Of a DNA stretch of 64,000 nucleotides, positions 1 to 64,000 are shown piece after piece (positions within the stretch are counted from its first letter, which is position 1; each line of letters starts with the position of its first letter). The translations under genes and the position numbers were made by a program. The notes under the pieces were generated by a model. That model made no database searches. It saw only the letters and a list, made by a program, of their open reading frames with translations, and had not been told where the DNA came from. The DNA lies in the NCBI GenBank assembly GCA_963804565.1, contig CAWDQV010000001.1, forward strand, positions 1,045,365-1,109,364. The letters run 5' to 3'. Origin of the DNA: Candidatus Dormiibacterota bacterium. Its GTDB lineage: Bacteria > Chloroflexota > Dormibacteria > Aeolococcales > Bog-877.

Positions 1-155
1 CCCACCTCTGGCGCGAAGAGGTGGAGGAGTTGATCCGGGACAACCCGACCACCCGGTTCATCCTCACCCACCTCTCCCAGCGACTCCCGACCAGGGGGGC
101 CATCTTGGCCACCGACGGGCTGGTGCTGCGGCTCAGGCCAGTCGCTGGGGGCTGA
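1..155 (+). CDS. C-terminal ~50 codons of a gene that starts upstream of the window; product unknown
   Basis: Open frame from position 3 reading ...EEVEELIRDNPTTRFILTHLSQRLP...LVLRLRPVAGG then TGA near 153-155. Protein-like composition with GC3 bias. No identifiable family from this fragment. Confidence 0.3.
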   Translation, partial: HLWREEVEELIRDNPTTRFILTHLSQRLPTRGAILATDGLVLRLRPVAGG

Positions 156-1260
156 ACGCCGCCAGCTCCGGAGGGTCGGTCCCCTCGAGCACGGCTCGAG
201 CGATCAGCTCTCCGGTGACCGGTGCCAATAGAACTCCGTTCCTGAAGTGGCCAGTCGCGAGCAGGATCCGCCCCCCCGTCTCAGTCCTGCCCAGGAGGGG
301 GCGGCCATCGGACGACTGGGGACGAAGACCGGCCCAGACGTAGGCAAATCGCGCCTCAGCCAGCTCCGGCAGTAGTTCGACCGCTGTCTCCGTAACCGAC
401 GCCACGCCCTCGGCGGTAGGCCAGGCCTGGTAGCCAGCATGCTCCTCGGTGGTTCCGGCCAGCACCAGCCCGGATCGCTTCTGGAGCACGTAGCCGTGAT
501 CACCGAACAGGATCACCGGAAGCACTGGTCGGCCCGGGTTCAGGGCTACGATCTGCCCCCGAATCGGCACCACCGGGGAGGTGCCCGCTGGCGTCGGCTC
601 CATCAACTGCCCACTCCAGCTTCCGGCGCAGAGCACCGCGTAGTCGGCGCCCTCAGTCCGGCCGTCGGCCAAGGAGAGGCGGGGGCCGTCGGGCCGGGGC
701 TCGATGGTAACCACCTCGGTGTCGGTCTCGATATCCGCTCGGTGCACCGCGCAAGCGGCGATCAGCGCCTCGACCACCCGGTGGCTGTGGACCTGCCAGT
801 CGTTGGGGTAGTGCAGCCCGGCCAGGGTCGAGGGGCCAAGTCCCGGCACCAGCTCGGAGAGCTGGGGCGGCTCCAAGAGCGCCGAGACCTCAACTCCGCG
901 GCGCCTCTGTAGCCCCGCCTGCTGCTCCAGCCGGCTGACGCCCTCCGGCGAGCTGGTGACACGCACCAGCCCGCTTCGGTCAAGTTCGCAGTCGACCCCG
1001 GTCGTGCGCAAGAGCTCGTCGGACCAGCTGGGCCAGAGCTCCCAGCTCGTCCGGCACAACTGCTGAAACGGGCCCGACTCGGTGGCCTCGGCACCGGAGG
1101 CAAGCATCCCGGCGGCCGCCGCCGAGGCGCCTTCGCCACACCGACCGCCCCGCTCCAACACCCGTACCTGGGCTCCCCTCCGGGCGAGGCTGACCGCGAC
1201 CGCCAGTCCCACCACGCCGCCACCAACGATCACACACTGAAGACGCTTGGCAGAGGTCAC
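133..1260 (-). CDS. FAD-dependent oxidoreductase, glycine oxidase (ThiO) / D-amino-acid oxidase family
   Basis: 375-aa ORF with an N-terminal dinucleotide-binding motif VIVGGGVVGLAVA. The rest resembles DAO/ThiO-type flavoproteins (HYPNDWQVH, GHFRNGVLLAP near the C-terminus). Confidence 0.75.
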   Translation of the reverse strand: MTSAKRLQCVIVGGGVVGLAVAVSLARRGAQVRVLERGGRCGEGASAAAAGMLASGAEATESGPFQQLCRTSWELWPSWSDELLRTTGVDCELDRSGLVRVTSSPEGVSRLEQQAGLQRRRGVEVSALLEPPQLSELVPGLGPSTLAGLHYPNDWQVHSHRVVEALIAACAVHRADIETDTEVVTIEPRPDGPRLSLADGRTEGADYAVLCAGSWSGQLMEPTPAGTSPVVPIRGQIVALNPGRPVLPVILFGDHGYVLQKRSGLVLAGTTEEHAGYQAWPTAEGVASVTETAVELLPELAEARFAYVWAGLRPQSSDGRPLLGRTETGGRILLATGHFRNGVLLAPVTGELIARAVLEGTDPPELAAFSPQRLA

Positions 1261-1302
1261 TCAACCGAGCATACGGGCCGTGAGGATTGGGCCAGGGGCG
1301 GC

Positions 1303-2565
1303 TCAGCTGCGGAGAGAACGACCCCACTCCGGCGGGACCGAGTCCAGACGGCCGACCTCGACCTCACTGGCCCCGACGAATTCGGCGAGCCGCTGAAGGG
1401 CTTCCTTGATCCCCGTCCCCACCCCAGCTCCCTGCGGGGCGCCGGGCTCAGCGTGGACGGCGACTGCGACAAGTCGGGCGCCCTGGCGGTCTCGGCGCAA
1501 GTCGACCCGGCCAATCAGTTGGTCCCGGTGGAGGATCGGCAGCACGTAGTACCCATACCTGCGCCGGTGGGCAGGCACGTAGATCTCCATCCGAAACTGG
1601 AATCCGAAGAGAGCCTCGGTCCTCGCCCGGGCAATGATCAGGTTGTCGAATGGCGAGAGCAAGGTGGTCGACGAGGGCAGCTGGGCAGCCTTCGGAAGGA
1701 GCGCCTCCACGTCGGCTCGGCGGGCCCACCAACGACCGGGCAGATGACCTGCAGGCCCCTTGATCGTGGTCTCTACCAGGACACCTCGTCGCTCGAGGCG
1801 GCCGAGGACGGCGCTCAACTTTCCGTCCAGGCCGGCCCCCATGTACTTACCGATCTGGACCTCGGTGGCCACCCCGAGGGCGCCCAGGGACCGTTCCGTC
1901 AGCTCCTCCGCCAGCCGAGGGGCGGAGGGCAGCGGCTGGCTACTTGTCGGTTGCAGCCAGCGTTCAGTCAGCTCCCAAAGCCGACCGCGGTAGTCCCTCC
2001 CGGCGATCGCGATCTTGCCCACAATCCAGAGGTGGAAGAGCATGCTCTCGACATCCCGTTCCACATCCCAGGTGGTCCGTCCTCGAACGCGGACCTCGCC
2101 CTCGAAGGCACGGGCGGGCAGCGGCCCCCCGTGGCGAAGCCGCGACAGGATCTGGTGTCGTAGCGGGCGGTTGGCCTCCAGCCAGCTTCGAAGTCGGCGT
2201 GCCCGGACGGTGTCGGCGCGCGCGTAGTCGCGCATGGCCCAGAGGTGGACCGGGTAGTTCCGAGCGGAGACTATGGCAGCGGCGTGGGCCCAGTACTCGA
2301 CGAGGGACCGATCCCGCCAGAGCGCTTGTTCCACGAGTGAGGGGTCAAAGGGGCCCAGCCTGCTCCAGAGCACCAACAGGTGGCTGGGGGCCACCACCGA
2401 GAGCGGGTCACGCTGCAGGTAGCCGATCTTGTCGACCAGACGGGTGACCGCGCCCGCGTCGGTGGTGGCGACCGAGCTGGACAGACCTTGGCCTGCCACG
2501 GCCATCCTCCGGGCCTGGGCTAGGGTCACCTCGAGAAGGCGAACGCTCTGTGCGGGTCCGGTCAA
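1303..2565 (-). CDS. winged-helix DNA-binding protein of the YcaQ/AlkZ (DUF1006) family, a putative interstrand-crosslink DNA glycosylase
   Basis: 420-aa ORF whose overall arrangement recalled the YcaQ/AlkZ family from memory. The family assignment needs an HMM search. Confidence 0.5.
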   Translation of the reverse strand: MTGPAQSVRLLEVTLAQARRMAVAGQGLSSSVATTDAGAVTRLVDKIGYLQRDPLSVVAPSHLLVLWSRLGPFDPSLVEQALWRDRSLVEYWAHAAAIVSARNYPVHLWAMRDYARADTVRARRLRSWLEANRPLRHQILSRLRHGGPLPARAFEGEVRVRGRTTWDVERDVESMLFHLWIVGKIAIAGRDYRGRLWELTERWLQPTSSQPLPSAPRLAEELTERSLGALGVATEVQIGKYMGAGLDGKLSAVLGRLERRGVLVETTIKGPAGHLPGRWWARRADVEALLPKAAQLPSSTTLLSPFDNLIIARARTEALFGFQFRMEIYVPAHRRRYGYYVLPILHRDQLIGRVDLRRDRQGARLVAVAVHAEPGAPQGAGVGTGIKEALQRLAEFVGASEVEVGRLDSVPPEWGRSLRS

Positions 2566-2610
2566 GTCGGTCCGATTCTGCCAGGGCTGAGCGAAGCGGT
2601 ACCGCTCAGC

Positions 2611-3573
2611 TCAGCTAGGCTGAGACTCCAGGTGTCCCAGGCAGGCGGCTTGGGCGGCCGACCACCAGGCAACGTTGTCCAGCCGGGCCAGCTCAGCCTC
2701 GGCCGCCTCCTTGGCCACCTGGCGTTCCAGCTCAACCCGGAGCGCCATCCGGCGGAGCGCCGGGCGCAGCTCGTGACGTAGCTCCCGGGACGAACCCTCG
2801 ATCCACTCGGCCAAGACAACCAGGTCGTGAAAGCGCCCCAAAAGGCCCTGCAACTCGCGAAGTTCCTGCAGCACCGTCTGGTGCCCCACATCCAACAGGG
2901 GGGCGAAGAGCTCGATCCGGTAGCGCAACTTGCGAATCTCGCTCCGCCTGCGGTGGAGATCGGCCTCCGTGCGGGCAGCTCGCCGAGCCCGTTTGAACAA
3001 GCGGGGCAACTGCCGATGAGCGAGCGCCACCCCGGAAGGGGTGGAGATGAACTTCAGGAAGTCGGGGGGCCGAGCTGCCCGCTGGTAGCGACGGAAGGCC
3101 CCGGCGGCGAGAGCGACATGTCGGAGCTCGCCGATCTCGGCGGCGGTGTTGTCCGCAAGGGTTCGCCGCGCCTCCATCTCCAGGCCCCTGAGTCCAGGCC
3201 TGATCACGTGGGAGGAGTCGGAGACCACCGAGCCGACCCGGCCCCGCGCGGTCCGAGGATCGTCACTCCGGTCGCGGGAGACAGCGACCGGCCCCAGCAC
3301 CTCGTCCAACAACTCCAACCGCACCTCGGCGTCGCGCAGAGCACCCAACTCCTTCTCGGCGCGGCGCAGCTGCCGCTGCCATTTGTCGGGCCGTCTCAGG
3401 CAGGCGGCGAATCCCACCGCGGCAGCACGTAGCCGGCGCAGGGCAACCCGGGCATCGTGGGAAGCCTGGGCATCGCTGGCCAGAGGCAGGCGGGCCAGCG
3501 CCCAGCGAAATTTCTCCGCCCGTTCATCGATGGTGGCGACCGCAAGCTCCCGGCTATCCACCGCCTCAGCCAA
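2611..3573 (-). CDS. CHAD domain-containing protein
   Basis: 320-aa helical protein, rich in Arg, Leu and conserved His (e.g. SHDARVALRRLRAA). The CHAD domain is associated with polyphosphate. It overlaps the upstream ppx gene by 8 nt, suggesting co-translation. Confidence 0.65.
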   Translation of the reverse strand: MAEAVDSRELAVATIDERAEKFRWALARLPLASDAQASHDARVALRRLRAAAVGFAACLRRPDKWQRQLRRAEKELGALRDAEVRLELLDEVLGPVAVSRDRSDDPRTARGRVGSVVSDSSHVIRPGLRGLEMEARRTLADNTAAEIGELRHVALAAGAFRRYQRAARPPDFLKFISTPSGVALAHRQLPRLFKRARRAARTEADLHRRRSEIRKLRYRIELFAPLLDVGHQTVLQELRELQGLLGRFHDLVVLAEWIEGSSRELRHELRPALRRMALRVELERQVAKEAAEAELARLDNVAWWSAAQAACLGHLESQPS

Positions 3574-4585
3574 CTTGGGCCGGAAGCGGAACGATAGCCT
3601 CTTCCTCCTCCTCCACCGAGTCGGAGGCGCGCCGCTGCCACCAACGCTCCTGAGCGGCGGCGAGTGCCGCGATCATGCCGTCCCGGAGGCCGCGCTCCGA
3701 GCTCCGTACCCAGCTCAGGTGGAGCAGGTCCATCATCTGGGCGAGAATCAGCGCCCCACCTCGGCAGAGACGGGTTCTCTCCAGGTCGACTCCCGAACGC
3801 TCCGCCAACTCTGTCGCCGAGCGATGGCGGAAGTTCTCGATGATCACCTCCACATCGCGGATTCTCAGCACCGCCCCACGCTGCTTGCCCAGCAGTCTGG
3901 GGAGGTTTGTGATCGTCCCGCCGGTCCCCAGTGCCACCGGGTGGGCTGGTAGCGGGATCAGATCGGGGATCAGCTGGTCCACCCGCCGCTCCATCGCCCT
4001 CCAGTCGTCCTCGCTAGGCGGGTCGGAACTCGCCAGGAGAGCGACCGACCCGGATCCAATTCCAAGTGAACTGTTTCGACAGGTTCCCCCGGCGGGTCCA
4101 GCCGCGATCTGGGCTGAGGCCCCGCCGATGTCCAGGACCACCGTTGGGCGCCCCGGGGAGATGGTCATGGTCGCGCCGTCGAAGGCTAGCTGGGCCTCTA
4201 CCTCGGAAGCGAGGATCCGCACTGGGCCGGCTCCAGCGGCTTGGCTCAACAGCTGGGCGACTTCGGGTCCGTTGGACGCCGAGCGCAGCGCCTGGGTCGC
4301 CCCGATGGCGATTTCCACGACTCCAGCCTCACGGGCGACCTCCACCTGGCGTCGCAGCGAGCGGCTGGCGAGCTCCAGACGCTCGACCCCGATCGATCCT
4401 TGGGAGTTGACGTCCTGGCCGAGCTGTACGAAGTCACGGCGTCGCAAAAGGGGAATTGGCAGTCGGTTCGGCGGGCACCTCGCCACCAACAGGTGAATCG
4501 TGTTGCTCCCGACATCGATGGCGGCGAGGCGAGGCGCTCGCACCACGCGGGAACCTCCCCCGGGGCTGCCGCTGCTCAAGTGCAT
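3566..4585 (-). CDS. ppx: Ppx/GppA family exopolyphosphatase / guanosine pentaphosphate phosphohydrolase
   Basis: 339-aa ORF with the N-terminal ASKHA motif AAIDVGSNTIHLLVA and the later DIGGGS-like motif VLDIGGAS. The true start may be a few codons in. Confidence 0.85.
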   Translation of the reverse strand: MHLSSGSPGGGSRVVRAPRLAAIDVGSNTIHLLVARCPPNRLPIPLLRRRDFVQLGQDVNSQGSIGVERLELASRSLRRQVEVAREAGVVEIAIGATQALRSASNGPEVAQLLSQAAGAGPVRILASEVEAQLAFDGATMTISPGRPTVVLDIGGASAQIAAGPAGGTCRNSSLGIGSGSVALLASSDPPSEDDWRAMERRVDQLIPDLIPLPAHPVALGTGGTITNLPRLLGKQRGAVLRIRDVEVIIENFRHRSATELAERSGVDLERTRLCRGGALILAQMMDLLHLSWVRSSERGLRDGMIAALAAAQERWWQRRASDSVEEEEEAIVPLPAQVG

Positions 4586-4658
4586 CTCCGGGGCGCTGGC
4601 ATCTGGTTAGTTTGCGCCCTTCGAGCAGGGGGGCCGTCTCTATACTTCTGAGATCGGC

Positions 4659-5168
4659 GTGCGCAGTTTCTATCTCGTTCGACACGCGATTGCCCGTGAG
4701 CGGGATGGTTGGCCACAACCGGACCACCTACGTCCCCTTAATGATCTCGGCTGGCGCCAGGCAGTGGTCTTGGCCGAACTACTGGCCGACGCCGGGATCG
4801 AAGCCCACTACAGCAGTCCAACCCTGCGCTGCCGCGACACCCTATTACCGCTGGCGCATGGTGCGGGCCTCCAGGTCCAGGACGACACTCGACTTCTCGA
4901 GGGAGGGCTCGCGCTTGACCAGGAGGGAGCCGAGGTTGAACTGCGGGCGCTGATCAAGGCCTACTTTGCGTCTGGCTCCCGGCGTGTCGCCGCCTGCAGT
5001 CACGGTGACGTGATTCCGCCACTGCTGGAGGCAGCCGGCGCCGCGCCTGGGTCCCGCTGCCCGAAGGGAGGCGTGTGGCGGCTGGACTTGCCGGACGACA
5101 GGGACCGGGTGTCCCAGGCGGTGTACCTCGGCCGTCCGGACCCCGGTGGAGGCTGGGACCAGCGATGA
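4659..5168 (+). CDS. sixA: histidine phosphatase family protein (SixA-like phosphohistidine phosphatase)
   Basis: 169-aa ORF with an N-terminal RHA catalytic motif (LVRHAIAR) and a later SHGDVIPPLL histidine-phosphatase motif. Its stop overlaps the start of the downstream histidine kinase (ATGA). Confidence 0.7.
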   Translation: MRSFYLVRHAIARERDGWPQPDHLRPLNDLGWRQAVVLAELLADAGIEAHYSSPTLRCRDTLLPLAHGAGLQVQDDTRLLEGGLALDQEGAEVELRALIKAYFASGSRRVAACSHGDVIPPLLEAAGAAPGSRCPKGGVWRLDLPDDRDRVSQAVYLGRPDPGGGWDQR

Positions 5169-6262
5169 GCCGGGCCGGCTCATCCGCTCCGCGTACTTCA
5201 ACTCTTCCCGATGGAGCGGACCAGCTGCTCAGCCGTCTGACTGAACTGGGGTCCGACGCAGTGCTGGTGCTGGACCCATCCCGCAAGGTGGTGTGGTCCA
5301 GCACCAACGCTCCGGCCCTGCTCGCGGGGCCCCGTCCGGACGAGGGCGGAGACGCTACGCCGCCATTGGCCGCCAGCTCCCCTCTCGCCCAAGTCCTCGA
5401 CGATCCTCGGGCGGCGGACCTTGTGGCCGAAGTCCTCTCCACCGGATCGGTCGCCCGGGGAGAGTTGCTGCAGAACGAATGGCGGCGGATCCTGAAGGCG
5501 GTGGCCGCTCCTCTACAGCTCTCCGACGGGACCCGTCAGGTGATCCTGATCCTCACCGACATAACTCCAGAGAGGAGGCTCAACCGGGCGCACCAGGAAC
5601 TGATCGCCAACCTGTCGCACGACCTGCGAACGCCCCTTGCCAGCTTGCGCTTGATGGCGGAGACCCTGACCGGCGAGGCCCGAGACGACCGCGACGCGAG
5701 CCAGCTCTTCGCGACCCGGATCGCTGCGGAAGCGGAGCGCCTTCACGCGCTGGTGGAAGGAATTCTCGACCTGAGCCGCCTGGAAGCGGGCGTAGACCGG
5801 GCCGAAATCGAGCAAGTGGACCTGTGGCAGACGGTTTCCGCCACCGTTCAGGAGCTGAGGCCGCAGGCCAAGGAACGGAAGCTCACCCTTACGGTGAGGG
5901 GACATCCCACCGGGGCCCTCGCCGACTCGGCGCGGTTGGGTCGCGCCCTCACCAACGTGGTGGACAACGCCATCAAGTTCACATCCTCCCCTGGCGCGGT
6001 CACGGTGACCGTTGGCGAGACCAGCGGCCGGCCGACGATCTCGGTTCGAGATACCGGCTCGGGCATCCCTGCGAGCAAGCTCCCTCTCATCTTCGATCGC
6101 TTCTACACCGGTGACCGTTCCCGGAGCGGGCGCAGCAGCGGCCTGGGGCTGACCATCGCCAAGCAGGCCGTCGAGCTTCAAGGCGGCGAGATAGAGGTTC
6201 GCAGCTCACCCGGACAGGGAACACTGGTAAGGATCGTTCTGCGCCCTTCATCAACGGGGTGA
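5165..6262 (+). CDS. PAS-domain sensor histidine kinase (PhoR/SenX3-like)
   Basis: H-box ELIANLSHDLRTPLASLRL, N/G-box region TNVVDNAIKF, and G2 box GSGIPASKL...GLGLTIAK. The start was placed at the ATG at 5165 (MSRAGSS...), which overlaps the sixA stop. The longer listed ORF start at 5075 would overlap sixA in another frame. Confidence 0.85.
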   Translation: MSRAGSSAPRTSTLPDGADQLLSRLTELGSDAVLVLDPSRKVVWSSTNAPALLAGPRPDEGGDATPPLAASSPLAQVLDDPRAADLVAEVLSTGSVARGELLQNEWRRILKAVAAPLQLSDGTRQVILILTDITPERRLNRAHQELIANLSHDLRTPLASLRLMAETLTGEARDDRDASQLFATRIAAEAERLHALVEGILDLSRLEAGVDRAEIEQVDLWQTVSATVQELRPQAKERKLTLTVRGHPTGALADSARLGRALTNVVDNAIKFTSSPGAVTVTVGETSGRPTISVRDTGSGIPASKLPLIFDRFYTGDRSRSGRSSGLGLTIAKQAVELQGGEIEVRSSPGQGTLVRIVLRPSSTG

Positions 6263-6291
6263 GGGCGATCTGGGTCGATTAAGATCGGGCC

Positions 6292-6954
6292 GTGGTCACT
6301 GCTCTTTCGGATGACTTCGGCGCCGATCTAGTCGCGCTCCGCGATGGCGTGAGGGTCCTGGGCGGCATGGTGGCCGAAGGCGTCGCCAGCGCGATGACCG
6401 GGCTCGAGGCTCGCGATGGCGACCGACTGCGCGCCGTAGTGGCCGGCGACGCCGCGGTCAACGAGCGGCACCTGCTGGAGCGAGAGCGGGGGCTGGCACT
6501 GCTGGCGGCGCAGCACCCGACCGGGCATGAGCTCAACGAGGTCTTCGGCCTGATGCTGATGACGTCCGAGCTGGAGCGGATGGGCGACCACGCCAAGAGT
6601 TGCGCCCGCTACGCACTGCCCCTGATCGAGCTCAGTTCACGACCCCGGCTGGACACGATCCTGCGCATGGGCGGGTATGTCGAGGAGCAGGTGCGTGACA
6701 TCCTGGTGGCGGTCACCACCAGCGATCATCGCCGAGCCCAGGACATCGCGGCCCGCGACGACCGAATCGACCGCATCTACCACCGAATCTTCGACGAGAT
6801 GGTCGAGACCATGCGGTCCCAGCCCGATTGGGTTTACCCGGGCACCAACCTGATCTTCATCGCCCACAACCTGGAGCGCATCGCCGACCGGGTCACCAAC
6901 ATCGCCGAGGACGTCGTCTTCCTCGCGACCGGTCGCCTGACCGAGCTGGGCTAG
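6292..6954 (+). CDS. phoU: phosphate signalling complex protein PhoU
   Basis: 220-aa two-repeat helical protein with the characteristic PhoU repeats (ELERMGDHAKSCARY and NLERIADRVTNIAEDVVF). Confidence 0.9.
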   Translation: MVTALSDDFGADLVALRDGVRVLGGMVAEGVASAMTGLEARDGDRLRAVVAGDAAVNERHLLERERGLALLAAQHPTGHELNEVFGLMLMTSELERMGDHAKSCARYALPLIELSSRPRLDTILRMGGYVEEQVRDILVAVTTSDHRRAQDIAARDDRIDRIYHRIFDEMVETMRSQPDWVYPGTNLIFIAHNLERIADRVTNIAEDVVFLATGRLTELG

Positions 6955-7695
6955 ATGGCGGAGGTCGCGGCTCCCGCAGGTTCGGGCCGGAGGGTCCTCC
7001 TGGTGGAGGACGACGAGGCGGTCCGGATGACCTTGCGCTACAACCTGGCGGCGAGCGGATATGTGGTTCTCGAGGCGGCCAGTGGAACCAAGGGCCTGGA
7101 GCTTGCTCGCACCCGGGCGCCCGATCTGGTTGTGCTTGACCTGATGCTGCCCGAGCTGACCGGCGAGGAGGTCTGCCGGATCCTGCGCAAGGAATCTGAC
7201 GTTCCGATACTGATGCTCACCGCCCGGGGCTCCGAGGGTGAGAAGGTGCAGGGACTGGCCCTCGGCGCCGACGACTACATGACCAAGCCGTTTGGGGTCA
7301 AGGAGTTCGTCGCCCGAGTGGAGGCACTGATCCGCCGGGCAGAGCGTCCCCCGCGGCCATCCACCCGCCCCGAGCGTGTCCAGCTTGGAGACTTCGTCCT
7401 GGATGCCTCGGCCCGGCGCGTGGTGATCGCGGACCAGGAGGTGAAGATGAGCCCCCGGGAGTTCAACCTGCTCTTCTATCTGCTGGAGCACGCAGGCAAG
7501 GTGCACAGCCGTGAGGCGCTGCTGCGCTCGGTGTGGGGAGCCGACTTCCACGGCGACAACAAGACCGTGGCGGTACACATCCGATGGCTTCGCGAGAAGT
7601 TCGAGAACTTCCCCACCATGCCTTTCCGCATCAGCACCGTCTTCGGGGTCGGCTACCGCGTCGACCTGGCTCCCGGGATCACCGCCGAGAGGTGA
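6955..7695 (+). CDS. OmpR/PhoB-family DNA-binding response regulator (PhoB/RegX3-like)
   Basis: Receiver domain (LLVEDDEAV...DLVVLDLMLP...ADDYMTKPF) plus a winged-helix output domain (LTPREFNLLFYLLEHAGKVHSREALL). The start ATG overlaps the phoU stop. Confidence 0.9.
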   Translation: MAEVAAPAGSGRRVLLVEDDEAVRMTLRYNLAASGYVVLEAASGTKGLELARTRAPDLVVLDLMLPELTGEEVCRILRKESDVPILMLTARGSEGEKVQGLALGADDYMTKPFGVKEFVARVEALIRRAERPPRPSTRPERVQLGDFVLDASARRVVIADQEVKMSPREFNLLFYLLEHAGKVHSREALLRSVWGADFHGDNKTVAVHIRWLREKFENFPTMPFRISTVFGVGYRVDLAPGITAER

Positions 7696-7864
7696 CCGGC
7701 GCACCGATGGTGCGATGCCCCACCCCCCTTCGCCCGGAGAGTCGCTGCGGGTCGGGCAGCGGGCCGGTGGTGGCACCTGGAGTAGGCTGCGCCAGATTGG
7801 GGCATGCTGGGGTAGGGGACGTACGCCGTCGGTGGTAGCGTTTGACGTCCACTTGATTTGAGGT

Positions 7865-8527
7865 GTGGTGGCTATGAGTTTCTTCAGCTCCAAGACGACG
7901 ATGCCGGCATCTGAGCGGTCCCTGCCCGGGCGCACCACGGAGATGGCCTTGAGCGGCAAGCACACCGTTCTGGGCAGCAACATCACGCCGCCATTCCCAG
8001 CTGGGCTCGAGCAAGCCATCTTCGGCCTAGGCTGCTTCTGGGGAGCGGAGCGGGACTTCTGGCAGCTGGCGGGGGTCTACACCACCGCGGTTGGCTACAG
8101 CGGCGGGTTGACCCCCAACCCGACCTACCGGGAAGTTTGCTCAGGTCAGACCGGCCACGCGGAGGTGGTGCTGGTGGTGTTCGACCCTGCCAAGGTGTCG
8201 TACCAGCAGCTGCTCAAGACCTTCTGGGAGAGCCACGACCCAACTCAGGGCATGCGCCAAGGGAACGACGTCGGGACACAGTATCGGTCGGTTATCTATT
8301 TCAGCAGCGAGGCGCAGCAACAGAGCGCCGAGGCGTCAAAAGAGCAGTATCAGAAGGCTCTCACCGACGCGAGGCTCGGACAGATCACCACCGAAATCGT
8401 GGGGGCGGGGCCGTTCTACTACGCCGAGGAGTACCACCAGCAGTACCTGGACAAGAACAAGAGCGGGTACTGTGGTGTGGGTGGAACCGGGGTCAGCTGC
8501 CCCGTAGGAATCCTGTCCGCGTCCTGA
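7865..8527 (+). CDS. msrA: peptide methionine sulfoxide reductase MsrA
   Basis: Catalytic motif GLGCFWGAE and the conserved YHQQYL C-terminal region. The start is uncertain (ATG at 7865 or a few codons downstream). Confidence 0.9.
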
Positions 8528-8749
8528 TCCCACGACCGTATCTGTCGTGCGACTCGAGTAGAGGTGAGACGCCGCCTCGCCTAGGACCCGCTCGCGCGGA
8601 AGCTGGCGCAAGCCGTCGTGCGGACGGCTGCAATGTCAACCGCGGCGACAACGAGTTTGCAACCAGCTCGCCGGCTCGCACAGCGCGACCACGCGCGCCC
8701 TGCCCTGATGTCTCCACCGTCGCCAACCTGAGCGGACTACAGTATTCCG

Positions 8750-9175
8750 ATGCTCCGTTGTAGTCCGTTTCTGTTGTTCGACGGCAACTGCGCGGAGGCG
8801 ATGACCTTTTACCACCATTGTCTTGGTGGGGAGCTGACTCTCGCAAAGCTGGGCGACTCACCAATGAAGGACCACCTACCTGCGGACCAGCACGAGAAGA
8901 TGATCAACGCCCATCTGAAGAGTGGCGGTATCAGTATCTCGGCGGCTGACTGGATGGCGTCGCCCGCGTTTGATCCGGTGCTCGGCAACATGTCGGCCAT
9001 CTTTGTCATCGGTGGGGTAGGCGATGAAATGAGGTCGGTGTTTGACAAGCTGGCTGACGGTGCGGACCGCCAGAGGTTCCAGGAATTGCACGATCTTCCT
9101 ATCGGAACCTACGGCCAGTTCTATGACAGATTTGGGGTTCAGTGGATCTTCCTGAATCAGCGGAGCGGAGGCTGA
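8750..9175 (+). CDS. VOC/glyoxalase-superfamily protein (PhnB/YjdN-like)
   Basis: 141-aa ORF with the N-terminal LLFDGNCAEAMTFY motif typical of PhnB-like VOC proteins. Confidence 0.65.
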   Translation: MLRCSPFLLFDGNCAEAMTFYHHCLGGELTLAKLGDSPMKDHLPADQHEKMINAHLKSGGISISAADWMASPAFDPVLGNMSAIFVIGGVGDEMRSVFDKLADGADRQRFQELHDLPIGTYGQFYDRFGVQWIFLNQRSGG

Positions 9176-9287
9176 CCCAACCGTCACCGCGGCGAACCAT
9201 CAGTGCACCGATATCTGATTCTTGCTGCGCGCCCGAAGTGCGCGACAATTGGGTCGGGCACAAGTCGGCGGGACCAAGGAGGAAGTA

Positions 9288-10271
9288 GTGGAGCAACGGA
9301 GCCTAGGCAATCAGGGATTGGTGGTATCGGAGCTGGGGCTGGGCTGCATGGGTATGTCGGAGTTCTACGGCCCCACCAACGATGAAGAGTCGATAGCCAC
9401 CATTGGCCGGGCTCTGGAACTGGGGATCACATTTCTTGACACCGCCGACATGTACGGGCCCTTTCACAACGAAAGGCTGGTTGGTCGGGCCGTCGAGGGT
9501 CGCCGTGACGAGGTGGTGTTGGCCACCAAATTCGGTAATCAAAGGCGAGAAGACGGGTCGTGGGTGGGCATCAATGGACGCCCCGAGTACGTGCATGCGG
9601 CCTGTGACGCATCGCTGACTCGGCTAGGGGTCGAGTACATCGACCTCTACTACCAGCACCGGGTGGATACCAAGGTTCCCATCGAGGAGACTGTCGGAGC
9701 GATGTCCGAGTTGGTCGACCAGGGCAAGGTTCGTTACCTAGGCCTCTCTGAGGCGTCTGCAGGGACGCTGAGTCGAGCCCATTCGGTTCATCCCATCAGC
9801 GCTCTGCAGACAGAGTTCTCCCTCTTCAGCCGCGAGCCCGAGACCGAACTGCTCCCCACCCTGCGTGAACTGGGCATTGGGTTCGTCGCGTACAGCCCGC
9901 TCGGCAGAGGGCTGCTGGCGGCCAAGCCGGCAGATCTCGCGGAGCTTGGCGAAGGCGATTTTCGGATCGAGCGCTATCCCCGCTTCATGGGAGAGAACCG
10001 CGAGCACAACCTGAAGTTGGCTCAGCTGGTCCGCGACATAGCGGAGACAAAGGGGGCCACCCCGGCCCAGCTCGCTCTGGCGTGGGTCCTACACCAGGGT
10101 TCTGACATCGTGGCCATCCCCGGAACCAAACGAATCCGCTACCTGGAAGAGAACGCGGCCTCGGCAGACCTCGAGTTGGACCCGGAGGCGTTACGGGCAC
10201 TCGATGATGCGCTTCCGGTCGGAGCGGCCCAGGGTGACCGCTACTCCGATATGAGCCGAGTCAACCTCTGA
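9288..10271 (+). CDS. aldo/keto reductase
   Basis: [13 protein letters not shown]...[11 protein letters not shown]...ATKFG motifs. A GTG start at 9288 is preceded by a strong RBS (AAGGAGGA). The listed ORF start at 9222 is probably too far upstream. Confidence 0.9.
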
Positions 10272-10489
10272 GGAGCGGCCTCTCTCATCCCGTACCCAAT
10301 CCGAGCGCGTGCAACCGGCGTCACCACCGGTTGGGGCAAACAGGTCCCGGCCTCGGGTACCGCCGACTTCCCTTTCCGCGGGCGGGCCACAATCAGACCG
10401 CCGAGCAGCCCGGCAGCACTAGATGAGGTATACAATGCGGGAGCGACCCCTACATTTCGCGGTCACGTCTTGGCCAAGTCGGAGCACCA

Positions 10490-10990
10490 TTGCGCTGCCC
10501 ATATTGCAATCACAACGACCTCCGGGTAGTTGACTCCCGGGACTCGGAGACCGGCGAAGCGATCCGGCGAAGGCGCGCATGCAACAGCTGTGGCAAGCGG
10601 TTCACCACCTACGAGCGGATCGAGTCGATTCCCTTCTACATCGTCAAGAAGGATGGACGACGCGAGGACTTCGACCGGGCCAAGCTCTTTCAAGGGTTGA
10701 TGAACGCCTGCAAGAAGCGGGACATCTCGCCGACGGTGATCTCCCAGATGGTCGAGGAGATCGAGGCGGAGCTTCGGGGTCGAGGCCACTCCGAGCTTCC
10801 CAGCGTTGAGGTCGGCGAGCTGGTGATGGAGCATCTGCGCAAGCTCGACGACGTGGCCTACGTTCGCTTCGCCTCGGTCTACCGCTCCTTCCGGGACGTC
10901 TCCGAGGTACGTAACGAGATCGACCACCTGCTATCGGACTCGCCGGACGGGAGCTCTCCCAAGCGGGCCAGGCGGGCCCAGCTGCGCTGA
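10490..10990 (+). CDS. nrdR: transcriptional repressor NrdR
   Basis: N-terminal zinc ribbon MRCPYCNHND...CNSCGKRFTTYER followed by an ATP-cone domain. The start codon is TTG. Confidence 0.95.
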   Translation: MRCPYCNHNDLRVVDSRDSETGEAIRRRRACNSCGKRFTTYERIESIPFYIVKKDGRREDFDRAKLFQGLMNACKKRDISPTVISQMVEEIEAELRGRGHSELPSVEVGELVMEHLRKLDDVAYVRFASVYRSFRDVSEVRNEIDHLLSDSPDGSSPKRARRAQLR

Positions 10991-11022
10991 CCGGCCCCAC
11001 GCTCGCGGACCGGCTGGCGGAC

Positions 11023-11685
11023 GTGCTGGCGTCGGTCCGCCAGGCTGAGAGCCTTCACGGTCGGCCGGAGGGGAGCGTAGCTCTGCTGCCGGTCACCAAG
11101 GGACACCCACCCGAGGTAGCCCGGCACGCGGCCGATCTGGGGCTCACCGAACTGGGAGAGAACTACCTCCAAGAGTGCGTCGCCAAACAGCGCCTTCTCG
11201 TGGACTCGGGGGTGGCCAACGTGCGCTGGCACTTGCTCGGGCACCTGCAGCGCAACAAGGCCCGCCCGGCCGCCCAGCTATTCCACCGGATAGAGAGCGT
11301 CGACAGCTTCGAGGTGGCTGAGCTGCTATCCGGATTCCGGAACGAGACTCATAGGCTCAAGGTTCTCTTGGAGGTCGAGCTGACAGGACTGCCAAAGCGC
11401 ACCGGCTTCCAACCGAGCCGCTTGATGGAAGAGATGCCCAGGCTGCTGCAGCTGGGCGGCATCGAGGTGGAAGGGCTGATGACCGTGGCCGCGCCGGGAA
11501 TGGCGCGTGAGTCCTTCGCCGCCTGCCGGGAGCTGGTCGAGCGGCTGCGCCATCTCAGCGGTCTCGCGCTGCCGATGCTCAGCATGGGCATGAGTGGGGA
11601 CTTCCGCGAGGCCATCGCCGAGGGCAGCACCGAGGTCCGGATCGGCAGTCTGCTTTTCGGCTCCCGGCCCCAGTTGCCCGACTGA
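11023..11685 (+). CDS. yggS: YggS-family pyridoxal-phosphate homeostasis protein
   Basis: LLPVTKGHP (the PLP lysine region), GENYLQE, and WHLLGHLQRNKA motifs. The start codon is GTG. Confidence 0.9.
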   Translation: MLASVRQAESLHGRPEGSVALLPVTKGHPPEVARHAADLGLTELGENYLQECVAKQRLLVDSGVANVRWHLLGHLQRNKARPAAQLFHRIESVDSFEVAELLSGFRNETHRLKVLLEVELTGLPKRTGFQPSRLMEEMPRLLQLGGIEVEGLMTVAAPGMARESFAACRELVERLRHLSGLALPMLSMGMSGDFREAIAEGSTEVRIGSLLFGSRPQLPD

Positions 11686-11699
11686 ACTAGTCCGCTTGC

Positions 11700-13247
11700 C
11701 TACCGCACCAGCACCGTCAGCTCCTGGTAGCCACTGGCACCGTTTGGGTAGGTATTCCCCTGCCCTGGCCGTTGGTAGTTGCCCCGCCCGTCGCGAGCGC
11801 GAACCCGCAGGGTGTAGAACCCGCTGGCCGGTCGCCAGGGGAAACTCCAAAGGGTCCAGGTGTAGGGCGAGAGAGGTGCTCTGATTTCCGCCTTGTTCCA
11901 GTTGCTGCTTCCATCCACGCTGATCTCCACCCGTGAGATTCCCCTGGTTCCGGCATAGGCGACGCCGGTCAAAAGATAAGTGCGTCCGGCGCTCAGGGAA
12001 CTGTTGCCGGAGGGGAAGTCGAACCTGGAGAAGATCTGGGGATAGGCGCCGGCGTTCCAGCCCTGCTGCTCCCAATATCCCAGGTAGGGATGGCCCGAGA
12101 AGCCGATGCTGGAGAGCCATTTGGGGTTCTTCATGCCGTAGTGGTCGACCACCAAGATCCGGGCCGGGAAACCGTGCAGAGCGGTCAGCGGTGCGCCATT
12201 GAGTCTGTCGGCCAGCAGCGTCGTCGGTGCCATCGCCTGGTCCAAGATCAGGCTTTCGGTGTAGCCGTCGACACAGCCGAAAACGACCTGCTCTGTCCCT
12301 GTCGGCACCCCTGCTCGCTGCAGCAGTCGGGACAGTTGGACGCCACGCCAGATGCCCGTGCTGATCAAGGTGCCGCCGATCGGGTTGGAGATGCACTCCA
12401 GAGTCTGGGTTTGGGTCAGGTGAGGCTCCGCGAGCAGGTCCTGGTAGCTGAGCGAATAGGGGTGAAGTCCCCCCACCTGGAGCCGCCAGGTTGCCGCGTC
12501 CACGGAGGGTGGTCCAAAGAGATCCTTGGAGACCACGTAGAAGTCGGCCGTGGGCGTGAGCCCGCTGGGTAGTTGGTCCCCCAGGCCGCCCGGGGAATTG
12601 CCCAGGCGCGGCAGTGGCGGGGAACTGGCGGTGAGCACGTCCAGACCCAGATAGCCGAGGGTGGCGACTCCCAGGATGCCGCCGGCGCCCGCCAGGAAAG
12701 TGCGCCTGGGGAATGTCCCATCGGCCGACCGACTCAGCCGCGCGGGCTGGCTGCCTCCTCGCTGCGGCATCCCCAGAAAGAGTTCGATGAGCCCGGTAAG
12801 GAGGAGCCAGTCCGCCAGGGCGGCGGGGGTGGATGGCACCGAAAGGGATCCTTCCCCGAGCGCGATCAGGGGCAGGGTAAGCACCCAGAGCCCAAGCGCC
12901 GGCAAGAGCCAGCGCACCAATGAGCGCCCTCGGCGAATTGCCGGGGCGGCGGGATAGGGGGCGACCGCCATCCAGCTCCACCCTGCCATCCATCGGCCCA
13001 GGGTGGCGCCCACCAAAATGACGAAGATCGAGGTCCCGAACAGGAGCAGCGGCCGGCCCCTTTCCTGGAGCGCGTCGATCAGCGTGCCGAAGACGCTTCC
13101 TGGGAGAAGCAGCGCCATCCCGTCCCCGATCACCTCACTGAGAAACGGCACGCCGAAGGTGATCCGCACCAAGAGCGTGGCACCCAGGGTGAGTCCCGCC
13201 GCGCAAGCCCCCAACAAGGCGCCGTTGGGCTGGCGTGGCTTGGTCAC
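11700..13247 (-). CDS. sulfite oxidase-family molybdopterin oxidoreductase with an N-terminal 4-TM membrane domain and an internal twin-arginine motif
   Basis: 515 aa. Residues about 1-165 form four hydrophobic helices. Then comes PRRTFLAGAGGILGVATLGYLG (an RRxFL Tat-like motif plus h-region). After that is a Moco-binding domain (LECISNPIGG...GVQLSRLL...HGFPARILVVDHYGMKNPKWL) and a C-terminal Mo-co dimerisation (Ig-like) domain. Confidence 0.75.
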   Translation of the reverse strand: MTKPRQPNGALLGACAAGLTLGATLLVRITFGVPFLSEVIGDGMALLLPGSVFGTLIDALQERGRPLLLFGTSIFVILVGATLGRWMAGWSWMAVAPYPAAPAIRRGRSLVRWLLPALGLWVLTLPLIALGEGSLSVPSTPAALADWLLLTGLIELFLGMPQRGGSQPARLSRSADGTFPRRTFLAGAGGILGVATLGYLGLDVLTASSPPLPRLGNSPGGLGDQLPSGLTPTADFYVVSKDLFGPPSVDAATWRLQVGGLHPYSLSYQDLLAEPHLTQTQTLECISNPIGGTLISTGIWRGVQLSRLLQRAGVPTGTEQVVFGCVDGYTESLILDQAMAPTTLLADRLNGAPLTALHGFPARILVVDHYGMKNPKWLSSIGFSGHPYLGYWEQQGWNAGAYPQIFSRFDFPSGNSSLSAGRTYLLTGVAYAGTRGISRVEISVDGSSNWNKAEIRAPLSPYTWTLWSFPWRPASGFYTLRVRARDGRGNYQRPGQGNTYPNGASGYQELTVLVR

Positions 13248-13286
13248 GTGCTCAGGGAGTGGTGCAATAGGCCGTTGCGAAGAGGC

Positions 13287-13988
13287 TCACGGGTTGAGCT
13301 TTTGACCCAGAAACTCCAGTGATCGCTGCCAGGACAGCTGGTCTGCCTCCTGGTGGTAGACCTCTGGCCGGTCCTCGTTGGTGAAGGCGTGCTGGCCGCC
13401 TGGGTAGGAATGGAATGAGTGACTTACTTGGGCTGCCGTCAGGGCTTCGTCCAGCTTGTGGGCCGCTTCCGGGGAAGCGAAGTCGTCGTGGTCGCCGAAG
13501 TGGCCCAGGACGGATCCCTCGATCTTGCTCAGATCGGTCTCGGGGCTGGGCACCCCGTAGAAATCGATCACGGCACCTACCTTGTCATGGCTGGCGGCAA
13601 GCGTGATAGCCAGCCCGCCGCCCATGCAGTAGCCAACCGTTCCGACATACTCGCCCCTTGCTTCCCCGGAGCTGAGCAGATAGTCCACCGCTCCCCGGAG
13701 CTCCTTGGCGGCGCGCGCCTCGTCGAGCGCCATCATCGCCTTGCCAGCTTCGTCCGGCTCATGGAACCCGACCACCCTGCCGTGGTACAGGTCCGGAACC
13801 AAGGCGGTGTAGCCGGCCTCGGCAAAGCGATCTGCGGTTCGCTTGATCTGGTCGTTGAGCCCCCACCACTCCTGGATAACGACCAGGCCTGGCCCCGGGC
13901 CACCCGGCGGCACGCTGAGGTAGCCGGTGGCCATGTTGCCGTTGCTCGGGAACTCAACCATCCGTCCGGCCATCACGAATCCCTCCAT
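13287..13988 (-). CDS. dienelactone hydrolase family protein
   Basis: alpha/beta-hydrolase nucleophile motif GYCMGG and the DLH-type sequence VIQEWWGLNDQIK. The start is ambiguous: the listed ORF begins at 14030, and internal ATGs at 13988 and 13973 are more typical. Confidence 0.8.
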   Translation of the reverse strand: MEGFVMAGRMVEFPSNGNMATGYLSVPPGGPGPGLVVIQEWWGLNDQIKRTADRFAEAGYTALVPDLYHGRVVGFHEPDEAGKAMMALDEARAAKELRGAVDYLLSSGEARGEYVGTVGYCMGGGLAITLAASHDKVGAVIDFYGVPSPETDLSKIEGSVLGHFGDHDDFASPEAAHKLDEALTAAQVSHSFHSYPGGQHAFTNEDRPEVYHQEADQLSWQRSLEFLGQKLNP

Positions 13989-14063
13989 TTCTCGAGCTCC
14001 CCGGGCCTGCGGCCCCCCGCTGGTCAACAATAATCAGCCTGGGGCCGGAGGCAAAGGCCCCGG

Positions 14064-15761
14064 TCAGTGCCGAGCCGGCCGCAGATCCCGCAGCAGCAGC
14101 CGGGCCTGCCGCCTGCCACGCCAGGAGTCCACCTCCAACTCGAACAGGGCGTCGACCTTCCTCCCGGCTGGGAGGTGAGCGCGCAGGTGCGGCCGGCTGA
14201 AGCTGATCGCCTCGGCGCTTCCAGTGTCGTCAGAGAGGATCACCTTGAGATGGTCGCCGGTCCTCCCCAGGCTCTCGGTGCGAACCACGGTAAGCCCGCT
14301 GGCGCAGAGCAGGACAGACGGGTTTCCCATGCCGCAAGGCTGAAGAAGGAGCAAGTCCTCGGCTAATCGGAGGCTGCACTCCCGCAATCCCACCTCGGCA
14401 TCCACCCGAAAGGAGCGAAGCGGCTGGCGCTCCCCGAGTTGGTCCCGCACTGCGGCTACCAGGCGATTCTCAAACTCCTTTGCGGCTCCTTCGTCAGGGG
14501 CCAGGCTGAAACCGCCCGCCGAGATGTGTCCGCCGTAACTGATCAGGCGATCCGAGCACGCCCGGAGCGCGTCGACCACATTCAGTCCGGGAACTCCCCG
14601 GGCTGACCCCCTCCACTTGTCCCCGGTCCTGCTGTAGACGAAGGCGGGCCGACCGAACTCCTCGGCGAGGCGCCCGGCCACCAGCCCCACTACCCCGGGG
14701 ATGATCTCCGCTGAGCCGAGCGCGATCACCGGCAGCTCGTCGGGCAGCTCATCGACGATGACTCTGGCGAGCGTGAGCGCCGTGGATAGCGACGCCCGCC
14801 GAGTCCGGTTGAGTGACTCCAGTTTCGATGCGGCCTCGGCCGCCTCAACCGCATCGTCGGCAAGACAGCAGCGGAGGGCCAGGGCAGCGTCGTCCATGCG
14901 TCCCGCGGCGTTGATCCTCGGACCCAGGCCGAACCCCAAATCTCCACTCGTGGGAGTTCCGTCGACGCCCGCCAGTTTGGCCAACTGGACAAGCCCCCGG
15001 GGAGCGTGGTTCTCCCAGGCGGCGAGGCCTTGCCGCACCAGCCACCGGTTCTCGTCCTGGAGAGGCATCATGTCAGCCACCGTTCCCAGTGCCACCAGCG
15101 GCAGCTGGGCGGTCGCGGTGCCGTCGGCAAGGAGCCCGGCAGCCTCCATCGCGCGAACCAGCTTGTAGGCGACCCCGACGCCGGCCAGCCCCTTGAACGG
15201 GTACTGGTCGTCGGGGCGTTGGGGGTTGACAAGGGCATCCGCCGGGGCCAGCTCGACCCCGGCAGCACCATCTTCCCGATGCGGCAAGTGGTGGTCGGTA
15301 ATGATCAGCTTGAGCCCCTCTGGACGGTTCCTGGCCACCTCGACCGCGGTCGTGCCGCAGTCCACGGTGATGACCAGTCGCGCGCCCTGCCGGTGCAGTT
15401 CCACCAGCGCCTGGGAATTCAGACCGTACCCCTCGCTCTCCCGCTGGGGGATATAGGCGATCGGCCGGTGCCCCGCTGCCCGGAAGGCTCGAACCAGCAG
15501 GGCGCAGGCGGTCACACCATCCGCGTCGTAGTCGCCGTAGATCGCGATCTGCTCGTCGTCGGTCACGGCGGCGCGAATCAGCTCGACGGCGCGTCCCATA
15601 TCAGACAAAAGGAGCGGATCGAACTCCTCACCGGTGGCCACCGCCCGCGCTCGGGCGACCTCAGGCGAGCTGCCTCTCGATCGGGTCACTCGGTCAAATG
15701 CGGAAGCGGCCTGGTCCGCCTCGGCGCCGGGCAGCGTCCACTCCCTGGCGGCGCGTTTCAA
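14064..15761 (-). CDS. recJ: single-stranded-DNA-specific exonuclease RecJ
   Basis: DHH motifs (IAIYGDYDADGVTA...ITDHH) and a DHHA1 domain. 565 aa. Confidence 0.9.
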   Translation of the reverse strand: MKRAAREWTLPGAEADQAASAFDRVTRSRGSSPEVARARAVATGEEFDPLLLSDMGRAVELIRAAVTDDEQIAIYGDYDADGVTACALLVRAFRAAGHRPIAYIPQRESEGYGLNSQALVELHRQGARLVITVDCGTTAVEVARNRPEGLKLIITDHHLPHREDGAAGVELAPADALVNPQRPDDQYPFKGLAGVGVAYKLVRAMEAAGLLADGTATAQLPLVALGTVADMMPLQDENRWLVRQGLAAWENHAPRGLVQLAKLAGVDGTPTSGDLGFGLGPRINAAGRMDDAALALRCCLADDAVEAAEAASKLESLNRTRRASLSTALTLARVIVDELPDELPVIALGSAEIIPGVVGLVAGRLAEEFGRPAFVYSRTGDKWRGSARGVPGLNVVDALRACSDRLISYGGHISAGGFSLAPDEGAAKEFENRLVAAVRDQLGERQPLRSFRVDAEVGLRECSLRLAEDLLLLQPCGMGNPSVLLCASGLTVVRTESLGRTGDHLKVILSDDTGSAEAISFSRPHLRAHLPAGRKVDALFELEVDSWRGRRQARLLLRDLRPARH

Positions 15762-15863
15762 TTCATTCTGGACAGATGCGGTCGCGCTTCACGTGGCAAG
15801 GGCTCACCCGGCTTCGATTCTAGCCCGCCCACCAGGGGCTTCCCACAGAGGACACTTGGCGGT

Positions 15864-16361
15864 GTGAGGCGGAGCAAATCAGGTCGCCCTCCGGAGACCG
15901 AGGAGGAAGCTCGGGCCAAGGCGGAGCGGCGCTACCGCAGCCTCCAGGTGTCGACCTTCTGCCTGCACGCGCTGGCTTGGATCCTGGTCACCTTCTACGC
16001 GACCGATTACCTCCCCCCGCTCTTCGTCAAGTTCACCATCGGAGTCAACGAGCCAGCGGTAGCCCAGTATCTCGCCGGCTACCTCATCTTGAGCGCGATC
16101 TGCCTGGTGCTCTCGATCAGCTTCGGCTGCTTCTACGGGCGACCAATCAGCACCAGCCGCTACTCATGGCGCTGGTACGTATTTCCGGTGATTCTGGCAC
16201 TGGTTCTGATCCCGGCCCAGGGCTCCAACGAACTCTTGACCAGGGCAGTTGAGGCGGTGTGCCTAGTGCCGGGGATATGGCTCGGGGTTGCAGTCAGCCG
16301 GCCGTGGCAGAGACGGCGACTCCGGCGACGTCCCGCTCGAGGTCGCGTGGCCGCGCCGTGA
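15864..16361 (+). CDS. small hypothetical membrane protein (about 4 TM helices, basic C-terminal tail)
   Basis: This is the only strongly GC3-biased, hydrophobic reading frame in the 530-bp gap between the recJ start and the fbiC end (STFCLHALAWILVTFYATDYL..., four predicted helices). A GTG at 15864 is preceded by GAGGA. An alternative GTG lies at 15948. The 3' end overlaps fbiC convergently by about 67 nt. Confidence 0.4.
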   Translation: MRRSKSGRPPETEEEARAKAERRYRSLQVSTFCLHALAWILVTFYATDYLPPLFVKFTIGVNEPAVAQYLAGYLILSAICLVLSISFGCFYGRPISTSRYSWRWYVFPVILALVLIPAQGSNELLTRAVEAVCLVPGIWLGVAVSRPWQRRRLRRRPARGRVAAP

Positions 16362-18308
16362 CCGGCCGGTAGAGCGTGTCGCGCTCCCGGGGAGTCCGTC
16401 CAGCACCCCGGATAGCGGCCTCGATATCCCAGGGATCGAGGTTCTGGCCATGGTCCGCCCCGCTCATCCGGGTGATCGACTCTTCCATAAGGGTTCCCCC
16501 GAAGTCATTTGCTCCCCAACGCAGCGACTCGGCGACTCCCTCGGGTCCCAGCTTCACCCAACTGGTCTGAATGTTGGGAATGTCGCTGCCGAAGTAGAGC
16601 CGGCAGAAGGCGGTGAACCGCAGGGAATCCTCGAGGGTGAGCGGCTCGCGAATGCCGAAGTACTTGCCCAGGGTGTTGTGCTGGACCTGGAATGGCAGCA
16701 GCACGAACTCACTTATCCCACCCGTCTCGCGCTGAAGGTTACGAATCACCTCCAGGTGCTGAAGTCGATGCCAGGGGTTCTCGATATGTCCGTACATGAT
16801 CGTCGAAGTCGTGGGGATTCCCACTCGGTGGGCGGTCTTGACGATCTCCACCCACTCCGAAGTGGTGAGTTTCTCGGGGCAGAGAATCCGGCGCACCTCC
16901 TCGACCAGGATCTCCGCGGCGGTTCCCGGCATGGTGCCCAAGCCGGCATCTTTCAACTGGCGTAGGACGTCTTCGACCGATCGTCCGGCCTCTTGGGAGA
17001 TGTAGCGAATCTCCTCCGGCGAGAGTGCGTGAAGGTGCAGCGTCGGCCAGCGCTCCTTGATCTCCCGGAAAAGCTGGTCGTAGAACCCGAGGTTCAACTC
17101 CGGGGTGAGTCCGGACTGCATGCAGATCTCGGTGGCCCCGCGATCGACCGCGTCCTCGATCTTGGCAAAGACGGTGTCGTGGTCATGGAAGTAGGCGCCC
17201 TTGGCGTTGATCGAGCTGCGCCGGAACCCGCAGAACGAACAGCTGCCGACGCAGACGTTGCTGATGTTTACGTTGCGATTGATCACGTAGGTGACCGTGT
17301 CCCCGACCAGTTCCTGGCGGAGCTTGTCGGCCGCCGGCTGAAGATCGGCGAGCGACTCCTGGTAGACGGGGAGTCTCTCCTGGAGGTGGTAGCCGAGGGT
17401 TCGGGCCTTGGCGGCCAGCTCCACTTCGCTGGGCCAATCGAACGCTGGGCTCACCGAGTCGCCATCCAGGGATATCCCACCGAGGTCGGTCGCTCCGGCC
17501 TCGACGAGTGATGGCCAGTTATCGAAATTGAGGTTCGGCGGAACCTGGACTGCGACATCGCTTGGCAGGATTGCCCGGGCCATCTCCACGGTGGCCCGCA
17601 CCGTCTCGGGGTCAGGGGCTGGCTGATCGGCCATCGGCGTGTCGGGCTTGGGGATGAAGTTCTGGACGATGACCTCTTGGATGTGCTGATGGCGCTGGTG
17701 GCAGTCCCGGATCAGTTCCAGGGCGTGCCGCCTGTCGTCCTCAGTCTCGCCAATCCCAACCAGGATGCCCGTCGTGAATGGAATCCCCAGCTCCCCGGCC
17801 GCCTCCAGGTGCGCCAGTCGCTCCTGATAGCGCTTGCCACCGCCCATGGCATGGGCCCGGATCTCGTCGGTGCCGGTCTCGAGCATCAGGCCCATCGATG
17901 CGTTCCAGGGCTGGAGGCGGGCCAGGCTGGCGCGCGAGAGCAGGCCTACATTGGTGTGGGGCAGCAGCCCGAGGCTCATCGCCCGGCGACACACCTCCTC
18001 GACCAGGTCGACGAACGCGTCCTCGTCGCGCAGACCGAGGTCGGGAAGGCGCCAAGGTTGCTCTCCGGCCATGATCAGCACCTCGCGGCAGCGCAGTCGG
18101 CTGGCCTCGGCCAGGTGGTGGTCGACCTCGGCCACGCTGATCAGCCCCCCTGATCCTTGCGGTACTCGCAGTAGCCGCAGCGTCGGTAGCAGCGGTAGGT
18201 GATGTCCACCGTGTAGCTGCGGCTGAAGGTCAGGTAGTGGGCGTGGTACTCCGGCTGGTGGCGAGTGGCGACGCCAGGCTGAACTGGGACGATCGCCTCA
18301 TAAGCCAT
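16294..18308 (-). CDS. fbiC: FO synthase FbiC (CofG/CofH fusion; 7,8-didemethyl-8-hydroxy-5-deazariboflavin synthase), interrupted by a 1-nt frameshift near 18137-18143
   Basis: The N-terminal fragment (18141-18308) carries the CofG radical-SAM motif TYRCYRRCGYCEY. The 613-aa body (16294-18135) carries the CofH radical-SAM motif CVGSCSFC plus CofG/CofH C-terminal regions. The two parts are in different frames, separated by a C6 (G6 on the coding strand) homopolymer. Adding one G would restore ...RKDQGGLISVAEVDHH.... A further frame change near 18310-18360 is possible. Confidence 0.8.
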
Positions 18309-18399
18309 GCCCAGATTATGAGACCAGGCCTGGGGGCCGGTCTCAGACTCCGGGTCGGGACCATCAGGCTGGAGAAGGCAGCTCGGTTCTTCTCCATGT

Positions 18400-19074
18400 A
18401 GCTGTCCAGGGCCATCAGCATCTGCTGCTGGAAGGCGAGGCGGTCGACAAGGTCGGACGGCGAGGCGCGATTGCTCTCGCCCGAGAGGTGGCGCTGGATC
18501 CAGGGCGGGATCGGTCGAGACCAGGTGGTTCGTTCCTGCGGACAGGATCACCGTCTCGGGGTGGTCGTCCTCGACCCGCAACCCGACCCGCAGCAGGATT
18601 CCGGTGCGGTTCGCGAGCGCCCAAATCCGCTCCCAGTGGCCCGGGATCCTGGCGCATCCGATCCGGGCGGGTGTAGCGGATGGCGGGGTCGTTGATGATG
18701 CTCATGTTGGAGTCGCCCCAGCGCACCAGCCGCTCGACCACCGGCTCGTCGAGGTCGCGGGAGACCCACATGCACCAGGGAGGCACACCGGTTGTCCAGG
18801 TCCGGGGGGATGAACCTGCGTTCCCTGCCGCATTGCCATCGCCAGCACCTCGACGATGCTCGCGTGGCGCAGGCAGTAGGCCCTTCCCTCCACCACCTTC
18901 AGGTGATCCTTGCAGGCCACCCAGGAGCAGTCCACCGCCCGCCGGTCCCGATATAGGCAGCGATAGGCTTCCTGCTCGCGAACACCCGGGCTGGTCGCAT
19001 CCACCTCCCTCGGGTTCGCCGTACCGCACGGGGATCTCCTGTTCGAGGGTGGGTCTGGTGGACGGATTGGCCAT
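18400..19074 (-). pseudogene. remnant of an unidentified gene (about 200 aa of protein-like sequence spread over three frames)
   Basis: Protein-like minus-strand segments are EAYRCLYRDRRAVDCSWVACKDHLKVVEGRAYCLRHASIVEVLA (frame mod 2), then PWCMWVSRDLDEPVVERLVRWGDSNMSIINDPAIRYTRPDRMRQDPG (mod 0), then HWERIWALANRTGILLRVGLRVEDDHPETVILSAGTNHLV (mod 2), then SDLVDRLAFQQQMLMALDSYMEKN (mod 1). No single intact ORF exists and the family was not recognised. Confidence 0.35.
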
Positions 19075-19255
19075 GTTTTAGCGCCTCCCTGGGCTGATTC
19101 ATCGAGGGCCATGTGCCCGTTGGGGGCGAAGCGACGGGGGCCGCAATCGCACTTGCACGGACAACTTGGGGCGAAGATAGCAGAGGAACTGAGGCTGGGC
19201 AAGGGATTTGCCAAGGGGTCGATTACTTGTGACAGTCTCCGTTAGTCGTACTGCT

Positions 19256-20815
19256 TCAGGGTAGAAGTCGGTAGGCGGGGATTGTCATGAACGGCACGAA
19301 GTTCGGATCCAGCGCTACCTCGGTGAACAGCTCAGCCGCCTCCCGATGATCGTCGCCTAGCTCCGCCAGCACCTCGTCGCGGATTGCCAGGACCTGTTCT
19401 CGAGTGACCTTTCGGTGGTGGACCCACTGCCAGATCTGGGAACGGGAGATCTCAGCGGTGGCGGCGTCTTCCATGAGGTTGTTGATCGCCGCCGCCCCCA
19501 CACCCCGGAGCCACGAGCTGAGGTACTGAATGCCCACCGAGACGTTGAGCCGCAGCCCAGCGTCTGTGATCTCTCCTGGTGTAGCCGCCACGTTGAGCAA
19601 CTCACCCGCTGTGATCTCCACCTCCTCGCGCCGTCGCTCCAGCTGGTGCGGCCGATCGCCCAGCACCTCGTCGAACACCCTTTCGCGACCGGGACCAGGT
19701 CCGGGTGGGCGACCCAGGTGCCGTCGAAGCCGTCGCCGGCCTCGCGAAGCTTGTCCTCGCGCACCTTCTCTAGCGCCAGCTGGTTGAGGGCGGCGTCGCG
19801 GCGGCTGGGGACGAAGGCGGCCATCCCGCCGATGGCGTGGGCGCGGCGCCGCGTGGCATGTCTTTACCAGGAGCTCGGTGTAGGCCCGCATGAAGGGAAC
19901 TGTCATTGACCACCGAACCGCGATCGGGGAGGATGAACGCGAGGGTCGTCGCGAAACTTCTTGATGATCGAGAACATGTAGTCCCAGCGCCCGGCATTCA
20001 GTCCGGTTGAGCGCTCCTGAAGCTCGTACAGGATCTCCTCCATCTCAAAAGCGGCGAGCACCGTCTCGATCAGGACGGTCGCTCTGATGGCACCTCTGGG
20101 GATCCCTAGATGGTCCTCCGCGAGGCGGCAGGCATCATTCCAGAGCCGCGCCTCCAGATGGCTCTCCAGCTTGGGCAGGTAGAGGTAGGGACCCGACCCT
20201 CGCTTCAGCAGCCTGGAGGCGCAATGGAACGTGAAGAGCCCGAAGTCGAATAAGCTGGCCGAGACCGGCTCTCCATCCACCAGTAGGTGCTTTTCCGGGA
20301 GGTGCCACCCCCTGGGTCGCACCACCAGAGTGGCGGTGCTCGGGTTGAGCTGGTAGCTCTTTCCCGCCGATTCCAGTGCAATGGTCCGCTCGACCGCGTC
20401 GATCAGGTTGCCCTTGGCCTTCCAGGCAGTTGGACCAGGTTGGCGAGTTGGCGTCCTCGAAATCGGCCATAAAGACGCTGGCCCCGGAATTGAGAGCGTT
20501 GATCATCATCTTCCGTTCGACTGGCCCGGTGATCTCCACCCGACGGTCGACCAGATCGGATGGCGGCGGCGCCACGTTCCAGCTCCTGTCCTCCCGGACC
20601 GTTCTGGTATCGGCCAGGAAGTCGGGCAGCTGACCTCGGTCCAGCTGCGCCTGCCGGACCTCGCGCGACCGCAGGAGCGCCTCCCGGGTTGGGCCCAATT
20701 CACGTTGCAGACGTGCCACCAGGGCCAGCGCCTCGGGGGTGAGCACCCGCTTCCCGGCCGCGCCCCCGTCTTGGACGATCTCGATCCCCGGGATGGGTTC
20801 GTCGGCAGCTGTCAC
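19256..20815 (-). pseudogene. aceB: malate synthase A (AceB), disrupted by at least 4 frameshifts
   Basis: The N-terminal segment is [20 protein letters not shown] (frame mod 1). The middle is [14 protein letters not shown]...[46 protein letters not shown] (mod 0). Then [14 protein letters not shown] (mod 1), [15 protein letters not shown]...[16 protein letters not shown] (mod 0), and the C-terminus [22 protein letters not shown]...FMTIPAYRLLP (mod 1). All are collinear with malate synthase A. One junction (after KTCH) looks like a single inserted G outside a long homopolymer. Confidence 0.8.
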
Positions 20816-22128
20816 GCGGATGGGGTCGTCTCGAACTGCGCCTCCTCGGTTGACCCCTGAAGGGCGAGGGTGGCGCTCTCACCGCCGGTGACGGTCTCCA
20901 GAACCGCGTCGAAGTAGCCTGCTCCGACTTCAGACTGATGGCGGGTCGAGGTGTAGCCCCTTTGCTCCAGTTCGAACTCGCGCTGCTGTAGACGGACGTA
21001 GGCGGTCATGCCCTCCTCCTCGTATCCCTTGGCCAGCTCGAACATGGAGCTGTTGGCGACGTGAAAGCCGGCCAGGGTCACGAATTGGAAGCGGTAGCCG
21101 AGCTCTCCCAGCTTCCACTGGAAGTCGGCGACCTCGGCATCGTTGAGATGCTTCTTCCAATTGAACGAGGGGGAGCAGTTGTAGGCCAGGATCTTCTCGG
21201 GGTACTTCCGATGGATCGCCCTGGCGAACTGAGCGGCTTCATCGAGGTTGGGGGTGGAGGTCTCGAACCAGAGGGCGTCGACGTAGGGTGCAAAGGCGAG
21301 TCCGCGAGCAATCACCGGATCAATCCCAGGACGTATCCGATAGAAACCCTCAGAGGTCCTCTCGCCGGTCAGGAAGGGCTTGTCCCGCGGGTCAACATCA
21401 CTGGTCAACAAGGTGGCGCTCAAGGCGTCGGTTCTCGCCACCAAGACGGTCGGGATGTCGAGTACATCACTGGCTAACCGGGCAGCTACCAATGTCCGTT
21501 CGAACTGGCTGGTCGGGATCAGAACCTTTCCACCAAGATGGCCGCACTTCTTCTCCGAGGCGAGTTGGTCCTCGAAGTGGACCCCGGCCACTCCGTTCTC
21601 GATCATCGACTTCATAAGTTCGAATGCGTGGAGTGGCCCACCAAACCCAGCTTCGGCGTCGGCCACGATAGGCACCACCCAATCACCGTCGTGGTGCCCC
21701 TCCGCCCAGGCGATCTGGTCGGCTCGGAGCATCGCGTTGTTGAGCCGGCGGGCGAGCGCGGGGGCGCTGTTGGCGGGATAGAGGCTCTGGTCTGGATAGG
21801 TTTCTCCGGAAAGGTTGGCATCGGCGGCTACCTGCCAGCCCGAGAGGTAGATCGCCTTCAGCCCGGCCTTGACCATCTGGACAGCCTGCTGGCCGGTCAG
21901 CGCGCCGAGGGCGGGTACGTAACCAGACGTGGTCAGCATCTCGAAGAGCCGTTCCGCACCACGGCGGGCCAGCGTGTGCTCAACGTGCACCGAGCCGCGT
22001 AGCCGGACCACCTCCTCGGCGGAATAGGGGCGGAAGACTGTCTTCCAGCGATCCGAATCCCAGCTCTGCAGGAGCTGCTCTGCGGGGCCAGGTTCTCTGC
22101 CGTTCGTATGCGCCGAGGTCGGTGTCAT
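20812..22128 (-). CDS. aceA: isocitrate lyase
   Basis: 438 aa, intact, with catalytic motif [11 protein letters not shown] and typical ICL sequence throughout. Its stop overlaps the aceB start by 4 nt. Confidence 0.95.
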
Positions 22129-22495
22129 GGCACCATGCCTCCTTTCCGAGGGCGATCGAGACTAGGGGAAGTGTTTGATCTTGGCTCCGCGCCAACGACT
22201 GCCGCGGACTTGGTCCGGTCGCGGCTGCGCGCCTGCTGTGGCCAGCTGGCGAGATGATCGCCGGCTTTCTGACGGTGCCCTCCCTGCTCCATCGGCAGAT
22301 CCTAGGGGCGAACCCGACGGCTGTCAATAATCGGCAGGTGGTTGCTTTGGGCGCGTCGGTAAGACGCGATGGCCAACCAAGGAGTTCGCGTGCGGACCCA
22401 TCCTCAGCCGATCGAGTGGACCTCGGCTGATCTAATTGAAGGCGCAAGAGTACTTTCGGGAACCGTCCACCGCCAGTTGGCGTCATCTTGAGTCG

Positions 22496-23116
22496 ATGCG
22501 CAAGCCCTCGGAGTACGCGCGGCGGCTGCGACTTCCTCTGTCGCTATCAACGCTATCGACGCTCGTGCTCGTCTGTGCTGCATGCGGTGTCTCTGCGCAG
22601 CCCTGGAGCTTCCACACCTCGGGTCCATCGATACGCTTGCTCACGTCGGGAGTGTGCCCGCAGTCTCTTGGATCGGCACGCGAGGTCAGCAACTACGGTG
22701 CCTGGCGCTTCAGCGAGCTGGTGCCCGGTTCGCCAGTGGATGGCCTTATCTGTCGATACGCCGCTGCTTCGGTCTTGTCTCCAGATGCCCATCTGCAGCC
22801 GACGCTCGATGTCCAGGTTCGGCTGGATCGTGCGCAGGCGACGAGGCTTGCCGATGTGGTCCGAAGGCTCAACACCGAGAAACCGGTGGGGACGTATCAC
22901 TGCCCTGCGGACTTTGAGAGCGCGACGCTCATCGCCTTCGCTTACTCGCATGGCAGCGACGCCGATCTCTGGTTCTCCGACACAGGCTGCGAAACTTTGG
23001 ACAACGGCTCCATCGGGGCCGCCGCGGCCGGCCATCCGGCCTTCGGTACGCGGTTTGCCTCCCTGGTCAACAAACTTGCCCCTCCAAGCAGACTCAGAGT
23101 CCCCTATGTGGGCTGA
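22496..23116 (+). CDS. hypothetical secreted protein / possible lipoprotein
   Basis: N-terminal signal peptide MRKPSEYARRLRLPLSLSTLSTLVLVCAACGV with Cys near the cleavage region. The overlapping frame 22488-23174 is Arg-rich junk. The segment has locally lower GC (about 58-60%). Confidence 0.45.
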   Translation: MRKPSEYARRLRLPLSLSTLSTLVLVCAACGVSAQPWSFHTSGPSIRLLTSGVCPQSLGSAREVSNYGAWRFSELVPGSPVDGLICRYAAASVLSPDAHLQPTLDVQVRLDRAQATRLADVVRRLNTEKPVGTYHCPADFESATLIAFAYSHGSDADLWFSDTGCETLDNGSIGAAAAGHPAFGTRFASLVNKLAPPSRLRVPYVG

Positions 23117-23263
23117 CTTCTTCTGCCCACTCCGCGCGGGTACCAACACTGTCGCCAGCTCTACCGCCGACTGACCGCGCGCTCAATGAGCACACAGAAC
23201 TAGCGTTCTGCGAGTCCGCTCGACTGCGCGATGTCGGTCGGGCGTCGTAGCGTGATTCACCGC

Positions 23264-23785
23264 TCATTGGCGCTTCACGATCCGGGTCCGGCGTCGGGGG
23301 CGTGCGCCGCCCAACCCATCCTTGGCAACAACGCTGATGGAACCGTCCGGCTCGAGTTCGACGCGCGTGGTCTGCGAGACATCCTCCACCCCGTGTTCGC
23401 GTAGCGCCTCATCGGCGTCCTCGATATCGAGCCCCTGGCTGCTGAGCGCGCCGGGATTCCAACGACCACCGGAGGCGAGAACCTTCGAGGAAGGCTGGAG
23501 AATTTGCCGAAGCAGAGGACTGTGCAAGCGGCCCTGCCCCACTGTCCAGTTGACCGCCAGCAGGGTGCCGATGATCAGCAGCCCCCCGAAAAGCGAGCTG
23601 TCGGGCCCGGTCATCGCGGGTTGTACAGCGTTGGCCACCAGCAGCACCAGGACCAGGTCGAAGATCGTCATCTGACCGAGCTCGCGCTTGCCGAAGAGTC
23701 GGAGTCCGACGATCATCACGAGGTAGATGGTCAGGCAGCGGACCACGATGTCCCAGGGGGCGATAGCGAGGTGAGTCAGGTCCAT
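23264..23785 (-). CDS. DUF421 (YetF-like) membrane protein
   Basis: MDLTHLAIAPWDIVVRCLTIYLVMIVGLRLFGKRELGQMTIFDLVLVLLVANAV matches the conserved N-terminus of DUF421/YetF proteins. The start is taken at the internal Met (the listed ORF begins at 23827). Confidence 0.7.
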   Translation of the reverse strand: MDLTHLAIAPWDIVVRCLTIYLVMIVGLRLFGKRELGQMTIFDLVLVLLVANAVQPAMTGPDSSLFGGLLIIGTLLAVNWTVGQGRLHSPLLRQILQPSSKVLASGGRWNPGALSSQGLDIEDADEALREHGVEDVSQTTRVELEPDGSISVVAKDGLGGARPRRRTRIVKRQ

Positions 23786-24038
23786 GGCAACTCTCCGATG
23801 TTGGGAAGCGGCCGGTGACGGCCGCATACCGGCTTTTCGACGAGTTGATGATCAGCGCCCAAGACCGTCTGGTGTGCACGGAGTTCTGACCGGAGTCGCG
23901 CTGGACGCTATAGTGCGACTTCGCGTCGAGGTAGGTCCATGACTGAGAGGATCGGTACCGCCGGCGCTGAGCGGCGGACGGTATCGGATCGGTGCCAGTC
24001 ACCGCGCCTACCCGCCCGCCGCGCTGGCTAGCGGAGCG

Positions 24039-24755
24039 TCAGGCCGAGGGCGGCCTCCGGCGCGGACTGCGGCGCCTTGGATTAGGTCCGGTCAAGCTCG
24101 TGCCGCAGGCCGAGCAGAATCGTGCGTCGGCTTGGTTGATTCGACCGCAGTTGGGGCACAGCCCGGCTGGTGGCGGCGGCGGAGGAGTCTCGGGCGGGAT
24201 AGTGACCGCGCCTTCCGACCCACCTCTGTGGGGTGCGTCCTCTTCCCAGATCAACCAGTGGGCAACTCCACCCAGCCCGATCAAGATGGCCAGGGCGAGG
24301 GAGATCCAGAGGAAGGTGCCTCCGTAGAGGAGCGGGCCAGCCGTGAGGTGCATCCAGGTCAGCCGCGCCGCCACGTTGACCACGGTGAAGACCAGCAGTG
24401 CGAAGGCGAGCGCCGCGCTGATCAGACTCCGATAGCCGGCCCCGAGCCCCACGGCGATGCGGGCCACCCGGGTCGCCTCCCAGAGAACCAAAACCGCAGC
24501 CAAAACCCCAGCGACCGTGCCGGCGCCTCCCCAGCCGTATGTCTGGGACCCGCAGAGGACCGAACCGATGTGAAGTGCCGCCGGGTGGAATGGTGCCCGT
24601 CCGGGCCGGAAGGGTGTGATCACCGTGGTGGCGCACATCTGCGACCAGGGCAGAAATAGATCGACGAAGTAAAGGAAGGCCAGGGCAGCGAGAACAGTCC
24701 CCTCGGCGGCCCACCTCGTGCCCCTCTGCGAGATGCTCATTGAACGTTCCTCCAT
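24039..24755 (-). CDS. hypothetical polytopic membrane protein with a C-terminal Pro-rich linker and zinc ribbon
   Basis: About six hydrophobic helices, then PPETPPPPPPAGLCPNCGRINQADARFCSACGTSL. It lies 48 bp downstream of purH, co-oriented. The overlapping 354-aa frame (24082-25146) is Arg/Gly-rich and rejected. Confidence 0.55.
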   Translation of the reverse strand: MEERSMSISQRGTRWAAEGTVLAALAFLYFVDLFLPWSQMCATTVITPFRPGRAPFHPAALHIGSVLCGSQTYGWGGAGTVAGVLAAVLVLWEATRVARIAVGLGAGYRSLISAALAFALLVFTVVNVAARLTWMHLTAGPLLYGGTFLWISLALAILIGLGGVAHWLIWEEDAPHRGGSEGAVTIPPETPPPPPPAGLCPNCGRINQADARFCSACGTSLTGPNPRRRSPRRRPPSA

Positions 24756-24803
24756 CCGCTCCCCGAGGCACCATACACAAAAACAGGCGCCCCGGTACCC
24801 CCT

Positions 24804-26345
24804 TTAGTGCCGAAAGTGGCGCCGGCCGGTGGCCACCAGCGCCATTCCAGCGGCATCGGCGGCCTCGAGCACCTCTGCATCTCGCACCGAGCCGCCCGGG
24901 TGGATTGCCGAAGTAACCCCGGCCCGGGCGGCTATTTCGAGCCCGTCGGGCATGGGGAAGAAGGCGTCTGAGGCGAGGGCCGTGCCCAACGCCCTCTCCC
25001 CGGCACGGCTCACCGCCAGCTCCACCGCCTCGACCCGAGACATCTGCCCGGCCCCGATCCCCACCGCCTGGTCGTCGCGGCAGAGCACGATGGCATTGGA
25101 TTTGACCGCCCGCACGATCCGCCAGGCAAGCTTGAGCTGTCGCCACTCATTCCCGGTGGGGGATCGCCGTGAAACCACCCGAAACTCGGCCTCATCGTCA
25201 GTGGGGGGGTCCTGACGCTGAACCAGTAGGCCACCGTCCACGCTGCGAACCTCCAGTCCTCCCGGGCTCGCAGGATCCCTGGTCGAGGCCCGAAGTACCC
25301 GCAGTCGGGGTCGGGCAGCCAGAATCGCCAGCGCTTCGGGCGTTGCCGAGGGAACCACCACCATCTCCAGAAAGTGCTTGGTCAGACCTCGCGCGACGTC
25401 GTCATCGAGGGGACGGTTGAGAGCGACTATTCCGCCGTAGGCAGAGCGGGGATCACAGTCGTAAGCACGTTGGAACGCCTCGACCGCAGTCTCGGCCAGA
25501 GCTACCCCGCAGGGGTTGGTGTGCTTGACCACGACCGCCGCCGTCCCGTCCAGACCCCCAACCAATCGCCAGGCAGCGTCTGCGTCCAACCAGTTGGTGT
25601 ATGAGAGCTCGCCACCCTGCAGCTGAGTCGCTGCTGCCAAGCCCAGCGGGCGCGCACCCGACTGATAGAGAGCTCCAGGTTGGTGAGGGTTCTCGCCATA
25701 ACGGAGCGGTTGGCGCAGTTGACCCCCGATGGTCAGGTGGAGGGGCCATCCGTCCTCGCCGGGGTCGCTCTCGCGAGCCAGATAGGCGGCGATGAGCGAG
25801 TCATAGCTGGAGACGAGCTGGAAGACGGCCGCAGCGAGTCGTCGACGTGACTCGAGTGTGAGCCCTCCCCGCTCCAGCTCGTCCAACACCCACTGGTACT
25901 GGTCGGGCGACGACACCACCGCCACCGAGGCGTAGTTCTTGGCCGCGGCCCGCAGGAGAGTCGGCCCGCCGATATCGATCGCCTCCAGGGCCAAGGGCTC
26001 AGGTGGGCCTGCAGCGACCACCTCAGCAAACGGGTACAGATTGACCACCACAAGGTCGATCGGCCGGTAGCCGAGCCGCTCCAGGGTCGCCATGTCCTCG
26101 GGGCGGTCCCGCCGGGCCAGTATTGCTGCGTGGATCGCCGGGTGGAGGGTTTTGACCCTACCGTCCAGCATCTCCTCGACCCCGGTAACCGCGGCAACCG
26201 GGGTGACCGCCAGGCCCGCCTCTCGCAGCGCCTGCTCGGTTCGGCCGGTGGCGATCAGCTCGAATCCGAGGCGGTCGAGGCCACGGGCGAACTCCGGTAG
26301 GCGCTCCTTGTCGTCCACGCCGAGCAGCGCCCGCAGCGAGCTCAC
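24804..26345 (-). CDS. purH: bifunctional AICAR transformylase / IMP cyclohydrolase PurH
   Basis: 513 aa, with an MGS-like N-domain (GGRVKTLHP) and an AICARFT domain. Confidence 0.95.
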   Translation of the reverse strand: MSSLRALLGVDDKERLPEFARGLDRLGFELIATGRTEQALREAGLAVTPVAAVTGVEEMLDGRVKTLHPAIHAAILARRDRPEDMATLERLGYRPIDLVVVNLYPFAEVVAAGPPEPLALEAIDIGGPTLLRAAAKNYASVAVVSSPDQYQWVLDELERGGLTLESRRRLAAAVFQLVSSYDSLIAAYLARESDPGEDGWPLHLTIGGQLRQPLRYGENPHQPGALYQSGARPLGLAAATQLQGGELSYTNWLDADAAWRLVGGLDGTAAVVVKHTNPCGVALAETAVEAFQRAYDCDPRSAYGGIVALNRPLDDDVARGLTKHFLEMVVVPSATPEALAILAARPRLRVLRASTRDPASPGGLEVRSVDGGLLVQRQDPPTDDEAEFRVVSRRSPTGNEWRQLKLAWRIVRAVKSNAIVLCRDDQAVGIGAGQMSRVEAVELAVSRAGERALGTALASDAFFPMPDGLEIAARAGVTSAIHPGGSVRDAEVLEAADAAGMALVATGRRHFRH

Positions 26346-26977
26346 TCTTGCGCCTCCCCGCGGAAAACTCGACGTCCCTCAACCCGCAGCCGGCCCTCGG
26401 CCAAGAGGGCGATCGCCTGGGGCAGAATCTTCCATTCCTGCTCGTGTATTCGCTGAAGCAGGGTCTCGGCAGTGTCCCCCTGCAACACCGGGACCGCCGC
26501 CTGCAGCACGATGGGCCCGCCATCCAGACGGTCCTCGTCGACCAGGTGCACCGTGCATCCGGTCACTTTTACGCCGTGATCGAGCGCTTCCTGCACCGCG
26601 TTCATGGTCCCAGCGAAGGCCGGCAGGAGGCTGTTGTGAAGGTTCAACACCCGACCTGGAAAGGCGCGGAGCAAGGGCGGGCTGATTATTCGGTCGTAGC
26701 CAGCAAGCACCAGAATCGACACCCCCTGGCCCAGAAGCCAGGCAGCGATGGCCGCGTCTCGGGCTTCCAGGTTCCCTGAGAAATTTGTGGCGGGAAAGGC
26801 CGAGGACGGCACGTCTGCCATTTGGGCGACTTCCAGCGCACCGCTGTTGGGTCTGTTTGAGGCGACCGCGACCACCCGGGCCGGGAAATCTTCCGCGGCA
26901 GCGGCCCCCAGGATCGCTCGCAGGTTGGTGCCGGCCCCCGAGACCAGCACGCCCACCCCGATCCGGGAGCTCTCCAC
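26342..26977 (-). CDS. purN: phosphoribosylglycinamide formyltransferase PurN
   Basis: VLVSGAGTNL...NLHNSLLPAFAG...HLVDE motifs. It overlaps purH by 4 nt. Confidence 0.9.
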   Translation of the reverse strand: MESSRIGVGVLVSGAGTNLRAILGAAAAEDFPARVVAVASNRPNSGALEVAQMADVPSSAFPATNFSGNLEARDAAIAAWLLGQGVSILVLAGYDRIISPPLLRAFPGRVLNLHNSLLPAFAGTMNAVQEALDHGVKVTGCTVHLVDEDRLDGGPIVLQAAVPVLQGDTAETLLQRIHEQEWKILPQAIALLAEGRLRVEGRRVFRGEAQE

Positions 26978-26988
26978 GGCTGGCCGTC

Positions 26989-28008
26989 TCAGTGCAATAG
27001 CACCCGGTCCGGGCCGGATCGCTCTCTCACCTCGCCAATCTCGAAGAAGCCGAACTCAGAAAGATTGGTGCTGGCCACCACCGTTGCAGCTGGCGCCACG
27101 GCGATCATCCCGACACCCATGTTGAAAGAGCGCCACAACTCGTCTTCGGGGATGTCGCCCAGTGCCTGGAGCGCGGAGAAGAGGGGTGGTATCCGCCAAC
27201 TCTGTCGCTCGACAACTCCGGCCATGTCATCGGGTAAGACCCGGGGCAGGTTCTCGATGATGCCTCCCCCTGTGATGTGGGCCAGAGCGTGAACATCGCC
27301 GACCGCGCGCAGTGAGCGAATGGGTTCCAGGTAGGAAGCGTGAACTGCAAGCAGGAGCTCCCCGATCGGAGCGGAGGTTCCCGGCAGCTGGACGTCGTAC
27401 TCCAGCTCATGCGTCGCGAGCAGGTGGCGCACCAAGGAGTATCCGTTGGTGTGGAGTCCGGTGGAAGGCAGCGCCAGGAGGCGGTCACCAGCCTTGACCC
27501 GGGCAGGACCGAGGAGTGACTCAGCCGACGTCATCCCTACCAGGAATCCGGCCAAGTCATAGTCTCCGATCCCGTACACCCCGGGCATCTCAGCCGTCTC
27601 TCCCCCGATCAGCGCGCAGCCGTTGGCCTGGCAGGCCAGAGTCATCCCCTCAGCAAGCTGCTCCAGGACAGTCGCCTCGATCCGACCGCTGGCGAAATAG
27701 TCGAGGAAGAAGAGCGGATCGGCGCCGGTCGTGAGGACGTCGTTCACGCAGTGGTTAACGATGTCCTGGCCGATCCCCTGGTGGCGTCCGACCGCCACCG
27801 CCACCTTGGATTTGGTGCCGACCGAGTCGGTAGAGCTGACCAGAACCGCGTCAGGGGGCAGGTTGTCGCCGAGCTTCCAGACCGCCGCGAACGGCCCGAT
27901 CCCCTCCAACACCGAGGAGTTGTGGGTTCTCGCCGCCAGCGCGGCCACACGTTCGACCGCCGCCCGGGCACGCCCCCGATCCACCCCCGCGTCGGCGTAC
28001 CTGCTCAC
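26989..28008 (-). CDS. purM: phosphoribosylformylglycinamidine cyclo-ligase PurM
   Basis: 339 aa, AIR synthetase family (YADAGVD, GIGQDIVNHCVNDV). Confidence 0.9.
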   Translation of the reverse strand: MSRYADAGVDRGRARAAVERVAALAARTHNSSVLEGIGPFAAVWKLGDNLPPDAVLVSSTDSVGTKSKVAVAVGRHQGIGQDIVNHCVNDVLTTGADPLFFLDYFASGRIEATVLEQLAEGMTLACQANGCALIGGETAEMPGVYGIGDYDLAGFLVGMTSAESLLGPARVKAGDRLLALPSTGLHTNGYSLVRHLLATHELEYDVQLPGTSAPIGELLLAVHASYLEPIRSLRAVGDVHALAHITGGGIIENLPRVLPDDMAGVVERQSWRIPPLFSALQALGDIPEDELWRSFNMGVGMIAVAPAATVVASTNLSEFGFFEIGEVRERSGPDRVLLH

Positions 28009-28037
28009 CTCACCCGCCTGGGCTCTGGAACCTCGGC

Positions 28038-29480
28038 TCAGCCTTCAAGCGCCAGCTTGTCCATCTCCAGCTGCTGGGGGACCTGCAGCGGATAGGCGCC
28101 ATCTAGGCAGGCGAAGCAGAAGCCCGAGCTGGTCGACCCGGCGCGCAGGGCCTGGCGCAGTCCCCCCAAGCTGAGGTACGCCAGAGAGTCGGCACCGATC
28201 AACTCGCGCACCTCCTCCAGGGTCCGCCCCGCGGCGATCAGCTCGCTGCGGCTGGCGATGTCGATGCCCATGAAGCACGGAAAACGGATAGGCGGCGAGG
28301 CGACCCGCATATGCACCTCCAGGGCGCCTGCGCGCCGCAGAGCATCCACGATCTGCCTGGAGGTCGAGCCCCGAACGATGGAGTCGTCTACCAGGATCAC
28401 CCGCTTCCCTTCCAACACGTGGCGCATGGGGTTGAACTTCAAGCGAACGCCGATGTCGCGCATTCCCTGCTCGGGCTGTAGGAAGGTGCGGTTGATGTAG
28501 CGCGACTTCATCATCCCCTCGGCGAAGGGAACTCGGCTCTCCTCCGCATAGCCGATCGCAGCCGGTGTCCCCGAATCAGGGAGGGGAATCACGATGTCAG
28601 CGTCAACTGGCGCCTCCTGGGCAAGCCTCACGCCCATCGCCCGGCGCGCCTCGTAGAGGCTGCGATCCTGAAGCACCGAATCCGGGCGGGCGAAGTAGAT
28701 GAACTCGAAGGAACACATTGCCGGCTGTCGGCGGACCCCGAAGCTGGCGCTCCGCATCCCGTCGGAGTCGATCGTGACGATCTCGCCCGGTCGCACCTCA
28801 CGAACGAGCTTGGCGCCCACCACGTCGAGGGCGCAGGTCTCGCTCGCAATGATGTAACCGTCGCCGCCGGGGGCATCCATCGGCCCGAGACGTCCGATAC
28901 AGAGCGGTCGGATGCCCAGCTCATCCCGGGCCGCAACCAGGCTGTCGCGGGTGATGAATCCGAGCGAGTAGGCACCCTGAGCTCGTGGCAGCGCCCGCTG
29001 GAGTACCACCTCCAGCCGCTCGCCGGGGGTCCGGGAGAGCAGGGTCGCCAACACCTCGCTGTCGCTGGAGGTCTCGAATTCCTGACCCTCCTCGACCAGC
29101 CGGGCATGGAGCGCCTGGGTGTTGGTCAGGTTCCCGTTGTGAGCCAGCGCCACCGGTCCCAGCTGTCCGTGCTCGAAGGTGAATGGCTGGGCATTGCTGA
29201 GCCGAGAGGATCCGGTGGTGGAATACCTGGTGTGCCCGATCCCGACCGGACCGCGGAGCTGGGCCAGAATCTCGGCTGAGAAGACCTGCCCGACCAGCCC
29301 CATCTCCCGATGAAGGTGGAGCTGCTCCCCGTCTGAGGTGCATATCCCCGCGGACTCCTGGCCCCGGTGCTGCAGGGCATAGAGGCCCAGGTAGCAGAGG
29401 TTGGCCACGTCCCTACCTGGCCCGAATACGCCGAAGATGCCGCAAGCCTCGTGAAGCTTGTCGGGCTCGCTCGCGTCCAC
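28038..29480 (-). CDS. purF: amidophosphoribosyltransferase PurF
   Basis: N-terminal nucleophile CGIFGV preceded by a short propeptide if the GTG at 29480 is used (MDASEPDKLHEA|CGIFG). PRTase motif VVLVDDSIVRGST. The listed ORF extends to 29576. Confidence 0.9.
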   Translation of the reverse strand: MDASEPDKLHEACGIFGVFGPGRDVANLCYLGLYALQHRGQESAGICTSDGEQLHLHREMGLVGQVFSAEILAQLRGPVGIGHTRYSTTGSSRLSNAQPFTFEHGQLGPVALAHNGNLTNTQALHARLVEEGQEFETSSDSEVLATLLSRTPGERLEVVLQRALPRAQGAYSLGFITRDSLVAARDELGIRPLCIGRLGPMDAPGGDGYIIASETCALDVVGAKLVREVRPGEIVTIDSDGMRSASFGVRRQPAMCSFEFIYFARPDSVLQDRSLYEARRAMGVRLAQEAPVDADIVIPLPDSGTPAAIGYAEESRVPFAEGMMKSRYINRTFLQPEQGMRDIGVRLKFNPMRHVLEGKRVILVDDSIVRGSTSRQIVDALRRAGALEVHMRVASPPIRFPCFMGIDIASRSELIAAGRTLEEVRELIGADSLAYLSLGGLRQALRAGSTSSGFCFACLDGAYPLQVPQQLEMDKLALEG

Positions 29481-29610
29481 GGCGGCCGCGACGGGGAGCT
29501 GGGCAGAGGGTCCTGCCTGCGCTGTCACCACTACAAGAATACCCGGAATCCGGTGGTGGCCCTCGGGCGCGCACACCCTCGAGTTGCCATCGGGAACCAG
29601 CGCGCCGCCT

Positions 29611-31878
29611 TCACTCCAGATAGTTGGTGATGGCGCGCGACCAGGCCGCCCTGGCGCTGGACTGGGCGATCTCGGCGATGCCGTCGACTGCGATCACCGC
29701 ACCGCCAACCGAGCCCAGGGTGACGAACGGCACTTGGTGTTCCGCGAAGAGCGCGTCAGCGGTTGGGACATCTGCTGCCCGGAGGCTCACCAGATATCTG
29801 CCCTGCGACTCCCCGAAGAGCAGTCCAAAGCGCCAGCTGGGTGGGTTGTCGGTGGGCGGATCGAGCGGCGCCTTGATGCGCGCCCCAAATCCCCCTACGA
29901 TCGCCGACTCCGCAAGCGCCATCGCCAAGCCGCCCAGGGAACAGTCATGGGCCGACTGCAGCAATCCCTCCGCGATCGCCCTGCGAATCGCTCGTGCCGA
30001 GCTGGACTCCTGCTCAAGATTCAGTTCCGGCGCGGCACCCTCCAGAACGCCGTGGGCGATGCGCTGGTACTCGGACCCACCCAGCTCCACCCCGGTCGGA
30101 CCTGCCCCGGGTGGACCGACCAGGGCAACCACGTCGCCCTCCTCGGCGAATCCTGAGCCGAGTCGGCGGCGCAGGTCGGGCAGGATTCCGACCATCCCGA
30201 TCGTCGGGGTCGGGGGGATGCCGTCGCCCTCGAACTGGTTGTACAGGCTGACGTTCCCGCTGACGACGGGGATGCTCAGCGTGCGCGCCGCCTCGGCCAG
30301 CCCCTCGACCGCTCGCTCCAGTTGCCACATGATCTCGGGCCGGTCCGGGTCGCCGAAGTTGAGACAGTTGGTGATTCCCAGCGGCTCAGCGCCGACACAA
30401 GCCAGGTTGCGCATACCTTCGGCGACCGCGATGGCGGTTCCCCGGTGGGGATCGAGCGCAGCCGAACGGTGTGCGCTGTCGACGGTCAGGGCGAGCGCGT
30501 CGCCACGGCCCCGCAGCCTCAGTAGCGCGGAGTCACCTCCCGGCCCGAACACCGTGTCGTCGCCCACCTGGTGGTCGTACTGGCGCCAGATCCATCGGGC
30601 GTCGCCGCAGTTGGGCGAGGCCAGTAGCCGGAGCCACGCCTCCTCCGGGGGCCACGGAGGGGTTCGCATCAGCGGATCGGCGGAGAGCTGGACCGAGAGA
30701 TCTGGAGCCACCGACGGAGGGTGACGCTCCGGGAAGCCTGAGATCAGCACGTCGAGCGGCAGCGAGGCTATCTCGGTGCCTGTCTCGGTGATCCGGAAGA
30801 CGGGCTCCTCGATGACCCGGCCGACTACGTCGCTGTGCAGACCCCAGCGGCTGAAGGTCTCCCGGAAACGAGCCTCGCTGCCGCGCCTGACCACCAGCAC
30901 CATCCGCTCCTGAGACTCGCTCAGCATGACTTCGTAGGGAGTCATGCCCCGCTCGCGGCGACTCACCCTGTCGACGTCGATCTCAAGCCCAACCCCGCCT
31001 CGGTGAGCCATCTCGGCGCAGCTGCTGGTCAATCCTGCCGCTCCACAGTCCTGGAGGCCGATCAGGTCGGGATCCCCGACGAGCTCCATGCACGCCTCTA
31101 GCAGACACTTCTCCATGAACGGATTGCCGACCTGTACCGCAGGTCTCCGCTCCCCGGCTCCCTGGTCGAGCTGGACCGAGGCGAAGGTCGCCCCGTGGAT
31201 TCCGTCCCGGCCCGTGTCCGCACCCACCAGGAGCAGCGGGTTCCCAGGGCCGCTGGCGCGGGCTCGTACCAGCTGATCCCGGCGAGCCAGCCCGACGCAC
31301 ATGGCGTTGACCAGGCAGTTGTGCTGGTAGGCGGGGTCGAAGTAGGTCTCACCCCCGACGGTGGGCACGCCAATGCAGTTTCCATACCAGCCGATCCCTT
31401 CCACCACTCGGGCGAATCGCTGGCGCTGCCGCGGATCCTCCAGATCCCCAAATCGGATCCCGTCGAGAAGCGCCACCGGCCGCGCCCCCATGGCGAATAT
31501 GTCGCGCAGGATCCCACCCACCCCTGTGGCGGCGCCCTGAACCGGCTCGACCGCGCTGGGATGGTTGTGCGATTCGATCTTGAAGCAACAGAGGAGGTCC
31601 TCTCCCAGATCGATTACCCCGGCGTTCTCGCCCGGACCCTGAACCACCCGGGCGCCCGAAGTCGGCAATTGGCGCAAGAGCGGTTTGGAGGTCTTGTAGC
31701 TGCAATGCTCGGACCACAACGCCCCCAGCATCCCCAGCTCCAGGCGATTGGGCTCACGGCCTAACTGCTCGGTCGCCGACCGGTATTCCAGCTCAGTGAG
31801 CGCCAGCTCCCGAAGTGCGGCGGTGGACGGTCCGGAGGTTGCGGAAGCCTGCCTCAACCGGGCACCGGAGCCAGGCAT
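29611..31878 (-). CDS. purL: phosphoribosylformylglycinamidine synthase subunit PurL
   Basis: 755 aa, with LWSEHCSYK near the N-terminus and two AIRS-like domains. The start may be slightly downstream of 31878, which overlaps the purQ 3' end. Confidence 0.9.
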
Positions 31879-32558
31879 TCGATCACCGAGGCGAGGATCT
31901 TCATCCCGTCGTCAGACCCCAGCAGCTGCTCACAGGCACGCTCGGGGTGGGGCATCATCCCGAGCACGTTGCCCTCCCGGTTCAGCACCCCTGCGATGCT
32001 CTCGAGCGATCCGTTGGGGTTGGCGGCCTCGTCGAGTTCCCCACGTTGGTCGCAGTAGCGAAGGGCCACCCTTCCTTCCCCATTCAGCCGAGCCAGGGTC
32101 TCCGGATCGGCGAAGAATCGCCCCTCGCCGTGGGAGATCGGCACCTTCAGAAGTTGACCAGTACGACATCCAGAGAGAAAAGGCGTCGCGATCGTCTCCA
32201 CTCGCAGCCAGGTGGGCTGGCAGCGGAACTGGAGACTGGTGTTCCTGAGCAGCGCGCCGGGGAGCATCCCCGCTTCGCACAGGACCTGAAACCCGTTGCA
32301 GATACCGATCACCAAGCCACCTCGCAATGCGTGCTCTCGGATCGCGTCCATGAGGGGAGCGAACCTGGCGATCGCGCCAGCTCGCAGGTAGTCGCCGTAT
32401 GCGAACCCGCCGGGCAAGACGATCACGTCACAGCCCTTCAGATCACTGTCGGCGTGCCAGAGCGGCACCGACTCGGCACCGGCCAGCTGCACCGCGTGGG
32501 CGCAGTCCCGGTCGCTCCAAGTGCCGGGGAACACCGCGATCCCGAAGCGGACGCTCAA
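31854..32558 (-). CDS. purQ: phosphoribosylformylglycinamidine synthase subunit PurQ (glutaminase)
   Basis: Class-I amidotransferase GICNGFQ motif. A TTG start at 32558 gives [12 protein letters not shown] and overlaps the purS stop (TTGA). Confidence 0.85.
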
Positions 32559-32794
32559 GCTCCAGGGACCTGGCGCAACTCGAAGCGGTAGTCCTCGATC
32601 ACCCCGTTGCAGAGCAACCGGCGGCACATCTGATCCACCCGCTCACGAGCCGGCTCCAAGCCCTCTTCAGCCAGCTCGAGACTGATGAACTTGCCCACTC
32701 GGGCGCCCTCAACTTCGGGGTATCCGAGCGCGTGCAGAGCATTTCTCACCACCAGCCCCTGCGGGTCGTTGACCACCTCCTTGAGGCTGACCAC
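32555..32794 (-). CDS. purS: phosphoribosylformylglycinamidine synthase subunit PurS (start uncertain)
   Basis: Core FVAEVVVSLKEVVNDPQGLVVRNALHALGY...VIEDYRFEL. No canonical start lies between the purC stop and the core except a GTG at 32794 with GAGG 3 nt upstream. The only ATG (32908) lies 105 nt inside purC, and the intervening codons are atypical (TTA, TCT). Confidence 0.7.
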   Translation of the reverse strand: MVSLKEVVNDPQGLVVRNALHALGYPEVEGARVGKFISLELAEEGLEPARERVDQMCRRLLCNGVIEDYRFELRQVPGA

Positions 32795-32802
32795 AACCTC
32801 GG

Positions 32803-33696
32803 CTACAAATCGCTGCCGGTTATCCGTCTCATGGCCTCCAGATAACGACGGCGGGTCTCGCGAACCAGTTCCTCCGGAAGCGGCGGCGCGGGGGGATTTC
32901 GATCCCACCCGGTAGAGAGGAGGTAGTCGCGAACCAGTTGCTTGTCGAACCCCTGCGGAGCCTCGCCAGGATCCTGGTCGAGCTCCCAGAGTCTGGACGA
33001 GTCGGGAGTGAGCAGCTCGTCGATCAGGGTGAGCGTTCCGTCGATGAACCCGAACTCGAACTTGGTGTCAACGAGGATGAATCCGGACTCCCGGCAGTGG
33101 ACCTCCGCCAACCTGAAGATGCGAAGGCTGACCTCCTCCAGGCGCCGAGCCAGCTCGCTCCCAACCAATTGCGCGAGCTGGCCCCGACTGATGTTCTCGT
33201 CATGCCCGTGGTCGTTCTTGGTGGCCGGGGTGAACCGCAGCTCTGGCAATTCGGAGCCGAATCCAAGCCCAGTCGGAACCGGCTCCGAGGCCAGCTTCCC
33301 CGTCTCCTGATACTCTCTCCAGCCGCTTCCGGCTAACCTGCCACGGACCACACACTCAACATCGATCCGCTCTGCCTTGGCGACGAACATCACCCTGCCC
33401 CGAAGCCGTTCGATGGCCCCCTCGGGGAGCACTGCCTCGTCATCTGGGCGGAGATGGTTGGCGACCAGGTCAGCGGTCTTGCCGAACCAGTAGCGGGACA
33501 TGCCGGTCAGCACCCGGCCGCGGTCGGGTATGAGAGTCGGCAGCACGCTGTCGAATGCTGAGATGCGGTCGGTGGAGACCATCAGAAGCCGATCGCCAAG
33601 GTCAAAGGTATCTCTCACCTTCCCCCGGCGAAAGAGTGGGATCTCCGGCAGATCCACCTCTCCCAGAGCATGCGCTCCGATCGGGACATCAGGCAT
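32803..33696 (-). CDS. purC: SAICAR synthetase PurC
   Basis: RGKVRDTFDLGDRLLMVSTDRISAFD and the rest are typical of PurC. Confidence 0.9.
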   Translation of the reverse strand: MPDVPIGAHALGEVDLPEIPLFRRGKVRDTFDLGDRLLMVSTDRISAFDSVLPTLIPDRGRVLTGMSRYWFGKTADLVANHLRPDDEAVLPEGAIERLRGRVMFVAKAERIDVECVVRGRLAGSGWREYQETGKLASEPVPTGLGFGSELPELRFTPATKNDHGHDENISRGQLAQLVGSELARRLEEVSLRIFRLAEVHCRESGFILVDTKFEFGFIDGTLTLIDELLTPDSSRLWELDQDPGEAPQGFDKQLVRDYLLSTGWDRNPPAPPLPEELVRETRRRYLEAMRRITGSDL

Positions 33697-35026
33697 CCGC
33701 CAGCGCTCCCTGCGCTTCCCTTATGGGCGTTTCCAGAAGCCCCAGTCGGCGGAAACTCTCATCGATCTGAGCCAGGTAGGTCTGAAGGTCAAAACAGGCG
33801 GCCAGCTGCTCACGACTGAGCAACGCCGCAACATCGGGGCTCGCCTCCGCTGCGGCTCGGAAGTCGCCGCTCACCTGGTCGGCCTTCATCGCCAGGGCCT
33901 GAACCAGCCGGTAGGCCGACTCCCTACTCTGGCCGGCCCCGATTAGAGCCAGCAACAGCTGCTGGCTCTGGGAGATCTGTCCGCGTCGGGCCAGGTTGGC
34001 CCGCATCGCGGCCTGGTCCACCTGCAACCCCTCCAACACCGTGGCCAGGGTGCGCAGGATGTGGGCGCTGACCATCGTCGCGTCCGGCAGCACCACCCGC
34101 TCCACCGAGGAGTGAGAGATGTCCCTCTCGTGCCAGAGCGCAACGTCCTCGAGCCCGGCGACGGCCCAGCCTCGGAGCAGTCGGCTGAGCCCGGAGACCT
34201 GTTCCAAGCGGACCGGGTTGCGCTTGTGGGGCATCGCCGACGAGCCCTTCTGATGTTCGCCGAACGGCTCCCGCACCTCGCCCACCTCGGTGCGTTGGAG
34301 GTGGCGAAGGGTAGTCGCCAGACGCTCGCAGACTGCGCCCAGCACCGCCAGGGAGCAGATGTAGGCGGCGTGGCGGTCCCGCGCGACTACCTGGGTGGTG
34401 ATCTGCGCCGGCTCCAGCCCCAGCTCCCGAAGCGCCAGGACCTCGACCTCGGGGCTAAGAGTCGCGTGAGTGCCGACGGTGCCGGAGAGCTTGCCCACCT
34501 CGAGCTCGCTGGCGGCCGCCCGGAAGCGTGCCCGTGATCGGCTCAGCTCGTCGAAGTGATTGGCCATCACGAAGCCAAAGGTGACCGGCTCGGCGTGCAT
34601 TCCATGGGTCCTTCCGGCCATGGGAACCAACCGATGCCGAAGAGCCAGCTCGGCTGCTCGATCGATGAGCCGGTCGAGGTCGACCAGGATGATCTGACTT
34701 GCCGCCCGAAGTTGGAGGGCCAGGGCGGTGTCGACGACGTCCTGGCTGGTCATGCCCCGATGAATCTCGGAGCCCTCGTCGCCGAGCTGTTCCTGGACCG
34801 CGCTGACGAATGCGGCCAGGTCATGCCCCTGCTCTGACTCGATCTCGGCAACCCGCTCCAGAGTTGGCGCTTGGGCGCGCCGAAGCGGCTGCATCCGCGC
34901 CTCTGGGATCTCTCCCAGGGTTGTCCGGGCCTCGCACACCGCGAGCTCGACCTGGAGCCACAGCCGTAGTCGGGTTTGGTCCGACCACAGCACCCGCAGC
35001 TCCTTGGGCGCGTAGCGGTCGATCAT
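33689..35026 (-). CDS. purB: adenylosuccinate lyase PurB
   Basis: 445 aa. MIDRYAPKELRVLWSD... and the fumarate-lyase signature region (SSAMPHKRNP). It overlaps purC by 8 nt. Confidence 0.9.
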   Translation of the reverse strand: MIDRYAPKELRVLWSDQTRLRLWLQVELAVCEARTTLGEIPEARMQPLRRAQAPTLERVAEIESEQGHDLAAFVSAVQEQLGDEGSEIHRGMTSQDVVDTALALQLRAASQIILVDLDRLIDRAAELALRHRLVPMAGRTHGMHAEPVTFGFVMANHFDELSRSRARFRAAASELEVGKLSGTVGTHATLSPEVEVLALRELGLEPAQITTQVVARDRHAAYICSLAVLGAVCERLATTLRHLQRTEVGEVREPFGEHQKGSSAMPHKRNPVRLEQVSGLSRLLRGWAVAGLEDVALWHERDISHSSVERVVLPDATMVSAHILRTLATVLEGLQVDQAAMRANLARRGQISQSQQLLLALIGAGQSRESAYRLVQALAMKADQVSGDFRAAAEASPDVAALLSREQLAACFDLQTYLAQIDESFRRLGLLETPIREAQGALADA

Positions 35027-35399
35027 GCCCGTCCGACCGGTAATGGTCGCTGCACCAGGCGGGCCTTAGCGCGCATTTCTACCGGGCAAGATGGTCTAAC
35101 TCTAACCCGCGCAGAAGCGGTCTTCAGGCGGCTTCGATTCCCCGTCAATTGAGTCGGCGGGCCGGATCGTGGTGGGGTGCTCCAAGTGCTGACACCCCCT
35201 GCTGGACCTTCACCTTGAGTCATCCCCCACAGGGGACTCACTGGCGGGCTGCTCCAGCCGACAAGGATCCGGCCATGGGGCCAATGACCATCAGCGAGTT
35301 CGCTCGGCGCTCGCAGGCGTGGTTACCTAAGTGAGCATGCTGGGACGTCCAGCGGACGGGTACCGTGCGTGTGTGGGATCCGAGCCGGCGCCGGACTTC

Positions 35400-35426
35400 G
35401 TAACCCGCCGGCGTGTCACAGCGTTT
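35400..35426 (+). promoter_or_regulatory. putative ECF-type promoter (GTAACC-N16-CGTTT) upstream of the sigma factor gene
   Basis: The motif resembles GGAAC-N16-CGTT autoregulated ECF promoters. It lies about 25 nt upstream of the TTG start. Coordinates are approximate. Confidence 0.35.
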
Positions 35427-35452
35427 GTGGTTGCGGCCCAGGGATTAAGAAG

Positions 35453-36025
35453 TTGAGAATCCCCCCGGATCGCGAGGAGAGGCTGATCGCTCGGGCCCAG
35501 GCCGATCCTGAAAGCTTTGGCGAACTCTATGACCACTATTTCCCACCGATTTACCGGTATGTGGCGTCCCGAGTCCGCAGCGCGGAGCTGGCCGAGGACA
35601 TCACCAGCGAGGTGTTCTTCAAGGCGCTTCGGGCGATCGGGCGCTACCGACCGAGTGGTCATCCCTTCTCCGCTTGGCTTTACCAGATCGCCATCAACAC
35701 CATCACCGACCATTACCGGTCGCGCAAACGAGCTGAGGACAGCCTGGAGAGTGGTCCCGAGCTGGCCTCGTCCGCAGCCCCGGTGGACGACCAGGTTGCC
35801 GAGCTCGTCGGATTGGACCAGATCTGGCAAGCGATCGAGTCCCTACCCGAGCAGCAGCGCACGGCAATGACTCTCAAGTACGCGGAGGACCTTCCCCTCG
35901 CGGAGATCGGCAGGATCATGGGCAAGAGCGAAGGCGCGATCAAACTGCTGGTCTTCCGAGGGACCGCCACCGTGAGAGCAGCCCTACGTCCATTGAGCTT
36001 CGAGGCGGAGGAGCCCAGTGGATAG
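35453..36025 (+). CDS. ECF (sigma-70 family) RNA polymerase sigma factor
   Basis: Region 2 (FGELYDHYFPPIYRYVASRV...FSAWLYQIAINTITDHYR) and region 4 (LPEQQRTAMTLKYAEDLPLAEIGRIMGKSEGAIKLLVFRG). A TTG start at 35453 is preferred over the listed 35369 start. Its stop overlaps the downstream gene start. Confidence 0.85.
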   Translation: MRIPPDREERLIARAQADPESFGELYDHYFPPIYRYVASRVRSAELAEDITSEVFFKALRAIGRYRPSGHPFSAWLYQIAINTITDHYRSRKRAEDSLESGPELASSAAPVDDQVAELVGLDQIWQAIESLPEQQRTAMTLKYAEDLPLAEIGRIMGKSEGAIKLLVFRGTATVRAALRPLSFEAEEPSG

Positions 36026-38366
36026 GCTCAGCCGGTGGTTTCGGGGGCACCCCGGGCCCGAGGCTCCTCCGGGGGTTGACGCCGAGGTGTGGGCCATCTT
36101 CAAGGACCGCGACGGCAATCCTAACCAGGAGCTGCTTCAGGTGGCCGACGAGATCCGGATCAGGCTGCAGGCGCGCCGCGGTGCAGATCCGGACCTCGAA
36201 TTTCAGTCACGTCTTCGGGCAAGCTTGATGATCGAGGCGAGGGCGAACCGCAGTACCGGCAGCCGCCGTCCCCTGCTGGCCCTCCCCAGGCGTGCGGCAG
36301 TAGGGCTCGGTGGATTGGCTGTGGTGGCAGTTGCGGCCATCGCGGTGGTGGCAATCCCGCTTCAGCAGGGCCCGGTCATGGTCCAGGCGCCCGTTGCGGG
36401 CCACCACAAGATCCCAGTGACTCAGGCGATCCGGATCAGCTTCAATCGACCCATGGACGAGGCATCGGTGGTCCACGGTCTGAGCATCAAGCCCGCGGTC
36501 TCGTTCACGGCGAGCTGGCCCAACGCCAAGACGCTGGTGATCTCCCCGGAGCACGGGCTAGCGCCGAACGTGGGCTACGTCGTGACCATCGCCCAGCCGG
36601 ATGCCAAGGCGCAAAACGGGGCCGAGGCGGCGACGGCCATCGTCATCCCCTTCGGCACCGGGTTGACGCCCTCGACTCCTCACGGTCAGATCCCTACGGT
36701 GGTCTCGATCACCCAGGTCGCGGTCACCCAGGGGGTCACGGCGCTCAGCTACATGCCTGACGGAGCACTGTTGCTTCAGAGTTCGGGAATCCCCGTCGTC
36801 ACTCCCTCAAGCACCCCGTCCCCAAGCCCCAGCCCCAGCGCCTCCCCGAGCTTCTCGGTCAGCGCGGGTCCCCGCGCCTCGGGGCTTTCCTTTGGCACCC
36901 TCTACGTAATCAGCACCTCGATGGAACCCGTAGCCACAGACGCGGAGGGCGCGGTCGCTTCCCCAGACAGCCAGGAGATCGCCTACTGGACGCCGGGCAA
37001 CAACGGGACCCTATTGCTGGACGTGGTAGCCGCCAGCGGCAGTGGCACCCCCGAGACGCTGGCGATTTCGGCGGACTCCGACCCAGGACTCGCCTGGGTC
37101 GACAACGGCAACCTCCTCTACTCTGCCGCCGGTCAGCTCCGGGAAGTCAGTCTGGATGGCCAGGTCACCACCGTGTACCCGACAGTGCAGGTCGACCCTA
37201 GCGGATTCTTCTCCTTCTCGCCCTCCTCCCAGGCGATCTACGCCAGCCCCGATGGCACACCCACCGTCTACTCCCTCGCCGGTGGAACGGCGACCGCCCT
37301 GAGCGACTTGGTGGGCACTCCCGCCTGGTCCGCCACGGGTTCTGATCTGGCCTATATCTCGAAGAACGCCGGGACGGAGTCGATCGAGCTGACTACAGAT
37401 CTGGGCGTAGCCAGCACGTCTCTGGTGACCGTGCCCTTGGGAACTCAGTTGAGTGATCTGAGTTTTGATCCCAGCGGCACCTATTTGACCTACGTCTCGA
37501 GCTCCGCCGAACAGTCGCCCCAACTGGACGCCCTCGACATTCAGTCAGAGGTCAGCGGACCCCTTGGAAGCCTGACATCGGTCAGCAACCCGGTCTGGTC
37601 TCCCAGCGGGGACCAGCTCTCTGAGTTGGAGGAGGTGGATAACGGCAGCTCGCAATCGGTCGAGAGTCTGCTCTTGTCCGGCGAACCCCAGCTGCCGGCC
37701 AGCAACAGCTCCGCCGCGGATGCCGCCCTCTCAACGGCCTCCAACCTGGCGCAGTTCCAGGTCGACGACCAGGCTTCATCCTTATCCGGGATCACAGCGC
37801 TGCTGGCACCTGGAACAAACCTCTCACCCTCGGTTCTCCTGCCCGGTAAGTTCGACCGCTTCTACGCTATCTCCAGCACTCCGACCGCCACCGGGTCGAA
37901 CTCTTACACCGTCGACCTCCGCCTGGTCCGAGATGCCACCAGCTCATCCGGGCCCGCCTACCTTCCCGAGACGGTGACCGTGCAGAGCTCCGCGAGCGAT
38001 CCAGAGATCACCGGAATCGTTGCGGGGTCACTCACCCCGATTCCGATTGGTCCGCAGGTGATCAGCGCCTCGGCGGTGACCAAGAGCGACGGCACCACGG
38101 TGTTTGTCATCCACTTTGACTCCGACCTAAATCCGCTCACCGTCGGCCCTCAGTCGACCACGCTCCGTGTCGACGGTGACGTGGTTGCAGGCGCACAGTT
38201 CTACTATTCACCGCTCACCCGCACCGAGGTCGTCACGGTCAACGAACTACCGTCAGGGGCTGTCACTCTGACCGTCGCAGCCCCGCTCGCTGACATTGAC
38301 AACACGGCGATACAGAGTCCGTATCAGGTGGTGCTGCAGCCCGAGCCCGACAGCGGGAATAGCTAG
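36018..38366 (+). CDS. putative membrane-anchored anti-sigma factor with an extracytoplasmic Ig-like domain, Ser/Pro-rich linker, TolB-like beta-propeller and C-terminal Ig-like domains
   Basis: 782 aa. It overlaps the sigma gene by 8 nt. Residues about 1-95 are cytoplasmic, with one TM (LGGLAVVAVAAIAVVAIPL). Then comes an Ig-like module (IRISFNRPMDEASVVHGLSIKP...VVTIA) and a PSSTPSPSPSPSASPS linker. PD40/TolB-like repeats follow (SPDSQEIAYWTP, SPDGTPTVYS, SATGSDLAYIS, DPSGTYLTYVS, SPSGDQLSEL). The C-terminal beta-rich region was read as Ig-like. Confidence 0.7.
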   Translation: MDRLSRWFRGHPGPEAPPGVDAEVWAIFKDRDGNPNQELLQVADEIRIRLQARRGADPDLEFQSRLRASLMIEARANRSTGSRRPLLALPRRAAVGLGGLAVVAVAAIAVVAIPLQQGPVMVQAPVAGHHKIPVTQAIRISFNRPMDEASVVHGLSIKPAVSFTASWPNAKTLVISPEHGLAPNVGYVVTIAQPDAKAQNGAEAATAIVIPFGTGLTPSTPHGQIPTVVSITQVAVTQGVTALSYMPDGALLLQSSGIPVVTPSSTPSPSPSPSASPSFSVSAGPRASGLSFGTLYVISTSMEPVATDAEGAVASPDSQEIAYWTPGNNGTLLLDVVAASGSGTPETLAISADSDPGLAWVDNGNLLYSAAGQLREVSLDGQVTTVYPTVQVDPSGFFSFSPSSQAIYASPDGTPTVYSLAGGTATALSDLVGTPAWSATGSDLAYISKNAGTESIELTTDLGVASTSLVTVPLGTQLSDLSFDPSGTYLTYVSSSAEQSPQLDALDIQSEVSGPLGSLTSVSNPVWSPSGDQLSELEEVDNGSSQSVESLLLSGEPQLPASNSSAADAALSTASNLAQFQVDDQASSLSGITALLAPGTNLSPSVLLPGKFDRFYAISSTPTATGSNSYTVDLRLVRDATSSSGPAYLPETVTVQSSASDPEITGIVAGSLTPIPIGPQVISASAVTKSDGTTVFVIHFDSDLNPLTVGPQSTTLRVDGDVVAGAQFYYSPLTRTEVVTVNELPSGAVTLTVAAPLADIDNTAIQSPYQVVLQPEPDSGNS

Positions 38367-38398
38367 AGATAGTCGCCTGAAACCCTCGGATTGCTGGG

Positions 38399-39850
38399 TT
38401 ATTGTGCAGCGATGACGGCGGCCGCAATAGCCGCCACTTGTCGCGTCTGAGTCGACAAACTTCTCAACGTATCCGGTTGCTGATCGCGCCAAAGCTGTGC
38501 GCGCGGCAGCAGATCCGGGTGGTTTGCGATGTACTCGGTCGTTAGCTTTCCTTCGAGAAAGTCTGTGTCTTCCAGTAGTGCTGCGTGAAACGGAATGTTG
38601 GTGGTGATACCGCTGATCAGATACTCGAACAGCGCGCGGCGTCCCCGCTCCACCGCCTGATTCCGACTGTCCCCGTGGACGATGAGTTTGGCGATCATTG
38701 GATCGTAGTACGGGCTCACGGTTCCGGGACCTGCCAGTGAGCTGTCGACCCTCACGCCGGGGCCGGAGGGTTCGTGGTACGAGGTGACCCGACCCGGGGT
38801 GGGTTGAAAGTCATGCCAGGGGTCCTCGGCGTTGATGCGACACTCGATTGCCCAGCCCCGCCACTGAATCTGCTCCTGGCGCCACGGCAAGGGCTGCTGC
38901 ATCGCGACACGCAGTTGCGCCGCCACCAGGTCAACCCCGGTGACCAGTTCGGTCACAGGGTGTTCCACCTGCAGACGGGTGTTCATCTCGAGGAAGTAGA
39001 ACGAACCGTGCGATTCGATGAACTCCACGGTGCCGGCGTTTACGTAGCCGACGGCTTGGGCGGCCTTGATCGCCGCCTGACCCATCTCCTCGCGAGTCTC
39101 CGCACTGATCGCGGCGGAGGGACATTCCTCAAACAGTTTTTGATGGCGGCGCTGAATCGAGCACTCCCTTTCGCCGAGATGGATCGTGTTACCTAGGGTG
39201 TCAGCCAGCACCTGGATCTCGATGTGCCGTGGGTCGGTCACCAACCGCTCCAGGAAGACGCGCGGGTCCCCGAAGAAGCGCTGGGCCGACTCCTGGCAGC
39301 TGATGAGGGCAGCCTTTAGCTCGTCGTCGTCATGGGCCGCCCGCATCCCGATGCCGCCCCCTCCGGCGGATGCCTTGACCAATATCGGGAACCCGATCTC
39401 GCGGGCTGCCGCAAGCGCCTGCTCCGGGTCGGAGATGGCGTCCGTGCCGGGGACCACCGGGACCCCTGCCTGCTGCATCCGCTGGCGCGCGCGTACCTTG
39501 TCCCCCATCGCTCTCATCGCCTCGGCGGGCGGGCCGATGAAGGTGATGCCGGCAGCGTCGCAGGCCTCTGCCAAGAGTGGGTTCTCGGAGAGGAATCCGT
39601 AGCCGGGGTGAATTGCGTCCGCACTCGACTCCTTGGCTGCGGCGATGATCCTTTCTAAGTCGAGGTAGGACTCGCTTGGCGAAGCGGGTCCGATCTCCAG
39701 AGCGGAGTCGGCCAAGCGGGTATGGAGAGCACCCCGATCGGCTTCCGAGTAAACGGCGACGGAGCGCAGGCCGAGGTCGCGGCAGCCCCTGATCACCCGG
39801 ACGGCGATTTCGCCCCGGTTCGCGACCAGAACCGTCCCGAAGGAGCTCAT
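38399..39850 (-). CDS. biotin carboxylase subunit (PycA/AccC-type)
   Basis: 483 aa. VLVANRGEIAVRVIR, an ATP-grasp domain and a biotin-carboxylase C-terminal domain. It is paired with the carboxyltransferase/biotinyl subunit immediately upstream. Confidence 0.9.
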   Translation of the reverse strand: MSSFGTVLVANRGEIAVRVIRGCRDLGLRSVAVYSEADRGALHTRLADSALEIGPASPSESYLDLERIIAAAKESSADAIHPGYGFLSENPLLAEACDAAGITFIGPPAEAMRAMGDKVRARQRMQQAGVPVVPGTDAISDPEQALAAAREIGFPILVKASAGGGGIGMRAAHDDDELKAALISCQESAQRFFGDPRVFLERLVTDPRHIEIQVLADTLGNTIHLGERECSIQRRHQKLFEECPSAAISAETREEMGQAAIKAAQAVGYVNAGTVEFIESHGSFYFLEMNTRLQVEHPVTELVTGVDLVAAQLRVAMQQPLPWRQEQIQWRGWAIECRINAEDPWHDFQPTPGRVTSYHEPSGPGVRVDSSLAGPGTVSPYYDPMIAKLIVHGDSRNQAVERGRRALFEYLISGITTNIPFHAALLEDTDFLEGKLTTEYIANHPDLLPRAQLWRDQQPDTLRSLSTQTRQVAAIAAAVIAAQ

Positions 39851-39858
39851 CTCGATGT

Positions 39859-41718
39859 CTAGCCGACCTGGACCAGGACGTCACCCCGGCTGACCACCTG
39901 ACCCTCGGAGACCAGCACCGCGGTGACGACGCCGGCCCGGTCGGAGGGGATGTCGTTCTGCATCTTCATCGCCTCCAGCACCACCACGGTCTGACCCACC
40001 ACCACCTGGTCACCGACCTTGATCGGAATCCGGGCGATCAGCCCCTGCATCGGTGCCTTGACGCCCTCACGCGCGGTCAATGGGCCTGCTCCAGCCGCCG
40101 GGGCGGCGGCTTCTCCCCCGAGTGCACCGCCGTCGGCGGCGGTCACCCTCACCTGGAAGACCTCGCCATCGACCTCCACCGAGAACTCTCGCGCCGAGGC
40201 TGCCGGGGTCGACGGTGGAGTCTGAGTCTCCTCTGCCGGTGGGAGTTGAGGCGGCGGCAGGGGTATGGCGGCAGCGTCGCCCACCGGCTCGCTGAGGTCC
40301 CCTCCGTCGACCAAGGCCGAGGGCGCGGGAGGAGGGGGCGCCGGTTCTGGCTCGTCGTCCAGCCGCTCCACCCGGGCCTCGCCGCGGAGCAACGCGGCAG
40401 TGGCGTCTGGAAAAAGCAGGAAGTCGAGCAGCTGGGCATCGGTAGCCTTCGGCCATCCCTGTCGCGCCAGTGTTCGACGAGCCCCGTCGAGCGCTGGCTC
40501 CAGCACCTCCGCGGGCCGCAGTGTGATCGGCACTTCGTCCCGGATCACCAGCTTTTGGATCTCCGGATCGACCGGACCCGGAGGCTGGCCGAAGAGGCCG
40601 AGGAAGTAATCCTTGACCTCCTGGGCAACAGTCAGGTACCGCTGGCCCGAGGCGACGTTGGCGACCGCCTGGGTCACCACCACCTGGGCGATCGGGGTGA
40701 TCAGAGGTGGATATCCCATCTCGGCCCTGACCCGAGGGATCTCCTCTAGGACCGCGGCCAACTTGGCCTGAGCCCCCTGGATCTCGCACTCCCGGCGCAG
40801 GTGCTCCAGAACCGAGGGGGCTAGCTGGGTTCTGAGGGTCGAGGAGTCGTATTGCCAGCCGGCCGGGTCGGCGATCGAACGGTAGAGCGGCATCAGATCG
40901 TCGAGGGCGTCGGCGGCGGCCAGGATGAGCCGCTCGTCCAGCCGTGGCTGGAGGTCCGTCCCCCTGAGAGCGGCGAAAACGCCCTCCGTGCTGGGAAGCG
41001 AGGCTCCTCCCGCAAGGGGTGAGAGGCAGACGTCGAGGTTCTGGGCTCCGGCCTCTGCAGCAGCCAGGTAGGCGAAGGATGCCTGGCCGGTGATGGTGGC
41101 GCAGTGGACACTCACCGGCAGCTTGGTGCGTTTGCGCAAGCCTTCGACCAGGGCCCGAGCCGATCCGGCTCCGAGCAACCCGGCGGGGTCGAAGAGACAG
41201 AGGCTGCGGTACCCGATCGCGGCCAGCTCGGCACCCAGTCCGATGAAGCTCTCCACCGAGTGGACCGGGCTCTCGGTGTACACCAGGGTTCCCTCGGGAT
41301 GCTTGCCGGACGCCAGCACTGCCTCCGCCATCCGGGCCAGGTTGCGCGGGTCGTTGAGCGGGTCGAAGCAGCGGAAAACGTCGAGTCCGCAATCAGCCGT
41401 GACAGCCACGAAGAGGTCCACCGCGTCGTCGGGGAGCGGACGATACCCAACTAGCGTCTGTCCCCTGATCAACCCCACCAGCGGAGTCTTGGTGTGGGCC
41501 CGTATGGCTCGGAGCCTCTCGAAAGGGTCCTCCCCGAGGTGTTCCAATGACACCTCGAAAGTGGCCCCGCCGAAAACGTCCAAGCCAGCGTACCCACACG
41601 CATCCAGTAGCTCAAGAAGCGGGATGAGGTGTCGAGTTCGCACTCGGCTCAGGAGCAAGGTCTGCTGCCCGTGCCGCAGCGAGCTCTCGATCAGTCCGAT
41701 CGGCGCCATGAACTGCAA
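39859..41718 (-). CDS. pyruvate carboxylase subunit B / oxaloacetate decarboxylase alpha-type carboxyltransferase with a C-terminal biotinyl domain
   Basis: 619 aa. A 5S-type carboxyltransferase TIM-barrel N-domain (DAVDLFVAVTADCGLDVFRCFDPLND), a Pro/Ala-rich linker, and a biotinyl domain with EAMKMQN. Confidence 0.85.
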   Translation of the reverse strand: MQFMAPIGLIESSLRHGQQTLLLSRVRTRHLIPLLELLDACGYAGLDVFGGATFEVSLEHLGEDPFERLRAIRAHTKTPLVGLIRGQTLVGYRPLPDDAVDLFVAVTADCGLDVFRCFDPLNDPRNLARMAEAVLASGKHPEGTLVYTESPVHSVESFIGLGAELAAIGYRSLCLFDPAGLLGAGSARALVEGLRKRTKLPVSVHCATITGQASFAYLAAAEAGAQNLDVCLSPLAGGASLPSTEGVFAALRGTDLQPRLDERLILAAADALDDLMPLYRSIADPAGWQYDSSTLRTQLAPSVLEHLRRECEIQGAQAKLAAVLEEIPRVRAEMGYPPLITPIAQVVVTQAVANVASGQRYLTVAQEVKDYFLGLFGQPPGPVDPEIQKLVIRDEVPITLRPAEVLEPALDGARRTLARQGWPKATDAQLLDFLLFPDATAALLRGEARVERLDDEPEPAPPPPAPSALVDGGDLSEPVGDAAAIPLPPPQLPPAEETQTPPSTPAASAREFSVEVDGEVFQVRVTAADGGALGGEAAAPAAGAGPLTAREGVKAPMQGLIARIPIKVGDQVVVGQTVVVLEAMKMQNDIPSDRAGVVTAVLVSEGQVVSRGDVLVQVG

Positions 41719-41773
41719 AGGGTAACGGGAGGGATGCTCGGGGCGCGAACTCCAGGCACCAGCTACCTCCCGC

Positions 41774-42703
41774 TCAAGCCTCTCCGGAGGGTTCCTCGAG
41801 CGGTGCAGGATTGCCTTCAGCGGAGCTGCTTACGGTCGGCTGACCGACCGCCGCGAGGAGCTCCGCCAAGGACGATCGGGAGGGCTGTTCGTGGAAGCGC
41901 GCCAGCCGGTCGTAGACCTCGGCTGCAGCCCGGTGAAACCCGCCAGGAATTGATACCGCCTCCAGGGTCTCGGCGATCTGCTCCATCTCCGGAACAAACC
42001 GCCAGGCCTTGGCCGGCGTCGAGCTGGTGATCTGGGCGATCCGGTTGGCGAGACCTGGCTGAGACAGCGCCCACTCGGCGAGTAGCGCATCCTCGATCCC
42101 CATCGATGTGGCTGCCGCCCGGATGGCTATCAGCATCGCTGTCGTCCCCTTGGTCCAAGCCGCGTAGCACATCTTGAGCGAGGATGCGGCTCCCATCAGG
42201 CCCTCCAGCGGGATCGCCGCGAGCCGGTCACTCCCCTGGAATAGCGCCGCCACTGCGCCAGCGTCTGGTCCGGATAGATAAAGACGGGTCCCCCCGCCTG
42301 GCTCCGGCGGACCGCCGATGATGGCCCCGTCGACGAACTTGGCGCCGCTTGCAACGATGACTTCCTCGATCTGGCTGGAGCTCTTTGGGGAGATCGCGTT
42401 GGCGTCGACAAAGATGCCCACCAGGCCGTGCTCCGCGACTTCCCCAGCCACTCGGGAAGCCACGTGGGGTGGGCAGATGGAGAGGACAACAGAGCTTCCA
42501 GCCAGCAACTCGGACAGGCTCGCCGCCTCGGTGAGCCCAGCCGCCTCCGCTCGGGAGCGGGTGTCTCGACTGCGGCCCGCACCAATCCACAGAACCTCCG
42601 AGCCGAGGCTGCGGAGTGCCGCCCCGACCGCGGCACCCATCTCCCCGGGGTGCAGTACGCCGACTACAGGTCTCCCGGGATCCGTCCGTGGACCGCGACT
42701 CAA
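41774..42703 (-). CDS. NAD(P)-binding oxidoreductase, DUF1932 / 6-phosphogluconate-dehydrogenase-like
   Basis: Rossmann motif VGVLHPGEMGAAVGAAL. The C-terminal helical domain is typical of DUF1932 proteins. Confidence 0.6.
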   Translation of the reverse strand: MSRGPRTDPGRPVVGVLHPGEMGAAVGAALRSLGSEVLWIGAGRSRDTRSRAEAAGLTEAASLSELLAGSSVVLSICPPHVASRVAGEVAEHGLVGIFVDANAISPKSSSQIEEVIVASGAKFVDGAIIGGPPEPGGGTRLYLSGPDAGAVAALFQGSDRLAAIPLEGLMGAASSLKMCYAAWTKGTTAMLIAIRAAATSMGIEDALLAEWALSQPGLANRIAQITSSTPAKAWRFVPEMEQIAETLEAVSIPGGFHRAAAEVYDRLARFHEQPSRSSLAELLAAVGQPTVSSSAEGNPAPLEEPSGEA

Positions 42704-42710
42704 CGTCCGA

Positions 42711-43097
42711 CTAGCGACGCAACCGCGACTGGCAGTCGACGCAGCGGGTTGCCCAAGGAAGGACCTCCAGCCGGGCTTGCGGGATCGGTCCGTGACAACC
42801 GTCGCATAGGCCGTAGCTTCCGGCGTCCAGCTTGAGAAGTGCCGCTCTCACCTCCTCCACCAGCCGTTCCAGCTCACCCGCGGTGCGGGACCGAGCCATC
42901 CGATCCGCCGCCTCGGCAACGTGATCTCCGGCGCGCTTTCCGTACTGAACCTGGGTGCCCGGCTCCGGCGCGGAGACAGCGAGCGATGACTCCTCAGCCG
43001 ACAGCTGGCTGAGCTTGGCGATCAGCAGGTCGCGGACCTGCCGATTTTCGCGGTCGGTTGCAGCGGCGGACGGAGTCGCGTCCGGCAATCGGAGCAC
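42711..43097 (-). CDS. DksA/TraR-family C4-type zinc-finger protein
   Basis: C-terminal CDGCHGPIPQARLEVLPWATRCVDC four-Cys zinc finger preceded by a coiled-coil region. Confidence 0.8.
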   Translation of the reverse strand: MLRLPDATPSAAATDRENRQVRDLLIAKLSQLSAEESSLAVSAPEPGTQVQYGKRAGDHVAEAADRMARSRTAGELERLVEEVRAALLKLDAGSYGLCDGCHGPIPQARLEVLPWATRCVDCQSRLRR

Positions 43098-43154
43098 CTC
43101 GATGAAAGCGTTGGTCGTGACCAGGGTGGGCCGACTCGCAGGCAGCAGCCCAGG

Positions 43155-44405
43155 TCAGGCGCCGATATCGTGACGGTACCTCATCCCGGGAAAGCTGATC
43201 GCGGCCATCCCGGCGTAAGCCCGGCGCCGGGCCACTTCGCGGTCCTCGCCCAGCGCCGTGCAGATCAGCACCCGCCCGCCGGCCACCTCGACTGCCCCTT
43301 CTGGAGAAACCCTGGTCCCCATCTGGAACACCAGGCAGCCCAGTTTCTCGGCCGCTTCGATACCGAGAACCTGGCCTCCCGCGTCGATCGCGGCCGGGTA
43401 GGGTTCCTTCGAGGCCACGACTCCAACGCAGGCCTGGGTCAGCGGCTCGGGGTCGGCCTCAGCGAGCTGGCCTGTCGCGCTCTGCCATAGCAGGGGCACC
43501 GGGTCCGGCAGCAGCGGCAGCTGAACCTCCGTCTCAGGATCGCCAAACCGGGCGTTGAACTCGAGCACCTGGATCTGATCTCCTGTCAGCATGGCGCCGA
43601 CGTAAAGGCAGCCGCGGTAGGGCGTACCCAGGCGACGCATCTCCACCAAGGTCGGCTCCACGACCTCCTGGCGAACTCGCTGATTGAGTCGGCGCCAGCC
43701 CGCCGAAGGCGATGGCACGCAGCTCCCCATGCCTCCAGTGTTGGCTCCTTGGTCCTGATCAAAGGCCCTCTTGTAGTCCCGAGCAGGCGGAAGCATCACC
43801 GCTGACTCGCCATCGCAGATGGCGAAGAAGGACGCCTCCTCTCCCTGCACGCAGTCTTCGATCAGGACCCGATCGCCGGCGGCACCCAACTCCCGCCGGA
43901 CCAGCAGCAGCTCCAGCGCGTCGGTGGCCTCCTCAGCGGTGGTGCATACGAATGCTCCTTTGCCCAATGCCAGCCCATCCGCCTTAACCACCACTGGCGC
44001 CCCCCGCTCGCTCAGGTGCGCCATGGCGAGCTTGTGATCCTCGAAGAAACTGAAGGCGGGAGTGGCGACTCCTGCGCGCTGCATCAACTGCTTGGCAAAA
44101 ACCTTGCTGCTCTCCAGTCGCCCAGCGTCGCGGCCAGGGCCGAAACAGGGGATTCCGGCGGCCCGCAGCTCGTCTCCGACCCCTGCCGCCACAGCCGCGT
44201 CCGGGCCCAGCACCACCAGATCGACCTTCTGCGCCAGCGCCAGGGCCACAATCCCCGCGCTATCGGTGGCGGCGACAGCGTGGTTCAGTCCCACCAAGCG
44301 CGTTCCGGCGTTGCCAGGTGCGCAGCTCACCCGAGCGACCAGAGGACTCCTGCCGCAGGCCCAGGCGAGGGCGTGCTCCCGGCCGCCACCTCCCACCACC
44401 AGCAC
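43155..44405 (-). CDS. purD: phosphoribosylamine-glycine ligase PurD
   Basis: MLVVGGGGREHALAW N-terminus and an ATP-grasp fold. 416 aa. Confidence 0.9.
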   Translation of the reverse strand: MLVVGGGGREHALAWACGRSPLVARVSCAPGNAGTRLVGLNHAVAATDSAGIVALALAQKVDLVVLGPDAAVAAGVGDELRAAGIPCFGPGRDAGRLESSKVFAKQLMQRAGVATPAFSFFEDHKLAMAHLSERGAPVVVKADGLALGKGAFVCTTAEEATDALELLLVRRELGAAGDRVLIEDCVQGEEASFFAICDGESAVMLPPARDYKRAFDQDQGANTGGMGSCVPSPSAGWRRLNQRVRQEVVEPTLVEMRRLGTPYRGCLYVGAMLTGDQIQVLEFNARFGDPETEVQLPLLPDPVPLLWQSATGQLAEADPEPLTQACVGVVASKEPYPAAIDAGGQVLGIEAAEKLGCLVFQMGTRVSPEGAVEVAGGRVLICTALGEDREVARRRAYAGMAAISFPGMRYRHDIGA

Positions 44406-44435
44406 TTGAAGCCCGCGGCTAAGTGTGGGTCCCGG

Positions 44436-46031
44436 TCACTCCCACTCGATGGTCGAGGGCGGCTTGCTGCTGATGTCGTAGACCACCCGGTTGACCCCCG
44501 GAACCTCGTTGACGATGCGCCGGCTGATGTCCGAGAGCACGTCATAGGGGACCCGCGCCCAGTCGGCCGTCATCCCGTCATCGGACTGGACGATCCGAAC
44601 CGCCACCACGTTGGCGTAGGTTCGGAAGTCACCCATGACCCCGACGCTGCTGATCGGCGTCAGAATCGCGAAGCTCTGCCAGACCCGGTGGTAGAGGCCA
44701 CTGCGCTTGATCTCGTCGATGACCACCCAGTCGGCACTCCTAACCGTCTCGAGCCGCTCCCTGGTGACCTCCCCGATGATTCTTATCGCCAGCCCCGGCC
44801 CTGGAAAGGGCTGTCGCTGGATCACATCGTCGGGCATCCCCAGCGCCCGTCCCACACGGCGCACTTCGTCCTTGAATAGATAGCGGAGCGGCTCCACCAG
44901 GGCGAAGCGCATGCCCTCCGGCAGCCCACCCACGTTGTGGTGGGTCTTGATCTTGTGGGCACCGAAAGTATCTGCCGCGGTGCTCTCGATGACGTCGGGG
45001 TAGAGCGTGCCCTGGGCCAGGAAAGGCACCCCGCCCAGCCGGCGCGTCTCCTCCTCGAAGGCCGTGATGAACTCGCGCCCCACGATCCGCCGCTTCTCCT
45101 CGGGGTCGATCACCCCCCTGAGAGCGCGCAGGAACCGCTCCTCGGCCTCTACGCGGATGATCTTCATCCGCATGCTCCGGCCCAGCGCCTCGATTACCCG
45201 GTCACCCTCACCGCGGCGGAGCAGCCCGTTGTCGACGAAGACACAGGTGAGCTGATCTCCCACAGCCCGGTGAACCAGGGTCGCCGCCACCGCCGAGTCG
45301 ACTCCCCCTGAGAGGGCACAGATGACCTGCTCCCCGCCGACCTTCTCCCGGATCTCCTGAACCGCCTGATCCACGAAGCTCTCGGCCGCCCAGCCGCCGC
45401 TGCAGGCGCAGGTCCCGTAGAGGAAGTTGCGCAGCATCTCCGTGCCCTGGGGGGTGTGGGCCACCTCGGGGTGGAACTGGATGCCGATGCGGCCACCCGG
45501 CCCGGACATCGCGGCGATGGGGCTGTTCACGGTGTGGGCCACCGACCTGAAGCCGGTGGGCAGTTGCTCGATGACGTCGCCGTGGCTCATCCAAACCGAC
45601 ATCTCGGTGGGAAGTCCGGCGAACACCCCGTCCCCGCTGTCGACGACCACCGAGGCTAGGCCGTACTCCCGTCGTTGGGAGGGCTTGACCCGGCCGCCGA
45701 GGTCGTTGGCTAGAAGCTGCATCCCGTAGCAGATGCCCAGGATGGGGATGCCCAACTGGTAGATGGCGGGGTCGGGGCGGAGAGCTCCCTCGTCGTAGAC
45801 GCTGGATGGTCCCCCGCTCAAGATGAGTCCGCGGGGGTGCCGACGGGCGATCTCGCTGGCCGGGGCCGTGCCGGCGATCAACTCGCAGTAGACGTTGAGC
45901 TCACGGATCCGCCGGGCGATCAGCTGGCTGTACTGCGACCCAAAATCGAGGACCAAGACGGTGTCAGTCCCGGCGGCCGGTCCGAGCTGGGGCCCGGCCG
46001 GACTAGAGGGTGGGAGGGCGGTGGTGGTCAT
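44436..46031 (-). CDS. guaA: GMP synthase (glutamine-hydrolysing) GuaA
   Basis: GATase domain ([20 protein letters not shown]...ICYGMQ), a PP-loop ATP pyrophosphatase ([10 protein letters not shown]) and a GMP-synthase C-terminal domain. 531 aa. Confidence 0.95.
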
Positions 46032-46052
46032 CCTGGCCTCCCAAACCTCACC

Positions 46053-47255
46053 TCAGCGGGCCATCCCGACCTGCTGCGCCTGTTGGAACAACTTCCCCTC
46101 AGTGAGGATCGAGGGGGCAATCACCAGCTCGGTCTGCTGGAACTCCTCGATTGTCCTGGCTCCGCAGACGCCCATCGCCGACTTGATCGCGCCGAGGAAG
46201 TTCTGGGTGCCGTCGTCGACCCGAGCCGGCCCTAGGAGCAACTCCCGCAGAGTCGCCTTGGTTCCGACCTTGATCCGGGTGCCCCGGGGCAGGTTGGCGT
46301 CTGGGGTGGCCATGCCCCAGTGATTGCCGTGTCCAGGCGCCTCTTCGGCTGATGCGAAGACCGAGCCGATCATCACCCCATCGGCGCCCGAGGCGAATGC
46401 CTTGGTGACATCGCCGCCCACCCGCATGCCGCCGTCAGTGATGACAGTGACCGGCTGCCCGCCGGCACGGCGGTGGTCGTGGCGGGCGGCGGCCACGTCG
46501 GCGGTGGCCGTCACCTGGGGAACCCCGATCCCGAGCACACCTCGGGTGGTGCAGGCGGCCCCCGGGCCAACCCCGACCAGGATTCCTGCCACCCCAGTTC
46601 CCATGAGTTCCAGTGCTGTGTAGTACTCGACGCAGTTCCCCACCACGATCGGCAGCGTCGAACTCTTAGCTAAATGAGAGAAGTCGAGCTGTCGGTAGGA
46701 GCGGGAGATGTGGCGGGCCGTCAACACCGTGCCCTGCACGAAATAGATGTCTGCGCCGGCCTCGGTCACGATTGGCAGCTTTCGCTCGGCGTCCGCAGGA
46801 GTGGTGGATACCCCGCAGATCACCCCCTCCCGCTTGATCTCCCCGATCCGCTCGGCGATCAACTCGTCCTTGACCGGCTCGCGATACAGATCCTGAAGGA
46901 GGACGTTCACCCGCTCTCTGGGCGCTTCGGCGATCTGCTCATAGACCGCCGCCACATCGTCGTACCGACAGTTGATCCCGTCCAGGTTGAGCACCGCCAG
47001 CCCACCTAGCTTGCCCATCTCGATGGCGAAGTGGGCATCGACCACCCCGTCCATGGCCGCGGCGAGGATAGGAATCGCGAGCTCAACCTCACCGATGGTC
47101 AGCGTGATGTCGATCTCGTCGGGATTGATGGTGACCTTCCCCGGCACCAGAGCCACCTCGTCGAACCCGTAGGCCCGCCTTGCTCTTTTGCCTCTTCCGA
47201 GCTCTATGTCCAAGCAAGGCTCCCTTCGTGTGTAGGGGTGCGCGGGGACCACCAA
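46053..47255 (-). CDS. IMP dehydrogenase-family protein lacking CBS domains (GuaB3-like)
   Basis: About 400-aa TIM-barrel with IMPDH-like motifs ([39 protein letters not shown]) but no CBS insert. The start may be a few codons inside. Confidence 0.8.
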
Positions 47256-47394
47256 ACGTACGCCAACCCGAGATCAAGCATACCAGATGGGGCGCTGCGT
47301 TAACCCCCGCCGACCCAGCATCTAGTGGATGGCCGGACGCTTCTCCACCCCATGTAGTGGATGTGGCTGCGCGGCAGCGGGCGGACGCCCGAGC

Positions 47395-48066
47395 CTAGCT
47401 TGTCTGAAGCTCGGCCCTCAGCACCAGTCGTTGGGTGTCGATCCAGAGCGGAGTGCAGGTGATCACCGTGATCCATGTCCCGCTCTTGGTCGGCTGGAGC
47501 TGGGTAACCTGGCCCGGGTACTCGGTCCACACGTCGGTGATCACGTAGGTGAACTGGTGACAGTCTCGGGTGGTTAGGACGATCTTTTCCCCGGTCTTGA
47601 GCGTCCCCAGCGGCTCGAAATTGGGCTCCCGGTGGAGGGCGTAAAGACCGTTGCCGGGTTGGCCAGGACCGGGCGAGCTCGAGTAGTGCACCACCGATCG
47701 CTCCAGCAGCATCGACCAGGTGCCGTTGCCGGCCACCCCCTCGATACCCGCCAGGCTGGGGAAGTCGATAAGGGCATACTCGGAGGCGGGGGAACCACTG
47801 CCACAGCTGGGAGCGGTGGCCAGGTTGCTGGACCCTGGCTGGGTGATGGTCTTGACCTTGGGCAGCTGCTTGCTCAGGGCCGACCCCGGCGCCTTCCACT
47901 TCTGAAGGGCCAGGCTGTCGGCGTGGGAGCGCTGCAGGAGTCCGACGACTGGGGGTACGAAGATCACCAATCCCGCCACCATCAGGACGATGCCGCTGAC
48001 GGCCAAAACCGCGCCCACCCGGCGCCTTCCCACAAGACCGGAGAGGCTACTCCGCGGACTCTTCAT
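47395..48066 (-). CDS. class E-like sortase (transpeptidase)
   Basis: N-terminal membrane anchor, conserved His (LYALHREPNF), TLxTC active-site Cys (TVITCTP) and downstream Arg (RLVLRAE). Confidence 0.8.
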   Translation of the reverse strand: MKSPRSSLSGLVGRRRVGAVLAVSGIVLMVAGLVIFVPPVVGLLQRSHADSLALQKWKAPGSALSKQLPKVKTITQPGSSNLATAPSCGSGSPASEYALIDFPSLAGIEGVAGNGTWSMLLERSVVHYSSSPGPGQPGNGLYALHREPNFEPLGTLKTGEKIVLTTRDCHQFTYVITDVWTEYPGQVTQLQPTKSGTWITVITCTPLWIDTQRLVLRAELQTS

Positions 48067-48211
48067 TTAACGCTCCGTAATCCCCTCCCGAGAACATGCT
48101 ACCCGAGCGGGAGAACTCACTCGCCCCCGTCACACTCGCCGTGCAGCTTGTTACTCACCCGTGCCCAGACCACGATGAGCTCAACGACGGAGCCCGGGAC
48201 ACAATCGGTGC

Positions 48212-49027
48212 GTGAGCCAGTACGCGACCATCGACAACGACGCTGGCAGCTTGAGCGTGTTTGGAGCGCCACTGGGCCTGGCGGCCGCCAAGCTGTTGGT
48301 TATCGACGACGATCCCGCCATGCTGCGGTTGGTGGAGTTGATCGCTGCCGAGAACGGCTACGACGTCGTGAGCGCGACCACCGGCGCGGCCGGGCTTCGC
48401 CTGGTGATGGAGACGGAACCGGACTTGGTTCTGCTTGACCTGTTGCTGCCCGACATGAGTGGCGTCGAAGTCTGCCGGCGACTTCGAGCGGCCGGGGTAA
48501 AGTCGACCGTTCTGATGATCAGCTGCCTCCACGATCCGGAGGACGTTGTCGTGGGCCTCGAAGTCGGAGCTGACGACTACATGCGCAAACCGTTTGAGGT
48601 CCGCGAACTGGTCGCTCGAATCAACGCTCGCTTGCGCCGGGCGCAGCTCGCACGTGAAGCCAACGGCATTGAGCGCCTCCACTTTCCTGGGCTCACCATC
48701 GACATGGGTCGGCACGAGGTTCGGCGTGATGGCAGGCCGGTCGCGCTCACCCCGACAGAGTTCAACATTCTGGTTGCCCTGGCGCGACAGGCAGGCGCGG
48801 TGGTCCCCCGACCTCAGCTAATCGCAGAGGTCTGGCGTAACCGCGACCCCTACCGTGTCCGGTCGCTGGACGCTCACCTCTACCGTCTTCGTCGCAAGAT
48901 CCAGCCAAGGAACGACGGGGCACACTATCTGCACGCGGTCATCGGCGCTGGCTACCGCTTCGAATACCAAGCGCCCCGCGCAGAAGCCCAGACGCAGCGG
49001 ATTCCCTACCTGCGGCTAGCGCACTAG
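48212..49027 (+). CDS. OmpR-family response regulator (orphan; no adjacent kinase)
   Basis: Receiver domain (LLVIDDDPAML...DLVLLDLLLPDMSG...ADDYMRKPF) plus a winged-helix domain (LTPTEFNILVALARQAGAVVPRPQL). The start may be downstream of 48212. Confidence 0.85.
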   Translation: MSQYATIDNDAGSLSVFGAPLGLAAAKLLVIDDDPAMLRLVELIAAENGYDVVSATTGAAGLRLVMETEPDLVLLDLLLPDMSGVEVCRRLRAAGVKSTVLMISCLHDPEDVVVGLEVGADDYMRKPFEVRELVARINARLRRAQLAREANGIERLHFPGLTIDMGRHEVRRDGRPVALTPTEFNILVALARQAGAVVPRPQLIAEVWRNRDPYRVRSLDAHLYRLRRKIQPRNDGAHYLHAVIGAGYRFEYQAPRAEAQTQRIPYLRLAH

Positions 49028-50373
49028 GGATAGATCCCCCGGGCCTGCGCGGCTCGAGCGACCCGACCGACTGCGATCAGGTAAGCGGCCTCGCGAAGTG
49101 AAACCTTGTGGCGCGCGTGGTACGCCCAGACCTGTTCGCTAGCTCGCAACATCGCGCGCTCCAATTGGGTATTGATCTCCTTCTCGTCCCAGAAGAACGA
49201 TTGGAGGTCTTGAACCCATTCGAAATACGACACCGTGACTCCGCCGGCGTTGGCGAGAATGTCCGGGACGACGAGGATCCCGTCCTCGGCAAGAACCGCT
49301 TCAGCTGCGGGAGTGATCGGGCCGTTGGCTCCCTCAGCAACGATGCGAGCCCGCACCGCGTTGGCGTTCGTGCTGTTGATGGTCGACTCCACCGAAGCCG
49401 GAACCAGGACGGTAACCGGCAGACTGAGAAGTTCCGCCCGCGTGATCGGCTCTCCCGGAACGTTGGCGTCCGCCATCCGACCGCCCGCCAGCTTGACCCT
49501 TTCGAGGCTTGCTACGTCCAAGCCACTGTCGCAGTGCCAGCCTTCGTGGCTGTCAGAGACGGCCACCACCCGGCACCCTTCATCGGCCAACAGTCGCGCG
49601 CAGGTGCGCCCTACATTGCCAAAGCCTTCGACCGCCACGGTGGCTCCATCGAGGGTGAGCCCGGTGTTGCGCAGCGCGTGCACCAAGATAGTCGCCAATC
49701 CTCTTCCGGTTGCCTCAACCCTTCCCACGGATCCGCCCGCTTCGATCGGTTTCCCCGTGACCGAAGCAGTCACCGAGTAGCCCTGGTGCATCGACAAGGT
49801 GTCCATGATCCAGGCCATGACCTGCGGACCGGTACCGATGTCCGGGGCCGGAATGTCACGCTCGGGTCCGAGCAGCATGCTGATTTCCGTAGTGAAGCGT
49901 CGGGTTAGTCGCTCCAATTCGCGGCGGCTCATCCGACGGGGATCCACGCAAACCGCTCCAGCAGCACCGCCGAAGGGCAGCGACATCAAGGCGGCCTTCC
50001 AGCTCATCGTCATCGCCAGTGCCTTGGTCTGGTCCAAGGTGGCGTCGGCCTCATACCGGATGCCACCTTTGGCCGGGCCGCGGGCGATGTTGTGATGGAC
50101 GCGGTTGCCCACAAAGACTTCGACCGTGCCGTCGTCCCGTACAACCGGGAAGTGCACCTGGAAGATCCGTTTGACTTCGCGCAGGACGCTGCGAACATCC
50201 TCGTCAAGGTGCAGCATCTCAGCCGCCTGATCCACGCGGTGCTGGGCGGTGCCGTAAAGGTCTTCGCTTCCCGGCGTCGGAGACGGCGCGATCACGGAGT
50301 CAGTATATGAGTGCGATGATCGGGGTTGGGAAGTCAAATGGCGGCCTGCGACGAGCCGGTAACACTTGCTCAC
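49024..50373 (-). CDS. gdhA: glutamate dehydrogenase (Glu/Leu/Phe/Val dehydrogenase family)
   Basis: 449 aa. Catalytic-lysine region GGIRYEADATLDQTKALAMTMSWKAALMSLPFGGAAGAV and a Rossmann domain (GFGNVGRTCARLLADEGCRVVAVSD). Its stop shares the CTAG tetranucleotide with the convergent response-regulator stop. Confidence 0.9.
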   Translation of the reverse strand: MSKCYRLVAGRHLTSQPRSSHSYTDSVIAPSPTPGSEDLYGTAQHRVDQAAEMLHLDEDVRSVLREVKRIFQVHFPVVRDDGTVEVFVGNRVHHNIARGPAKGGIRYEADATLDQTKALAMTMSWKAALMSLPFGGAAGAVCVDPRRMSRRELERLTRRFTTEISMLLGPERDIPAPDIGTGPQVMAWIMDTLSMHQGYSVTASVTGKPIEAGGSVGRVEATGRGLATILVHALRNTGLTLDGATVAVEGFGNVGRTCARLLADEGCRVVAVSDSHEGWHCDSGLDVASLERVKLAGGRMADANVPGEPITRAELLSLPVTVLVPASVESTINSTNANAVRARIVAEGANGPITPAAEAVLAEDGILVVPDILANAGGVTVSYFEWVQDLQSFFWDEKEINTQLERAMLRASEQVWAYHARHKVSLREAAYLIAVGRVARAAQARGIYP

Positions 50374-50572
50374 AAGGGCTCAAAGTGGTTGACATCCTCA
50401 CCCGCATGCACGATTGTGTGCCACAATTGGATTTACTCGATGGTGCGGGGAACCGGTTCACATCGCTTTCACTCACGTCACAATCACAACCGGCATCTAC
50501 AATCAGGCATCACCCTGAACGTCCAGGCGCTCAATTAGCTTGCGCCGCAGCAACCTAGGAGGAGACTCATCC

Positions 50573-51205
50573 ATGCCGCGAACCCCAAGGAGGACAGGCA
50601 CTCGGCGTACCACCGCGCGCCCTGCCGCAAGGACCACACGAAGGCCGGCGGCCAGGCGAACCGCCGCACGCACGACCGCACGTAGCACTACGGCGCGGCG
50701 GACCACAGCGCGGCGCACTACTCGCACCGCCCCCACCGCCGCTTCGCTGAGCAAGAACCTCTCAGCGCAGTTGAAGGCCCTGGAGAAGCGCCTGGCCGAC
50801 ATCGAGAAGAAGCTCGACGCGGCCGTGACCCGCAGCGCCGCCGCTCCTCGGACCACCCGTAAGCCCGCTCGGCGCACGACTGCTCGGCGTACCACAGCCC
50901 GGCGCACGGCCACTGCGCGGCCGGCGACTCGCGCGCGCCGGACCACCGCTCGCGCTACCACGGCGAAGCGTCGCACCGCCGCCCGGACGACACCCGCTCG
51001 TGCGACCACTCGGCGCCGGACGGCCCGGACTGCGACCGCAGCCGCGCCCCGTCGCGCCGCAGCGAAGAGGACCGGGCGCGCCCCGCGCAAGACGACGGCA
51101 CGCCGCGCTCCCCGCGCAGCGGCAGCTCCGAAGGCTGCACGTCGCCCTGCCAAGCGGCGGGGTCGGGTGACCCTATCCGGTGCCGGAGGATCCGGCGCCT
51201 CCTGA
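50573..51205 (+). CDS. highly basic Arg/Thr/Ala-rich tandem-repeat protein with a central amphipathic helix (possible nucleoid-associated/histone-tail-like protein)
   Basis: ATG at 50573 preceded by AGGAGGA. 210 aa, of which about 30% are Arg, arranged in (T)TARRT/ARRTTA repeats on both sides of SLSKNLSAQLKALEKRLADIEKKLDAAV. It is followed by an intrinsic terminator. The antisense frame is also open because of the repeat composition, but lacks a start context. Confidence 0.6.
   Translation: MPRTPRRTGTRRTTARPAARTTRRPAARRTAARTTARSTTARRTTARRTTRTAPTAASLSKNLSAQLKALEKRLADIEKKLDAAVTRSAAAPRTTRKPARRTTARRTTARRTATARPATRARRTTARATTAKRRTAARTTPARATTRRRTARTATAAAPRRAAAKRTGRAPRKTTARRAPRAAAAPKAARRPAKRRGRVTLSGAGGSGAS
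50590..51170 (+). repeat. imperfect tandem DNA repeats (about 12-15 nt units such as CGCACGACCGCA / CGGCGCACTACT) encoding the RRTTA repeats
   Basis: Visible periodicity of CGNACNACNGCNCGNCGN units across the ORF except for the central about 100 nt. Boundaries are approximate. Confidence 0.55.
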
Positions 51206-51235
51206 TACTTCGCTCTCTTCTCTCGGTCTCTCTAA

Positions 51236-51270
51236 AGGAGCGGGTCGCGGAGCCCGCTCCTTTTCCTTTT
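51236..51270 (+). terminator. intrinsic (rho-independent) terminator
   Basis: AGGAGCGGG-tcgcggag-CCCGCTCCT forms a perfect 9-bp GC-rich stem, followed by TTTTCCTTTT. It sits between the convergent repeat-protein gene and ltaE. Coordinates are approximate within a few nt. Confidence 0.7.
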
Positions 51271-51287
51271 CCCGGACCGGCATCAGA

Positions 51288-52322
51288 TCAGGCGGCGAAG
51301 ACCTTCAAAAGCCGCTCCGCCGCCTCCGCGACGTCCTCCATGCTCACGTCGAGGTGAGTCACTAGACGGACCGTGTGCGAGGCGAACGGTACCGCGAGGA
51401 CGCCTACCTGCTGCGCACGCTGGACGACCTGGTTCGCATCCAGGTCGGTTCGCAGCAGCACGATGTTGGTCTGCACCTCCGTCGGGTCGACCTTCACTCC
51501 GGGCGCCGCTTGAAGCTTCTCCGCCAGGTGCCGCGCCTTGCGGTGATCATCACCGAGGCGATCGAGGTTGTGTTCCAGAGCGAAGAGCCCGGCTGCGGCC
51601 AGGATGCCCACTTGGCGCATCCCGCCACCGAGCCGCTTGCGCCACGTGTGAGCACGGGCTCTCGCTTCAGTCGTTCCCACCCAGAGGGTGCCGGCGGGAC
51701 AACCGAGTCCCTTGGATAGAGCGAAGGTCGCCGAGTCCACGCAGTTGGTGAAATCGGTCATCGGCAATCCGACGCTGGTGGCTGCATTGGCCAGGCGGGC
51801 CCCGTCCAAATGCACTGCGAGACCCATGCGATGGGCGAGCTCGGTAGTGCGGCGCAACTCCTCGATTGGGGCTACCGTACCACCACGCCGGTTGTGGCTC
51901 TGCTCCAAGCAGAGTTGCGCCGTGCGAGGCTCATGATCCGGATCCCCGAGTCGTTCGAGCGAAGCCAACTGTGCCGGAGAAGGACATCCCGCGGAAGGAG
52001 CGTCGAAGTTACGCAGCTGGATCCCGGCGATCACCGCCGTGCCTGCCAGCTCGTAGTGGAGTATGTGCGACTCGGAGTCGACCAATACCTCTTCTCCTGG
52101 CACCGTGGCACTGGCAACGCCGATCAGGTTGGCCATTGTGCCGCTGGGACATAACAGCGCCGCCTCCTTACCGAGCAGGCTGGCGACCTGTTCCTCCAGA
52201 CGGCGCACGCTGGGGTCTTCGCCGAACACGTCATCGCCAACCTCGGCGGTGGCCATTGCCTGACGCATCCCCTCGGAAGGACGAGTCACCGTGTCGCTGC
52301 GCAGGTCAATTGCGTCAGCCAT
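51288..52322 (-). CDS. ltaE: low-specificity L-threonine aldolase
   Basis: 344-aa fold-type-I PLP enzyme. DLRSDTVTRPSEGMRQAMA...GDDVFGEDPSV...GTMANL are typical of LtaE. Confidence 0.85.
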   Translation of the reverse strand: MADAIDLRSDTVTRPSEGMRQAMATAEVGDDVFGEDPSVRRLEEQVASLLGKEAALLCPSGTMANLIGVASATVPGEEVLVDSESHILHYELAGTAVIAGIQLRNFDAPSAGCPSPAQLASLERLGDPDHEPRTAQLCLEQSHNRRGGTVAPIEELRRTTELAHRMGLAVHLDGARLANAATSVGLPMTDFTNCVDSATFALSKGLGCPAGTLWVGTTEARARAHTWRKRLGGGMRQVGILAAAGLFALEHNLDRLGDDHRKARHLAEKLQAAPGVKVDPTEVQTNIVLLRTDLDANQVVQRAQQVGVLAVPFASHTVRLVTHLDVSMEDVAEAAERLLKVFAA

Positions 52323-52362
52323 TGATCGTGGTCCATCGTAGGGCTTCGATGCCGCGGCCCGT

Positions 52363-54498
52363 TCAGGTGCTTACCGGCTCTCCCGCCGTTAGAGCCAGGT
52401 CCAGGAACTCGACGCGGTTGCGGCCATTCCGCTTGGCAGCGTAGAGCGCGCGGTCAGCAAGGTCGAGCAGGTTGCGCGCTCCCTTGGATCCATCGGGGAA
52501 GGTGACACCGCCGATGCTGACTGTTACCTGCACTTCCGTGCCGTCGTCGAGACGGACGGTCATATCTTCGATCGCCGACCGAATCTTGTCCGCGACCACC
52601 TCTGCGTCCACTCGAGAGGTGTTCGCCATCACCACCACGAATTCCTCGCCACCGTAGCGGGCAGCCAGGTCCGACTTGCGGATCGTCTCCACCATCACGC
52701 TGGCGAACTTACGCAGTAGTCGGTCTCCGGCAGGATGTCCGTGCGAGTCGTTGACTAATTTGAAATGGTCCAGGTCGAGCATCAGCACTGAGAGGGGTGA
52801 GCTGGCCCGCTCTGCGACGTTCACCTGCTGATCGAGGTAGCCCACCAAGAATCGGTAGTTGTAAAGGCCGGTCATCTCGTCGGTCGTCGCCTCTCGTTGC
52901 GTCACCGCCAACCGGGTGCTCTTGTCCACCGCGACCACGATCTGATCGGCCACCCCGCGACAAAGGGTGTAGTCCTCATCCACATATGGCGTGCGCTTGT
53001 TGCCGACTATGAGCAGTCCCAGGTCGTGATCTTCAGAGCGCATCGGTTCCGCCAGACAGTCCCTGAGCCCGAGCCGCTCCTCTGTGCTGCTGCGCTCGTC
53101 GCTGCCCAGGTGAGTGCGCACGACGAAGCGGGGCTCACGGATCAGGTCGCCGATCAACCCCGGACTGCTCTCCAGATCCGTCCAGGTGGGGACCGGAGCT
53201 GGTATCCCCGCCGAGACCAGATGTCCGCGCGTCATGTGCGACTGAGGCCGCAGCAAGATCAGTGCGATGTCGGCGTCCAGGAGGTCGACCAAGCTCCGCA
53301 GGACTTGGTCAAGTGCTTGGTCGAGTGGAGCGTTGCCGGTGAGTGTCGACGCGATCACCGTCCGTCCGGTCGCTATCAGGAGCTGCCGACGCAGCTGCTT
53401 ACGCACGAGCTCGAAATTCGCCGCGAGCCGTCGGATTTCCTCGGCACCGCCATCCACCGCGACCGGCGCCGCGTAGGCGTCCAAGCCGAGCCGCTGCACT
53501 GCGACGTCGAGCCGTCGCAAGGGTCGGTTGAGGAAATGCTCTACCAAGAGGAAGACTGCGGCCATGCCCAGCAGGAGTACCCCGGCGACCGCGAGCGCCA
53601 GCGGAAGGGCTAGGTCTCCCACGGTCACGCTGATCCCGCCACCCGATTCCAGCACGACCAACGTGGCGACCGGGCGACCGCTGCCAGATCGGAGGGTCGC
53701 TTCCGCGACGGCGAACTGGGTATCCCCGACCGAGCCCTGGCCGGCGCGACCATCTCCCAACTGGGCGGACCGGAGCGAAGTCGGAAGCGCCGCTCCGGCC
53801 GGGTAGGCTACTCCACCGATAATGGTTCGAAGGGCCAGACGGTCACCCACCAGCAGGGCGGTCGAGGAGTGCAGCCCGGCAGAGCCGACCAGCTGCTGGG
53901 CATACGCGAGGACTGACGAGCCGACAGGGGTAAGTACCACTGCGCGACCAACCGCCCTTCCAGCTGCGCTGACGGTTGCGACTCCCTCGCCCCAGAGCAG
54001 GCGAGTCCCACCAAGGAGGTAGCCGCCGCCGCCGCCAGCGGCGCAGGCTGCAGCGTCCGCACTGGGGCCGCTGGCCAGCCGGGTCAGACTGGGTAGGGTC
54101 GAAGTGGTGGCCGGGGCTCTGGCCAGGAGCTGCCCACCGGCGCCCAGTAGGACGAGGACCTGGCCGGGACTTGCGTTGGCCACCGCCGCCTTGGCCAGGG
54201 TTGCCGGGCTCGATCCACCCTGCGAGAACGACTGGGCGGTTGCCGGCTGGCGAGCCACCTCACAGGCGAACCTTTGGGACGCGGTGGCAGTCTGCAGCTG
54301 GAGGAGGCTGCCGGCCAGTCTGGCGGCTCCGAGGCTGGTCTGAGCCTCCTGCTGGGTGCGAGCCTGCTGGGTCTCAACCCAGGCGACGGCTCCCGCGACC
54401 ACGGCGGTCGTCAGCCCGACACCCACCAGAACGAGCGCGAACTGGGCGGTGAAGGACCTTCGTCGAACGCGACGGCGCGAGATGGGTTGGGGGGACAA
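52363..54498 (-). CDS. membrane sensor diguanylate cyclase (2 TM, periplasmic sensor, HAMP, GAF, GGDEF)
   Basis: 711 aa. TM1 near residue 20. The second TM is LALAVAGVLLLGMAAVFLLV. A GAF-like region follows. The C-terminal GGDEF domain has RYGGEEF and the inhibitory-site-like RSDL motif. Confidence 0.85.
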   Translation of the reverse strand: MSPQPISRRRVRRRSFTAQFALVLVGVGLTTAVVAGAVAWVETQQARTQQEAQTSLGAARLAGSLLQLQTATASQRFACEVARQPATAQSFSQGGSSPATLAKAAVANASPGQVLVLLGAGGQLLARAPATTSTLPSLTRLASGPSADAAACAAGGGGGYLLGGTRLLWGEGVATVSAAGRAVGRAVVLTPVGSSVLAYAQQLVGSAGLHSSTALLVGDRLALRTIIGGVAYPAGAALPTSLRSAQLGDGRAGQGSVGDTQFAVAEATLRSGSGRPVATLVVLESGGGISVTVGDLALPLALAVAGVLLLGMAAVFLLVEHFLNRPLRRLDVAVQRLGLDAYAAPVAVDGGAEEIRRLAANFELVRKQLRRQLLIATGRTVIASTLTGNAPLDQALDQVLRSLVDLLDADIALILLRPQSHMTRGHLVSAGIPAPVPTWTDLESSPGLIGDLIREPRFVVRTHLGSDERSSTEERLGLRDCLAEPMRSEDHDLGLLIVGNKRTPYVDEDYTLCRGVADQIVVAVDKSTRLAVTQREATTDEMTGLYNYRFLVGYLDQQVNVAERASSPLSVLMLDLDHFKLVNDSHGHPAGDRLLRKFASVMVETIRKSDLAARYGGEEFVVVMANTSRVDAEVVADKIRSAIEDMTVRLDDGTEVQVTVSIGGVTFPDGSKGARNLLDLADRALYAAKRNGRNRVEFLDLALTAGEPVST

Positions 54499-54757
54499 TC
54501 TCCGGCCCTGCCTGGTCAGCTGAAGTGGCCGTTCCGACTGCCTGGATCGATCCCCGCCCGCTGAGTGAAAAGGACGAGAGCTCCAAGACGGTCATCAGGC
54601 ACCAGCCCTATGATGTCTCCCACCGTAGTCGTCCAGATCGAGGCCTTGGGACCAAGCCGGTAGCGATGAAGTGACGCTGGCCTTACTTTCCCGTGACATT
54701 TGGGCCGGACCGCGGACGGCTGTGGGCAGACCCGGTTTGCGCAGAGGTTGACGTCCG

Positions 54758-55372
54758 GTGCCGGAAGTGGTCGTGTCCTTCTTGGACGGCGAGGTCCTCT
54801 ACGGAGAGTTGCCCCTGTTGCACATGGACGACCCGTTCGTCGACCTGGATCTGCATACCCTGGACGGCAACACGCGACAGGCCCTAGTGCCGGTCAGCGG
54901 GGTGCGCCAGATAGACCTGACCAGGGTCGATCAGATGGGCGACGACTTCGACCTGAAGGCGTTGGCAAGGGTCGCCCTGCACTTCATCGATGGTCAGGTG
55001 ATGCGGGCTCACGTGGTAAACCCGGCGTCACTGCAGCGCTTCGGGTCCGTGTGGGACGTGATTGACGCGCAGAGCCGAGAGCACAAGATCTGCGCCGTCC
55101 CCTACACGGCGCTCAAGGGTGCCTTCTACGTTCGGCGATGGGATACCCGGTCTCCCCTGGAGCGCTCCAGCTCGGTCGCCGCTGGCCACTCCGGCCGGCG
55201 GCGACTGGCCGAGATCCAGTCCCGGCGCAACCGCCAATCGTTGAGCCGCAAGCTGCCCCATGGAGGAGGCGGCCTGATGGACCGGGTAGACCCTGGGGAG
55301 GGACGCCCCCCGAAACGGCGGGGGTCGCCTGGGGCGGAGGATGGTCCGCCCCCAGACAAGGGTTCCCGATGA
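54758..55372 (+). CDS. hypothetical protein with two Sm-like/beta-barrel-like modules and a disordered Arg/Gly-rich tail
   Basis: VVVSFLDGEVLYGELPLLHMDDPFVDLDL and ALHFIDGQVMRAHVVN resemble Sm1-type motifs (inference only). The stop overlaps the start of the downstream epimerase gene (ATGA). Confidence 0.45.
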   Translation: MPEVVVSFLDGEVLYGELPLLHMDDPFVDLDLHTLDGNTRQALVPVSGVRQIDLTRVDQMGDDFDLKALARVALHFIDGQVMRAHVVNPASLQRFGSVWDVIDAQSREHKICAVPYTALKGAFYVRRWDTRSPLERSSSVAAGHSGRRRLAEIQSRRNRQSLSRKLPHGGGGLMDRVDPGEGRPPKRRGSPGAEDGPPPDKGSR

Positions 55373-56319
55373 GGATCTTGGTCACCGGGGGTGCAGGGTT
55401 CATCGGCAGCCATCTCACCGACCGGCTCCTGCGTGAGGGCCACCAGGTGGGGGTGATCGATGACCTGAGCAGTGGCCGGCGGGAGCTGGTGAGTGGTCGG
55501 GCCCGCTTCTATCAACTGAGTGTGGAGAGCGAGTGGGTGAGCAGCGTGATCGACCGGGAGCGCCCCGAGGTCGTCTTCCACCTAGCGGCTCAGATCGACG
55601 TGCGCAAGTCGGTCAGCGATCCGCTCCATGACGCCAACGTCAACGTGCTGGGCACGGTCCGGCTGCTGGATGCCGCAGCCGGCGCTGGGGTCCGTCGATT
55701 CATCTTCGTTTCGTCGGGAGGGGCGATCTACGGGGACACCGAGACAATTCCAACTCCGGAATCCCACCCTTGGCGGCCGGCTTCCCCCTACGGCGCGGCC
55801 AAGGCCGCCGGTGAGGCGTACCTGACAGCCTTCGCCACCTCGTTTGGGCTCGAAACCGCGGTGCTGCGTCCGGGCAACGTCTACGGCCCCCGTCAGGATC
55901 CGCACGGCGAGGCCGGGGTGATCGCCATCTTCAGCGACCTGCTGCTCAGGGGCCAGCCGCCGGTAATCAATGGAGACGGGCTGCAGACCCGCGACTACGT
56001 CTTCGTCGATGATCTGGTGGAGGCGGCCGTCCTGCTGATCAGCGGCCCGCTCGGCCAGTACAACATCGGGACGGGCCGAGAGACCAGCGTGGTCGAGGTC
56101 GCCTCGGAGCTGGGCCGGGCGGTGACGGAGATTCGCCCCGGCAGCAGCCCACCGCCGCCACCTCTCTCGGGACCGGCACGGGACGGCGAACAGCGCCGTA
56201 GCTGCCTGGACTGCTCGTTGGCGGCCGCCCAGCTCGGCTGGACCGCCAAGGTATTGCTACCTGAGGGGCTGAGAAGGACGCTCACGTACTTTGCGGAGCG
56301 CGGCCCGAGTTACTTGTAG
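55369..56319 (+). CDS. NAD-dependent epimerase/dehydratase (GalE / UDP-glucose 4-epimerase-like SDR)
   Basis: [16 protein letters not shown] Rossmann motif and catalytic YGAAK. The start is taken at the ATG at 55369. The listed ORF from 55138 includes a junk-like leader. Confidence 0.85.
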
Positions 56320-56543
56320 CGGAAGGTGATCCTGCCCCTGGTCAGGTCATAGGGGCTGAGTTCGACCTTGACCTTGTCTCCGATCAGAGTTCGGATGTAG
56401 TGCTTGCGCATCTTGCCGGAGATGTAGGCGAGCACCGTCTGCCCCGTCTGGAGCTCCACCCGGAACTGGGCGTTGGGCAGCGGCTCGACCACCGTGCCTT
56501 CGATCTCGATGGTCTCTTCCTTCTGCTCCTCTACCGGAGTCAC
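56310..56543 (-). CDS. infA: translation initiation factor IF-1
   Basis: [66 protein letters not shown] is near-identical in pattern to the bacterial IF-1 S1 domain. A GTG start at 56543 gives a 77-aa protein. The longer ORF to 56642 adds an atypical leader. Confidence 0.85.
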
Positions 56544-56687
56544 GCGGGAGACACGAGGACGCGCGGGCCCGCGCCTGGCGCGGCCACCCATCGAGCGTCT
56601 TGCCAAATTGCCGACCTCCGAACTCAGCTGGGGAGACGGCACGACCAGCCGCTTCCAAGGAAGCTCGATTGTAGCCTGTGCCGGAGC

Positions 56688-57725
56688 TCAGCCCACCGGC
56701 ACCCGGGGCACCAGCTCGCCCCCGCCGCGATGTCGCGGACCGATCACGTGCACCAGCCGGCCGGCCCCCTCCAGCTCGCACTCGATCCGGTCTCCCGGCT
56801 CCAGGAAGCGGTTGCGCTCCTGGCCGCTGCCACCGCCGACGGTGCCGCTGGCCAGGACTTCGCCGGCCTCCAGGGGCTCTGCACCGGAAGCGTAGGAGAC
56901 CATTTCGGCGAAAGACCATCGGGCGGCGCCTAAGCGGGCCTGAGCAACCCGCTCCCCGTTCAGGAAGGCGCTGGCCGTGAGCTGAGACGGGTCCCCCAGC
57001 TCGTCCGCGGTCACCAGCCAGGGGCCGAGCCCACTCGCGAAGTCCTTGGACTTGGCCGGACCGAGGCGCACCTTCATCTCGTCCGCCTGGATGTCGCGTG
57101 CCGAGAAGTCGCAGAACACGGCGTAGCCGGCGATCGCCTGAGCGGCCTCCTCCAGGCTTAGGTCGCGGCCCCCGGAGAGGAGCACACAGGCCACCTCAAG
57201 CTCGTAGTCGAGAAGGTCGGTGTAGGCCGGCCAGGGCACTTCGGCCCCGGGGGCGAGAAGGGTCGCCGGGTTGCCCTTGTAATAGACCGGGCGCCGATAC
57301 CACGGCTCGGGTATTGCTTCATCCCGGCGTCTCGCCCCCGCCGCCACGTGCTCCTCGAACGCGTAGAAGTCGCGCAGCAGCGGGGGACGCAGCAGCGGCA
57401 GCCGCTCCACCTCGTCGGGCCGATAGACAAGGCGGCTGCCGGAGGGCGCGAGCTGATTCGGTTGCTGATTCGAGGCGAGCTCGATCGCCTCGGCGGCCAT
57501 CGTCAGCGCTCGCCGGCCACCGCGGAGCAGCGCCGTCAGTTCGGGGGGGAAGGTCGCCACGGCCCATCGGGCCGCATCCCCAGAACCCTGGTCCGCCCAC
57601 CACAACTCGCCGGCCGCAGTGACGTCCACCAGCCGGGGCGTTCCGGACTGGGAGTCGCCGACCTCGGCCACAACTCTCGGTATGAGCCCGAGCGAGCCGC
57701 CTATCCCGACCGTCGCGAGGCGCAT
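56688..57725 (-). CDS. fumarylacetoacetate hydrolase (FAH) family protein
   Basis: 345-aa ORF; the FAH-family call is by overall resemblance only, without a named motif, and rests partly on its position next to hmgA. Confidence 0.75.
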   Translation of the reverse strand: MRLATVGIGGSLGLIPRVVAEVGDSQSGTPRLVDVTAAGELWWADQGSGDAARWAVATFPPELTALLRGGRRALTMAAEAIELASNQQPNQLAPSGSRLVYRPDEVERLPLLRPPLLRDFYAFEEHVAAGARRRDEAIPEPWYRRPVYYKGNPATLLAPGAEVPWPAYTDLLDYELEVACVLLSGGRDLSLEEAAQAIAGYAVFCDFSARDIQADEMKVRLGPAKSKDFASGLGPWLVTADELGDPSQLTASAFLNGERVAQARLGAARWSFAEMVSYASGAEPLEAGEVLASGTVGGGSGQERNRFLEPGDRIECELEGAGRLVHVIGPRHRGGGELVPRVPVG

Positions 57726-57734
57726 GTCAGCTCC

Positions 57735-58866
57735 TCAGTCGTCGATCTTGGGCATCCAGGACTCGGCGTACTCCAAGATCTCCGCCTGCTCGGCGCCCGC
57801 CAGCGGATGGAGGGGGTGGACCGCATCGATCATGACGGCCACCTCGTCGTGGTGAGTCTTTGTCGACTGCCTGGCGCGCTCCACAGCCTTCGGTTGCGGG
57901 CCGTGATGGATGCCCTGGGGATGCCAGGTCATCATGCCGGCGTCGATCCCGGCGCGGCTCATGAACTCGCCCGCGTGGTAGAAGAGCACCTCGTCGTAGT
58001 CGATGTTGCGGTGGTAGAAGGGCAGCCTCACCGCTCCCTCGTCGTCGATGCCCTCGATCCGGCGAGGGGTGAAGGTGCAGAGGACGAAGCCCGAGGTCTT
58101 GAAGGTCGTGTGAACCGACGGGGGCAGGTGGTAACGGCCAGAAGTGACCGGACGGATGTCCCGCACGTTGAGCGCGAAGGCGCTCAGGTCGCCCTTCCAG
58201 CCGACCGTGTCGATCGGATCGAAGGGGTAGAAGACCCTGCGTCCACTGGCCCTCACGTTCGATCACCAGCTCCCACTCTCCAACAGCGTTGGGTGGGCCG
58301 GCTGGAATCGGCATCTCCGGCAGCCGCAGGACCGCCCGGTCGTACGGCGAGTGCTGCCCCATCCGGTCGGCGGGTGGCAGTTCGGGCATCTCGTTGGCAG
58401 CGATCACCAGCAGGAAGCTCTCCTCGCCCTCGGGGAAGATCCGGTGGGTGGTGCCTCGCGGGAGGACGATGTAGTCGCCCTGCTCGTAGGCCAGCTGGCC
58501 GAAGTCGGTCGACATCTCGCCGGCACCTCGATGGACGAAATAGATCAGGTCGGAGTCCGCGTTTCGGTACGCATAGGGCATCGCCGTGGTCCGTCGCGAG
58601 ATCTTGATCCGGAGGTCCTCGTTGCCCAGAACCGGCGTCAGTGCCGCTCTCGGGTCCTTGGCGTCGTCCGCCTCAACCCGCCGCAGGTCGTAGGCGCGTG
58701 GCCTGAGCGGGCCTTCGATTCGTAGCCACTCCGTCGGAGCGTGGGCATGGTAGAGGTGCGACGCTGGTCCGAAGAACCCCTGTCGGGCGAACTCCTCCTC
58801 ATAGGTTCCTTCGGGTAGGTCGCAGTGCGCCTGCCGGCTGTAGCGTCCTCTGGATTGAGGGAACAT
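57735..58866 (-). pseudogene. hmgA: homogentisate 1,2-dioxygenase (HmgA), split by a frameshift near 58256-58262
   Basis: The N-terminal 170 aa is in one frame (AYRNADSDLIYFVHRGAGEMSTDFGQLAYEQGDYIVLPRGTTHRI...EREGQWTQG). The C-terminal 173 aa is in another (VFYPFDPIDTVGWKGDLSAFALNVRDIRPVTSGRYHLPPSVHTTF...FYHRNIDYDEVLFYHAGEFMSR...). Removing one G from a GGG run joins them as ...QWTQVFYPFD. Confidence 0.75.
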
Positions 58867-58872
58867 TCGGGG

Positions 58873-59988
58873 TCAACCTCCCGAAAAGCTGATCACCGTC
58901 TTGATGTCGTCGGGCTGGCGGCTGAAGGCGTCTGCAAAATGCTCCGCCGAGACCCGGCGGGTGACGATCTGCTCCAGCACGCCGGGCCACTTTCGAACGG
59001 CAGCGCCCAGCATTCGAGCGGCCGCCTCGAAGTGGCGGCGGTTGGCGTTGACCGTTCCGAAGACGAGCTTGTTGCCCAGCACCATGTCCAGGTTGAGCGA
59101 ATCGGAGTCGACGGTGACCGTTCGCGTGCCGGCAGTCACCGAGCTGAGGCAGCAGACACCGTTATGGCCGGTGGCGGCGATGGCGTCCATGGCGACCGAG
59201 GAGGCGCCGGTCGCCTCGAAGATTATGTCGATATGCCCCAGCTCCGCCGCCAGCCCGGAGACGGGATGCTGGTCGGCATCGAGAAGGTTGGCGCCTACTG
59301 CTTTGGCGACCTTGAATGCGGGTGACGTCGGGTCGGCCTTCGCCACCAGACTCACCTCAAGGTCGCGCAGGCGCAGAAAGATGGCGGCAAGCAGGCCAAC
59401 CGCCCCAGCCCCGCAGACCAACGCTTGCTTCGGGTCCCAGGGCATTCGGCCGCGCTGAATGCTGAAGCACTGGATCAGACCCTTCTCGACGATGCTGCTT
59501 GGCTCCATCAGCACCCCGACCTTAGTCAGCGTGGAGGGCAGCGGGATCGAGGTAGTCCGCGGACTCGACGTAGCGCTCGGCCATGTACCCGTCCCGGCCC
59601 TTGATCCCGCGCTCGGTGTAGTTGCCGGTCAGGCAGTCGTCACTCTGGCCGGCGGCGCACGGTGGACAGCGCTCCGGACAGGGCCGCCGGACGGTGGCCA
59701 CCACCAACTGCCCCTTCTGCAGGTCGACTGCCGGCGGGGGCGCTGACACACCCGCCCGAGGTTCTCGTGGCCCAGCACCAGGCTGTCACGGCCCGCGGGA
59801 GGTGCGCCGTAGCCATCGTTGGCGATCTCCAAGTCGGTGCCGCAGACGCCGACCTCGACCACTTCGACCTCAACGGCTGCGCCCGGCTTGCCGTCAGCCC
59901 CCTGCACCATCCCGGTCCCGGAGGGCTCGCTGATCTCACCGAGCCTGACGCTGCCCTTGGTGCCCGGGGTGGTGACGATGGCCTTCAT
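58873..59988 (-). pseudogene. Zn-dependent medium-chain dehydrogenase (glucose/threonine dehydrogenase-like), split into three frames
   Basis: The catalytic-zinc region is VEVGVCGTDLEIANDGYG...[11 protein letters not shown] (frame 1). The structural-zinc site is [16 protein letters not shown] (frame 2). The Rossmann domain is ALVCGAGAVGLLAAIFL...VNANRRHFE (frame 3). Confidence 0.7.
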
Positions 59989-60015
59989 CGACTGCCTCCT
60001 AGCTGCGGCCGCAGA

Positions 60016-61009
60016 TCACGGCAAGCCTATCGTTATTGGTCCGGGAGCAGGGTGATGCCCCTCAGGTTGAGCGGCCGGCGGATCGCCAGGTACACCACCG
60101 CCCCTACCACGGTGACCAGGAGCCGGTCGAAGGCCCGGTTCGAGAATTGCGATCGCGGCGGCCACCGGTGTAGCGAGGCCGAAGGCCACCAACAGAAAGG
60201 TCATCGAGCCTTCGTACGCGCCGATCCCACCGGGGAGGAGGCTGATCCCCCCGGCGAGGTTGGCGATGGCGTAAACGAATGCCACCTGGTAGACCCCGAG
60301 ATTCACCCCGACGCTCCGGACGGTGAAGATAGAACATGGCGATGGCGGTCACTGCTGCCACCGGTCCCAGCAGCGCGGGCCAAAGGGTTGCTGGGCGCCG
60401 GGCGATGAGGATCACGTCGCGGTGGAGCGCCACCAGGTCAGCCGAGTACCGGCGGACGATCGGAACCTTCACCGCGAAGTGCATCACCAAGTTGAACCCC
60501 CGGGGCCAGAGCAGGATGGTGGAGATTCCCATGATCCCTAACAGGGCGACCACGACCGCCTCCTGGGCTCCGGGGATCCGCCCCGCGCCGGGTACCGCGG
60601 CGGCGATCAGCCCGATTGGATAGAGGAGCTCCTGGACCACCACGGTGGCCGATACCTCCCCCAAACTCACCTTGGCATGCTGGCGCAGGATGAAGGCGCG
60701 GCTGAGTTCGCCCAGGGGCAAGATGGCTGTCGGCTGGCCCGCGAAATATATGAGGATGGTCTCCAGAGCCCCGTGGTCCAGCTTCAGGGGCTTGAGGAAG
60801 AGGTGCCACTGATACCCCTTGATCAGGTAATAGGTGAGCGAGAGCAGCAGCACCAGGGGAAGGTAGGCAAGGTTGAAGCGGCTCAGCGCTTGGCCCAGCT
60901 CGTCGGGACGTACGTAGGCGACGATCAGACCGAGGATGGCAAGGCTGATGAAAGCTGCGAGCACCGTGCGCAAGCTGAGGAAATGCCGAGTGCTGGCTGA
61001 GCCTTTCAT
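60016..61009 (-). pseudogene. UPF0104 / lysylphosphatidylglycerol-synthase-TM-region-like membrane protein, frameshifted near 60290-60320
   Basis: The N-terminal 230 aa is in one frame (polytopic; YLIKGYQWHLFLKPLK). The conserved C-terminal segment VAFVYAIANLAGGISLLPGGIGAYEGSMTFLLVAFGL is in another frame. Both frames end in Arg/Gly/Pro-rich junk. Confidence 0.6.
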
Positions 61010-61145
61010 CTTCTAAGAGCGCCGATACCGGCCTGTCCGCCCCCGGACCCGGACCGGTCGGGTCGTGTTGACCTACCCGGTGGGCCGCTATCATCACGGC
61101 ACATTGTCCACAACCGGTGTTGCGCAACCTTAGAATAGCTGAAAA

Positions 61146-62141
61146 ATGGCGCCCCTCCTCGAAATCGAGAACCTGAGGACCTACATCCGGCAGCGCCAGG
61201 GTGAGGTTCGTGCGGTCGATGGCGTCTCTCTGACAATCGATGAGGGTGAGACGCTCGGCTTGGTCGGCGAATCCGGTTGCGGTAAGACCATGACAGGAAT
61301 GTCGATCATGAGGTTGCTGCCGCCTGGCGGCTACATAGCCGGAGGCAGCATCCGCCTTCGCGGAAAGGACCTCGCGACGATCGGCGAGTCGGAGATGCGT
61401 CACGTGCGTGGCAACGAAGTGGCGGTGATCTTCCAAGATCCCATGACCTCGCTCAACCCGACCATGCAGGTCGGCCAGCAGATCGCAGAGTCGGTGCGTA
61501 TCCACCGCAACGCGTCCAAGGTCGAGGCAATGAAACGCGCGGAAGAGGTTTTGGGACTAGTCGGAATGCCCCGGCCGCGAGAACGGCTGAAGGACTACCC
61601 TCACCAACTCTCCGGCGGGCTACGCCAAAGAGTGATGATCGCCATCGCACTCGCATGTGATCCGAAGCTCCTCATTGCAGATGAGCCCACGACAGCTCTC
61701 GACGTGACAATCCAGTTGCAGATCCTCGAGCTCTTGTACGACCTCAAGCAACGACTGCGCATGTCGGTGTTGTTGATCACCCACGACATGGGTGTGATCG
61801 CGGGACGCGCCGACCGAGTCATGGTGATGTACGCCGGGAAAATCGCAGAATCTGCAGAAACAGGTGAGCTTTTCGACAATGCGCGCCATCCCTATACCGA
61901 GGCCCTGCTCTCCTCCGTACCGCGCATGGATCAGCGCGAGGACCTGCCGTTGTACAGCATTCCGGGACTCCCTCCGGATCTGTCGCATCCACCGACCTGG
62001 TGTCGATTCCAGCCGCGCTGCCGTTATGCCACCGACCGATGCCACGAGGAGGAACCGGAGCTGAGCGGCGAGACGCCTGATCATAAATACGCATGCTTCA
62101 ACCCGGTGTCGGGCCGCCTGTCGCGGGAGGGCGTAGCTTGA
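61146..62141 (+). CDS. oligopeptide/dipeptide ABC transporter ATP-binding protein (OppD/DppD-like)
   Basis: Walker A GESGCGKT, signature LSGGLRQR, Walker [13 protein letters not shown], and a C-terminal oligopeptide-transporter extension ([14 protein letters not shown]). Confidence 0.9.
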
Positions 62142-62175
62142 CCGGCGTCGCCAGTCGCCCGGCAAGGAGGACCGA

Positions 62176-63219
62176 ATGACCGCTAGTCCGGCAGTCCTCG
62201 AGGACAGCCCGCTCGCTGACGTCGAGGCGCCGCTGGTTGAGCTGCGTCATCTGGTCAAAGAGTTCAACGTGACGTCAGGTGCGGTCCTGCAGCGAAAAAT
62301 CGGAACCATCAAGGCCGTCTCCGACGTGACCTTCTCGATCGGCAAGGGTGAGACCTTTGGGTTGGTCGGTGAGTCGGGCTGCGGCAAGACCACCGTCGGT
62401 AGATTGATGGTGGGGCTCGAAAAGCCGACGTCGGGGCAGCTGATCTTCGAGGGGCGTGACATCGCGCAACTCAAGGGCTCAGAGCGCCGGCACCAGCGGC
62501 GCGACCTTCAATTGATGTTCCAGGATCCCTATGCGTCGCTCGATCCGCGCATGCGGGTGGGGACGATCATTCGCGAGCCTCTCCAGGTCCAAAACATCGG
62601 AACCAAGGAAGAGCGGAAGGCGCGGGTAAGGCAGCTTCTTTCCGAGGTCGGGCTCAGCCCCAAGGCGGTGGACTTTTACCCGCACGAGTTCTCCGGCGGC
62701 CAACGACAGCGCATCGGTCTGGCCAGGGCGCTCAGCCTGAATCCCAAGCTCATCGTCGCCGACGAGCCTGTCTCTGCTCTCGACGTCTCGATCAGGTCGC
62801 AGATCCTGAATCTGATGAACAGTCTGCAGGCTTCGCACGGGCTCACTTACCTAGTCATCTCCCACGATCTGTCGGTGGTGAAGTACCTCTCAGACCGGGT
62901 CGGCGTGATGTACCTGGGCAAGATGGTGGAGCTCGCGCCCAGCCACACGATCTACGAGAAGCCAGCCCACCCCTACACCGTCGGGCTGATCAACTCGATC
63001 CCGGAGCCCGACCCCAAGCACGAGCGGTCCAAGAAGGTCGAGCCGATCTTTGGTGAGCTTCCTTCGGCGATGAACCCTCCCAGCGGGTGTCGATTCCGGA
63101 CCAGGTGCCCGCGCGCCCAGGACCTCTGCGCCGAGCAGGAGCCACCGCTGCGCCGCTTCGGAATAAAGCACTGGGCGGCTTGCCACTTTCCCATGCAGGA
63201 GCCGGTCGCTTCCGCCTGA
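62176..63219 (+). CDS. oligopeptide/dipeptide ABC transporter ATP-binding protein (OppF/DppF-like)
   Basis: Walker A GESGCGKT, signature FSGGQRQR, Walker B LIVADEPVSALD, and a C-terminal CRFRTRCPRAQDLC. Confidence 0.9.
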   Translation: MTASPAVLEDSPLADVEAPLVELRHLVKEFNVTSGAVLQRKIGTIKAVSDVTFSIGKGETFGLVGESGCGKTTVGRLMVGLEKPTSGQLIFEGRDIAQLKGSERRHQRRDLQLMFQDPYASLDPRMRVGTIIREPLQVQNIGTKEERKARVRQLLSEVGLSPKAVDFYPHEFSGGQRQRIGLARALSLNPKLIVADEPVSALDVSIRSQILNLMNSLQASHGLTYLVISHDLSVVKYLSDRVGVMYLGKMVELAPSHTIYEKPAHPYTVGLINSIPEPDPKHERSKKVEPIFGELPSAMNPPSGCRFRTRCPRAQDLCAEQEPPLRRFGIKHWAACHFPMQEPVASA

Positions 63220-63479
63220 CGACACTCGACGCTGGGCGCAACGCGTGGTTGGTGACCCGGTACTAGGTTCCGGCTGATGAGCCTACCCCGCACCGCATTC
63301 GGTGTGGGTCGAGGCGCTAGGTTCTCTCAGATCGCGGGGAGCTCACCTGTGGGTGTGAGCCGTACCCGAAACTGACCGATTCCTGGGTATGAACTGCGCG
63401 GAGGGTGTCAGTTGGAGGGAAAAGGAAAGCGGGGCCCGGCTTGCGCCGGACCCCGCGTCGATTCGGTTCGGGTCAGAGG

Positions 63480-64000
63480 TTAGGAGACCCGGTAGTACGC
63501 GGGATAGATCTCGTCGAAGACCCCTTGGGGCAGTAGACCGGACAGCTTGCTGCTGTAGACGGTCAGCGCCTGGGGCTGGTTCGGGAACCAGAGAACGGGA
63601 ATCTGCTCCGCCAAATAGTTCTCGTACTTGTCGATCGCGGCGATCTCCGCCGCCTGAGTCGGTGCCTTGGTTGTGTCCGCGATCAGGGCATTGGCCTCGG
63701 CACTGTCGTAGTTGCCGGTATTAGAGCTAGCACCGGTCTCCCACAGCGGTTCGCCAGTTGGCAGGTAGTCAGGGGAATAGACCCAACCGCCACCCCAGTC
63801 ATCGACCTGCCATGAGTAGCCGGGAGTGTAGGCGTTGCCGATGACGTCATCGAATGTCTCTGGCGTCTTCACCTCGGCGTTAATGCCCGCTTCCTGCTTC
63901 CAGTCCGAAACCAGGGTGGTCATCTCATCGGTGAATTCGACCTCGCCGCTGGTGTACAGGAACGTGAACTGAAGCTTCTCACCCTTGGTGATCCCAGCTC
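63480..64000 (-). CDS. ABC transporter substrate-binding protein (family 5, peptide/nickel), 3' portion; gene continues beyond the window end
   Basis: The C-terminal 147 aa (..KYENYLAEQIPVLWFPNQPQALTVYSSKLSGL..) is typical of the family-5 SBP C-terminus. The frame is open to the window edge. Confidence 0.75.
   Translation of the reverse strand, partial: AGITKGEKLQFTFLYTSGEVEFTDEMTTLVSDWKQEAGINAEVKTPETFDDVIGNAYTPGYSWQVDDWGGGWVYSPDYLPTGEPLWETGASSNTGNYDSAEANALIADTTKAPTQAAEIAAIDKYENYLAEQIPVLWFPNQPQALTVYSSKLSGLLPQGVFDEIYPAYYRVS

Follow-up and report, generated by a model that had tools for sequence, protein, structure and literature searches.

Characterised relatives and the locus compared with them

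The C-terminal domain of mycobacterial MutT1, a globally acting enzyme (Rv2985/MSMEG MutT1; PDB 5gg5, 5xd5, 9cxx), dephosphorylates the proteins SenX3, PhoR, MtrB, MprB, DosS and PrrB via the RHG histidine; it also binds to SenX3 and reduces RegX3~P (PMC12407098, 2025). In E. coli, the target of SixA validated in vivo is NPr of the PTS-Ntr, action on ArcB being undetectable and its ArcB role uncertain in vivo, while the sole kinase target reported for SixA is an HPt domain and not a DHp histidine (PMC6282199). Regarding gene clusters, the genes that most commonly follow ppk encode PPX/GppA, Nudix/MutT proteins and histidine phosphatases, and in Streptomyces the polyphosphate genes of the ppk-pptA(CHAD)-nudix operon are under Pho two-component control (PMC8003754).

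The whole stretch of DNA analysed here (64 kb), hereafter the window, belongs to a soil-dwelling member of the candidate phylum Dormibacterota. It holds a locus (Table 1) where, as in Streptomyces ppk-pptA(CHAD)-nudix and ppk1-mutT1 clusters, polyphosphate genes for CHAD, Ppx and histidine phosphatase proteins are clustered with a Pho two-component system, and the same phosphatase family lies 3' of ppk1/CHAD/Nudix clusters in Dormibacterota, Chloroflexota and Acidimicrobiia. In contrast to those clusters, the locus contains neither ppk1 nor a Nudix gene, CHAD follows ppx instead of ppk1, and the phosphatase gene now heads a signalling operon. The best overall explanation, to which a tentative probability of roughly 0.4 is given, is a divergent phosphate locus where a co-translated phosphatase would reset a PhoR/SenX3/PnpS-type kinase.

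Table 1. Coordinates of the features of the locus (window positions).
Feature	Position	Strand	Length	Support
CHAD-domain protein, polyphosphate-binding 'phosin' type	2611..3573	-	320 aa	PF05235, 92.6 bits
Short-form Ppx/GppA-family phosphatase	3566..4585	-	339 aa	PF02541, 106 bits
Divergent control region between ppx and phosphatase genes	4586..4658		73 bp	
His_Phos_1 phosphatase, stand-alone, MutT1-C-terminal-domain-like (GTG start)	4659..5168	+	169 aa	PF00300, 55 bits
Sensor kinase, PAS_4 + HisKA + HATPase_c, soluble, PhoR/PnpS-like	5165..6262	+	365 aa	Pfam
PhoU	6292..6954	+	220 aa	PF01895 twice; TIGR02135, 149.9 (above cut-off 130.25)
OmpR/PhoB-type response regulator	6955..7695	+	246 aa	PF00072 (Response_reg) + PF00486 (Trans_reg_C)
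Site without the ABC-ATPase + ABC-2 permease pair	7696..7778			

Two divergent units and their junctions

The six genes placed here by an earlier note are present as open reading frames with Pfam matches above gathering thresholds, and the HMM searches it proposed, run with Pfam and NCBIfam, support the CHAD, Ppx/GppA, His_Phos_1, PAS kinase, PhoU and OmpR/PhoB-type regulator assignments. Altogether, they are best explained as a locus for phosphate homeostasis in Dormibacterota, with two transcription units running divergently. In the minus-strand unit, ppx and the CHAD gene overlap as expected for the co-translated pair of the earlier note, the TTG start of the latter at 3573 overlapping the ppx stop by 8 nt, and an identical overlap is called in related loci (L001, L003, L005, L006); the two genes would be translationally coupled and their products probably serve in mobilising polyphosphate or dealing with (p)ppGpp. 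The short Ppx/GppA protein scores 150.7 bits against TIGR03706 (exo_poly_only), below the cut-off of 307, and just 69-108 bits against the long Ppx adjoining ppk1 in other loci; judging from sequence, polyphosphate or pppGpp is a candidate substrate.

The four plus-strand genes are tightly packed, with junctions of -4, +29 and 0 nt. As claimed previously, the phosphatase stop and the kinase start share ATGA (5165-5168); the regulator start, said to overlap the phoU stop, instead abuts it, TAG (6952-6954) being followed by ATG (6955). Concerning the possibility that the kinase starts further upstream, comparative analysis places this start at the overlap of 4 nt: 15 of 17 loci offer an NTGA overlap of stop and start, and in L009, L013, L014 and L016 no other kinase start is possible, while in the two loci without it the kinase still starts within 20 nt. 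The overlap alone is weak evidence, since NTG before a TGA stop is expected in 3/4 of cases by chance. In addition, the last codons of the phosphatase gene carry a Shine-Dalgarno-like TGGGA run (TGGGAC...) for the kinase. At the 3' border, the blastn match to L009 stops at 7695 and restarts at 7779; in most related loci an ABC-ATPase/ABC-2 permease pair lies 3' of the regulator (gene tables of L001, L003, L005 and L006).

The length of 73 bp reported for the ppx/phosphatase intergenic region is correct. An alignment of 14 loci reveals conserved blocks at CTGGCAT (4596-4602) and TAGTTTGCGCC (4608-4618), together with a conserved -10-like TATACT (4642-4647) ending 11 nt before the phosphatase GTG, from which the operon may be transcribed as a short-leader or leaderless mRNA. 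The Pho-box direct repeats sought in this region at the suggestion of the earlier note did not turn up, as no direct repeat was found in 4586-4658; a consensus promoter scan of the region found nothing, and matches to its motif show no enrichment over the window (13 vs 9.3 expected).

The signalling genes resemble PhoR-PhoB, SenX3-RegX3 and PnpS-PnpR in that a PAS + HisKA + HATPase_c kinase, matched best in NCBIfam by PnpS (230.8 bits) and PhoR (190.8 bits), is associated with an OmpR-family regulator, best matched by PhoB (TIGR02154, 224.1 bits, cut-off 296.2), as well as with a bona fide PhoU scoring above cut-off. The kinase H-box is HDLRT, with H152. Unlike in these systems, the kinase is soluble, no transmembrane segment being detected (hydropathy maximum 1.03), and both kinase and regulator fall below every Pho equivalog cut-off of NCBIfam, which counts against reading the phosphatase as a brake on a Pho kinase. 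The operon is also led by an additional phosphatase gene, and phoU lies, as previously indicated, between the kinase and regulator genes, a position kept in all related loci extending far enough, rather than beside pstSCAB; the complete lack of pst genes in the 64-kb window likewise speaks against a phosphatase brake.

The phosphatase and its clade

By sequence as well as predicted fold, the closest relative of the phosphatase is the C-terminal domain of MutT1, on which NCBIfam, PDB and Foldseek agree. It matches residues 134-287 of the MutT1 family NF052459 (1.1e-14; 54 bits vs an equivalog cut-off of 475) and PDB 5gg5 in phmmer (2.7e-9), and with the AF2 model (pLDDT 94.2) Foldseek returns MutT1 at TMq 0.80 (28% identity) vs 0.65-0.68 for SixA. 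The resemblance to E. coli SixA (PDB 1ujb) extends to a small (~160 aa) single His_Phos_1 domain of similar fold with an N-terminal R-H dyad at residues 8-9, but membership of the SixA family was rejected, the score against TIGR00249 being 21.1 bits for a cut-off of 74.5 and the structural match weaker than that with MutT1. The label of SixA-type used at the outset was thus imprecise, and the premise that HPt domains are the classical target of SixA is itself doubtful given its action on NPr (PMC6282199). Of note, source databases label homologues 'SixA phosphatase family protein'.

The catalytic residues whose absence would have spoken against the reading of the earlier note are in place (R8, H9, R57, E81 and H115), the motif being RHA instead of RHG. 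In an 18-sequence alignment of the family, R8 and H9 are nearly invariant, as is A10 (at least 90%), and R57, E81 and H115 are invariant; within the kinase-linked clade, all catalytic residues are strictly conserved. With the MutT1 domain the phosphatase shares the catalytic R-H...R...E core and membership of the same ppk1-accompanying family, but it is a stand-alone protein without a Nudix domain, retains a histidine in its SHGD, a stretch that reads TQGK in the aligned MutT1 chains, and its gene lies within a two-component operon to which it is translationally coupled.

The adjacency of phosphatase and kinase genes, whose conservation the earlier note had proposed to test, is kept across a whole Dormibacterota clade: the six-gene layout is found in 17 of 17 distinct related loci (from 19 fetched, two pairs being near-identical), with phosphatase identity ranging from 89% down to 44%. 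Its recurrence in all of them rules out a chance juxtaposition. Outside this clade, a kinase gene directly downstream of the phosphatase gene occurs in none of 68 distant genome-scan loci, nor in L007 or L008. The phosphatase belongs to a distinct clade within a family usual to ppk1-CHAD-Nudix-(phosphatase)-ppx operons, the kinase-linked members being monophyletic (NJ bootstraps 180/200 and 169/200, i.e. 85-90%). These members have their own indels and C-terminal tail, also absent from MutT1, which at the sequence level is consistent with a changed partner, though conservation of the tail may be due only to the ribosome-binding site embedded there.

Roles considered for the phosphatase

An additional off-switch on a Pho kinase is plausible by analogy, because the closest characterised relative of the phosphatase, the MutT1 domain, acts on SenX3 and PhoR; the same precedent means that such a brake, formerly presented as unrecognised, is not new in principle (PMC12407098). 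Co-translated with the kinase, the phosphatase would strip the phosphoryl group from its phospho-histidine H152, in the way that SenX3~P and PhoR~P are dephosphorylated by the MutT1 domain, and would thereby provide an extrinsic reset on the kinase besides PhoU and the phosphatase activity that the kinase itself has towards the regulator through its HDxxT motif. This is supported by the occurrence of Pho two-component or PhoU genes at most 6 kb from the ppk1-phosphatase operon in 14 of 26 ppk1-linked loci. Yet a role in polyphosphate or nucleotide metabolism, as a Pho-regulated effector without contact to the kinase, is nearly as likely, and it is a strong rival since the family is chiefly a polyphosphate-operon component, fused to Nudix or Ppx/GppA partners and, among the 120 + 150 homologues listed, never to kinases. 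Indeed, ppk1 lies within 5 kb in 26 of 70 classified loci without kinase linkage, and ppk1-(CYTH)CHAD-Nudix-His_Phos(-ppx) operons are found in Dormibacterota, Chloroflexota, Acidimicrobiia and Myxococcota. His_Phos+Ppx-GppA fusions (L026, L041, P0172, P0186) as well as Nudix+His_Phos fusions point the same way, as do the divergence of ppx from the phosphatase operon in ppk1-linked L007, L008 and L093, the usual ppk neighbours and the Pho regulation in Streptomyces (PMC8003754). Small-molecule activity of the MutT1 domain, with 8-oxo-dGDP crystal structures among the Foldseek matches, also counts against a brake. Such an enzyme could convert NDP or 8-oxo-GDP to NMP + Pi, perform a (p)ppGpp or polyphosphate-end step with Ppx/GppA, or remove the phospho-histidine of PPK1, and would stand first in an autoregulated operon, beside ppx-CHAD, because of co-induction under phosphate stress. 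What this leaves unexplained is the kinase-coupled upstream position retained by the clade down to 44% identity, along with the action of the MutT1 domain on kinases; besides, metabolic and kinase-directed roles are compatible and not mutually exclusive.

It is unlikely that the phosphatase works mainly by binding or sequestering the kinase, thus blocking autophosphorylation or transfer, or that it targets an NDK- or PTS-like phospho-histidine protein. Catalytically dead MutT1 H170A/H161A still cut SenX3 to RegX3 phosphotransfer and inhibited autophosphorylation (PMC12407098), and translational coupling favours the 1:1 output typical of binding partners, but the strict conservation of catalytic residues in the clade argues for selection on catalysis; the precedent of SixA, whose in-vivo target is NPr with no detectable action on ArcB (PMC6282199), is countered by the lack of visible PTS or ndk genes in the locus or its relatives. 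Least probable is a historical accident, namely a rearranged polyphosphate operon that, in some ancestor within Dormibacterota, came to lie beside a two-component operon and shares nothing but transcription with it. The arrangement is limited to one clade of one phylum, and synteny is generally stable there, the neighbouring alkZ, msrA and ABC pair being also order-conserved; the ABC pair is lost in the window locus. Nevertheless, the packing of -4, +29 and 0 nt persists down to 44% identity while flanking genes such as the ABC pair and alkZ are variably present, all six genes are phosphate-related, and comparable clusters of polyphosphate and Pho genes recur independently in further phyla.

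Layout and conservation of the locus

The six open reading frames, in a region of about 67-69% G+C, lie where the earlier note had placed them, and once its HMM check was run all identities came out above the Pfam gathering thresholds (see the table). That reading had also rightly described a ppx/CHAD pair, whose frames overlap by 8 nt, an ATGA common to the phosphatase stop and the kinase start, and a divergent ppx/phosphatase intergenic region of 73 bp; the regulator start, said to overlap the phoU stop, is in fact an ATG directly after the phoU TAG, i.e. the two genes abut. The tRNA and Rfam scans of the 64-kb window returned no matches.

Coordinates of the six genes, their flanking genes and the conserved blocks of the divergent control region
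Feature	Position	Strand	Details
CHAD	2611-3573	-	PF05235, 92.6 bits, residues 31-258 (gathering threshold 25.6)
Ppx/GppA	3566-4585	-	PF02541, 106.3 bits
His_Phos_1 phosphatase, 169 aa	4659-5168	+	PF00300, 55 bits (gathering threshold 21.7)
Sensor kinase	5165-6262	+	PAS_4 + HisKA + HATPase_c
PhoU	6292-6954	+	PF01895, two repeats
Response regulator	6955-7695	+	Response_reg + Trans_reg_C
alkZ-like flanking gene	1303-2565		Pfam
msrA flanking gene	7865-8527		Pfam
Conserved block CTGGCA(C/T)	4596-4602
Conserved block TAGTTTGCGCC	4608-4618
Conserved block TATACT	4642-4647		ends 11 nt before GTG 4659

Regarding the kinase, its frame in the window is open back to GTG 5075, this codon and ATG 5165 being the only in-frame start candidates. 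In 15 of the 17 loci (the set used for junctions and trees, completed to 17 by the window itself) an NTG that overlaps the phosphatase TGA can be found, for a chance expectation of 3 in 4 that an NTG precedes TGA, and the loci devoid of this overlap start have one at +20 (L003/L004) or +3 (L019), all within 20 nt of the stop. In four of the 17 loci (L009, L013, L014 and L016) the overlapping NTG is the only possible kinase start, as these frames hold no other start codon, which rules out GTG 5075 and leaves the kinase start at the phosphatase stop, with the proposed coupling kept. The last phosphatase codons, TGG GA[C/G] (W-D/E), spell a UGGGA that resembles a Shine-Dalgarno sequence, 6-7 nt ahead of the kinase start, and the conservation of the C-terminal tail may in part reflect a constraint at the nucleotide level rather than a protein feature. 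As judged from these junctions, the coupling of phosphatase and kinase is real.

The closest phosphatase homologues, with up to 89% identity, are found in Candidatus Dormibacterota metagenome-assembled genomes (MAGs), and gene tables at 78%, 54%, 48% and 44% phosphatase identity all give the order CHAD <- Ppx <- -> His_Phos -> kinase -> PhoU -> regulator. When one genome of each GTDB species was scanned with a 9-sequence alignment (A2), 80 loci were returned, and these were searched by tblastn with the window proteins. All 12 Dormibacterota loci of the scan at 55% identity or above (L009-L020) keep the order as far as contig and tblastn matches reach, as do six further fetched loci (L001-L006, two of which are near-duplicates), and a kinase lies directly downstream of the phosphatase in none of the 68 more distant scan loci (34-49% identity). 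The adjacency of phosphatase and kinase is therefore conserved but clade-specific, and is not a peculiarity of this genome.

Two of these loci, L012 and L015 (DATKSI010000007.1 and DATKSI010000034.1), are Dormibacterota-type copies of the six-gene bacterial locus (83% and 89% identity) from one assembly named 'Candidatus Micrarchaeaceae archaeon SMAG_U14050', a bin that looks mislabelled or mixed. In most related loci (L001, L003, L005, L006, L009 and others) an ABC-ATPase and ABC-2 permease pair lies 3' of the regulator; it is missing at 7696-7778 in the window, where similarity to L009 ends at 7695 and restarts at 7779. Since L016 and L018 also appear to be devoid of the pair, judged by the position of msrA, repeated loss is suggested.

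In the control region (4586-4658), a 14-locus alignment reveals the three conserved blocks of the table, which are not repeats of each other. TATACT is suggestive of a -10 element; as a Shine-Dalgarno sequence would hardly fit between it and the phosphatase GTG, the operon mRNA probably has a very short leader or is leaderless. Pho boxes consist of direct repeats at about 11-bp spacing. Such a box, looked for in this region as the earlier note advised, is not demonstrated, since 4540-4700 holds no direct repeats, the 11-mer TAGTTTGCGCC shows no enrichment across the window (13 matches vs 9.3 expected) and a consensus sigma-70 promoter scan gave no match; the site bound by the cognate regulator may differ from this pattern. 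A sigma-54 -24/-12 element, to which the conserved TGGCAT...TTGC bears some similarity, was rejected by inspection for its spacing of N9, not N5. The single terminator-like match falls within the regulator gene.

Identity of the phosphatase and of its neighbours

The phosphatase had been labelled SixA-like, a designation that does not hold. The TIGR00249 SixA equivalog scores 21.1 bits vs a cut-off of 74.5 (E = 2.3e-4) and covers only residues 4-68, which rules out membership of the SixA family, and the best NCBIfam match is instead the C-terminal half of MutT1, the mycobacterial protein combining an N-terminal Nudix domain with a C-terminal histidine-phosphatase domain (CTD). The NF052459 MutT1 equivalog matches over model positions 134-287 only, with 54.3 bits vs a cut-off of 475; scoring below the cut-off and lacking a Nudix domain, the protein is not MutT1 proper either. 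Among solved structures, those closest in sequence are Mycobacterium smegmatis MutT1 (5gg5, 2.7e-9), chain 9cxx, described in the structure-match listing as Rv2985 of Mycobacterium tuberculosis, and Bifidobacterium 3fjy, the putative SixA structure 2rfl reaching only E = 0.058 in this search. A confident AlphaFold2 model built on 18 homologues (pLDDT 94.2, pTM 0.90) is matched in Foldseek exclusively by His_Phos_1 proteins at the top, with MutT1 C-terminal domains best (TMq up to 0.80) and SixA structures at 0.65-0.68. By PF00300 score and predicted fold the protein is a member of branch 1 of the histidine phosphatase superfamily and, on the same kinds of comparison, a stand-alone relative of the MutT1 CTD.

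The branch-1 catalytic set is present, namely R8-H9-A10, R57, E81 and H115, of which the last three are invariant and the first three nearly invariant among the 18 homologues; the catalytic residues on which a phosphatase reading depends are hence in place on alignment, the motif being RHA and not RHG. SixA and the window phosphatase have in common the N-terminal catalytic histidine, the arginines and the second active-site histidine. The premise that SixA is classically a phosphatase of HPt domains is itself weak, as the E. coli enzyme acts on the PTS protein NPr and its role on ArcB in vivo is unclear (PMC6282199).

The kinase has the PhoR/PnpS/SenX3-type architecture, i.e. PAS_4 (25.1 bits, cut-off 23.1), HisKA (59.9 bits) and HATPase_c (104.8 bits) with the H-box HDLRT centred on H152, and its best two matches among 88 NCBIfam families are PnpS (230.8 bits) and PhoR (190.8 bits), below the equivalog cut-offs of 400 for PnpS and 334.2 for PhoR_proteo. 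Kinases of this type are expected to carry an N-terminal membrane anchor, whereas the window kinase has no transmembrane segment from either candidate start (highest 19-residue Kyte-Doolittle mean 1.03); as hydrophobic segments are absent from all six proteins of the locus, it is considered soluble. No pst genes occur within the 64-kb window, and the single indication that the kinase may respond to phosphate limitation and control pst/pho genes comes from its linkage to PhoU. The latter passes TIGR02135 (149.9 bits vs 130.25) with two PF01895 stretches, and the regulator, a receiver plus winged-helix protein as in PhoB/RegX3, has PhoB (TIGR02154) as best of 104 families at 224.1 bits vs a cut-off of 296.2.

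On the opposite strand, the Ppx/GppA protein passes PF02541 and scores 150.7 bits vs 307 for the TIGR03706 exopolyphosphatase family; membership of the Ppx/GppA family is thus assigned by Pfam, with polyphosphate (polyP) and pppGpp both possible as substrates. The CHAD protein is placed by its Pfam score in the CHAD polyphosphate-binding family and is predicted to bind polyP.

Relatives in polyphosphate operons and proposed history of the kinase-linked clade

More distant Dormibacterota homologues (L007, L008, L089/L090 and L093/L094) belong to operons of the type Ppx(long) <- -> PPK1 -> (CHAD) -> His_Phos, where the phosphatase start and the stop codon of the gene before it overlap. More broadly, ppk1 lies within 5 kb in 26/70 classified loci whose phosphatase is not kinase-linked, and the genes between ppk1 and the phosphatase are CYTH-CHAD and Nudix according to Pfam. 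A MutT1-CTD-like subgroup was given the working definition of proteins closest in sequence and structure to the MutT1 CTD and associated with polyP operons; the window phosphatase has the MutT1 CTD as best match and relatives in ppk1/CHAD/Nudix/ppx operons. Fusions of the phosphatase to Ppx/GppA occur in Myxococcota (loci L026 and L041, proteins P0172 and P0186), a Rosetta-stone link of the phosphatase family to Ppx, and many Acidimicrobiia have fusions to Nudix, which is the MutT1 architecture. The fused genes of L026 (7998-9422) and L041 (2789-4234) lie in Myxococcota MAGs downstream of ppk1-CHAD, with the histidine-phosphatase domain N-terminal and the Ppx/GppA domain C-terminal. A profile search of 1.84 billion representatives yielded 742 relatives at E <= 1e-30; the long proteins among the best 150 of 28,800 profile matches are Ppx or Nudix fusions (about 15 of Nudix-fusion length, two Ppx fusions), and phosphatase-kinase fusions were found neither there nor among the 120 word-index matches listed.

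Kinase, regulator or PhoU matches occur within 6 kb in 14/26 ppk1-linked loci, with L086 and L082 additionally bearing PitA, PhoU_div, PhoU and PstS/PstC. In the literature, genes for PPX/GppA, Nudix/MutT and histidine phosphatases are the most frequent downstream neighbours of ppk, and the ppk-pptA(CHAD)-nudix operon of Streptomyces is part of the PhoR/PhoP regulon (PMC8003754). Given these reports and the Pho-type genes near polyP operons in other phyla, the polyP-plus-Pho 'supercluster' put forward in the earlier note is, as such, a recurring and already known theme. L086 (3968-13343) and L082 (3966-13566) are larger phosphate islands, of Dormibacterota and Chloroflexota, in which ppk1, CYTH-CHAD, Nudix and histidine phosphatase are followed by PitA (PHO4) and PhoU_div on the opposite strand, then by PhoU, a regulator-like gene and a phosphoesterase in L086 and by a soluble 365-aa kinase, PstS and PstC in L082.

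The kinase-linked phosphatases form one clade, with an NJ bootstrap of 180/200 (169/200 once more Dormibacterota ppk1-linked sequences were added) and a signature of their own, in which the loop ahead of CPKGGVW is shorter, the helix ahead of CSHGD is longer and the tail reads YLGRPDPxxGGWDxR. In the NJ trees, ppk1-linked Dormibacterota sequences are among the nearest to this clade. On the simplest history, an ancestor within the Dormibacterota would have duplicated or relocated a polyP-operon phosphatase, which thereby became the first gene of the kinase-PhoU-regulator operon and retained its divergent partnership with a ppx gene. A PPK1 search and two context look-ups recovered ppk1-CHAD-phosphatase in other Dormibacterota MAGs, none of them tied to the kinase-linked genomes. 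The same Fer4_22, cNMP_binding, NAD_binding_1 and Oxidored_q6 genes are found in kinase-linked L006 (13487-16507) and ppk1-linked L007 (11301-15857), their hydrogenase-type (NiFe) genes lying within a few kb 3' of each locus; these common neighbours may mean that kinase-linked and ppk1-linked loci are positionally homologous.

Possible targets of the phosphatase and other genes of the window

Apart from small corrections, the observations of the earlier note hold; its interpretation finds partial support. The locus combines known kinds of elements, namely a two-component system of the Pho type together with PhoU, a cluster of polyP genes and a histidine phosphatase of the MutT1-CTD type. Only one feature is unusual: this phosphatase is paired, in a conserved arrangement with translational coupling, with a soluble Pho-like kinase. 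To our knowledge, hardly any extrinsic phosphatase acts on the phospho-histidine of a sensor kinase, the only kinase-directed case being a 2025 report on the MutT1 CTD, the closest characterised relative. According to its in-vitro and overexpression data, dephosphorylation of certain sensor kinases, among them the phosphate sensor SenX3 and also PhoR, depends on the histidine of the RHG motif; MutT1 moreover binds SenX3 and reduces both RegX3~P and the output of a promoter that depends on SenX3-RegX3 (PMC12407098). By analogy, in the reading that we favour with a probability of about 0.4, the phosphatase co-translated with the kinase would take the phosphoryl group off H152, thereby resetting signalling upstream of PhoU as well as upstream of the HDxxT-dependent action of the kinase itself on the regulator. 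The phosphatase-kinase operon would then be independent, evolutionary evidence for a kinase~P phosphatase mechanism, in the form of a simple soluble protein pair. Another His_Phos_1 gene, gpm1, lies presumably upstream of senX3 in mycobacteria.

The main rival, to which the operons and fusions of the family point, is that the enzyme keeps a function on polyP or nucleotides and is merely co-regulated with the kinase; this is a serious possibility, if short of even odds, and the locus would still document a tight wiring of polyP turnover to Pho signalling. Sequestration by the phosphatase, or its action on another phospho-histidine protein, is a minor alternative, as is pure synteny. Extending dephosphorylation of H152 to the whole group, the stand-alone relatives of the MutT1 CTD could be dedicated Pho-kinase phosphohistidine phosphatases, delivered in most phyla as negative feedback from Pho-regulated polyP operons (ppk1-CHAD-Nudix-phosphatase) and hard-wired into the kinase operon in Dormibacterota; this generalisation seems rather unlikely. 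If true, three separate off-controls would coexist, namely PhoU, the phosphatase activity of the kinase towards the regulator and the extrinsic kinase~P phosphatase, and this would be the first genomic-context evidence, apart from the mycobacterial biochemistry, of cognate extrinsic phosphohistidine phosphatases for histidine kinases. No dedicated phosphate-regulation study was found in the literature for Dormibacterota, an uncultured soil phylum.

Elsewhere in the window, a second OmpR-family response regulator (48212-49027, +) is 35% identical to that of the locus, has no adjacent kinase by tblastn and overlaps at its 3' end a convergent glutamate-dehydrogenase gene (49024-50373). A 711-aa diguanylate-cyclase-type protein with GAF and GGDEF domains (52363-54498, -) has the length of PPK1 but is unrelated to it, with no tblastn match with PPK1, and a 555-aa ORF without Pfam match at E <= 1e-5 (11326-12993, -) overlaps a long ORF at 11700-13247. 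A long run of purine-biosynthesis genes (24804-47255, -) encodes AICARFT/IMPCHase, AIR synthase-type, amidophosphoribosyltransferase-type and FGAM synthase-type proteins, SAICAR synthetase, adenylosuccinate lyase, GAR synthetase, GMP synthase and an IMPDH-like protein; genes for biotin carboxylase and for a subunit of pyruvate-carboxylase type are interspersed in the run, and all are ordinary housekeeping genes.

Follow-up and report, generated by a model that had tools for sequence, protein, structure and literature searches.

A widespread polytopic molybdoenzyme of the sulfite oxidase fold with a probable internal Tat signal-anchor

Introduction

How could a folded molybdoenzyme reach the outer face of the membrane when four transmembrane (TM) helices precede it in the same polypeptide? 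The question is raised by one gene in a 64,000-nucleotide stretch of Candidatus Dormiibacterota DNA, here called the window. An earlier note, made from the sequence of the window, described a sulfite-oxidase-family enzyme fused behind four TM helices with a twin-arginine (RR) motif in the middle of the protein, and proposed that Sec and Tat act in succession on it, as in actinobacterial Rieske proteins. In the Rieske protein Sco2149/QcrA, an internal RR motif follows Sec-inserted helices and marks a domain that is exported by Tat (Keller et al. 2012, J Cell Biol, PMC3471235). A second precedent is Sco3746 (Q9L0V6), a polytopic heme-MoCo protein that is dual Sec/Tat-targeted (Tooke et al. 2017, eLife 6:e26577, PMC5449189). 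Sco3746 consists of four Sec TMDs, an RR-preceded TMD5, and a MoCo domain whose export needs both the RR and Tat; exchange of RR for KK abolishes export, and membrane insertion persists without Tat (PMC5449189). Experiments on Sco3746 identified low hydrophobicity of the Tat helix and positive charges C-terminal to that helix as determinants of the Sec-to-Tat hand-over, and set 8 residues as the minimum for the loop that leads from the last Sec helix into the Tat helix (PMC5449189). Homologues of Sco3746, which was interpreted as an MsrQ-MsrP-like fusion, have been described in several phyla; its native TMD5 acts as an anchor, and release of a reporter needed an engineered cleavage site (PMC5449189).

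Results

Architecture of the protein

The gene is a complete ORF (GTG start, stop at 11700-11702) that encodes 515 amino acids. From N- to C-terminus, the protein comprises four TM helices with an outer-face hairpin between TM1 and TM2, the pair R181-R182, TM5, a linker, a molybdenum cofactor (Moco) domain, and an Ig-like domain. The features, with the evidence for each, are as follows.

11700..13247 (-): whole gene; ORF with GTG start, close homologues aligned
13155..13223 (-): TM1, residues 9-31, with predicted cytoplasmic N-terminus; hydropathy and AlphaFold2, K3 and R5 upstream
13053..13142 (-): predicted outer-face helical hairpin, residues 36-65, non-spanning; AlphaFold2 helices 36-47 and 50-60, conservation
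12978..13052 (-): TM2, residues 66-90; hydropathy and AlphaFold2
12852..12923 (-): TM3, residues 109-132, after a predicted cytoplasmic Arg-rich loop (R105, R106, R108, R112); hydropathy, AlphaFold2, and charges
12771..12833 (-): TM4, residues 139-159, with D146 and E155; hydropathy and AlphaFold2
12702..12707 (-): twin arginine R181-R182 in P-R-R-T-F-L; sequence and invariance in homologues
12630..12698 (-): TM5, residues 184-206, Gly/Ala/Thr-rich h-region and predicted signal-anchor; hydropathy and AlphaFold2
12561..12629 (-): Pro/Ser/Gly linker, residues 207-229, of low confidence; pLDDT <50 at 216-221
12048..12560 (-): Moco-binding domain, residues 230-400; Pfam PF00174, HMM and Foldseek matches to SorA and chicken sulfite oxidase (SO)
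12393..12395 (-): Cys285, predicted Mo ligand; alignment to chicken SO C185 and SorA C104
11703..12047 (-): Ig-like Mo-co dimerisation domain, residues 401-515; Pfam PF03404 (partial), HMM alignment, and Foldseek

Hydropathy analysis places the membrane spans at residues 9-27 (TM1), 66-84 (TM2), 113-131 (TM3), 142-160 (TM4), and 184-202 (TM5). An AlphaFold2 model (pLDDT 84.4, pTM 0.77), in which helices occupy residues 9-31, 36-47, 50-91, 109-132, 139-159, and 181-206, contains both the TM helices and the RR helix. The two approaches agree on the four N-terminal helices of the earlier description, to which the model adds the non-spanning hairpin. An identical protein is present in public data, and the closest relatives come from Candidatus Dormibacterota.

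We considered whether the real start lies further downstream, which would leave an ordinary N-terminal Tat signal. This possibility was rejected: close homologues align from residue 1, and the N-terminal 180 residues are conserved across phyla. M160, the only in-frame methionine near and upstream of the RR, is replaced by leucine in close relatives.

The twin-arginine motif and TM5

The RR codons (agg-cgc, 12707-12702) lie within residues 179-203, FPRRTFLAGAGGILGVATLGYLGLD. Here P-R-R-T-F-L-A (180-186) matches the Tat consensus (S/T)-R-R-x-F-L-K; the Nitrolancea hollandica version of the motif reads SRRRFLK. All 22 aligned homologues (36-79% identity) keep both R181 and R182, and at all 80 genome loci surveyed, whose homologues extend down to about 35% identity, the RR is present with a hydrophobic stretch after it. 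This conservation exceeds chance. Among the 80 homologues, position +3 after the RR is mostly F or L and position +4 mostly L. The loop from TM4 to the RR spans about 21 residues (160-181), which exceeds the 8 needed in Sco3746, and is Arg-rich, with five K/R; homologous loops are variable in length but long, and within them only the RR is invariant, the remaining charges varying from one homologue to another.

The h-region that follows, AGAGGILGVATLGYLGL, is moderately hydrophobic and rich in Gly, Ala, and Thr (Kyte-Doolittle 19-residue mean 1.66). By crude Hessa sums, which are not values of the dGpred server, TM5 is the least hydrophobic helix of the family (median 3.77, versus 0.81, -0.25, 0.48, and 2.59 for TM1-4). 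The contrast is less clear in the window protein, whose TM5 (1.99, versus 0.81, 1.23, 1.97, and 3.93 on the same scale) stands out less from the Sec helices than the family median does. K or R occurs just C-terminal to TM5 in 69% of the homologues; at this position D, N, or E is found in the window protein and in the sequences closest to it (D203 in the window protein, with the first positive charge at R214). Low hydrophobicity of the helix and a positive charge behind it are the two hand-over determinants established for Sco3746 (PMC5449189). At family level they speak for a Sec-to-Tat route; in the window protein itself, D203 and the smaller contrast in hydrophobicity speak against it.

The linker behind TM5 varies in length among homologues. 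It contains a possible signal-peptidase-like site between LTA and SS, after A207, and P210 is conserved in 60 of 81 sequences.

Two relatives from candidate phylum ANGP1 (loci L056 and L074) carry the Moco and dimerisation module behind a plain N-terminal RR signal, and no N-terminal membrane domain was found in any frame of either locus. These unfused forms indicate that the RR helix is a bona fide export signal that was made internal by fusion. Taken with the invariant RR and the conservation of the N-terminal domain across phyla, they show that the long start is real and make it very probable that the internal RR helix acts as a Tat signal-anchor. We assume that the host genome encodes a Tat system; a crude motif scan of the 64 kb window found no Tat component and no further Tat signal, which is uninformative at such a length.

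The N-terminal membrane domain

Net charges of +2 at the N-terminus, +3 in loop 2-3, and +4 in loop 4-5, with outer loops near zero, fit the positive-inside rule for a predicted N-in/C-out topology. The outer hairpin likewise has a net charge of about zero and carries the motif LLPGxVFGxLIDxLQExGRP. Apart from P49 (kept in 73 of 75 homologues) and F53 (70 of 75), both in this motif, no residue of the N-terminal domain is nearly universal, and the hairpin is the part of the domain that is conserved best. The membrane domain is free of histidine (none in residues 1-261), and the homologue alignment revealed no conserved histidine across the family of the window protein. We conjecture that the hairpin is a docking or scaffold element for the enzyme rather than a cofactor site.

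No family in Pfam or NCBIfam matched the N-terminal domain. It is nonetheless conserved as protein across phyla, as a survey for this extension that returned 628 clusters at 50% identity makes clear, and in all sequences of adequate length the Moco module follows it in the same polypeptide. Among 24 short matches inspected, none was clearly a complete stand-alone protein; those of sufficient length continue into the Moco domain or appear frameshifted or truncated.

The catalytic module

The remainder of the protein has the SorA/SUOX-type domains that the earlier note had assigned to it. Pfam detects PF00174 (Oxidored_molyb) at residues 247-392 (E 8e-35) and PF03404 (Mo-co_dimer) at 421-463 (E 3e-6). 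Foldseek aligns about 330-345 columns with SorA and chicken SO (E from about 1e-25 to 1e-22, target TM-score 0.70), across both domains. HMM comparison with sulfite-oxidase proteins gives E 2e-50, and the HMM alignment to chicken SO reaches residue 511. The Moco domain contains the motifs FYVVSKD, TLECISN, DGYTES, HGFPAR, YGMKNPKW, and YWEQQGW. Cys285, which corresponds to C185 of chicken SO and C104 of SorA, is invariant, a figure to be read with the fact that this residue formed part of the pattern used in the genome survey.

Mapping of the active site through sequence-based HMM alignments to SorA and chicken SO gave a different picture for the residues that handle sulfite. R138 of chicken SO (R55 of SorA) aligns with V239 or, in the gapped chicken SO alignment, with K241, and the two alignments leave this position ambiguous. 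The loops that bear R190 and W204 of chicken SO are deleted, Y322 (Y236 of SorA) is replaced by W397, which is invariant (81 of 81), and R450 corresponds to the variable N502 (N, D, or S among homologues). Scores against NCBIfam models fall far below the cutoffs for SorA (104/600), SoxC (89/420), SorT (65/570), and MsrP (31/207). Judged by these alignments, the enzyme is probably not a sulfite oxidase. Sulfite, which the earlier note had listed as a candidate substrate, is unlikely because the sulfite-binding arginines are absent.

Distribution and gene neighborhood

A pattern search that included the Mo-ligand Cys placed the family in at least 576 species-level genomes, among them that of the cultured nitrite oxidiser Nitrolancea hollandica. 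The genes around 80 loci were compared by all-against-all clustering. Synteny is conserved at the clade level only, with RecJ, dienelactone hydrolase, YggS, NrdR, and aldo-keto reductase as neighbors in Dormibacterota. No conserved redox-partner gene emerged, and neither a cytochrome nor a SorB-like gene lies nearby at the 80 loci; likewise, neither the protein nor its neighbors show a PF01794 or cytochrome b-like domain. JGI labels homologues "YedYZ catalytic subunit". Literature searches on the family itself, on Rv0218, and on membrane-bound SO-family enzymes returned only Tooke et al. 2017 as relevant.

Discussion

Our analysis suggests, with a good measure of likelihood, that the window protein is a polytopic extracytoplasmic molybdoenzyme, probably assembled by Sec and then by Tat, which is tethered to a His-free four-helix domain and acts on a substrate that is probably not sulfite. 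Dual Sec/Tat targeting, as the earlier note had proposed, is the best-supported reading of the even number (four) of upstream helices, the N-in/C-out charge pattern, a TM5 that is the least hydrophobic helix of the family, and the unfused relatives with Tat signals. None of the three outcomes that the note had named as counting against it was observed: the N-terminal helices are predicted, the RR is conserved, and the long N-terminus is kept across the 628 clusters. We propose the following model. Sec would insert TM1-TM4 co-translationally, leaving the N-terminus and loops 2-3 and 4-5, both rich in Arg, on the cytoplasmic side, and would not retain the weakly hydrophobic TM5. Moco is inserted into enzymes in the cytoplasm, and the two-domain SUOX-fold module would fold and take up Mo-molybdopterin there. 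Known extracytoplasmic Moco enzymes are Tat substrates, and a folded, Moco-loaded domain of 300 residues cannot traverse Sec. The Tat receptor would then recognize the RR before TM5 and translocate the folded module, a step for which export would depend on Tat, and TM5 would be left behind as a fifth helix with N-in/C-out orientation. The mature enzyme would stay attached to the conserved His-free four-helix domain, with Cys285 as predicted ligand of Mo in an active site that apparently lacks the cationic sulfite pocket.

Could the RR be nothing other than positive-inside residues of a five-helix protein inserted by Sec/YidC, with no role for Tat? The general abundance of arginine in the loop before TM5, with its five K/R, and the lack of visible Tat genes within the 64 kb window would be in keeping with such a protein. 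Against it, two arginines alone are invariant whereas the other loop charges vary, the F/L-L that follows them matches the Tat consensus, the same RR helix serves as the N-terminal signal of the unfused relatives, and it is established that a folded Moco-loaded domain of this size is unable to pass Sec. In Sco3746, moreover, the RR to KK exchange abolishes export (PMC5449189), and we regard an arrangement without Tat as very improbable. A separate question is whether the RR-TM5 segment is cleavable, so that the polypeptide is a polyprotein-like precursor from which a cut near A207 frees a soluble or wall-retained enzyme while a domain of four or five helices remains as a separate membrane protein. 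The small-x-small motif L205-T206-A207 before S208, similar A/G-x-A/G patterns together with the conserved P210 in many homologues, the long, variable, low-confidence linker, and the resemblance of the unfused ANGP1 forms to ordinary Tat precursors all speak for cleavage. We nevertheless consider it unlikely: Pro-rich sequence near the site often disfavours cleavage, the hosts are mostly Terrabacteria, in which a freed enzyme could be lost, and the N-terminal domain is fused to the enzyme in all sequences of adequate length, which argues that the two stay physically joined. The natural TMD5 of Sco3746 is likewise an anchor, into which a cleavage site had to be engineered (PMC5449189).

As to the reaction catalyzed by the tethered enzyme, its closest matches in sequence and fold (SorA, chicken and plant SO, and SorT) are built from the same two domains, and the Cys that ligates Mo is conserved along with HGFPxR and K..KW, motifs that bind Moco. 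It might therefore be a genuine membrane-tethered sulfite oxidiser, either of the plant type, which uses O2 as acceptor without heme and requires no heme partner gene, or of the SorA type with an unlinked cytochrome c. This is quite unlikely in view of the missing equivalents of R138, R190, R450, W204, and the catalytic Tyr322 (with an invariant Trp in place of the Tyr), an identity to SorA of only 25-27%, the low SorA, SoxC, and SorT scores in NCBIfam, and the lack of a SorB-like cytochrome gene near the 80 loci. That the protein reduces S- or N-oxides in the manner of MsrP/YedY, with oxidised Met in envelope proteins as one conceivable substrate, is doubtful as well, if somewhat less so; such an enzyme might be tethered as its host has no closed periplasm and might receive quinol electrons through the membrane domain. 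The non-cationic, Trp-containing pocket predicted here appears closer to reductase-type pockets, such as that of YedY, than to those for oxyanions. The JGI label of the homologues points the same way, as do the OmpR-type response regulator and histidine kinase that adjoin the gene at 7 of the 80 loci, an arrangement that recalls E. coli hprRS-msrPQ. The proven fusion Sco3746 was itself read as MsrQ-MsrP-like (PMC5449189).

For the tethered, probably Tat-exported enzyme, it is tempting to go one step further. The His-free domain may, tentatively, be a new type of membrane partner that couples Mo to the quinone pool without heme or delivers lipophilic substrates borne by the membrane. On that view the clade, widely distributed among Dormibacterota, Chloroflexota, Acidimicrobiia, and Armatimonadota, would represent a new enzyme activity, and Sec/Tat dual targeting of Mo enzymes would have evolved independently in a second family.

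To our knowledge, dual Sec/Tat assembly has been demonstrated so far in a small number of protein families. The hand-over rules that concern Tat-helix hydrophobicity and flanking charges can now be put to a natural test in an independent, widespread family whose membrane domain is not homologous and whose Moco module belongs to another class, and its close Dormibacterota members should be especially useful because they have no flanking positive charge. The analysis also defines a large, uncharacterised SUOX-fold clade that has lost the sulfite-binding arginines and has no recognizable electron-transfer partner; the labels "sulfite oxidase" and "YedYZ catalytic subunit" are therefore unfit for inferring sulfur metabolism in the host phyla.

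Comparison with known systems

With SorA of Starkeya novella, chicken and plant SO, and SorT, the window protein has in common the two-domain SUOX fold (Foldseek E 5e-25, TM-score 0.70) as well as the Cys that ligates Mo and the motifs for Moco binding; the bacterial SorA and SorT forms are exported by Tat. Unlike these enzymes, to which it is 25-27% identical, the window protein lacks the sulfite-pocket residues discussed above, has neither a heme domain nor a SorB partner, carries a polytopic N-terminal tether, and scores below the NCBIfam equivalog cutoffs. In MsrP-MsrQ of E. coli (YedYZ), too, an SO-family Moco enzyme exported by Tat works together with a polytopic membrane protein; in the window protein, enzyme and membrane partner are fused. 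MsrQ, however, is a heme b protein whereas the membrane domain of the window protein has no heme ligands, and MsrP, with which similarity is confined to about 70 residues, has no dimerisation domain. With the Rieske proteins Sco2149/QcrA, the window protein shares an internal RR preceded by Sec-inserted helices, even in number, as well as the predicted Tat export of a cofactor-bearing globular domain. The Rieske proteins differ in having two upstream helices, an Fe-S cofactor, membership in the bc1 complex, and a highly conserved loop before the Tat helix, which is variable in the present family.

The closest parallel is Sco3746. The TMD sequence of Sco3746, taken from the eLife supplement, was compared by BLASTP and Pfam, followed by a full-length homologue. 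The membrane domains show no significant similarity (the top BLASTP match covers 12 residues, E 0.068). Sco3746 has conserved histidines for two b hemes, weak similarity to cytochrome b561, and a weak Pfam match to Ni_hydr_CYTB, whereas the window domain has no His and no Pfam match; in the full-length homologue (P0270), PF00174 alone was detected. Sco3746-type proteins are 412-434 amino acids long and end after the Moco domain, whereas the window protein, at 515 amino acids, adds the dimerisation domain, and the Moco cores are only 30% identical. On account of the non-similar, His-free membrane domain and the extra dimerisation domain, membership in the Sco3746 family was rejected. Yet the two share four upstream TM helices, an RR directly before a weakly hydrophobic TM5, a C-terminal PF00174 domain that lies (in the window protein, by prediction) outside the cell, occurrence in Actinobacteria and Chloroflexi, and what appears to be the same assembly logic. 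The earlier note had called the architecture unusual for a sulfite-oxidase homologue, a view that gives way before this precedent and the number of genomes that carry the window family alone. The architecture is not new because it was shown experimentally in 2017 for the five-TMD Sco3746, a member of a different protein family (PMC5449189); the family described here is a widespread, uncharacterised variant of a known design and introduces no new principle.

Anatomy of the protein

The molybdoenzyme gene lies 39 nt downstream of a dienelactone-hydrolase gene and is convergent with a YggS-type gene. Its product comprises an N-domain (four TM helices and an outer-face hairpin), twin arginines (RR), TM5, a linker, and the Moco and dimerization domains.

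Features of the molybdoenzyme
11700–13247, minus strand: ORF with GTG start, 515 amino acids
Residues 9–27, 66–84, 113–131, 142–160, and 184–202: hydrophobic spans (hydropathy analysis)
Residues 39–57: amphipathic stretch (hydropathy analysis)
Residues 9–31, 36–47, 50–91, 109–132, 139–159, and 181–206: predicted helices (AlphaFold2)
R181-R182: twin arginines, in the context FPRRTFLAGAGGILGVATLGYLGLD
Residues 247–392: Oxidored_molyb (Pfam, E 8e-35)
Residues 421–463: Mo-co_dimer, partial (Pfam)

The AlphaFold2 model, for which 22 homologues served as input (pLDDT 84.4, pTM 0.77), places a disordered linker after helix 181–206, followed by a beta-rich C-terminal part. Separate modeling of the N-terminal 181 residues yielded an identical helix set. 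Foldseek and a PDB HMM search aligned residues ~226–511 with SorA, chicken and plant sulfite oxidase (SO), SorT, and SoxC (E 5e-25, target TM-score 0.70, 25–27% identity; HMM E 2e-50). Together with the ORF, hydropathy, AlphaFold2, and Pfam results, these alignments confirm the anatomy proposed in the earlier note, including the Ig-like dimerization domain. A 555-amino acid ORF on the same strand but in a different frame (11326–12993, minus) overlaps most of the gene; its Arg/Pro/Gly-rich composition is what a shadow ORF in 65% GC DNA typically shows, and it does not represent a gene.

Conservation and distribution

A search of 5.8 billion proteins returned an identical copy (encoded on a 2.39 Mb contig), near relatives labeled Candidatus Dormibacterota, and full-length homologues from Acidimicrobiales and Chloroflexota with identities reaching down to ~36%. 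Across 22 diverse aligned members, R181, R182, P49, F53, and the Mo-ligand Cys285 never vary. A profile built from just the N-terminal 182 residues matched 628 clusters (50% identity representatives, E ≤ 1e-3), in which complete proteins are 490–600 amino acids long. Of 24 short matches inspected, those of sufficient length either continue into the Moco domain or appear to be frameshifted or truncated; no clearly complete stand-alone N-domain protein was among them. Scanning a single genome for each species identified at least 576 loci of the family; in the best 80 of these, RR precedes a hydrophobic stretch in 80/80 and the N-domain is present in 75. Members occur in the cultured Nitrolancea hollandica (motif SRRRFLK) and in a complete Ktedonobacterales genome.

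Close relatives have Leu in place of M160, the only in-frame methionine near and upstream of RR. The helix predictions, the retention of RR (22 of 22 aligned members as well as all 80 loci), the wide occurrence of the N-domain, and the Leu at position 160 therefore dispose of three doubts attached to the original proposal: the N-terminal helices are predicted as transmembrane, orthologues keep the motif, and a downstream start is rejected in favor of the long protein.

Two further observations concern database entries. P0137, a 258-amino acid metagenome protein, runs from TM1–TM3 of the N-domain straight into the Moco domain at YGMKNPKWL and lacks ~250 residues, among them RR, TM5, and the Mo-ligand Cys; it probably reflects misassembly or gene decay. 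MAG genes 47–82% identical to the molybdoenzyme gene carry the labels Micrarchaeaceae/Micrarchaeia archaeon (loci L007, L013, L028), Verrucomicrobiia (L033), Nanopelagicaceae (L025), and Acidiferrales (L008, L072). L007, L008, and L013 (78–82% identical) also have Dormibacterota synteny. All seven are probably mis-assigned Dormibacterota bins.

Topology and targeting

Across the family, net charges are +2 at the N-terminus, +3 in loop 2–3, and +4 in loop 4–5, and about 0 in loops 1–2 and 3–4. This positive-inside pattern predicts a cytoplasmic N-terminus, four spanning helices, a cytoplasmic RR, and an external C-terminal domain. Two loci from Bacillati bacterium MAGs of candidate phylum ANGP1 (L056:4779–5894 and L074) encode the same Moco and dimerization module, marked by FYVVSKN, ECISN, and the invariant Trp, in proteins of 357–371 amino acids. 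Their RR lies at position 17–30 as a plain N-terminal Tat signal, and a search of every reading frame of both loci yielded no N-domain. This identifies the RR helix as an export signal made internal by fusion of a four-helix module in front of it.

TM5 is the least hydrophobic helix in the family (median crude Hessa sum 3.77; TM1–4: 0.81, −0.25, 0.48, and 2.59), and K/R directly follows it in 69% of members. Such low hydrophobicity and flanking positive charge make Sec release the last helix to Tat (Tooke et al. 2017, PMC5449189). The window protein is less typical (TM5 sum 1.99, flanking residue D203). No Tat genes were seen within the 64-kb window. Moco insertion takes place in the cytoplasm. 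Given the charge pattern, TM5, the ANGP1 forms, and cytoplasmic Moco insertion, sequential Sec-then-Tat assembly is the best-supported mechanism we infer: Sec would place TM1–4 and release TM5, which Tat would take over via RR. The dual Sec/Tat targeting proposed earlier is probably right.

Active site and membrane domain

Active-site equivalents by HMM alignment to SorA and chicken SO (family frequencies over 81 sequences)
Chicken C185 / SorA C104 (Mo ligand): C285, retained
Chicken R138 / SorA R55: V239 when aligned to SorA without gaps (Val in 77/81), or K241 when aligned to chicken SO with gaps (Lys in 73/81)
Chicken R190 and W204: carrier loops deleted in the family
Chicken Y322 / SorA Y236: W397 (81/81)
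Chicken R450: variable N/D/S

Judged by these alignments, the cationic sulfite or nitrate pocket appears to be absent. Its predicted loss, together with NCBIfam equivalog scores far below all cutoffs (SorA 104/600, SoxC 89/420, SorT 65/570, MsrP 31/207), makes sulfite an unlikely substrate. Electron exchange may involve O2, the acceptor in plant SO, or else an unlinked partner, or quinones via the membrane domain.

The only near-universal N-domain residues are P49 and F53; D58, G50, and P66 are common. All five lie in the outer-face hairpin that joins TM1 to TM2, which suggests that they act in structure or docking and do not form a cofactor site. Clustering of neighbor genes at 80 loci revealed synteny at the clade level only, an adjacent two-component system in 7, and no cytochrome or other redox-partner gene. 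A function of the membrane domain as a heme-free module for coupling or substrate delivery in a new Mo-enzyme activity seems rather unlikely. The analysis defines a large uncharacterized SUOX-fold clade in which the active site is remodeled and the membrane module carries no heme.

Neighboring genes

Next to the enzyme gene of L056, and transcribed divergently, are genes for an OmpR-type response regulator and a histidine kinase; a related kinase adjoins it in 7/80 loci. The window itself contains:

6955–7695, plus strand: OmpR-family response regulator
7865–8527, plus strand: cytoplasmic-type methionine sulfoxide reductase MsrA
15006–16361, plus strand: 451-amino acid ORF mostly overlapping recJ on the opposite strand
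16294–18135, minus strand: 613-amino acid radical-SAM protein with a CofH/MqnC C-terminal region

The first two lie 3–5 kb from the molybdoenzyme gene, and MsrA holds the same relative position in Dormibacterota contigs L003 and L004. The 451-amino acid ORF is probably an artefact; its C-terminal ~186 amino acids (~15801–16361, RSLQVSTFCLHALAWILVTFYATDYLP...) correspond to a small membrane protein of several helices that matches no Pfam family and is retained upstream of recJ at 10 Dormibacterota loci. The radical-SAM protein looks like a fused CofG/CofH-type FO synthase, which would suggest F420 biosynthesis in the organism.

Comparison with Sco3746

Dual targeting was established as a principle for the Streptomyces Rieske protein (Keller et al. 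2012, PMC3471235). A genome search for internal RR, a single TMD, and a cofactor domain yielded Sco3746, which has five TMDs, RR ahead of TMD5, and a MoCo domain at the C-terminus; its homologues occur in actinobacteria, firmicutes, chloroflexi, and euryarchaea (Tooke et al. 2017, PMC5449189). In that study, the five-TMD topology was demonstrated, reporters required Tat and RR for export, and membrane integration was independent of Tat. Since Sco3746 and its homologues are already published, the suggestion that such an architecture would be unusual among these enzymes is unsupported.

The window protein does not belong to the Sco3746 family. BLASTP of the window N-domain against the Sco3746 TMD sequence, taken from the supplement of Tooke et al. 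2017, gave nothing significant (best match 12 residues, E 0.068). [quoted passage not shown] 2017, PMC5449189), whereas the window N-domain has no Pfam match and the protein contains no His before residue 262. Across the family, the N-domain has no conserved His, Cys, or Met. Sco3746-type proteins (412–434 amino acids, PF00174 only) end directly after the Moco domain, and their 30% identity to the window protein is confined to the Moco core. The same design has therefore arisen here on a membrane domain that is not homologous to that of Sco3746, together with a catalytic module of another subclass. The window protein is a further, independent example of the published principle rather than a new one.

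Follow-up and report, generated by a model that had tools for sequence, protein, structure and literature searches.

Clustered reading-frame breaks around fbiC and aceB of a Candidatus Dormibacterota contig probably reflect strain alleles merged in the assembly consensus

The 64,000-nucleotide stretch analyzed here (the window) belongs to a single contig of 2,391,061 bp from an uncultured Candidatus Dormibacterota bacterium and contains recJ, fbiC, a gene for a 241-aa protein, aceB and aceA in this order, all on the minus strand. The size of this 2.39-Mb contig suggests that the source is a long-read metagenome assembly. The outer genes, recJ and aceA, are intact, as is purL, and the three genes in between are broken. 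The fbiC gene (16294-18308), which encodes the bifunctional CofG/CofH FO synthase, lacks one G and is thereby split into two parts, an N-terminal piece of 55 aa and an ORF of 613 aa. The 241-aa gene (18343-19074), coding for a conserved Cys-rich hypothetical protein without a family match in Pfam or NCBIfam, carries six +1 insertions, and aceB (19256-20815), the gene for malate synthase A, is found in six pieces as a result of four +1 insertions and one -1 deletion.

To call indels specific to the window, we aligned it with nine syntenic Candidatus Dormibacterota loci. Twelve window-specific frame-breaking indels, namely ten +1 insertions and two -1 deletions, were found between positions 18148 and 20415, with 5 breaks in aceB, 6 in the 241-aa gene and 1 in fbiC. 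The first-pass annotation of this DNA had recognized the clustering, but its count of at least six breaks was an undercount, and the gene that it described as a remnant of roughly 200 aa in four pieces is indeed broken but encodes 241 aa and is interrupted by six insertions. Its remark that recJ, aceA and purL are free of breaks holds: no window-specific frameshift was detected in the flanks at 10.8-18.1, 20.4-22.1 and 24-32 kb (about 31 kb aligned to relatives). Even genes of the block remain free of breaks over long parts, namely over 1.85 kb in fbiC and over the first 400 bp in aceB. Across the 35.9 kb of aligned window, the 18 coding frameshifts, all single-base events (16 insertions versus 2 deletions), are confined to two blocks with a summed length of 4355 bp; in 200,000 random placements, none was as tight as observed, the tightest spanning 11258 bp.

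The aceB gene starts with GTG and overlaps the aceA stop by 4 bases. Three of its insertions read as a doubled third codon position, at 20415 (CA[A]G, combining the Gln codons CAA and CAG), 19939 (CG[C]G, Arg codons CGC and CGG) and 19908 (GT[C]A, Val codons GTC and GTA), and the fourth, at 19852 (CAC[G]CGG), falls between codons and does not form a synonymous doublet. The deletion maps to 19681-19684 (approximately 19682), within AAAGGGTG, and can be read either as GAG to G-G or as G4 to G3, the missing base being ambiguous. As deposited, aceB lacks any single ORF. When the five single-base events are undone, a stop-free AceB of 518 aa is obtained, the length shared by most Dormibacterota AceB proteins, and it matches TIGR01344 with 716.7 bits (cut-off 594.5) over profile positions 1-510 of 511. 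Searches for a conspecific aceB, with the full-length gene and with its middle part, each peaked at 86% identity; no conspecific contig covering the five aceB indels was found, and look-ups of exact products (AceA, the FAH gene, the ABC ATPase, DUF421, the 216-aa aceB fragment, the 613-aa FbiC and P0163) yielded no match. The case for aceB leans on the signature and the block that it shares with the other genes.

The 241-aa gene can be compared directly with its counterparts in the same species. Three conspecific contigs, L161, L162 and L163, come from three different samples and show 98.8%, 98.0% and 96.1% nucleotide identity to the window, and all three encode an intact copy of the protein (P0121, 98% identity). 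The ten window insertions in the interval 18347-19252 are absent from these contigs wherever they are covered. Within the gene, the insertion at 18978-18979 reads TC[G]C, and the conspecific contigs have TCC. At 18811-18812, the window has 'CA', where C (Leu) is found in eight of the nine relatives from other species, T (Leu) in L008 and A (ATC, Ile) in the conspecific contigs; at 18772-18773 it has 'GC', where other species have G (GTG) and the conspecific contigs C (GTC). The insertion at 18642-18646 (GATCCCGGGCC versus conspecific GATCCC-GGCC) doubles either GGG/GGC or GAT/GAC, its placement being ambiguous. At 18512 (ACC[G]ATC), the G corresponds to GTC (Val) of L008 and L009 and the A to conspecific ATC (Ile). 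Finally, two codons upstream of the stop, AGTC at 18346-18349 equals conspecific AGC (Ser) plus GTC (Val), the latter being present in six of the nine aligned other-species relatives. Thus, the extra base and its neighbour represent known alleles clearly at 18811, 18772 and 18346-18349, with the doublets at the first two sites consisting precisely of the allele that most other species have and the conspecific one, and compatibly so at 18512 and 18642-18646; aceB and the second block stand outside this conspecific comparison. The spacer between aceB and the 241-aa gene (19095-19252, minus strand) holds another four extra bases, each a single one, at approximately 19252, 19235, 19127 and 19096. 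None of the four occurs in the two conspecific contigs that span the spacer, and the third contig, which extends only as far as 19096, also lacks the base at that position.

A second block of the same kind, also on the minus strand, lies 38 kb from the first one, at 58240-60328, and contains six coding +1 insertions and an intergenic one (58867). It affects three unrelated genes in the same manner: an LPG_synthase_TM membrane protein gene (60033-61009; insertions at 60328 and 60146), a glucose/alcohol dehydrogenase-like gene (58873-59988; 59748, 59730 and 59549) and a homogentisate dioxygenase-like gene (57735-58866; 58240). Removal of the insertions restores full-length, stop-free ORFs, and all six coding insertions display the doubled synonymous third-position pattern.

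Considering both blocks together, 14 of the 16 coding insertions look like a synonymous third codon position doubled with two different bases. Against a simple null expectation of 6.7 in 16, this count has P of approximately 2e-4, a value which is too optimistic; with an alignment-aware null of 0.50, obtained by re-calling simulated insertions through the same alignment pipeline, the binomial tail, calculated by hand for this codon-phase test devised post hoc, is approximately 0.002. The inserted base equals its neighbour, thereby extending a run, in only two of the 16 cases, compared to 7.6 expected at random, and a single insertion falls between codon positions 1 and 2. The first-pass annotation had singled out one aceB junction as a G inserted outside a homopolymer; this corresponds to 19852, and insertions of this type turn out to be the rule. 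Changes in homopolymer length are limited to the G7 to G6 change in fbiC and, possibly, the aceB deletion, and none of the nine runs of at least 6 bases that were aligned outside the blocks contains a window-specific indel.

These features bear on whether the blocks could be ordinary error-rich patches, that is, stretches in which the long-read consensus was unpolished or of low coverage and acquired random indels, strain variation playing no part, as might result from a long-read bridge within a hybrid assembly. Such an origin would be in line with the 2.39-Mb source contig, with the grouping of the events in kilobase-sized blocks between clean flanks and with the two G-run deletions, which are typical of long-read consensus (PMC9262707). 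However, random insertions are expected to extend a neighbouring base about half of the time and to occur in all codon phases, neither of which is the case here, and they do not account for several doublets that consist of two known alleles. Furthermore, substitution errors are not raised in aceB, and the substitutions in the tract represent selected variation. We therefore consider patches of random error unlikely. The earlier suggestion of a local assembly problem stands, with 'low quality or low coverage' replaced by a more specific form: almost exclusively +1 insertions outside homopolymers, which look like allele pairs and are absent from conspecific contigs.

The selected nature of the variation is apparent from the comparison with L161. 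Across the 241-aa gene, the window and L161 differ at 23 bases, of which 14 are synonymous and 9 non-synonymous, whereas random changes would be synonymous in 24.5% of the cases (P = 2e-4). Because of this skew, the tract can be considered to carry real haplotype variation rather than noise. Outside the blocks, the conspecific contig L164 aligns with the window over 2817 bp without gaps. None of the 35 differences to L161 and L164 outside the blocks is accompanied by an insertion, whereas 10 of the 32 differences within them are (Fisher P = 2.6e-4), so that divergence from these contigs does not by itself predict the errors.

The other reading offered by the first-pass annotation was genuine decay. 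This would entail about 15 real single-base insertions, recent loss of malate synthase A and of the 241-aa protein, and retention of isocitrate lyase. The indels do stand in the deposited sequence, and strain-specific mutations are conceivable because in this tract the window differs in haplotype from the other conspecific contigs. Real decay, as in Mycobacterium leprae, where pseudogenes accumulated in the course of reductive genome evolution, leaves stop codons, deletions that vary widely in size and elevated non-synonymous change, spread over whole genes. The present locus resembles M. leprae in that several adjoining metabolic genes have disrupted frames, but none of these marks of decay was found at it: there is no nonsense codon, no deletion of more than 1 base and no larger indel, and undoing single-base events restores the frames. 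Nor is there an excess of private changes at otherwise invariant sites in aceB (4/299) over the intact aceA (10/325). The 241-aa gene has a higher value (10/139), with six of the ten changes located in the variable C-terminal part (residues 205-235). Bacterial pseudogenes show a deletion bias, and the 16-to-2 excess of insertions runs in the opposite direction. Moreover, the insertions favour synonymous third positions, which mutation cannot 'know'; the block straddles gene boundaries yet leaves the above-mentioned parts of fbiC and aceB clean; the three conspecific samples lack every insertion that they cover; the identical pattern recurs in the three unrelated genes of the second block; and aceB is kept in all 21 syntenic relatives examined. 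Genuine decay of the second step of the glyoxylate shunt and of the neighbouring gene is accordingly highly improbable, with the fbiC break, for which L161 has G6 and L162 has G7, set apart (see below). Since decay of aceB lacks support, the idea of isocitrate lyase being retained without malate synthase is without basis as well.

We thus favour, at a probability of roughly 85%, the explanation that the block represents an artefact of the consensus, arising in SNP-dense tracts of a long-read metagenome-assembled genome (MAG) where both alleles were written in tandem, rather than a biological lesion. Reversal of the 10 insertions and 2 deletions yields stop-free, full-length AceB (518 aa), 241-aa protein and FbiC (671 aa), which are 86%, 85% and 91% identical to those of relatives (for AceB, the best Dormibacterota match), at the same level as the intact neighbours; the residues flanking the indel sites are conserved. 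The first block also crosses gene boundaries and takes in the spacer insertions. Under the merged-allele explanation, the source sample would have contained two close haplotypes with many, mostly synonymous, differences at 18.1-20.4 kb and 58.2-60.3 kb, and at about one third of the variable sites a step of the assembly software would have placed both alleles in series instead of choosing between them, each doublet being a +1 insertion that breaks the frame. A consensus model in which indels are much likelier than substitutions might, for example, render a 50/50 C/A site best as 'CA'. The organism itself most likely has intact copies of aceB and the 241-aa gene, and the sequence provides no evidence for loss of the glyoxylate shunt in this bacterium.

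A related phenomenon has been described for the PacBio assembly of Trypanosoma brucei Lister 427, in which collapsed alleles gave rise to INDEL errors and apparent frameshifts; nearby allelic variants misaligned the reads, and truncated ORFs became full length after haplotype separation (Cosentino et al. 2021, PMC8445201). Similarly, the breaks described here lie in a SNP-dense tract and disappear in independent assemblies, although T. brucei is a diploid eukaryote and the 'alleles' of the present case would be co-occurring strains of a metagenome. Neither the doubled-allele form of the error nor its third-codon-position signature derives from that study; both were established in the present analysis. 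Homopolymer indels in Nanopore consensus sequences are known to shift the frame of gene calls (Sereika et al. 2022, PMC9262707). The present frameshifts would likewise be products of long-read consensus that fragment the gene calls of a MAG, and the fbiC deletion and possibly that in aceB fit this type, but 16 of the 18 coding events are insertions outside homopolymers. Taken at face value, the deposited sequence would depict a soil member of Dormibacterota with isocitrate lyase but without malate synthase and F420 synthesis, a metabolic claim that would find its way into reconstructed pathways. Clustered +1 insertions outside homopolymers, doubled synonymous third positions and frames restored by single-base edits provide a diagnostic of merged strain alleles that does not depend on reads, and gene-loss calls in long-read MAGs should be screened for the doubled-allele pattern before they are interpreted.

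The break in fbiC differs from the doublets. It is a -1 change from G7 to G6 at 18145-18150 (C6 on the plus strand), the C6 run that the first-pass annotation had identified and placed a few bases off, at 18137-18143. The G run is not conserved between species, G7 being present in L001, one of the nine relatives, and in the conspecific L162. Corrected FbiC (671 aa) scores 386 bits against the CofG model NF004884 (cut-off 209) and 487 bits against the CofH model NF005609 (cut-off 426); against the long fused model NF006687 its score is 627, under the cut-off of 1018. This change would be an event apart from the doublets and stem either from a miscall in the homopolymer or from a real G6/G7 polymorphism. 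L161 (run ERR10755941) agrees with the window in having G6 and gene calls of 55 and 613 aa, and L162 (SRR27943116), with G7, has an unbroken fbiC frame; as no further indel separates the two contigs, L161 does not appear to be generally indel-prone. That G6 is a variant segregating in the species through slippage of the G7 tract, truncating the CofG part after 55 residues in some strains, has a chance only somewhat below even. On the other hand, G7 runs are a classic place for sequencing miscalls, the 613-aa remainder exhibits no decay (5 private changes at 470 invariant sites) and the break sits at the edge of the artefact-rich block. It is a more tentative proposition that this slippage polymorphism exists in natural populations such that some strains are devoid of functional FO synthase, and hence of de novo F420, or switch it on and off, the 15 insertions still being artefacts. 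Contingency loci are known for slipped-strand polymorphism at short G/C tracts, and the one-unit change in a 7-base run between conspecific contigs is reminiscent of them, but the fbiC run shows no conservation between species and there is no sign of reversible switching or of selection on the tract. Evidence on F420 synthesis at this locus is weak; F420-dependent enzymes, a sign of F420 need, are not evident among the 30 annotated ORFs of the window. Two observations count against the merged-allele explanation: the occurrence of the G6 allele also in L161, and the homopolymer type of the two deletions, which represents another mode of error.

Several other candidate causes were considered and rejected. 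The ten insertion contexts have no common motif that would point to methylation or a sequence motif, although a few of them contain GATC or CGCG (judged by eye), and GC content is equal inside and outside the block. Sliding identity to the nine relatives is flat across the block, indicating that the tract is not foreign or divergent relative to other species. Programmed frameshifting or recoding is contradicted by the single-frame genes of the full-coverage relatives and of the covering conspecific contigs, with the exception of fbiC G6 in L161, and by the lack of a common motif. The spectrum of the doublets (C/G 7, C/T 3, A/C 3, A/G 2 and G/T 1, tallied by eye) fits the third-position spectrum of the clade but does not discriminate, as random pairs at 66% GC are estimated to look much alike. 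Finally, an insertion at 56658 was rejected as a member of the second block; it is shared with the conspecific contig L164 and is therefore natural.

All genes in the 14-22 kb region of the window (GC content ~66%) are located on the minus strand, with an intact recJ (14064-15761) followed by fbiC, a short unnamed gene encoding a 241-aa protein, aceB and aceA (20812-22128). Searches with AceA as a query yielded 21 syntenic loci in Candidatus Dormibacterota MAGs (79-89% protein identity), in which the order of fbiC, the 241-aa gene and aceB is conserved. In these loci, aceB (~518 aa) and the 241-aa gene each form a single unbroken frame, and fbiC (~670 aa) is unbroken wherever the contig covers it. 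The TPA MAG records L003, L005, L009 and L020 bear titles including Acidiferrales, Micrarchaeaceae archaeon and Nanopelagicaceae; all four carry the Dormibacterota locus (AceA identity 79-89%), in L005 and L009 the synteny extends from aceA to recJ (77-78% nucleotide identity), and the taxon labels of the four records look wrong. Upstream of aceA, nothing in the syntenic relatives corresponds to the region 22100-23300, and their alignments skip from ~22143 to ~23261; the coding signal of this region is weak, and a 226-aa ORF on the plus strand (22436-23116) has a signal-peptide-like or lipoprotein-like N-terminus.

The gene between aceB and fbiC (18343-19074, minus strand), a position that it also occupies in the syntenic loci with examined ORFs, had been described as an unidentified remnant. 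It is indeed broken as deposited, but it corresponds to a conserved Cys-rich protein with homologues P0121-P0162, encoded in one frame in relatives. The N-terminal region follows the pattern CDQxGC...YRCLYRDRRAVDCSWVAC...YCLRH. No Pfam or NCBIfam family was matched, sources that name the protein call it 'hypothetical', and almost all of these are Dormibacterota records.

Alignment of the window with nine of the 21 syntenic loci placed all frame-breaking indels private to the window over 10.8-22.1 kb inside 18148-20415 (hereinafter, block 1). In aceB, single bases are inserted at 20415, 19939, 19908 and 19852, and one is missing near 19682; the 241-aa gene carries +1 insertions at 18978, 18811, 18772, 18646, 18512 and 18349, and fbiC is one base short in a run of Gs (18145-18150, G6). 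Thus, the clustered breaks reported in the first-pass annotation are real, its count of at least 6 was conservative (the actual number is 12), and its homopolymer coordinate was a few bases off. In 24-32 kb, alignment to relatives revealed no window-specific frame-breaking indels.

After removal of the ten inserted bases and restoration of the two missing ones, aceB, the 241-aa gene and fbiC all encode full-length proteins without stops. The corrected AceB has the modal Dormibacterota length of 518 aa, with a best identity of 86% and a score of 716.7 bits against TIGR01344 (cut-off 594.5); for the 241-aa protein, the best relative shares 85% identity, and FbiC (671 aa, 91% identity) exceeds the cut-offs for both CofG and CofH. 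Intact neighbours such as recJ (77%) and purH (74%) show identities no higher than these. Private changes at sites invariant across relatives amount to 4 of 299 in aceB versus 10 of 325 in the intact aceA, conserved residues flank every indel, and neither nonsense codons nor indels longer than 1 base occur. This absence of substitution decay contradicts a true decay of aceB and the 241-aa gene into pseudogenes, as do the spectrum of the lesions and their disregard of gene boundaries; the proposed loss of malate synthase with retention of isocitrate lyase is therefore unsupported.

Metagenome contigs syntenic to 46.7-63.2 kb disclosed a second block (58240-60328), again at odds with pseudogenisation. 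Here, three unrelated genes carry six +1 insertions between them; their products are a membrane protein of the LPG_synthase_TM family, a glucose/alcohol dehydrogenase-like protein and a homogentisate dioxygenase-like protein. A seventh insertion lies in a spacer. Removal of these insertions restored the frames. Across the 35.9 kb of the window that was aligned, all 18 coding frameshifts fall within the two blocks, which total 4355 bp, and none of 200000 random placements was equally tight. The 30 other ORFs scanned, with or without a Pfam match and including the purine operon, guaA, a guaB-like gene and gdh, showed no sign of split genes. Separately, a 15-base window-specific insertion at 50878-50892, GTACGCCGAGCAGTC, adjoins the similar GTGCGCCGAGCG and resembles a tandem duplication that preserves the frame of a 216-aa ORF without a Pfam match.

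Among the coding events, 16 of 18 are +1 insertions, and the inserted base equals a neighbour in 2 of the 16, against 7.6 expected if random. In both blocks, the signature is a doubled third codon position: 14 of the 16 insertions fit a reading in which one synonymous third position is written twice with different bases (for example, CAA/CAG, GTG/GTC and TAT/TAC). A simple null predicts 6.7 of 16 (P about 2e-4); when insertions were simulated and passed through the identical alignment and calling steps, the null increased to 0.50, and we took P as about 0.002. Mutation has no means of sensing codon phase, whereas variation filtered by selection does. This bias, which likewise contradicts pseudogenisation, suggests that each 'insertion' is a substitution polymorphism with both alleles in tandem. 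A plain patch of random errors would account for the clustering and for the two G-run deletions; nevertheless, we consider it unlikely, because it explains neither the codon phase nor the avoidance of neighbour-identical bases, nor the allele matches described below.

Using the corrected 241-aa protein as a query, we found an intact conspecific protein, P0121 (98% identity), encoded by three contigs, each from a different sample: L161 (Logan ERR10755941, 3193 bp, 98.75% identity), L162 (Logan SRR27943116, 1997 bp, 97.96%) and L163 (JGI 3300079084, 932 bp, 96.1%), together covering window positions 16056-19586. At 10 of 10 sites in 18347-19252 (six in the 241-aa gene and four in the spacer), the extra base of the window is missing from every contig reaching the site. 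Furthermore, several doublets coincide with alleles known at the site: in 'CA' at 18811, the C is the base that most other species carry (Leu) and the A that of the conspecific contigs (Ile); in 'GC' at 18772, the G likewise occurs in most other species and the C in the conspecific contigs; and 'AGTC' at 18346-18349 accommodates AGC, the conspecific form, as well as GTC, the form in most other species. Between the window and L161, the 241-aa gene shows 23 base differences, of which 14 are synonymous and 9 non-synonymous; the synonymous share expected under random change is 24.5% (P = 2e-4), indicating that the block 1 tract represents real haplotype variation rather than noise. With the conspecific contigs also contradicting it, pseudogenisation of aceB and the 241-aa gene appears highly improbable. 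L164, the fourth of the conspecific contigs (99.15% identity), aligns outside the blocks (55109-57925) with zero gaps; insertions per variant site are 10/32 inside the block versus 0/35 outside. L164 shares with the window one extra T relative to other species at 56658, in the spacer before infA, so that this base is natural and the cross-species indel screen by itself over-calls in spacers.

The source contig, recorded at NCBI and ENA and carrying both AceA and P0163 (the broken 219-aa ORF of the window), is 2,391,061 bp long; from a single 2.39-Mb contig of an uncultured soil phylum, we infer a long-read metagenome assembly. Allele collapse in a long-read assembly has been documented to produce INDEL errors and apparent frameshifts (PMC8445201), and homopolymer indels are the classic error of Nanopore consensus sequences (PMC9262707). 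We consider it probable (roughly 85%) that the consensus merged two co-occurring haplotypes in two SNP-dense tracts, giving the frameshifts. Under this account, roughly one variable site in three would have retained both alleles in the consensus, each retained pair producing one +1 frameshift. For aceB, whose five indels are covered by none of the conspecific contigs, the shared block and shared signature suggest the same origin. Overall, block 1 is best regarded as an artefact of assembly with little biological interest, the fbiC break being a minor possible exception.

The fbiC break differs in kind from the other block 1 events. G6 at 18145-18150 is present in both the window and L161 (941-1108), breaking the frame after 55 aa, and fbiC of L161 is split into 55 aa and 613 aa, as in the window. 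Conversely, L162 (1269-1997) has G7 and an unbroken fbiC frame. Conservation of the G run does not extend to other species, and the odds are roughly even between a real slippage polymorphism and a repeated homopolymer miscall.

Follow-up and report, generated by a model that had tools for sequence, protein, structure and literature searches.

A BldN-like ECF sigma factor gene overlapping the gene of a candidate RsbN-type anti-sigma factor with an Ig-like and beta-propeller ectodomain in Candidatus Dormibacterota

Organization of the locus

The window, a 64,000-nucleotide stretch of a genome from the uncultured soil phylum Candidatus Dormibacterota, carries two overlapping genes beside purB, purC, and a biotin carboxylase gene of a purine-synthesis cluster. 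The first gene (35453..36025, + strand) starts with TTG and encodes a stress-type, BldN-like ECF sigma factor of 190 aa, and the second (36018..38366, + strand) starts with GTG and encodes a 782-aa protein, here called the partner, which is a candidate single-pass (N-in) anti-sigma factor. The partner GTG (36018-36020) precedes the sigma TAG (36023-36025), giving an overlap of 8 nt (36018-36025), and a Shine-Dalgarno-like GGAGG element (36007..36011, + strand) lies within the end of the sigma gene, 6 nt 5' of that GTG, an arrangement that bears out the translational coupling of an ECF sigma factor to a membrane partner claimed in the original prediction. The partner gene lies directly 3' of the sigma gene with an overlap of 4–8 nt in 14/14 Dormibacterota loci, and the pair, the overlap, and the purB/accC neighbourhood are kept across Dormibacterota genomes. 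The same order and an overlap of 4–8 nt recur in three distant relatives, so that the pairing is conserved down to partner identities of 24–35%. Homologues of the partner (n = 47) come nearly all from Candidatus Dormibacterota MAGs. Rfam gave no match in the 426-nt intergenic region or the first part of the operon, and a scan of 35000-38500 found no sigma-70-type promoter and terminator-like matches no more than expected by chance.

The sigma factor

Pfam recognizes Sigma70_r2 (E 9.5e-20) and Sigma70_r4_2 (E 3.8e-14) in the first gene product, and TIGR02937 scores 96.9 bits against a cut-off of 42.9. Regions sigma2 and sigma4 are the only ones present in its 190 aa, which makes it an ECF (group 4) sigma-70 factor, a group defined by these two regions only and a length of about 170–220 aa. 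The top NCBIfam model is that of the BldN family (TIGR02952, 137 bits, below the cut-off of 206), and the best PDB match is BldN itself (6dxo_A, E 4.8e-28; runner-up 1.5e-19), with identities of 48% in sigma2 and 44% in sigma4; by sequence comparison, BldN is by far the closest solved relative. Of the BldN residues in contact with RsbN helix 3, Phe15, Tyr19, Asp20, Phe48, and Leu52 are identical here and Glu11 is replaced by Asp, and the aligned Dormibacterota orthologues show the same pattern, a conservation that may simply be typical of the ECF clade.

The open reading frame extends upstream of the TTG (35369..36025, + strand, with the extension). In 14 orthologues, homology sets in at the first residue of the reading from TTG 35453 and the start codons (GTG/TTG/ATG) share one alignment column, which supports the start proposed earlier. 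With the start codons aligned at 35453, the sigma factor has no N-terminal pro-sequence, because the conserved promoter sits inside the only upstream in-frame extension; in this it is unlike BldN, as such a pro-sequence is a trait of the BldN family and ECF121 (PMC7826278).

The promoter

A putative ECF-type promoter (35400..35425, + strand), identified by motif conservation, consists of GTAACC as the -35 element (35400-35405), a 16-nt spacer, and CGTT as the -10 element (35422-35425). The window holds a single copy of the motif GTAACC-N16-CGTT, where 0.03 would be expected, and the motif is invariant among 14 Dormibacterota upstream regions with diverged flanks, in agreement with the ECF-like promoter first proposed ahead of the sigma gene. 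It lies upstream of the sigma gene at every locus with enough upstream sequence, L019 excepted. The identical motif and spacing are found in the Streptomyces bldN-rsbN intergenic region, upstream of rsbN (at 4728 in L016 and 4682 in L017), and the Streptomyces rsbN promoter has been reported to be BldN-dependent (PMC4255298). The element is presumably read by the sigma factor encoded just downstream, as positive autoregulation. A relaxed search for regulon members across the whole window (GTAAC-N16-18-CGT) returned this single site and no others.

The cytoplasmic head and membrane anchor of the partner

The partner begins with a head of ~92 aa, of which residues 1-80 (36018..36257, + strand) form a candidate class III (RsbN-type) anti-sigma domain on the evidence of AlphaFold2 (AF2) models, profile comparison, and invariant columns. 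Three helices (22-27, 37-52, and 60-79) are predicted within about 80 residues, joined by linkers without regular secondary structure (pTM 0.35). A basic stretch comes next, and then a single transmembrane (TM) helix at residues 93-115 (36294..36362, + strand), which is the highest hydropathy window of the protein. Five K/R residues flank this segment on its N side and one on its C side, which implies an N-in topology, in agreement with the cytoplasmic N-domain of about 95 aa and single TM helix described in the original prediction. The helices are well conserved across orthologues of 40–69% identity, with L66, R67, and L70 invariant and position 50 (L50) hydrophobic throughout the family.

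The partner contains no cysteine at all, and the HxxxCxxC motif is consequently absent. Pfam searches of each of 31 heads at E<=10 returned scattered chance matches and no zf-HC2, RskA, or RseA_N, and the profile of the N-domain against PDB sequences matched only designed helical repeats and chance entries. The head therefore carries no class I anti-sigma signature, as the non-ZAS assignment had it. Structural comparison gave no three-helix-bundle match of the class I kind. In RsbN, a cytoplasmic N-terminal region of ~90 aa holds three helices with flexible linkers between them and leads into one TM helix (PMC6101532), and the predicted model of the partner head has this class III layout of three helices and then one TM helix.

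Relationship of the head to RsbN

Searched against 1.84e9 proteins, the head profile retrieved its own family and only two other proteins, both containing DUF5667 (P0234, E 6e-5, and P0239, E 6e-4; 413–419 aa). Their genes lie 80 nt downstream of those of sigma factors 70% identical to BldN in sigma2, next to acyltransferase/epimerase genes as at the Streptomyces locus. The alignment of P0239 with Streptomyces RsbN is colinear and spans the helices, the TM segment, and DUF5667 (E 8e-18, a value owed mostly to DUF5667), and that of P0234 with RsbN starts shortly ahead of the TM segment and continues across DUF5667 (E 6e-14). Judged by DUF5667, synteny, and the 70%-identical BldN, both proteins are RsbN orthologues. 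An RsbN sequence was obtained from L016 despite a frameshift and was confirmed against 6dxo_D; neither L017, a Streptomyces assembly that is rearranged or frameshifted, nor L018, a fragment of a paralogous sigma, yielded a usable one. A homologue search with RsbN as query returned, among the matches listed, near-identical Streptomyces sequences only, and for this reason the RsbN profile was not deepened.

Directly compared, the partner head and S. venezuelae RsbN show a faint similarity at the sequence level. HHalign places residues 49-72 on 49-72 of RsbN (P 0.04–0.07) and hmmsearch 50-73 on 50-73 (single-target P about 1e-3), and these two alignments agree with a two-step mapping via P0239 in setting R67, L70, and L50 of the family on R67, L70, and L50 of RsbN, the key contacts singled out in the crystal-structure paper (PMC6101532). 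Against an RsbN profile built from Streptomyces sequences alone, the 31 heads have a median score of 3.0 bits and their shuffles one of -1.3, with 21/31 heads above the 95th percentile of the shuffles, in a set whose sequences are not independent. Such marginal direct similarity would also be expected if the head were an independently evolved or degenerate sigma-binding helical segment, for example a zinc-less remnant of class I, whose likeness to RsbN is convergent while the partner still acts as an inhibitor. Many anti-sigma factors have short amphipathic helices of the form P-x-F-x3-L-R-x-x-L ahead of a TM segment, and the N-domain of P0239 alone, searched against the PDB, did not match RsbN (6dxo_D), two points that favour convergence. 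We nevertheless hold this explanation to be unlikely, and the bridging orthologues together with the concordant register support kinship of the head with the Streptomyces RsbN class III anti-sigma domain and so speak against an orphan class.

The ectodomain

The C-terminal part of the partner, about 665 aa or 85% of the protein, follows the TM helix. It opens with a Big_5 (SbsA-type) Ig-like domain (residues 121-214; 36378..36659, + strand), predicted by AF2 as a beta-sandwich and matched by Pfam PF13205 over residues 123-212 (35.8 bits, cut-off 23.6, E 1.5e-8), which substantiates the SbsA-like domain recognized earlier. Big_5 is present in 32/32 family members; several distant relatives have two Big_5 stretches.

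The next module is a PD40-type beta-propeller (residues 227-554; 36696..37679, + strand), probably of seven blades. A propeller had been anticipated in the original prediction, and the TolB/PD40 signal in the sequence of the partner alone is weak, with 21 bits for NCBIfam TolB against cut-offs of 343–405 and no PD40 match from Pfam. A Ser/Pro/Thr-rich loop (residues 256-292; 36783..36893, + strand; 62% S/P/T) is predicted to be disordered, with pLDDT below 50 at 263-288 and confident strands on either side, and it varies in length and sequence across the family. This is the (Ser/Pro)n stretch that had been taken for a linker joining the Ig domain to the propeller, and it lies instead inside the propeller region because the first blade-like strands (227-255) precede it.

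Beyond the propeller, a helical hairpin (565-595) and a four-stranded sheet (614-669) without a Pfam match (37710..38024, + strand; AF2, pLDDT about 66–80) lead to a C-terminal beta-sandwich (residues 681-773; 38058..38336, + strand; AF2 strands, pLDDT about 72–90) that is Ig-like by prediction only. The C-terminal Ig-like modules envisaged in the original prediction are thereby reduced to this one sandwich, with the hairpin and sheet occupying 565-669. The sandwich carries an F-x-S-D-L-N-P-x-T-V motif in register with the N-terminal Big_5 domain, and its interpretation as a second Big_5 domain was rejected since the likeness is not significant (P 0.24). PF18915 (DUF5667), the domain found in RsbN homologues, has no match in the partner.

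A sortase gene does lie near the pair (47395-48066, - strand), and the partner was rejected as a sortase substrate since it has no LPXTG or LAXTG motif, as previously noted; in sortase substrates such a motif stands at the C-terminus together with a hydrophobic tail. It was also rejected as a TolB orthologue in view of its score far below the NCBIfam cut-offs and its neighbours purB, purC, and biotin carboxylase, with no tol-pal operon. TolB further differs in its N-terminal domain and signal peptide, both absent from the partner, and in having six blades rather than probably seven. With no tol-pal context and no TolB N-domain, the suggestion of peptidoglycan or a Tol-Pal component as ligand finds no evidence. 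S9 peptidases also have PD40 propellers, and the partner differs from them in lacking a peptidase domain.

Domains of the Big_5 and PD40 types are characteristic of surface and periplasmic proteins, and public databases annotate the family as 'Ig-like domain-containing' or 'TolB family' proteins. Together with the size of the ectodomain, this would fit a surface or envelope protein (an adhesin, a wall-associated scaffold, or a peptide-binding protein) that merely resides in a sigma operon, with the head as a membrane-anchoring tail. Such an explanation is improbable, as it is opposed by the invariant head residues and conserved helices, by the relationship of the head to those of RsbN orthologues, and by the retention of the stop/start overlap in the most distant relatives, which is usual for a cognate anti-sigma factor and unusual for a mere regulon member.

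Proposed mechanism

Together, the two genes probably encode a BldN/RsbN-type (class III) sigma/anti-sigma switch with coupled translation, in which DUF5667 has been replaced by an Ig/propeller sensor. The sigma factor would recognize GTAACC-N16-CGTT and transcribe its own operon, and the 782-aa partner would insert into the membrane with its N-terminus in the cytoplasm. There, the three-helix head would clamp the sigma factor between sigma2 and sigma4 and keep it at the membrane; helix 3 would touch sigma2 through Arg67 and Leu70, and helix 2 would touch sigma4 through Leu50. The Big_5 Ig domain, the PD40 propeller, the alpha/beta module, and the beta-sandwich would together form the extracytoplasmic sensor. 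The anti-sigma factor would be inactivated or removed in response to a cell-surface signal, for which a protein or peptide ligand, as bound by other PD40 propellers, is the most plausible candidate, and the freed sigma factor would then amplify the operon and switch on a regulon. FecR-type regulators of other ECF systems set a precedent for a pro-sigma or dual role, in which the partner would be required for activation of the sigma factor instead of or besides inhibiting it. That role is very improbable here, since the head has no FecR or other Pfam signature and RsbN, its closest characterized relative, is a pure inhibitor whose deletion leads to precocious development (PMC6101532). The conserved pairing, the promoter, and the features of the N-domain all support the central proposal of the original prediction, an ECF sigma factor with a membrane-anchored non-ZAS anti-sigma candidate bearing an Ig/propeller ectodomain.

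Comparison with known systems

The Streptomyces sigma-BldN/RsbN pair (ECF121; PDB 6DXO) resembles the Dormibacterota pair in joining an ECF sigma gene to an adjoining downstream gene for a single-pass membrane protein, in having GTAACC-N16-CGTT at both loci, and in a cytoplasmic head of three helices within about 80–90 residues that lacks Cys or a zinc motif and has a conserved helix-3 Arg and Leu and helix-2 Leu in the RsbN register. The two systems differ in the ectodomain, which is DUF5667 in RsbN and Big_5, PD40 propeller, alpha/beta module, and beta-sandwich in the partner. They also differ in operon structure, as rsbN is separate and has its own promoter, whereas here the genes overlap and share one. 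Phylum and neighbourhood are likewise distinct, with an acyltransferase/epimerase locus in Actinomycetota and a purine-synthesis cluster in Dormibacterota.

Class I anti-sigma factors (RseA, RsiW, RslA, and ChrR; including the ZAS subgroup) are similarly membrane-anchored with the N-terminus inside and encoded downstream of, and coupled to, an autoregulated ECF sigma gene, and some members have a large extracytoplasmic sensor. The partner departs from them in lacking HxxxCxxC, Cys, any match to a Pfam anti-sigma domain (ASD) family, and a three-helix-bundle structural match. Transmembrane sensors with extracytoplasmic beta-propellers include the Ser/Thr kinase PknD (NHL propeller) and the Reg_prop hybrid two-component systems, and the partner would share with them the use of an outward-facing propeller to bind ligands in a signalling protein with a single membrane pass, unlike them having a candidate anti-sigma domain rather than a kinase as its cytoplasmic output. 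In the searchable part of the literature, no anti-sigma factor with a PD40 propeller was found described.

Implications

The locus appears to hold a known kind of switch, BldN/RsbN, fitted with a new sensor in a phylum new to it. To our knowledge, RsbN is the only structurally characterized class III anti-sigma factor. Its homologues were reported only from Streptomyces in the structure paper (PMC6101532), and an earlier review placed RsbN homologues adjoining bldN in other actinomycetes (PMC4255298). If the assignment is correct, class III anti-sigma factors would extend to another phylum, with an RsbN-type head combined with a wholly different sensor, and further members could be sought with a minimal conserved signature that consists, in helix 3, of D-P-E, five residues, and R-A-x-L and, in helix 2, of hydrophobic anchors. 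A more speculative possibility is that the RsbN-type head is an old, fast-evolving, and portable module that has been joined to different sensor ectodomains across phyla, and that the Dormibacterota pair is a phylum-wide single-copy core switch, reading a protein or peptide signal at the surface and controlling a developmental or envelope programme comparable to the BldN regulon. Under the class III assignment itself, the partner, a protein conserved across Dormibacterota, would be re-annotated as a signalling component rather than an 'Ig-like domain-containing' or 'TolB family' protein, and for a phylum with almost no experimentally studied biology this would indicate a testable regulatory circuit with a defined promoter motif.

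Conserved organization of the sigma/partner pair

The upstream ORF of the pair (35369–36025, forward strand) has Sigma70_r2 and Sigma70_r4_2 as its only domains, which identifies it as an ECF sigma factor, and it overlaps the ORF of a 782-aa membrane protein with a GTG start, hereafter the partner (36018–38366, forward strand). The GTG of the partner at 36018–36020 and the TAG of the sigma gene at 36023–36025, both on the forward strand, give the 8-nt overlap described originally, and a GGAGG lies 6 nt 5′ of the GTG on the same strand. The TTG at 35453, previously proposed as the probable sigma start, is upheld by comparison of 14 Dormibacterota loci: in every one, homology starts with the first residue of the protein read from this TTG, and the start codons (GTG, TTG, or ATG) share one alignment column. 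The only possible N-terminal extension, from GTG 35369, has the promoter motif inside it, so that the sigma factor is read as having no pro-sequence. The pair is flanked in this window (G+C ∼65%) by purC and purB upstream and biotin carboxylase downstream, all on the reverse strand. The partner and biotin carboxylase genes converge and are 32 nt apart. A weak terminator-like hairpin (38385–38398, forward strand) falls between them; such sites are no more numerous in the region than in shuffled sequence.

Conservation of the sigma-partner pairing in relatives, a check proposed with the original prediction, was surveyed in the 14 Dormibacterota genome loci, and the gene order purB (reverse), sigma, partner, accC (reverse) is kept in 14/14, with identities of 65–87% for the sigma factor and 40–65% for the partner. 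Three distant partner homologues with 24–35% identity (P0042, P0045, and P0046) are encoded by genes that overlap a preceding ECF sigma gene by 4 nt within the same genomic setting, and because the arrangement is kept in all of these loci, the pairing and its coupling are old within the lineage. The purB/accC flanks are retained phylum-wide. Homologues of the partner (40–69% identical) come almost entirely from Candidatus Dormibacterota MAGs and carry the public names ‘Ig-like domain-containing’ or ‘TolB family’ protein. Two syntenic loci bear other titles, namely L001 (DATKSI010000034.1, ‘Candidatus Micrarchaeaceae archaeon’; sigma 85%, partner 65% identity) and L012 (DATKSV010000027.1, ‘Candidatus Nanopelagicaceae bacterium’; sigma 70%, partner 43% identity), titles that suggest either wrong taxonomic assignment or contaminated bins. 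The pair lies on the strand opposite to the surrounding purine-synthesis and biotin-carboxylase genes (about 24800–47300 in the window; also L001–L014, L019, and L020), with formyltransferase, AIR synthase, purC, and purB on one side and carboxylase genes, purD, guaA, and IMPDH on the other. A 238-aa ORF (24039–24755, reverse strand) with a C-terminal zinc-ribbon/double-zinc-ribbon domain is also present.

A promoter motif shared with the bldN-rsbN locus

At the ECF-like promoter predicted ahead of the sigma gene, cGTAACC-N16-CGTT is invariant amid diverged flanks across the 14 Dormibacterota loci. GTAACC-N16-CGTT occurs just once in the 64-kb window (0.03 occurrences expected), at 35400–35425 (forward strand), and L020, a far more divergent Dormibacterota locus, has it as well. 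Neither a sigma-70-type promoter nor an Rfam element was found in the 426-nt intergenic region. The same motif with the same spacing is present in the Streptomyces bldN-rsbN intergenic region (position 4728 of locus L016 and 4682 of L017), where the rsbN promoter is reported to be BldN-dependent (PMC4255298). This sharing is a consistent lead, not proof, that the Dormibacterota pair is linked to Streptomyces BldN/RsbN. In L003 (3150–3175) and L013 (3200–3225), which come from two Dormibacterota genomes, the complete motif is repeated ∼190 nt upstream of the main copy. Most of the closer Dormibacterota loci share another conserved box, GGTACCGTKN5-6GGTGGG, placed about 22–42 nt upstream of the −35 element (35358–35378 in the window, forward strand). 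The box has diverged in L009 and L010 and might be bound by a regulator.

Relationship of the sigma factor and the partner head to BldN and RsbN

The sigma factor is BldN-like in sequence. Among NCBIfam models the BldN family scores best, though under the cut-off, and its best solved relative is Streptomyces venezuelae BldN (6dxo_A; E 4.8e-28, with the next best sigma factor at 1.5e-19), with 48% identity in sigma2 and 44% in sigma4. BldN has been assigned to group ECF121 (PMC7826278). The BldN residues Phe15, Tyr19, Asp20, Phe48, and Leu52, which contact helix 3 of the anti-sigma factor RsbN, are identical in the window sigma factor and its Dormibacterota orthologues, and a further contact residue, Glu11, is conservatively replaced by Asp.

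The presumed cytoplasmic N-terminal head of the partner, in which L66, R67, and L70 are invariant in the Dormibacterota family, was compared with an RsbN query taken from a Streptomyces locus adjoining bldN and confirmed against the RsbN chain 6dxo_D. Alignment by hhalign places residues 49–72 on 49–72 (P 0.07 for a single sequence, 0.04 when a Streptomyces profile is used), and hmmsearch places 50–73 on 50–73 (single-target P about 1e-3). A Streptomyces-only RsbN profile gives the 31 heads a median of 3.0 bits vs. −1.3 for shuffles, with 21/31 heads above the 95th percentile of the shuffles. These direct comparisons share one register, and their signals are weak.

A search of 1.84 billion representative proteins with the head profile matched 32 proteins, nearly all of them members of the partner family (600–940 aa, with Big_5 and in some cases PD40). 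A further two, to repetitive proteins, look like chance matches. The matches P0234 and P0239 (E 6e-5 and 6e-4) are 413–419-aa proteins with DUF5667, which is the ectodomain of RsbN. Each is encoded 80 nt 3′ of an ECF sigma gene whose product is 70% identical to BldN sigma2, with acyltransferase and epimerase genes downstream, as at the Streptomyces bldN-rsbN locus. P0239 matches Streptomyces RsbN at E 8e-18, a score that rests mainly on DUF5667, and is colinear with it over helices 1, 2, and 3, the TM segment, and DUF5667. By itself, the P0239 head did not retrieve 6dxo_D from the PDB, in keeping with the fast divergence reported for RsbN (PMC4255298). Chained mapping from the window protein through P0239 to RsbN (R67 to R110 to R67; L70 to L113 to L70; L50 to L93 to L50) gives the register of the direct alignments. 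The sigma factor and the head are probably homologous to BldN and RsbN.

P0234 and P0239 (loci L021–L024) are RsbN orthologues of metagenomic origin, and the cytoplasmic region of each has two tandem copies of the helix 2-linker-helix 3 motif L..LA..L....P.P.F..RLR..L..EA, so that the element presumed to bind the sigma factor is internally duplicated. Two Streptomyces loci reached via truncated BldN fragments show frameshifts in bldN and rsbN (L016, 4001–6110) and an apparent rearrangement removing rsbN (L017, 4001–5300); both are probably assembly errors.

Architecture of the partner

The partner has a single hydrophobic segment (residues 93–115) with positive charges on its N side. The predicted SbsA-like Ig domain corresponds to Pfam Big_5 at residues 123–212, present in 32/32 family members and modelled by AF2 as a beta-sandwich at 121–214 (mean pLDDT 74.8 for the whole partner and about 90 over 290–510). 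The propeller, for which five or more PD40/TolB-type blades had been expected, is seen in several ways: PD40 is matched in 12/32 members, a PDB search with the family profile matches TolB chains across two to three blades (E 1.8e-10), about 27 strands are modelled from 227 to 554, and seven SPDG-like segments are readable in the sequence. The propeller is therefore real, belongs to the PD40 type, and is likely to have seven blades. A Ser/Pro-rich stretch exists as described, in the form of a disordered loop (263–288), but it follows the first blade-like strands and so does not link the Ig domain to the propeller. The model continues with two helices (565–595), a four-stranded sheet (614–669), and a beta-sandwich (681–773), so that a C-terminal module of Ig-like shape is predicted, although its resemblance to Big_5 is confined to a short motif and is not significant.

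Other identities for the partner fare poorly. A class I/ZAS anti-sigma factor was considered and rejected; the whole protein contains no cysteine. Assignment as TolB is contradicted by scores far under the TolB cut-offs and by the lack of a TolB N-domain and of a tol-pal context. The sortase noted 9 kb downstream does have a sortase domain (47395–48066, reverse strand; Pfam Sortase, E 1e-17), adjoining IMPDH and glutamate dehydrogenase, but the partner contains no LPXTG/LAXTG motif, as originally observed, and is rejected as a sortase substrate.

A proposed mechanism

The partner is likely to be the anti-sigma factor of the sigma factor, and the pair probably works like BldN/RsbN, from which it differs in its phylum, in its purine-synthesis neighbourhood, in having overlapping genes with a shared promoter and a sigma factor without a pro-sequence, and in carrying a Big_5/PD40 ectodomain in place of DUF5667. 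A limited literature search found no published anti-sigma factor whose ectodomain includes a PD40 propeller. The sigma factor would transcribe from its own promoter, and translational coupling would ensure that the anti-sigma factor is made in step with it. The head would clamp the sigma factor at the membrane in the manner of RsbN, while the Ig/propeller ectodomain would sense something outside. The PD40 propellers of TolB and S9 peptidases bind proteins or peptides, and by analogy the likeliest kind of signal is a ligand of this sort. Once the partner was inactivated, it would free the sigma factor to act on its putative regulon.
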